In this document: one piece after another, positions 1 through 16,068 of the stretch
Layout of the letters: the number at the start of each line of letters is the position of its first letter
How positions within the stretch are numbered: the stretch's first letter is position 1
Assembly: GCA_037381445.1 (NCBI GenBank)
Contig: JARRQT010000048.1
Coordinates: 1 to 16,068, forward strand
Reading direction: 5' to 3'
Length of the DNA stretch: 16,068 nt
DNA from: Calditrichia bacterium
Lineage (GTDB): Bacteria; Calditrichota; Calditrichia; RBG-13-44-9
The notes under the pieces: model-generated
The model's input: the letters and a program-made list of their open reading frames with translations, nothing else
Told to the model about the DNA's origin: nothing
Database searches by the model: none
Translations under genes and position numbers: made by a program

Positions 1-1031
1 AGGGTAGTCGTGGGGTCTTTTATCACGGCAAAACTGATGAAAAACGGAATCACTATCAGGAGGGTGACAGGTGTGGAAAAAGACTGAGCATCCTGCATGT
101 CCGAGCACATGGCACCTACCGCAGCGTAGAGGGTTGAAAACGTAAAAAAGCCTACCACGAAGAACAGCACAAAATAGAACAGGACCGCGGGAGATACATT
201 AATATATTGGGCAATCCCGGGCATGGAATTCGTCGCCATAAACACCGCAGCCATTCCCATCCCTGCCCAGATGATATACTGCACCAGCCCGACACTGCCC
301 ACCCCCAGCAGCTTCCCCATCATCAGTTCAAAGGAATTGGTGGAGGACAGCAGAACTTCCACAATCCTGGAAGACTTTTCTTCAATGACACCCCGCATGA
401 TTGAACTGCCATAAACAATAATCGTCATATAGAGGATGAACAGGAATATCATGGAGGACAGAAATTCCTGATCGAAGCCCCGGGCTTTCTCCTCCCCTTT
501 CACCACTTTGATGGTCCTGAAATCAACTTTTTGGGTGAGTTCTTTGATCAGCGAAGGATCGTAGCCGGCATTCTGCAGACGGCGGGCATTGATAATTTCC
601 GATAATCCGTTCTGCAGTCTCTGAATCAGATCGATATCGCTGACTGACTTTGACAGATATGATACAGAACCATTCTGCAGGATGTCCTCCGGTATTACCA
701 GAATGGCGTCCACTCCCCCCTTTTCTATATCCCCGCGATAGAGATCCCTGTCCCGCTCGTAGGTTTCCGGCTGAATCTGGGAAAACACAAAACGCGGCTG
801 CCCGTTTGTAAGGGTGTCGGAAAAAGTCTCCCGGACATTCTCCGCCAGGTTACGGGAATAATCAACCAGTTGGATGGTCATGGCATTGTCCTGGGACATA
901 TTCATGAAATAAGCAGGCCCCAGCAGCAATCCAATCATGAGAATAGGGCCGAGAACGGTTCCGATTAAAAAGCCTTTGCTTGAGACCTTGGTGAGGAACT
1001 CCCGTTTTATGATTTTAATTGTCTTTTTCAT
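1..1031 (-). CDS. ABC-2 type transporter permease (NatB/YhaP-like), 3' end truncated by the window edge
   Basis: Missing from the ORF track because it has no stop in the window. Manual translation from ATG at 1031 gives MKKTIKIIKREFLTKVSSKGFLIGTVLGPILMIGLLLGPAYF..., one N-terminal TM helix, a large extracytoplasmic loop, then the family motif IMRGVIEEKSSRIVEVLLSS...LMMGKLLGVG and further TM helices. Overlaps the ATPase gene end by 17 nt. Confidence 0.93.
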   Translation of the reverse strand, partial: MKKTIKIIKREFLTKVSSKGFLIGTVLGPILMIGLLLGPAYFMNMSQDNAMTIQLVDYSRNLAENVRETFSDTLTNGQPRFVFSQIQPETYERDRDLYRGDIEKGGVDAILVIPEDILQNGSVSYLSKSVSDIDLIQRLQNGLSEIINARRLQNAGYDPSLIKELTQKVDFRTIKVVKGEEKARGFDQEFLSSMIFLFILYMTIIVYGSSIMRGVIEEKSSRIVEVLLSSTNSFELMMGKLLGVGSVGLVQYIIWAGMGMAAVFMATNSMPGIAQYINVSPAVLFYFVLFFVVGFFTFSTLYAAVGAMCSDMQDAQSFSTPVTLLIVIPFFISFAVIKDPTTT

Positions 1032-1932
1032 TCTTCCGGTCTCCCACTATTTCGATGAAAATATCATTCAGCGAAGTCTCAGCCGCCTCAAACCTTTTGA
1101 CCTCCAATCCGGATTCTGCCAGGGACTTGAATAATTGCCCCGGACCGGCATCATCCTTCAGGCGCACTTCCATATAATTGCCGTAATCATCAATTTTTTG
1201 AACAAAGGGCAATCCGCTGATAAAGCCGCCGTTACCGGAATATTCCAGCAAAATGCTGTTGTGACTGTAACTCCGTTTTATCTCCCGCAAATTTCCGTTG
1301 AGAACCACTTTCCCATGGTTGATCAGGCAGATATCGTCGCATAGTTTTTCAGCCTGTTCCATCAGGTGGGTGGACAGGATAATTGTTTTCCCCTGTTTTT
1401 TCAGATCAATTAAAATATCCCGCAGGAACTTGGCATTCACAGGGTCCAGTCCCGAAAAGGGCTCGTCCACAATCAGCAAATCAGGAGAATGTATGATGGT
1501 GCCTATGAACTGGACCTTCTGCTGCATCCCCTTGCTCAGATCCTGAACTTTGTGCTCCGCCCATTTTCCCAGATCGAACTTTTCCAACCATTCCCCCGCA
1601 ACAACTTTGGCCCGGGAAGATGACAGGCCTTTCATTTCCCCCAGAAATTGCAGATGGGCCAGCAGTTTCATCTTGGGGTAAAGCCCGCGTTCCTCCGGAA
1701 GATAGCCAATGCGGTCTTTGGTTTCTTCCCGGAAAGGTTTTCCGAAAATTTCCACGCGGCCCTCATCGGGTATAATGATATTCATGATCATGCGCATGGT
1801 TGTGGTCTTCCCGGCTCCGTTGGGTCCCAGCAGGCCGAACATCCTCCCTTTCGGCAGCATAAACGAGATCTTATTCACCGCCTTAAAACCATCATAATTT
1901 TTGGATACTTTTTCGACCCTTAATGCATCCAT
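1015..1932 (-). CDS. ABC transporter ATP-binding protein (NatA/YhaQ-like, C-terminal DUF4162-like extension)
   Basis: Walker A GPNGAGKTT, YLPEERGLY, signature LSKGM, Walker B LLIVDEPFSGLDP, H-loop STH. ATG at 1932 with GAAGGGA upstream is preferred to the TTG at 1947. Confidence 0.95.
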   Translation of the reverse strand: MDALRVEKVSKNYDGFKAVNKISFMLPKGRMFGLLGPNGAGKTTTMRMIMNIIIPDEGRVEIFGKPFREETKDRIGYLPEERGLYPKMKLLAHLQFLGEMKGLSSSRAKVVAGEWLEKFDLGKWAEHKVQDLSKGMQQKVQFIGTIIHSPDLLIVDEPFSGLDPVNAKFLRDILIDLKKQGKTIILSTHLMEQAEKLCDDICLINHGKVVLNGNLREIKRSYSHNSILLEYSGNGGFISGLPFVQKIDDYGNYMEVRLKDDAGPGQLFKSLAESGLEVKRFEAAETSLNDIFIEIVGDRKNEKDN

Positions 1933-2112
1933 CGGCGATCCCTTCAATATTAAAGAGGTTTTTAATTCTCATTAGAGTTCAAGACAATTAGTAATTTATT
2001 AAATTATGTGAATCGGCCATTCAATACAATGAAAATATAAATAAATCTGCTCATATTCAGGTGCCGACCGATTGGTTTCTCCCGGATGTTGGCGAGAATT
2101 TCCAAAAAAGGT

Positions 2113-2141
2113 TAGACTGCTTCCGAATTTTTTATCATATT
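2113..2141 (+). promoter_or_regulatory. Possible sigma70-type promoter for the ALDH gene
   Basis: TAGACT (2113-2118), 17 nt, CATATT (2136-2141). Imperfect match in an AT-rich region. Confidence 0.3.
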
Positions 2142-2300
2142 GTTTCGTCACGATCCTGGAATTGCGGGATGGAACGAATGTCCCGTAATCAAATAAAATA
2201 ATACAATGGTATTTTTCACTATTTGATTTCTAATATCTGAACCGATATTTCAAAATCATATAAAGGGAATCAATTCAGGGAATTCCTCCGGAGGAAAAAA

Positions 2301-3731
2301 ATGGCAACACCTACCTTCTATCCTTTAATCCACAATGAGTGGGTAAAAACTTCTAAGTCTCAAAAAATTAAGAATCCATATAACGGGAAAACCGTCGCAA
2401 AAGTGTACATGGCGGAAGGCGATTTTCTGGAAATGGCCATCGAGAGCGCTCAAAAGGGGTATCAGGTTTCATGCCAGCTTTCCAGTTATGACCGCTATCA
2501 TCTGCTGATGAAAATTGCAGCGGGGATTGAAAAACGCAAAGATGAACTGGCACAGACTATTCTGGAAGAAAGCGGCAAACCCATCCATTTCGCTCAAAAT
2601 GAGGTCGAGCGCTCAGTTTTAACATTTACCTGGGCCGCCGAGGAAGCCCGTCGGATAAAGGGTGAGCTATTGCCGCTGGACATCGCGCCTCAGACGCGTG
2701 GATATTTCGGGATATCCCGGCGCTTTCCCGTGGGGGTTATTTTGGGCATTACGCCATTTAATTTCCCGCTCAATCTGGTGGCGCATAAGATAGCGCCCGC
2801 CATCGCCAGCGGAAATTCCATTCTGCTGAAACCCGCCTCCGCGACGCCTGTGACCGCCGTAAAACTGGGAGAAATCCTCAAACAGGCGGGTGTTCCCGCG
2901 GGAACCGTCAATATTATTCCCACTAATGCGAAGGAAGCGCAGAATATGGTAAAGGATGGCCGCATCAAAAAGCTCACCTTCACGGGAAGCGCGGATGTGG
3001 GGTGGTTCCTGAAATCCCTGGCCGGGAAGAAATCCGTTACGCTGGAACTGGGAGGTAATGCAGGCTCAATTGTGGAATCCGACGCCCATCCCGATGAAAT
3101 AATTCCCCGGCTGGTGCTGGGAGCCTTTGCCTACGCGGGCCAAGTCTGCATCTCGGTACAGCGCATTTATGTCCAAGAATCATTGTTTGACGCATTCATT
3201 CAGAAATTTGCGGATGAAACGGCAAAAAGTGCCATCTATGGCGATCCCAAATATGATAAAACCGTAATCGGCCCCATGATTAGCACAGATGCTGCAAAGC
3301 AGGCGGAAAGCTGGATTCGGGATGCTGTTAAAGAAGGCGCGAAAATATTGATTGGCGGGAAGAGGGATGGTAATATACTGGAACCAACCATTTTGACGAA
3401 TACGCAGACGTACATGAAGGTCATTTCTGAAGAGATTTTCGCGCCGGTCGTTTCCATCGAACCATACAATGAATTTTCGGATGCCATTAAAATGATCAAC
3501 AATTCCTATTACGGATTGCAGGCCGGCGTATTTACCAACGATTTCAAAAAGATACAGCAGGCTTATGCCCAACTGGAGGTCGGGGGCGTTATCATCAATG
3601 ATTACCCGACTTTCCGCATCGACCCTATGCCCTATGGGGGGACCAAGGACAGCGGCATCGGCCGGGAAGGGATCCGCTATGCAATGGAGGAGATGACCGA
3701 GCTTAAACTTTTAGCGATAAAGGGACAATAG
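2301..3731 (+). CDS. NAD(P)-dependent aldehyde dehydrogenase (ALDH family 21 / lactaldehyde dehydrogenase-like clade; substrate not assignable)
   Basis: ITPFNFPLNL, LKPA, FTGS, catalytic Glu in LELGGN, catalytic Cys in AGQVCISVQR, EEIFAP, MPYGGTKDSGIGREG. SD GGAGG at 2290-2294. Confidence 0.95.
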   Translation: MATPTFYPLIHNEWVKTSKSQKIKNPYNGKTVAKVYMAEGDFLEMAIESAQKGYQVSCQLSSYDRYHLLMKIAAGIEKRKDELAQTILEESGKPIHFAQNEVERSVLTFTWAAEEARRIKGELLPLDIAPQTRGYFGISRRFPVGVILGITPFNFPLNLVAHKIAPAIASGNSILLKPASATPVTAVKLGEILKQAGVPAGTVNIIPTNAKEAQNMVKDGRIKKLTFTGSADVGWFLKSLAGKKSVTLELGGNAGSIVESDAHPDEIIPRLVLGAFAYAGQVCISVQRIYVQESLFDAFIQKFADETAKSAIYGDPKYDKTVIGPMISTDAAKQAESWIRDAVKEGAKILIGGKRDGNILEPTILTNTQTYMKVISEEIFAPVVSIEPYNEFSDAIKMINNSYYGLQAGVFTNDFKKIQQAYAQLEVGGVIINDYPTFRIDPMPYGGTKDSGIGREGIRYAMEEMTELKLLAIKGQ

Positions 3732-4029
3732 TCCGCCGAATGGTTTGAATTGTCACGGGATTTTCTGAACGCCTATATTCCGATGATTAGCAGATCAGTT
3801 GATGAGAGCCTTCAAAAGTCGGAATATCGGGAACCCCCAATGATCTGCCCGGCCTGCCGCTGAAAATTTATTCCCGGATTAGAATCGTTCTTTTGTAATT
3901 CGTAAAAGAAAGAATGCCGGAGAACCGGATAAATCGATCCCGCATAATTTTTGTAGTAAAAACCCTACAGAAAATTCTCCACAAACCACAAAAATACATT
4001 GGTTATTTTATTTTTGGCACAATTTGGTC

Positions 4030-4058
4030 TTGACTCGTAACATTTAAGAACCTATATT
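4030..4058 (+). promoter_or_regulatory. sigma70-type promoter of the cold-shock gene
   Basis: TTGACT (4030-4035), 17 nt, TATATT (4053-4058), with AT-rich sequence upstream. Implies a start near 4065 and a ~100-nt 5' UTR, typical of csp genes. Confidence 0.7.
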
Positions 4059-4166
4059 TTATTAGGTTGTGGATATTTTCTCTCCATCAATTTTATAAAT
4101 TAAAATCCACACGCCAGACTTGATGGAGAGGATAGTTTATTGGTTTTAGTGGAGGTATCCGTATTT

Positions 4167-4373
4167 ATGCTCACTGGTACTGTCAAATGGTTTAACGAAA
4201 ACAAGGGATGGGGTTTTATCGTCCCGGACGATGGTGGGGATGATGTATTTGTGCATTACTCAGCGATTCAGGAGGAAGGGTACAAAACCCTGAAAGAGGG
4301 TCAGAAGGTCCGCTATGAGTTGAAACTGGGCAAAAATGGTAAATACCAGGCTAATGAGGTTCTCAAGGGTTAA
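4167..4373 (+). CDS. cspA: Cold-shock domain protein (CspA family, 68 aa; paralogue identity not resolvable)
   Basis: [18 protein letters not shown]...[23 protein letters not shown] with RNP1 (KGWGFI) and RNP2 (VFVHY). SD GGAGGT at 4151-4156 supports ATG 4167 rather than TTG 4140. Confidence 0.97.
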
Positions 4374-4398
4374 GGTTTGGCATCATCTCATCTCTTCG

Positions 4399-4432
4399 AT
4401 CCCCGGTTTCATGGTTGAAGCCGGGGATTTTT
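4399..4432 (+). terminator. Intrinsic terminator after csp
   Basis: ATCCCCGGTTTCA (4399-4411), loop TGGT, TGAAGCCGGGGAT (4416-4428): 13-bp stem with one G.U on the + strand followed by a T run. Lies between convergent genes; no U-tract on the minus strand. Confidence 0.85.
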
Positions 4433-4449
4433 ACAATATATGGCTAAAC

Positions 4450-5562
4450 CTATTCAGTAGATAACTGGAACATCATGATTCTATTGTTGCCGGTATCCGC
4501 CACATATACAGTTTGATCCTCGATAAAGGGAGTCACCGCAATCCCCTTGGGATTATTAAATTGTCTGGGACCGGAACCAGCTGCCAGAACAGACTGCATC
4601 TGAAGTCCAGATGGCGCGAAGCGGTAAAAACCCGGCAAGTGTGAATTTCCGCCGGCATCAACCAAAAATATAAAACCCTGGCGGTCGATCGCCACATCTT
4701 CCAGATTCCAGAATTTATCAGTGCTGTAGATGTCAGTCCCGATTAAGGCGGTGTTAGGTGTCAGTATCGGCTGACCTTCAAACATCCTGGTTGTAACGTA
4801 CTGATATTTAAAAGCGTTAAACAGCAGGCTTGTTCGCCCGGTATGGGTGAACATGAACGCTTTTGTGTCCTCCGAACGGGAAGAAACATCAAGATATTGC
4901 TCTCGAAGCGAAACAATGGATGTGGGAACGATCACGGAATACAAACCGGTTCCATTTACAAAAAGGGGAACTGGTCCCTTTAAAGTATTGTCAGTATTAA
5001 AATCGTAGACAAAACTGAATTCCAGATAATTGGTACTGCTGTCGGCAACATCAACCACCGTCACATAATATTCCGAACCATTATAGACTGTAATACCGGT
5101 AAACTCTCGCGAAGGCTCACTGCTCTGTTCAAAAACAGTCTCGATAGGCGCCGCACCGATATTATGGTTCACCGCCACCTGATCGATTTTGAAAACACGG
5201 TTTGTTTTATTCACAACCAGAAGTTCCAGCTTGTCGTTCTGGGTGATTGCCTCGGGATGTTCTATAAATTGCGAGACTCCCTGAACTGCCCCGCCCAAAT
5301 CCAACATGACTATCCGGTTATTATCCGTATCACAGACATAAATAAAATTATCAACACCCACATAGATATCAGATGGGTGATTGAAAGAATATCCATGCCC
5401 GGCATCCAGTATCGGATTTATAAGATTATATACCTGCTTGCCAATATTTCCGTACAGATCTTCCCCGCTGGGTACCGTTGGCAAAGGATATTTATCATGA
5501 GAACATCCAATGACTAAAATCATCGCGATAAAAACAAAAAAAGTAATTACTTTCTGCATCAT
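4450..5562 (-). CDS. NHL-repeat (beta-propeller) lipoprotein
   Basis: Signal peptide with lipobox VIGC (Cys20). NHL repeats FNHPSDIYVGVDNFIYVCDTDNNRIVML, FWNLEDVAIDRQGFIFLVD, FNNPKGIAV...VYVADTGNNRIMMF. AGAGGA upstream; 11 nt from the PorV-family gene. Confidence 0.85.
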   Translation of the reverse strand: MMQKVITFFVFIAMILVIGCSHDKYPLPTVPSGEDLYGNIGKQVYNLINPILDAGHGYSFNHPSDIYVGVDNFIYVCDTDNNRIVMLDLGGAVQGVSQFIEHPEAITQNDKLELLVVNKTNRVFKIDQVAVNHNIGAAPIETVFEQSSEPSREFTGITVYNGSEYYVTVVDVADSSTNYLEFSFVYDFNTDNTLKGPVPLFVNGTGLYSVIVPTSIVSLREQYLDVSSRSEDTKAFMFTHTGRTSLLFNAFKYQYVTTRMFEGQPILTPNTALIGTDIYSTDKFWNLEDVAIDRQGFIFLVDAGGNSHLPGFYRFAPSGLQMQSVLAAGSGPRQFNNPKGIAVTPFIEDQTVYVADTGNNRIMMFQLSTE

Positions 5563-5573
5563 ACAACATTCCT

Positions 5574-6563
5574 CTAAAATTGAATATGAGCGGCAAACCT
5601 GTTAACATAACCCAGACGGCCAAAATTTGAATAGGCATAATCCAGCCGGAAATCCGTGAATGAAACCGGCAGATGAAGCCCAAAACCAAGAGAATAGTTT
5701 TCTTCCGCACGGCCGGTAATGTATCCGCCCCGCAGGGCAAACATCTTTTTCCACCAATACTCCAGACCAAGGTTGATATTTTCGCTGTTATCATTCGGAT
5801 GGTTTAGCTGTATTGAGCTGGTGAGAGTATGCTGATCATTTTCAAACAGCTCGGTCGCCACGCCGATTCTAAACATGATAGGCGGTGAAAACTCCTGAAA
5901 GCTATTGACCGTAACCTTTTCATTATCCAGGTTCTTATAGGTAAAACTGCCGGTAGGGGACATGTTCTGACCGAAATTGGTGACAGCCACCGCAAAGCGC
6001 GTCGATTTCCAACCGGTTTTATAATACGTTCCCAGATCAAAAAGAACCGCGCGCATGCTCAGGACATCCAGCGTTTCCTGCATATATTTTACGGATAATC
6101 CAAAACTGAATTTCTCGGTCATATTCCGGGCATAACTGAGGCTGAAAAGCGCATCGGAATATCCAAAATATCTTCCCGTTCCCAGCGGCTGGAGCTCCGT
6201 GGTCTCCTTCATATCATCGGTATGAAGATAGGTAATCGCAAAACCCAGGGTGTTTGCCGGATTGAGATGATAAACCAGACCCGCATATTCCAGTCTCACA
6301 TCCACCAGCCATTGGGTTGAGGTAAAAAACACTTCATTCTTATCAAATTGGGAAATGCCTGCCGGATTCCAGTACAGCGCCTCGGCATCGTTGGCTACAG
6401 CCACATAGGCCTGTCCCATGGCGACCGCCCGCGGGCCGATCCCAATCTTCAGGAATTGGGCGGCTGAAGTCCCGGTGCGCTGCCCACCCAGATTTGGTAT
6501 TAGCTGGGCGAATAAAGAAAATGTTGTCAATAGAACCATTAATATTATGCTGACAATTCTCAT
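5574..6563 (-). CDS. PorV/PorQ-family (UPF0164, FadL-like) outer-membrane beta-barrel
   Basis: Signal peptide; hallmark N-terminal motif AQFLKIGIGPRAVAMGQAYVAVANDAEALYWNPAG; C-terminal ALRGGY...GFGL...LDYAY; terminal Phe. SD AGAGGA. Confidence 0.88.
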   Translation of the reverse strand: MRIVSIILMVLLTTFSLFAQLIPNLGGQRTGTSAAQFLKIGIGPRAVAMGQAYVAVANDAEALYWNPAGISQFDKNEVFFTSTQWLVDVRLEYAGLVYHLNPANTLGFAITYLHTDDMKETTELQPLGTGRYFGYSDALFSLSYARNMTEKFSFGLSVKYMQETLDVLSMRAVLFDLGTYYKTGWKSTRFAVAVTNFGQNMSPTGSFTYKNLDNEKVTVNSFQEFSPPIMFRIGVATELFENDQHTLTSSIQLNHPNDNSENINLGLEYWWKKMFALRGGYITGRAEENYSLGFGLHLPVSFTDFRLDYAYSNFGRLGYVNRFAAHIQF

Positions 6564-6576
6564 TTCTTCCTCTGAA

Positions 6577-9429
6577 TTAAAATTCTACAGATAAACCAAA
6601 CCTGATATGTCTGGGTGCTTTATATCTTGCCGGATTAAAGGGAAACGGATCGGAAATCGGGTAGAAAAGATCCGGATAAAGGGGATCATTCCAGCTTATG
6701 GGAGTTGGATCGCCATACTGGTATGCATCGCCCGTTACACTATTTATGATATCAGGACTTTTGTAATTAAAGAGATTCGTCACTTCAATGCTGAAGATAT
6801 ACCTTAATCCCTTTAATTCGAAAAATTTCCGGATGCTCAGGTCTGCCCACTGCCAGTATTTCCCAAGCTCGCTATACCTTTTTGTCTGATCCTCCACCTG
6901 CGTGTAGACCGGTCGTCCGTCTTCCGGCCGATCATACTGGAAAACAACCGGGGTGTAACGCTTGCCTGCCATTCCGAACCAGCGGAAATTAATGTTCATA
7001 TCCTCCAAAAATCTTATGCCAAACAGCCGGGGTCCTTCTCCTCTCAGCACCCGCCAGTTCATATTCATCTGGAGCTGCCAGGGCCGGTCCCAAACGGCAT
7101 ATGTTTCCTTGATGGGTTCTTCATCAATGCTTCCGTTGGCTACCAGCAAACCGACATCCGGCGAAGATGATTTTGTGGTAGTGATGGAATATGAACCGCT
7201 GACATTTCCGGTAAAATGCTTTCCGATACGGGTCTTATATTCCGCTTCTATTCCGCGGGAACGGGCATAATCCAGGTTAAGATAAAAAATAGCCGATCCG
7301 ATCCGCGGGATCCCTACCACAGAAGTGGTCTGGACATAATCGAAAATATCCTTATAATAACTGGTAACGCTGACGACATCGTTTTCAGTAAACTTATGCC
7401 GGATTCCCAGTTCATAGATTACCGAGGTTTCGGGATTAAGATTGGGATTCCCGAATTTCTGATAAGCCGATTTTGAACTGCTTCCGCTGAGCTTGGCGTA
7501 CACAAACTGCGGTTTGGGACGTTTGGAAAAATGTCCGTAATTGAAAAACAACATCTCGTTGTCGGAGATCGGATGCGATACACCCAGACGCGGCATCAGG
7601 CGCATCTTAAAGCGTTCGCCGAAAAGTTTAAAGGTGTTATCCTTGTATTGCTGCCGCATGGCATCGGTCAGCAGATTTGTGGTATCTTCGATGGCCCTGT
7701 CCACAAATTTTCCCGGGGCCCAGTAATCCAGGCGCAGACCGGTATTCAGATAGAATCCCTCAAACTTGATATCGTCCTGCAAATAAAAAGCACCGTCGGC
7801 GGGATAAACTCTGTAAATATCCTGACTGGAACCGAATCCTCCTTCCAGCCACGGATCGATGATATCGACCATCTGCATCTCTTTATAAGAAGATTCGAAT
7901 CCGCCCTTCAGCGTATGAATATTTCCGATGCGGGTGGTCAAGTCTCCTTTGAGCGTATACCATTCGATAAAGTGATCATGCCAGAAGGTGGCGTTCCCGT
8001 AATCGATAAATCCGTCGCCCGGCACCACCCTTATCTTACTTGTATCACTGCCTGGCGTATAATAATCCACCGGCAGGCGCGTTACATCCACCGGCCTCAT
8101 ATAATCCGTCCAGGGCAATCCGTTATAATCGGACCTCAGGTGCGCCCAGTACTGGCTGAGCCGTAATTCGTAAAACGTGGTTTTATTTAAAGTGTGAATC
8201 CAGCGGAGTGAAATTTGTTCATTGTCATGCGTATAGGTATTGAACAGATCAAGATTTTTGGAATATTCATAAGGGAAACCGGGTCCGGGTTCCACATATT
8301 CCAGATTGGTCTGCAAAGACTGTTTATTCTGGTTGATGGCAATGGAGCGGTTATAAGAAAATTCCAGGGAGTGGGTTGGGTCGATATTCCAGGTGATCTT
8401 GGCAAGCCCTGACCAGTTATTGTCTTGCCGGGGCGCCAGGGAAGTTGGCGTCAGCAGGTCCCTGCCAAAAAGCGATAGCTGGGGAGAGATAGATGAATAT
8501 AGCTGATGGGCGGTACTGCGTGTATAATCGTCCGAAAGCTGAGAGTAAAAATTCACGAAAAAATACATTTTGCCGGGTATTTTTAATCCTAACGGTTTCA
8601 GAAGGTTATTGGTAATCGGTTCGGGACCGCCCAGATTGAATTCATAGACATCAGAATTAAAGCTCCAGCTTTTATTCCGAAAAACGCCGAAATTATCGGT
8701 TTTGTAGGAAAGGAAACCGGTGAAATGATCTCCACCCGATTTCGTCTTCACATTAATGATACCCGATGTTGCCTGTCCGTATTCTGCCCGGAATCCCCCG
8801 GTAATGACATCGACCTCCTCGATGGCATTGGCGCTGATATTTAGACCAAAACCGGTGCCGGACATCGGATCCTGAACTGAGATTCCATCCAGCATATACT
8901 GCGCTTCGTAGGTCCGACCGCCGCGAATGTGAATTTCGTTGTCCTGCTCCACCACACCAACCTGAGTCTTTACAACTGCCTTGGCGTCCGATAAAATTTT
9001 ATTGGAAATATCCTCACTGGTGACAGTCCTTCGTGTGCTGGTTTCATCCAGCTCAATCAGCGGTTTTTCTCCTACAACAACAATTTCCTGTCCGAGGGCA
9101 AGTGCCGTAGACTCCATCTTCAGGTTGACGGTTTCCGTTTGTCCGGCCTCAACTTTAACGCCTGTCTTTTTAACCACTTTGTACCCGATATAACTCAGCT
9201 CCATCGTGTACTCGCCGGGATTTACATTTCCAATTACATAGAAACCATCCTGATCGGTAGAGGCACCCAGATAGGTTCCCGTAATAACAATGTTGACACC
9301 TATCAAAGGCTCATCCGTTTGCGCATCGGTTATGATCCCCCGAATAGTCCCCGTGCTGTGAGTCTGTGCGAAGCCCGACTGACCGAACAGAAGTATGAGC
9401 AGACTAAATAATATGTAAACTTTTTTCAT
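6577..9429 (-). CDS. TonB-dependent receptor with N-terminal carboxypeptidase-regulatory-like domain
   Basis: Signal peptide MKKVYILFSLLILLFGQSGFA; GTIRGIITDAQTDEPLIGVNIVI; plug motifs IHIRGGR and IEEVDVITGGFRAEYGQATSGIINVKTKSG; barrel motifs GLRLD, PRLGVS, GNPNLNPE, NLFN; C-terminal PRHIRFGLSVEF. Alternative start at 9456. Confidence 0.95.
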   Translation of the reverse strand: MKKVYILFSLLILLFGQSGFAQTHSTGTIRGIITDAQTDEPLIGVNIVITGTYLGASTDQDGFYVIGNVNPGEYTMELSYIGYKVVKKTGVKVEAGQTETVNLKMESTALALGQEIVVVGEKPLIELDETSTRRTVTSEDISNKILSDAKAVVKTQVGVVEQDNEIHIRGGRTYEAQYMLDGISVQDPMSGTGFGLNISANAIEEVDVITGGFRAEYGQATSGIINVKTKSGGDHFTGFLSYKTDNFGVFRNKSWSFNSDVYEFNLGGPEPITNNLLKPLGLKIPGKMYFFVNFYSQLSDDYTRSTAHQLYSSISPQLSLFGRDLLTPTSLAPRQDNNWSGLAKITWNIDPTHSLEFSYNRSIAINQNKQSLQTNLEYVEPGPGFPYEYSKNLDLFNTYTHDNEQISLRWIHTLNKTTFYELRLSQYWAHLRSDYNGLPWTDYMRPVDVTRLPVDYYTPGSDTSKIRVVPGDGFIDYGNATFWHDHFIEWYTLKGDLTTRIGNIHTLKGGFESSYKEMQMVDIIDPWLEGGFGSSQDIYRVYPADGAFYLQDDIKFEGFYLNTGLRLDYWAPGKFVDRAIEDTTNLLTDAMRQQYKDNTFKLFGERFKMRLMPRLGVSHPISDNEMLFFNYGHFSKRPKPQFVYAKLSGSSSKSAYQKFGNPNLNPETSVIYELGIRHKFTENDVVSVTSYYKDIFDYVQTTSVVGIPRIGSAIFYLNLDYARSRGIEAEYKTRIGKHFTGNVSGSYSITTTKSSSPDVGLLVANGSIDEEPIKETYAVWDRPWQLQMNMNWRVLRGEGPRLFGIRFLEDMNINFRWFGMAGKRYTPVVFQYDRPEDGRPVYTQVEDQTKRYSELGKYWQWADLSIRKFFELKGLRYIFSIEVTNLFNYKSPDIINSVTGDAYQYGDPTPISWNDPLYPDLFYPISDPFPFNPARYKAPRHIRFGLSVEF

Positions 9430-9442
9430 TGCAGAACCTGAT

Positions 9443-10840
9443 TTATTTAAATACATCGTTTAAAATCACATCGAAGAAATCATCAAGATTATTATTTCCA
9501 TTCAACTGATGCAGAGGTGTTGCTGAAAAGACAAAATCGTACTGGCCGGTATTATCATTTCTTCCCAGAATGACGAACAGAGGATCAACCGGCGGACTGC
9601 TGGGATCATCAAAACGATACAAGGGAACGGCACCTGCCTTGGGGACCAGGGATTTTACCCCGGCAAAAAACTTGGAAACCTTCAGATCGGGCAGTGCAGG
9701 CAAATCCGGGAAAATTGTATTAAAATCGGTTTGAGGCAGAAATTGATTTCCCGGAAAACAACGGTAATCCCCTTCCAGAGATTTCACCGGAGAAAACGCC
9801 AGGGGGTCGCCCTGAGTGCCGAAACTCTCTGTAAACATTGTCGTGTAAATGATCTTTCCGCCGTTATTCAAAAATGCGGGAATGGCCACCTGGGCCGCAA
9901 TAAAATGTTCATCAGCTTCCTGGGAAATATCAGTATACCAGATTACCCTGTCGAAAAGACTGATCGTCTCCTTGAATTGTTCCGTTGATGCGGGAAACAG
10001 ATCCTCGATGTTCCAGTAGCTGAAATTTTCTCCCATGGGGACAACAACATTATTCATCATCTTTTTATAATAGGCGTCAGGGCTGCCACTTACCGAAGAC
10101 TCCACCTGAAAATCGTCGATAAGAAGATACCGGCCTTTGGGCGCTTTCACATGCCAGAGCTTCGCAGGATTCTGGGGCATCCTGATCGTGGGACTTTTGG
10201 CACCGGCGATATCTATCGCACGGATAGAAAAAGAATGATCCCCCGGCGTCAAACCGTCCTGTTCATTCAGGGTCAGAGATCGCTGATAGCCCGGCAGTGT
10301 TTTCCAGTTTGCGGAATCACCGTCCAGCGCATACTCAAAGCGGTCAATCGTGTTATCTCCGTCAATATCGGAAGCGGTCCAGATAAACGTCGCAACGGTA
10401 AAAGTCGTATCCGGGATTCTGCTGACCACCGTCCAATTTATTGTCGGGGCCGTATTTTTAATCGGAAATCTTTGTACCGCAGGACTTGGATCTTCGGCGC
10501 CGTCATCGTCCACGGCTTTTATCTGGAAGACGTAGGTCGTGTCGTTGCCCAGAATTTCCAGCGGGAAAGTCTTCGTTCTGTCCTTTGTAAACTCCCAATC
10601 CGCCGGCGCGGGATTTTCTTCCCAGGTGTAATAGAAGCCAATTACGACGCCATCCGGGTCCCGTCCGTCCCAGGATATTTTTTGAATGCTGGCGGTCTGG
10701 TTCAAGGTATCTTTGGTGGAAATAAAAACATCCGTTTCCGGGGGAAGGTTTGCGTTCAGACCTCCCTTATCATTTTGGGAACATCCCCACAAAAAAACCG
10801 TAACCAGAGCGAAAAATGACAATCTTTTTAAGAGCTTCAT
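9443..10840 (-). CDS. Uncharacterised lipoprotein: two Ig/FN3-like repeats plus a C-terminal alpha/beta domain
   Basis: Lipobox LWGC. Repeat 1 NLPPET..ISWDGRDPDG..GFYY..YVFQIKAVDDDG; repeat 2 NTAPTI..FIWTASDIDG..RFEY..HSFSIRAIDIAG. C-terminal LLIDD..FDRVIWYT..FLNNGGKIIY. ATG 10840 chosen; GTG 10852 is possible. Confidence 0.8.
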   Translation of the reverse strand: MKLLKRLSFFALVTVFLWGCSQNDKGGLNANLPPETDVFISTKDTLNQTASIQKISWDGRDPDGVVIGFYYTWEENPAPADWEFTKDRTKTFPLEILGNDTTYVFQIKAVDDDGAEDPSPAVQRFPIKNTAPTINWTVVSRIPDTTFTVATFIWTASDIDGDNTIDRFEYALDGDSANWKTLPGYQRSLTLNEQDGLTPGDHSFSIRAIDIAGAKSPTIRMPQNPAKLWHVKAPKGRYLLIDDFQVESSVSGSPDAYYKKMMNNVVVPMGENFSYWNIEDLFPASTEQFKETISLFDRVIWYTDISQEADEHFIAAQVAIPAFLNNGGKIIYTTMFTESFGTQGDPLAFSPVKSLEGDYRCFPGNQFLPQTDFNTIFPDLPALPDLKVSKFFAGVKSLVPKAGAVPLYRFDDPSSPPVDPLFVILGRNDNTGQYDFVFSATPLHQLNGNNNLDDFFDVILNDVFK

Positions 10841-10984
10841 ATAATCGATCACTTTGAAATTATGTTGAAAATCTATATAACTCTATAGTCTATTTACCAA
10901 GAAAAAATCCTGTAAAAACTCAAATTTTCCCGCTTCCCCAACTCCAACTGCGGATTACTTAAAAATTGCAGGGCTGCCTGAGAA

Positions 10985-11026
10985 CAACCGGAGAGCCTCT
11001 CCAGAAGGAACGGACTCTCCGGATTG
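10985..11026 (-). terminator. Strong stem-loop just downstream of the OB-fold gene (weak terminator or 3' stabiliser)
   Basis: Perfect 8-bp arms CCGGAGAG (10988-10995) and CTCTCCGG (11015-11022), extended by G.U pairs valid on the minus-strand RNA; followed only by a broken U-tract (UUGUUCU). Confidence 0.6.
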
Positions 11027-11039
11027 CAAATTTATGCTG

Positions 11040-13055
11040 CTACTTGATTAAGATCATTTTCCGGGTCATAGAGAAATTTTTGCCTTCCAGGCGGTAGAAG
11101 TAAATTCCACTGCCCATTTGGACACCATGATCGTCCCGGCCATTCCAGCGTACCTGGTAATTACCGGGAGAAACGATGTTGTTGAAAAGCGTTCTGATCC
11201 TCTGTCCCAGAACATTGTAAACCGCCAGAGACACCTGTCCCCGGGAAGGCACGGTGAAATGAATATTGGTCACCGGATTGAACGGATTGGGATAGTTCTG
11301 TTCCAGCGTAAAGCTTTTCGCTATCGGATTATGACTTTCCTGAATATCGGACACATGATCCACCACATCATTGGTATCGCGGGGGAGTATTTTATAATTA
11401 GCGTAGCTGTAATAGTGAATTCCTGTCAATTCGCCGATTGTATCATCTTTCTGAAAGGTCGAGTCCAGATTCCCATTAAATGCCGTCATGGCATCATCCA
11501 CACGGATGCCGCCTGTACCGTCATCGATAACAAATTCACCGAAATTCCCGGAAGGATCCGGAAAAGGATTGGTCACCGTCAGATTCTGTACCTTGATAAG
11601 GACGCTTTCATAAGCTTCGGCATCGTCGCCGCCGGTGGTGATATCACCGGTATTTACCAGAACAGGCTCAAACGGGTAATCCTGAGAGACCACTTCATAC
11701 GAGGTAATATCCTCAAGGCGAGTCACGCCATAATCCTCCTGAACCGTACCGGTGATCCTGACCCAATCTCCTTTTACCGGTTTATGATCAGGATCATAAA
11801 CCCAGATGGCATGCCAGGCGCTGTCTTTTTCCTGGATATAGTAGTTATTCACCCAGTCTGTGGTATCAACCGTCACAACACCTTCCAGCGTCACTTCATC
11901 ATACCGGAAAGGTGAACTTCCTTCTTCATAACCCCAGGGATATTGAACATCCTTGATGTTTAACCCTTCGTCGCGCACCACATATTGATAGATGAAGGTG
12001 GCCGTATCGCCCGGTACCTGGGAAAAGTCCTGTTCATCGTCTTCGGCATAGATAAAATAGCGCACATGGGAATTATTGGCCTGCGCAGGAATAACAGCCG
12101 AGAAAGTGGTATCGGTATCAGCGGTCATGTCTATGCCAACAAAATCCCCGTCATTTACACTGTAGTAGACTTTTGCAACTTGAACTACGGTGTTATCCTT
12201 AATTTTTGCGGATACCGTCACCTCATCGGTGGAGAGGGGCACACCAGGCTCTCTGGCGATACTGGAGGTGACCGGCGGGAATGATAATACTTCCACATCA
12301 TTATCATCGCGGGGATTGATCGAGGAAGCTTCAGCGCCAAGGTCTCTCACAAAACCGGTAACATTGACACGTGTGCCATTAACAGGCCAGTCATAGGTCC
12401 CGTCATCAAACTGGTAACGGAAATATCCAAAATAATCATCAATGGATCCCTGACCGGTCCCATCGGTAATGATTGCCTGGTTGCTCGAGGCATTATTATT
12501 GGTAATTCGTGCATCATCCACTCTCACCAGCATGGATTCCCACTGTTCCGCAAGAGCTTTGGTTGCCAGTTGATCCAGTGTCAGAACTTTGGGATCGGGC
12601 AAGGGATTTCCTGCCGAAACAACATCGACCGGAACCAATTCATTTTTGCGGGTTAATAACGCCAGCTGAGTCAAACCGGCATATGTTTCCAGCACACCCG
12701 TAAAATAGGCGATATCACCTGTCTGCAAATACTGGAAATTGGTGTTCACTGCGAAAGTATCATTCTGAATTACAAAAAAACCGGACCAAGGTTCGCCCAG
12801 ACGATCCGGGTCACTGGCAAAGCAAGCCCAACGTGCACCAACCCACAAACCCCGGACATCGTGCATCACCAGTGCTTTTACAACCACCGTATCTCCCAAA
12901 AACGCAGTCTCTTCATCTGTGGTGGTCGGATTTTCAACATACTGCAGATCGTAGATAGATACAGTGTCATATGTGGCAGTCGTCTGCGCGCCGGCAGAAA
13001 ATGCAACACTGAGCACCAGCGCCAGTGCAAACAATACCGTAATTTTCCTGAACAT
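11040..13055 (-). CDS. Secreted protein with duplicated OB-fold modules, a central Ig-like domain and a T9SS type A / FlgD-Ig C-terminal sorting domain
   Basis: Signal peptide ending AGA-Q; internal duplication (SIYDLQY/NIKDVQY, AEQWESMLVRV/AEAYESVLIKV, ITDGTG/IDDGTG, INPRDDNDV/ILPRDTNDV); CTD FTLEQNYPNPFNP..VYNVLGQRIRTL..WNGRDDHG..SGIYFYRL..TRKMILIK. Strong SD TAAGGAGG. Confidence 0.88.
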   Translation of the reverse strand: MFRKITVLFALALVLSVAFSAGAQTTATYDTVSIYDLQYVENPTTTDEETAFLGDTVVVKALVMHDVRGLWVGARWACFASDPDRLGEPWSGFFVIQNDTFAVNTNFQYLQTGDIAYFTGVLETYAGLTQLALLTRKNELVPVDVVSAGNPLPDPKVLTLDQLATKALAEQWESMLVRVDDARITNNNASSNQAIITDGTGQGSIDDYFGYFRYQFDDGTYDWPVNGTRVNVTGFVRDLGAEASSINPRDDNDVEVLSFPPVTSSIAREPGVPLSTDEVTVSAKIKDNTVVQVAKVYYSVNDGDFVGIDMTADTDTTFSAVIPAQANNSHVRYFIYAEDDEQDFSQVPGDTATFIYQYVVRDEGLNIKDVQYPWGYEEGSSPFRYDEVTLEGVVTVDTTDWVNNYYIQEKDSAWHAIWVYDPDHKPVKGDWVRITGTVQEDYGVTRLEDITSYEVVSQDYPFEPVLVNTGDITTGGDDAEAYESVLIKVQNLTVTNPFPDPSGNFGEFVIDDGTGGIRVDDAMTAFNGNLDSTFQKDDTIGELTGIHYYSYANYKILPRDTNDVVDHVSDIQESHNPIAKSFTLEQNYPNPFNPVTNIHFTVPSRGQVSLAVYNVLGQRIRTLFNNIVSPGNYQVRWNGRDDHGVQMGSGIYFYRLEGKNFSMTRKMILIK

Positions 13056-13144
13056 AATTCCTCCTTATGGATTAGTTGAATATTTTAAGTGGAGAACTTA
13101 ATTAATCACCAAATTAATTGGGTCCCTTAAGTTGCTTTCTTCAT

Positions 13145-15274
13145 TTATTTTATGACAACGAATTTTCCTTTATATATATCACCTGTATCCAGATCTTTTA
13201 CGGTGAAGAGATACAATCCTGTTGCAATGGCCTGGTCGCTCTCGGTCACCAGATCCCAGGCATGCTCACCTCCCGGGAATATGGTGTTGCCCGCACCATA
13301 TCTCTGAAACCACTTAATCCCCTGGCCATTATAGGTGTCACCATGATGAGTAAAACTATCCACCATATCCCCCGCCAGCGTATAGATCCGGATTTCACTG
13401 TTGAGCGGCAGATTATAAAAGTAGATTTTTCTTTCTCTCTCGAATCCACCATCCCACAGGGCATTCGCTTTATAGGGATTGGGATAAACGCCAATCTCCC
13501 GGCTTTCAGCAGGAGCTCTTGCCGGACTTCCGGGACTGACCACTACCACATTCTGAAGCTTGCTGCTTTCCAGACTGGGCAGTCTGAGTTTTGTATCTCC
13601 GCTGTCAAAAGCCGTAACGGCAAAGGCATATTGCCAGCCATTGTGTAAATTATCAATTTCCAATTTATAGGTATATACAATGGTATCCATTAAACCCGTT
13701 GTCGGATTTGGAACCATCTCGGTTATTGGTTCGGCCATACGGATGCTGTCCAGTCCGGTGTCATAAAACAAACCGTCCTTACGATCATATTCTCTGATTA
13801 ATCCCATCTGCCCGTAAATACCGGTATTTGAAATGTCATTGCCAAGAAATGAGCGGTATATCCTAAAACCTTCAAAATCCTTATTCTTTGAGATTAAATC
13901 GATTGACTTTTCAGCACGGGTGTCCCAATAGAGAGTTACCCTCTGATTGCCCGGTACCACCTTCAGGAGAGGAGGTGTAGGCGGCGTGGGCAGCACATAG
14001 CGGTCAAGTTTTCCGTTTCCGTTCACGTCTTCCGTTGAATCGGTTCCCACATAATCCAGGATTCCGTTACGGTTCGAGTCTTCACCGTAATAAGCCCGAT
14101 ATGCCCAGGCGGTGTTTTCATAAAGGTGCTGTTTGGCAAATTCATCATCAATGGTGGACGGATTATAACCGGCTTTTTTGCCGCACACGAATGCAAACAC
14201 CACATTCACCGAAGAATCCGGAGGAATAACGGAAAAAGGACCAGTGGAGATCAGGCTCATGCGGTTGCCGGGCGTTTCAAACAAGCTGGCCTGATAATAA
14301 TTTTCCGGCATCGATGATTCCATGCGGGCGTAGCGGCTGGCCTCATCGGCAGGAGCGCGGTCTTCATCGGCGTCGCCGCCGGAAAACAGCCACCAGTTAT
14401 AGGTAATGTCTCCTGAATAGTTGATATCTGTTTTTATCGGGTCGGCACCCAGAAAGGCCATGGATACATAACTGTCAGTAAATCCCGGATCGCCGTCATA
14501 ATCATAACAGTAGACCATTTTGGTGGAGTCACGATTCACATATCCGATGCCGGCATGCAGGTAAAAAGGCGATCCGACCCGCGGAGGCGTGATGTTTACA
14601 TTTCGGACCACCAGGTCCGCCCAGAGGCCTACATAAACATCTTTCAGGGTATCTTTCCAGACATTCTTAATGGTATAATTAAAAATCACAAAGGCGTCAG
14701 CAAAGGGATAGTTCCAGGCATAGGTTTCCAGGTGGACAGCAATACCCAGGGGAGTATGGTTTGGAATGGGAATGCTGCTTCCGGGAACGAAGATATTGGT
14801 ATCGGAGAAATCCGCAATAAAATCCTGGTGGCTGATCGCCTCTGGTGAATAGTATTTATTCTCCTCAAGGGAAGACCGCTCAATTATGCGGTCCGAGGGA
14901 TTAGCAGTATTGGTAAATTCAAAATTGGCCGAAGCACCGACTCCCAGCCGGGGTGTATTGAATGCGCCCGTAGTCACCCTGGGACCGGTTGAAGTTTGGG
15001 CGCCGCCCCACAAACCGCCCACAAACAGGTGTTCAATGCCCGAACCTTTCGGATATTCGCAGGAAGGCTGATCAACCGGTGATTGCTGCCGGAATCCATC
15101 CCCAAATATCCCATAATTGCTGATCGTAATGCCAATATTACCGGCGCTGGTAAATTTTGAATCGTCATCCACTGAGGGCTTGGGAAGAAATGGCGTATTT
15201 CCGGAATTCTGACTTTGTGAAAAAGAAAACGTTATCCAAAGAAGGACTAAAAGGAGAGAAGCATAATTCTTCAT
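13145..15274 (-). CDS. Secreted 709-aa protein of unknown function with FN3-like domain and atypical T9SS-like CTD
   Basis: Signal peptide; N-terminal domain GNIGITISNYGIFG..CEYPKGSG..LFVGGLW; FN3-like PPTPP..VTLYWD..FEGFRIYRS..NGWQYAFAVTAFD; CTD-like VYPNPY..IYFYNLP..IRIYTLAGDMV..WDL..ATGLYLFTV..GKFVVIK. Confidence 0.85.
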   Translation of the reverse strand: MKNYASLLLVLLWITFSFSQSQNSGNTPFLPKPSVDDDSKFTSAGNIGITISNYGIFGDGFRQQSPVDQPSCEYPKGSGIEHLFVGGLWGGAQTSTGPRVTTGAFNTPRLGVGASANFEFTNTANPSDRIIERSSLEENKYYSPEAISHQDFIADFSDTNIFVPGSSIPIPNHTPLGIAVHLETYAWNYPFADAFVIFNYTIKNVWKDTLKDVYVGLWADLVVRNVNITPPRVGSPFYLHAGIGYVNRDSTKMVYCYDYDGDPGFTDSYVSMAFLGADPIKTDINYSGDITYNWWLFSGGDADEDRAPADEASRYARMESSMPENYYQASLFETPGNRMSLISTGPFSVIPPDSSVNVVFAFVCGKKAGYNPSTIDDEFAKQHLYENTAWAYRAYYGEDSNRNGILDYVGTDSTEDVNGNGKLDRYVLPTPPTPPLLKVVPGNQRVTLYWDTRAEKSIDLISKNKDFEGFRIYRSFLGNDISNTGIYGQMGLIREYDRKDGLFYDTGLDSIRMAEPITEMVPNPTTGLMDTIVYTYKLEIDNLHNGWQYAFAVTAFDSGDTKLRLPSLESSKLQNVVVVSPGSPARAPAESREIGVYPNPYKANALWDGGFERERKIYFYNLPLNSEIRIYTLAGDMVDSFTHHGDTYNGQGIKWFQRYGAGNTIFPGGEHAWDLVTESDQAIATGLYLFTVKDLDTGDIYKGKFVVIK

Positions 15275-15464
15275 CGAGACACCCTATATATTGTAAAAAT
15301 TACTCAGGTATTCAAAAAAAACAACTGATAGGTCAATTCATCGACTGCAAAAATACGATACTCATTAAATAAATGGAAGTACTAAATAACAAAAATTTTT
15401 ATGTTTTTTTAAAACAACTATTTATTCCCATTTTCATTTTTTATCACTCATAAATCCCAATTTC

Positions 15465-15495
15465 AGTGTATGTCCCGGCAAACGTTTTTTGTCAA
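15465..15495 (-). promoter_or_regulatory. Candidate sigma70-type promoter for the six-gene locus
   Basis: Minus strand TTGACA (15495-15490), 19 nt, TACACT (15470-15465). Perfect -35 but long spacer. Confidence 0.35.
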
Positions 15496-15791
15496 AACTT
15501 AATGCAATTCCGTCGGTTATTAAGTAACTGGAAAAGAGAGATCAAATTCTCCTTTTTCTCCTGTAAGTTTCCTCTCTTTTGCATCGGTTATCCCTTTTTT
15601 CCAATAACTTTATTTTGCCTTTTGCCAAAATGGCGGATAACAAAATTTCACAGAAAATTTTACGTCCAAAAAATAGTACCCAAAACCCGACAATAATTTT
15701 CGTAAGAGGCAGCATGAAGAAATCCAAATACCGGAAACATAAGAGCAGTCAGCGGCAAGATGTCACAGAATGAAAATCATAATTGAAGTTT

Positions 15792-15819
15792 AATTTAAAG
15801 CAAACTTCGAAAAAGTCAA
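15792..15819 (-). promoter_or_regulatory. Second, distal candidate promoter for the locus, overlapped by an inverted repeat
   Basis: Minus strand TTGACT (15819-15814), 16 nt, TAAATT (15797-15792); GAAGTTT/AAACTTC inverted repeat at 15785-15808. Confidence 0.3.
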
Positions 15820-15983
15820 GTATAAAAAAATTTTCAAAATCTCTTTTTCAGGTCATATTTATTGCAGATACCTGTTACACCACTTGAGGCATGCCCCCTC
15901 TTTTTTTACTTGATTTCCGATAAAAATACCAGTAAAGTAGAACCATGTAAACTGTATTTCATATATGCAGATTGCTCTTCAGA

Positions 15984-16013
15984 GTGCCGAAAAAATATTT
16001 ATTTGGTTATAAT
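15984..16013 (+). promoter_or_regulatory. Possible promoter for a divergent gene beyond the window
   Basis: Perfect TATAAT at 16008-16013, weak -35 GTGCCG 18 nt upstream; an ATG occupies the last three bases of the window. The gene itself cannot be seen. Confidence 0.3.
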
Positions 16014-16068
16014 TCAGCCTCTGTATAAATTTTCTTGAAACGCTTAACAAATTAATAAAGAATCAATG

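Follow-up and report, generated by a model that had tools for sequence, protein, structure and literature searches.

SusC/SusD pairs and utilisomes are known from the polysaccharide-utilisation loci of Bacteroidota. For DNA, ddbABCDEF of Bacteroides thetaiotaomicron has been described as a six-gene utilisation locus with a TonB-dependent transporter (bioRxiv 10.1101/2025.03.18.642099 = PMC12478041), whose DdbD protein (DUF5689) resembles the HIN domains of p202 (PMC12478041). The 2'-dG-II riboswitch was likewise described from Bacteroidetes, and the genes found downstream of it include endonuclease I and ComEC (PMC8872408).

Here we describe a six-gene locus (genes A to F, Table 1) of a Calditrichia bacterium, within a window (the whole stretch of DNA analysed) of 16,068 nucleotides. 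No description of such a cassette was found in the literature searched, most subscription papers lying outside the search, and the first-pass annotation of this DNA likewise knew of no functional characterisation of the architecture. Set against the available sections of the ddb report, the locus is alike in having six genes that include a TonB-dependent transporter, D being likened to DdbC by family only. Gene B has four modelled OB folds and a loose HIN match; DUF5689 (PF18942) matches 4/47 of its orthologues (E<=0.01) and not B itself. Genes of the EEP family adjoin the operon in some relatives. Unlike ddb, with its three nucleases, the studied locus has none; its surface partners carry T9SS tails and go with a PorV-family barrel, features that the same sections do not mention, and A has no described counterpart.

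The resemblance to SusC/SusD lies in multi-copy TonB cassettes that each combine lipoproteins with a surface partner of varying kind; many of these cassettes lie near carbohydrate enzymes. However, D falls below the SusC cut-off (TIGR04056, 81.3 bits versus 368.25), no SusD was detected in the host genome, and the partner that is conserved here, a beta-sandwich T9SS cargo, is predicted to be retained by a barrel and not by lipid. Known pairs of a PorV-type barrel and an atypical-tail cargo offer a further parallel, in that the barrel is co-encoded with the cargo and is predicted to bind it. Those pairs belong to the secretion machine or to adhesins, whereas the studied pair goes with a TonB importer; its barrel misses the PorV and PorQ equivalog cut-offs and belongs to a group with 17 copies in one genome.

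Results

Table 1. Coordinates of the six genes and the RNA hairpin in the window, with the longest minus-strand open reading frame of each gene.
Feature	Coordinates	Strand	Longest ORF	Remarks
Gene A, secreted, 709 aa	13145..15274	-	15274-13145	model pLDDT 84; predicted anchoring on barrel E
Gene B, secreted, 671 aa	11040..13055	-	13055-11040	model pLDDT 88
RNA hairpin after B	10984..11027	-		strong; clear U tract absent
Gene C, lipoprotein, 465 aa	9443..10840	-	10852-9443	Fn3-type domains; not SusD-like
Gene D, TonB-dependent transporter, 950 aa	6577..9429	-	9456-6577	PF00593, PF07715
Gene E, PorV/PorQ-family barrel, 329 aa	5574..6563	-	6563-5574	cassette-linked group
Gene F, lipoprotein, 370 aa	4450..5562	-	5562-4450	NHL repeats, beta-propeller type

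The order A-B-C-D-E-F is kept in 35/35 loci that have all six genes, drawn from Calditrichota, Fidelibacterota, KSB1 and Ignavibacteriota, and is broken in none of the 80 loci surveyed, incomplete loci included. The gene order is conserved beyond chance and the six genes are a conserved operon, so the synteny on which the first-pass annotation depended holds across four phyla. It had placed the last four genes 11-13 nt apart, and this is confirmed: C and D are separated by 13 nt when D starts at its second ATG (the longest C and D frames overlap by 14 nt), D and E by 13 nt, and E and F by 11 nt. The gap between A and B is 89 nt. It had also recognised no enzyme and no SusD-like gene, in agreement with a profile search in which neither SusD nor any enzyme family matched any of the six products (E<=0.01). 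Both lipoproteins are unlike SusD: the SusD family is absent from 46/46 orthologues of C and gave no match in F. Nuclease genes were likewise absent from the window by profile search. It had further claimed a signal peptide or lipobox for every product. The lipobox cysteine of C (Cys20) is invariant in 46/46 orthologues and the F pattern is present in 28/37; signal peptides were assigned by eye and from the helix that the models of A and B show at the N terminus.

An orthologue is present in 36/86 genomes of the host phylum, and therefore cultured members may permit direct tests. Because it is limited to 22/53 near-complete genomes of the phylum, an essential envelope role was rejected. A convergent aldehyde dehydrogenase gene was not seen at other loci and was rejected as an operon member; an mltD-like gene, found upstream in 11 loci that bear the label Ignavibacteria or Bacteroidota, was regarded as genomic context. 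Promoter and terminator scans were at chance level (25 versus 23.1 and 16 versus 13.8). A hairpin with z<-3 follows B in 46/58 loci, compared with 2/73 after A, 0/44 after C, 2/41 after D and 0/40 after E, and may stabilise or terminate the A-B transcript.

D is laid out as an N-terminal extension, plug and barrel, and 17/18 of the transporters closest to it in the host genome lie no more than four genes from a PorV-family gene. The C-terminal domain of C resembles DUF4960 and xanthan-lyase fragments. In the predicted structure of A, residues ~30-429 form a galactose-mutarotase-like beta-supersandwich (versus 9ju0: Z 19.0, rmsd 3.4, 255 aligned). This is the type found in GH94, GH116 and GH174 enzymes, and the best matches are carbohydrate enzymes, which counts against a DNA substrate. 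A second domain is modelled as all-beta and may be Fn3-like. Sequence searches of solved structures returned no match for the A profile, and the ESM Atlas returned only unnamed clusters.

The two secreted proteins differ in their tails. That of A is of an atypical T9SS type ending in GKFVVIK; no CTD family matches it above cut-off, TIGR04183 and PF18962 are absent, and only PorZ responds, at 18 bits. It forms a class of its own, and 14/17 proteins of the genome with such a tail directly precede a PorV-family gene. B ends in a type A T9SS CTD (TIGR04183, 39.9 versus a cut-off of 23), with a PF18962 tail in 47/47 orthologues (E<=0.01). Tails of this common type occur on 137 proteins of the genome, and a PorV-family gene follows just 6 of them. 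E lies above the PorV/PorQ family cut-off (NF033709, 222.1 versus 90) and under both equivalog cut-offs (PorV, 85 versus 250; PorQ, 96 versus 220), and the 17 cassette barrels, E included, group apart from the canonical PorV of the genome, on C46 (96/94). Modelling of the pair predicts that the tail of A docks on E. The complex scored 0.91 against 0.00 for the best control, at a mark reached by 116/157 solved pairs and 2/215 mismatched pairs; this pass may stem from solved PorV-CTD complexes, a similar complex being known. Runs share at least 97% of contacts with partner pLDDT of at least 81, and the predicted interface on A covers residues 595-709 and, beyond the tail, 443-444, 477-478 and 544-547. 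The first-pass annotation had proposed SusD-less TonB uptake with two T9SS-CTD proteins held by a dedicated PorV-like barrel. The absence of SusD, the presence of SprA and PorU and the predicted docking of A agree with this. By contrast, B has the CTD and A has no CTD family above cut-off, and A alone looks like cargo of E, B bearing the common tail of the genome.

The host genome holds 17 cassettes that combine an importer, an odd-tailed cargo and a PorV-family gene, and 24 PorV-family paralogues above cut-off. SusD (PF07980, PF14322) was not found in this genome, which is 92% complete, with positive controls. TonB is encoded. Regarding the core T9SS genes for which the first-pass annotation had called, sprA and porU were found, SprA within a frame of 2110 aa, above cut-off (as in 81/86 genomes of the phylum), and PorU on C219 at 487 versus a cut-off of 420. 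gldK was not detected (best 20 bits versus 350), nor was gldM, for which the control was also silent. These two negatives count against the overall reading. A further PorU candidate, C46:13848, was rejected as an M6-like inactive protease. Two points go beyond the first-pass annotation: the genome has 16 further cassettes of this kind, and nucleic acid is the likely substrate of the studied one.

The model of B shows four predicted OB folds, arranged in two pairs of the ExeM/YhcR type, and an Ig-like domain at 259-363 that resembles amylase N-domains and CBM56; no catalytic domain was found in the protein. B gave matches to ExeM/NucH nucleases in their OB region (E 1e-18) and likewise to the nuclease-type entries 9sf8/9sf9 (E 2e-5). 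By structure, an OB fold matches RPA (Z 10.9, rmsd 2.1, 79 aligned) and MCM (Z 11.0, rmsd 1.6, 79 aligned). A sequence search of solved structures with B as single query gave no match. Two other proteins with the B module were found in the genome, with an endonuclease I gene and a ComEA-HhH gene as neighbours. Several features of B count against DNA as its ligand: the match to p204 HIN-DNA is loose (TM 0.20/0.28, rmsd 17.8), CBM56 matches 17/47 orthologues, the Ig-like domain has its best matches among carbohydrate enzymes, and the protein is acidic (95 D/E versus 45 K/R). Nuclease-fused copies of the module are equally acidic.

EEP domains include non-nucleases. In KSB1, an EEP-family gene occurs in 16/43 genomes with A compared with 7/108 without, and in 9/16 genomes having both, one that bears a CTD follows the operon at no more than 2.5 kb from F. 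Among Calditrichota the EEP gene adjoins the operon in 2/13 genomes having both. Co-occurrence there is weak (13/36 genomes with A versus 11/50 without), and only 1/22 Ignavibacteriota/Fidelibacterota genomes has the gene, on a different contig; both counts speak against a DNA substrate. Elsewhere, the host genome separately encodes a secreted EEP-family protein and a secreted endonuclease I.

In the 151 KSB1-phylum genomes RF03165 (2'-dG-II) matches five sites, three of them 119-347 nt before A (57.8, 53.5 and 50.3 bits) and two before another TonB receptor (61.4 and 54.6 bits; gathering cut-off 60). As in the described 2'-dG-II riboswitch, these leaders show the three-stem fold of the purine clan, together with a P1 G-C pair at the junction and a longer J3/1, as far as the available text allows the comparison; unlike it, the operon copies fall under the gathering threshold and lie outside Bacteroidetes. 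The G-C junction pair and a 4-nt J3/1 are present in 5/5 copies and the C51 equivalent in 3/5, one of the three operon copies having U there. Pair counting found no compensatory change in the five copies, which are too alike to reveal any. The operon riboswitches occur in 3/43 KSB1 genomes with A, all near kin; this, their low scores and the lack of compensatory change count against the DNA reading. No riboswitch was found at the studied locus or elsewhere in its genome, which, with the absence of a nuclease from the locus, counts against it too. The 86 host-phylum genomes gave only two weak matches (23-25 bits), away from A. Searching 73 sources yielded only the two training copies, and 16 further loci yielded none.

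Discussion

Gene content and order, the families, and the association between A-type tails and PorV-family genes are direct observations. From these and the structural models we consider an import architecture with an anchored partner to be highly probable, and nucleic acid to be the likely substrate. The whole reading, in which the operon is an outer-membrane system that captures and imports extracellular DNA or its fragments and A, predicted to be tail-bound to E, replaces SusD at D, seems to us somewhat better than even. A and B would be exported via the SprA translocon. A would retain its tail, like PorU on PorV and PorZ on PorQ, and likely works with importer D in the stead of SusD. B would be processed as other ordinary-tail cargo and may bind surface nucleic acid, probably via metal ions. 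DNA would then be cut by the separately encoded secreted nucleases (EEP-family, endonuclease I), and D would take up the pieces, energised by TonB, with lipoproteins C and F as putative accessory binders or scaffolds.

The same anchored-partner importer might instead serve a glycan or glycoconjugate, the OB folds of B binding oligosaccharide or acting as spacers. Other cassettes of the host sit among GH66, PL9/GH28/GH88/pectinesterase, GH9, GH2/GH130, GH3 and GH97 genes, and the supersandwich of A, the amylase- and CBM56-like Ig domain of B and the xanthan-lyase-like tail of C fit such a substrate, as do 5/8 long proteins with the B module that have no EEP domain. However, no glycoside hydrolase recurs among the 64 flanking proteins scanned (64/124 cluster representatives); the additional elements that do recur are EEP-family genes, DUF5689 proteins and a purine-clan riboswitch. 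Moreover, the B module was not seen in any of the 16 other cassettes, nor was any nuclease family among 104 neighbouring proteins scanned there. We regard glycan import as unlikely. Lower still we place uptake of long DNA mainly for natural transformation through ComEA/ComEC, with feeding secondary. ComEC, DprA and ComEA-like genes are present in the host genome, and Riemerella anatipestifer, whose transformation genes are related to ddb, is cited as needing a pair of TonB receptor and DUF5689 protein for transformation (in the available part of bioRxiv 10.1101/2025.03.18.642099), yet ComEC is near-universal (positive in 10/14 control genomes), the scanned flanks hold no competence gene beside the operon, and a nucleoside-type riboswitch with adjacent EEP genes would better suit salvage.

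It is similarly improbable, in our estimate, that E is a mere private export shuttle for A, which would be released or displayed independently of D, the genes being co-transcribed without forming a single complex. PorV works as a shuttle in Bacteroidota, as far as the sources available describe it, and here the distance from A is four genes to E and three to D. Yet the usual cassette order is transporter, A-type cargo, barrel, and the predicted interface reaches past the tail; PorZ and type B cargo, in the part of the source available, stay at the surface on their cognate barrels with tails uncut (PMC10202324).

More broadly, we tentatively hypothesise, at slightly under even confidence, that FCB-group bacteria outside Bacteroidota equip a family of TonB importers with a lid that a reduced type IX system exports and that clips onto a private PorV-type barrel. 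The six-gene member would be a dedicated harvester of extracellular DNA, and in one KSB1 lineage a deoxyguanosine riboswitch would control it. If this is true, several phyla, most of them with few cultured members, would have a general design of their own for capturing polymers at the outer membrane, the second beside SusC/SusD. The many PorV paralogues in their genomes would thereby acquire a role, and these phyla a candidate route of extracellular DNA use.

Organisation and conservation of the operon

The window comprises contig C48 in full, from a 5.1 Mb source genome that is 92% complete and whose nearest relatives are labelled Calditrichota. As the first-pass annotation had described, the six genes A–F are co-oriented and the last four lie close together, the C-D, D-E and E-F gaps being 13, 13 and 11 nt when D (the TonB-dependent transporter) is started at its second ATG. 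A strong hairpin stands 3′ of B (secreted, with OB folds and a type A CTD) at the source locus and in 46 of 58 orthologous loci, and a comparable one after A, C, D or E at no more than 2 loci each (z < −3, mononucleotide shuffles). The hairpin after B would allow output of A and B to exceed that of the barrels. Neither the aldehyde dehydrogenase nor the ABC-like gene pair of the window is conserved next to the operon.

The expected synteny of the six families was borne out. Searching species genomes with A as query yielded 80 loci; the A–F order was kept in all 35 containing all six genes and broken in 0 of 80, with complete loci in four phyla, Calditrichota, Fidelibacterota (Marinimicrobia), KSB1 and Ignavibacteriota. 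Identity to orthologues was 48–79% for D and 45–73% for E, the PorV/PorQ-family barrel, which forms a single branch with its 16 sampled orthologues (tree support 100/100). Gene A is widespread but accessory, since an orthologue of it occurs in 36/86 genomes of the source phylum (one copy each) and 43/151 of the KSB1 phylum. The Fidelibacterota E orthologues of loci L003 and L006 nest inside Calditrichota (99/94), a placement that possibly reflects transfer. The protease inserted at L075 points either to a peptide substrate there or to chance.

Coordinates of features in the window and at compared loci
Feature	Location	Strand	Remarks
Operon genes A, B, C, D, E, F	window	minus	709, 671, 465, 950, 329, 370 aa
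Hairpin directly 3′ of F	window 4399–4428	minus	G+C-rich, without U tract
Aldehyde dehydrogenase	window 2301–3731	convergent	best NCBIfam match lactaldehyde dehydrogenase, under cut-off
Pair resembling ABC ATPase and permease	window 3–1947		labelled by eye
Thermolysin-family protease, T9SS-type tail	L075:15799–18927		between B and C, one locus
Canonical PorV, then T9SS-dependent M6-like inactivated metalloprotease	L097:1249–4254 (source genome, C46)		NF052323 above cut-off
Secreted 1373-aa protein	L117:6430–10548 (source genome, C20)		several copies of B's OB module, unusual tail
PorV-family barrel	L117:5455–6336 (C20)		after the 1373-aa protein; 81.5, cut-off 90
859-aa protein	L117:2845–5421 (C20)		ComEA-type helix-hairpin-helix repeats; after the preceding two
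OB-module protein, T9SS tail	L118:3500–5901 (source genome, C212)		immediately precedes secreted endonuclease I with T9SS tail
EEP-CTD gene and surroundings	L116:870–14459 (source genome, C1)		~2 kb from dprA, 6 kb from comEA-like gene, 5 kb from deoxynucleoside kinase
Secreted CehA/McbA-type metallohydrolase, OB/DUF5689 module, T9SS tail	L125:13015–15120, L127:2375–4558, L132:14820–16955		directly after F, three KSB1 genomes
Riboswitch-led OMP_b-brl_4 TonB receptor	L106:4876–13626, L110:2978–11971

A family of cassettes without SusD

With two families whose controls were positive, no SusD was detected anywhere in the source genome, extending to the genome the earlier remark that the operon lacks a SusD-like gene; SusD_RagB matches occur in 31/86 genomes of the phylum. 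The source genome encodes 24 PorV-family proteins above cut-off. A PorV-family gene stands no more than four genes away from 17 of the 18 transporters most similar to D, the remaining transporter sitting on a 1.7 kb fragment, and a relative of A usually stands between the two. When tails were classed with profiles of the A and B tails (17 A-type, 137 common, two A relatives in neither class), a PorV-family gene immediately followed 14/17 A-type-tail genes compared with 6/137 common-tail genes. Moreover, the 17 cassette barrels cluster separately from canonical PorV in a tree. Many cassettes are surrounded by carbohydrate enzymes and one by cell-wall recycling genes, while another has an M6 peptidase next to it. 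Contig C12 carries two tandem cassettes (L090, L100), and their flanking GH3/beta-lactamase, SIS-domain, amidase, NAGPA and NlpC/P60 genes suggest, on gene content, uptake of cell-wall fragments.

Type IX components and predicted anchoring of A

The type IX system presupposed by the annotation stood as regards SprA and PorU, both present in the genome, as are seven TonB domains, but not GldK, which was not found in this 92% complete genome. SprA is near-universal (81/86 phylum genomes). T9SS-type tails, described as restricted to Bacteroidota in the part consulted of a 2023 review (PMC10202324), occur on 154 proteins of the source genome. The tail of the M6-like protein on C46 is weakly similar to that of PorZ.

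The proposal that a PorV-like barrel holds a tailed protein agrees with co-folding, which places the tail of A on E (score 0.91, against 0.00 for the best control), the predicted interface being chiefly the last 115 residues of A; at least 97% of contacts agree between runs and partner pLDDT is at least 81. The score mark was attained by 116/157 solved pairs and 2/215 mismatched pairs; since structures of PorV-tail complexes have already been solved, a pass denotes likeness rather than binding. Retention of tails on cognate barrels is described for PorU-PorV, PorZ-PorQ and type B cargo on PorP/SprF (PMC10202324, in part).

Nature of the substrate

The predicted fold of A and the Ig domain of B point toward carbohydrates. 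In the A model (pLDDT 84), residues 30–429 resemble the beta-supersandwich found in glycoside hydrolases and phosphorylases (Z 19.0, rmsd 3.4, 255 aligned and 7% identity for the best match), which in most top matches we take to be the N-terminal domain preceding the catalytic barrel. The B model (pLDDT 88) runs OB, OB, Ig, OB, OB, tail; its top matches (Z up to 13.7) pair the Ig domain with deiminase and amylases. The OB folds align with those of RPA and MCM and with tRNA-synthetase anticodon domains (Z 9.5–11.2), and a p204 HINab-DNA complex ranks second in Foldseek as a loose match (E 1.3e-7, TM 0.20/0.28). In the Atlas, the C-terminal half of lipoprotein C is similar to DUF4960 and to xanthan-lyase fragments, and none of its neighbours carries the name SusD.

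Nucleic acid is indicated by the company of B's module. ExeM/NucH nucleases share it, 3/8 long proteins bearing it have an EEP (nuclease-type) domain, DUF5689 (the DdbD family) matches 4/47 B orthologues, and KSB1 orthologues additionally have a lamin-tail domain. B is acidic, as are nuclease-fused copies of its module, so that it would have to rely on bridging metal ions to bind DNA directly. A gene for a secreted, T9SS-tailed EEP-family protein lies within 2.5 kb of F in 9/16 KSB1 genomes that carry the two genes (5 co-oriented, 4 convergent) and in 2/13 such Calditrichota genomes, counts that, like those for the riboswitch, overstate linkage because kin genomes are not independent. At 3/8 further KSB1 loci the metallohydrolase, a candidate phosphoesterase or nuclease, takes the place of EEP (DUF5689 above cut-off in two). 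An EEP gene occurs in 1/22 Ignavibacteriota/Fidelibacterota genomes, away from F. No nuclease is present at the source locus, the EEP gene of that genome being on contig C1, where its closeness to dprA, the comEA-like gene and the deoxynucleoside kinase may be chance. Of the two other source-genome proteins found with B's module, one lies next to an endonuclease I gene and one next to a ComEA-HhH gene; we read the C20 trio as a second barrel-paired, DNA-flavoured unit.

A purine-clan riboswitch precedes A at one KSB1 locus (best Rfam match 2′-dG-II, the 2′-deoxyguanosine-II class, E 6e-14, seven sources). Five matches occur in 151 KSB1-phylum genomes, three leading the operon (3/43 genomes with A; these score under the gathering score) and two leading another TonB receptor, once adjoining the operon. 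A promoter-like TTGACT hexamer precedes every copy, and two copies are closely followed by a 10-nt stretch perfectly complementary to the binding pocket; the copies show no covariation, and none was found at the source locus. Acylating-aldehyde-dehydrogenase-like and PduL-like genes, as we take them to be, lie no more than a few kb after the L106 and L110 receptors and could process acetaldehyde from deoxyribose. At L062, L128 and L129, a receptor of this type sits immediately 5′ of A. Genes under described 2′-dG-II riboswitches include endonuclease I and ComEC (PMC8872408, in part).

Standing of the operon

The operon resembles a SusC/SusD locus in layout and likely works like the Bacteroides ddb locus for DNA utilisation, as far as the preprint was consulted (bioRxiv 10.1101/2025.03.18.642099), but by the features tested belongs to neither. 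No description of operon or cassette was found in the literature searched, and the genome papers on Caldithrix abyssi and Melioribacter roseus are silent on the cassette in the passages covered. The operon is real and seems to be an undescribed variant of TonB polymer uptake. We consider it reasonably probable that A is held by its tail on E, serving the importer D in the uptake of nucleic acid.
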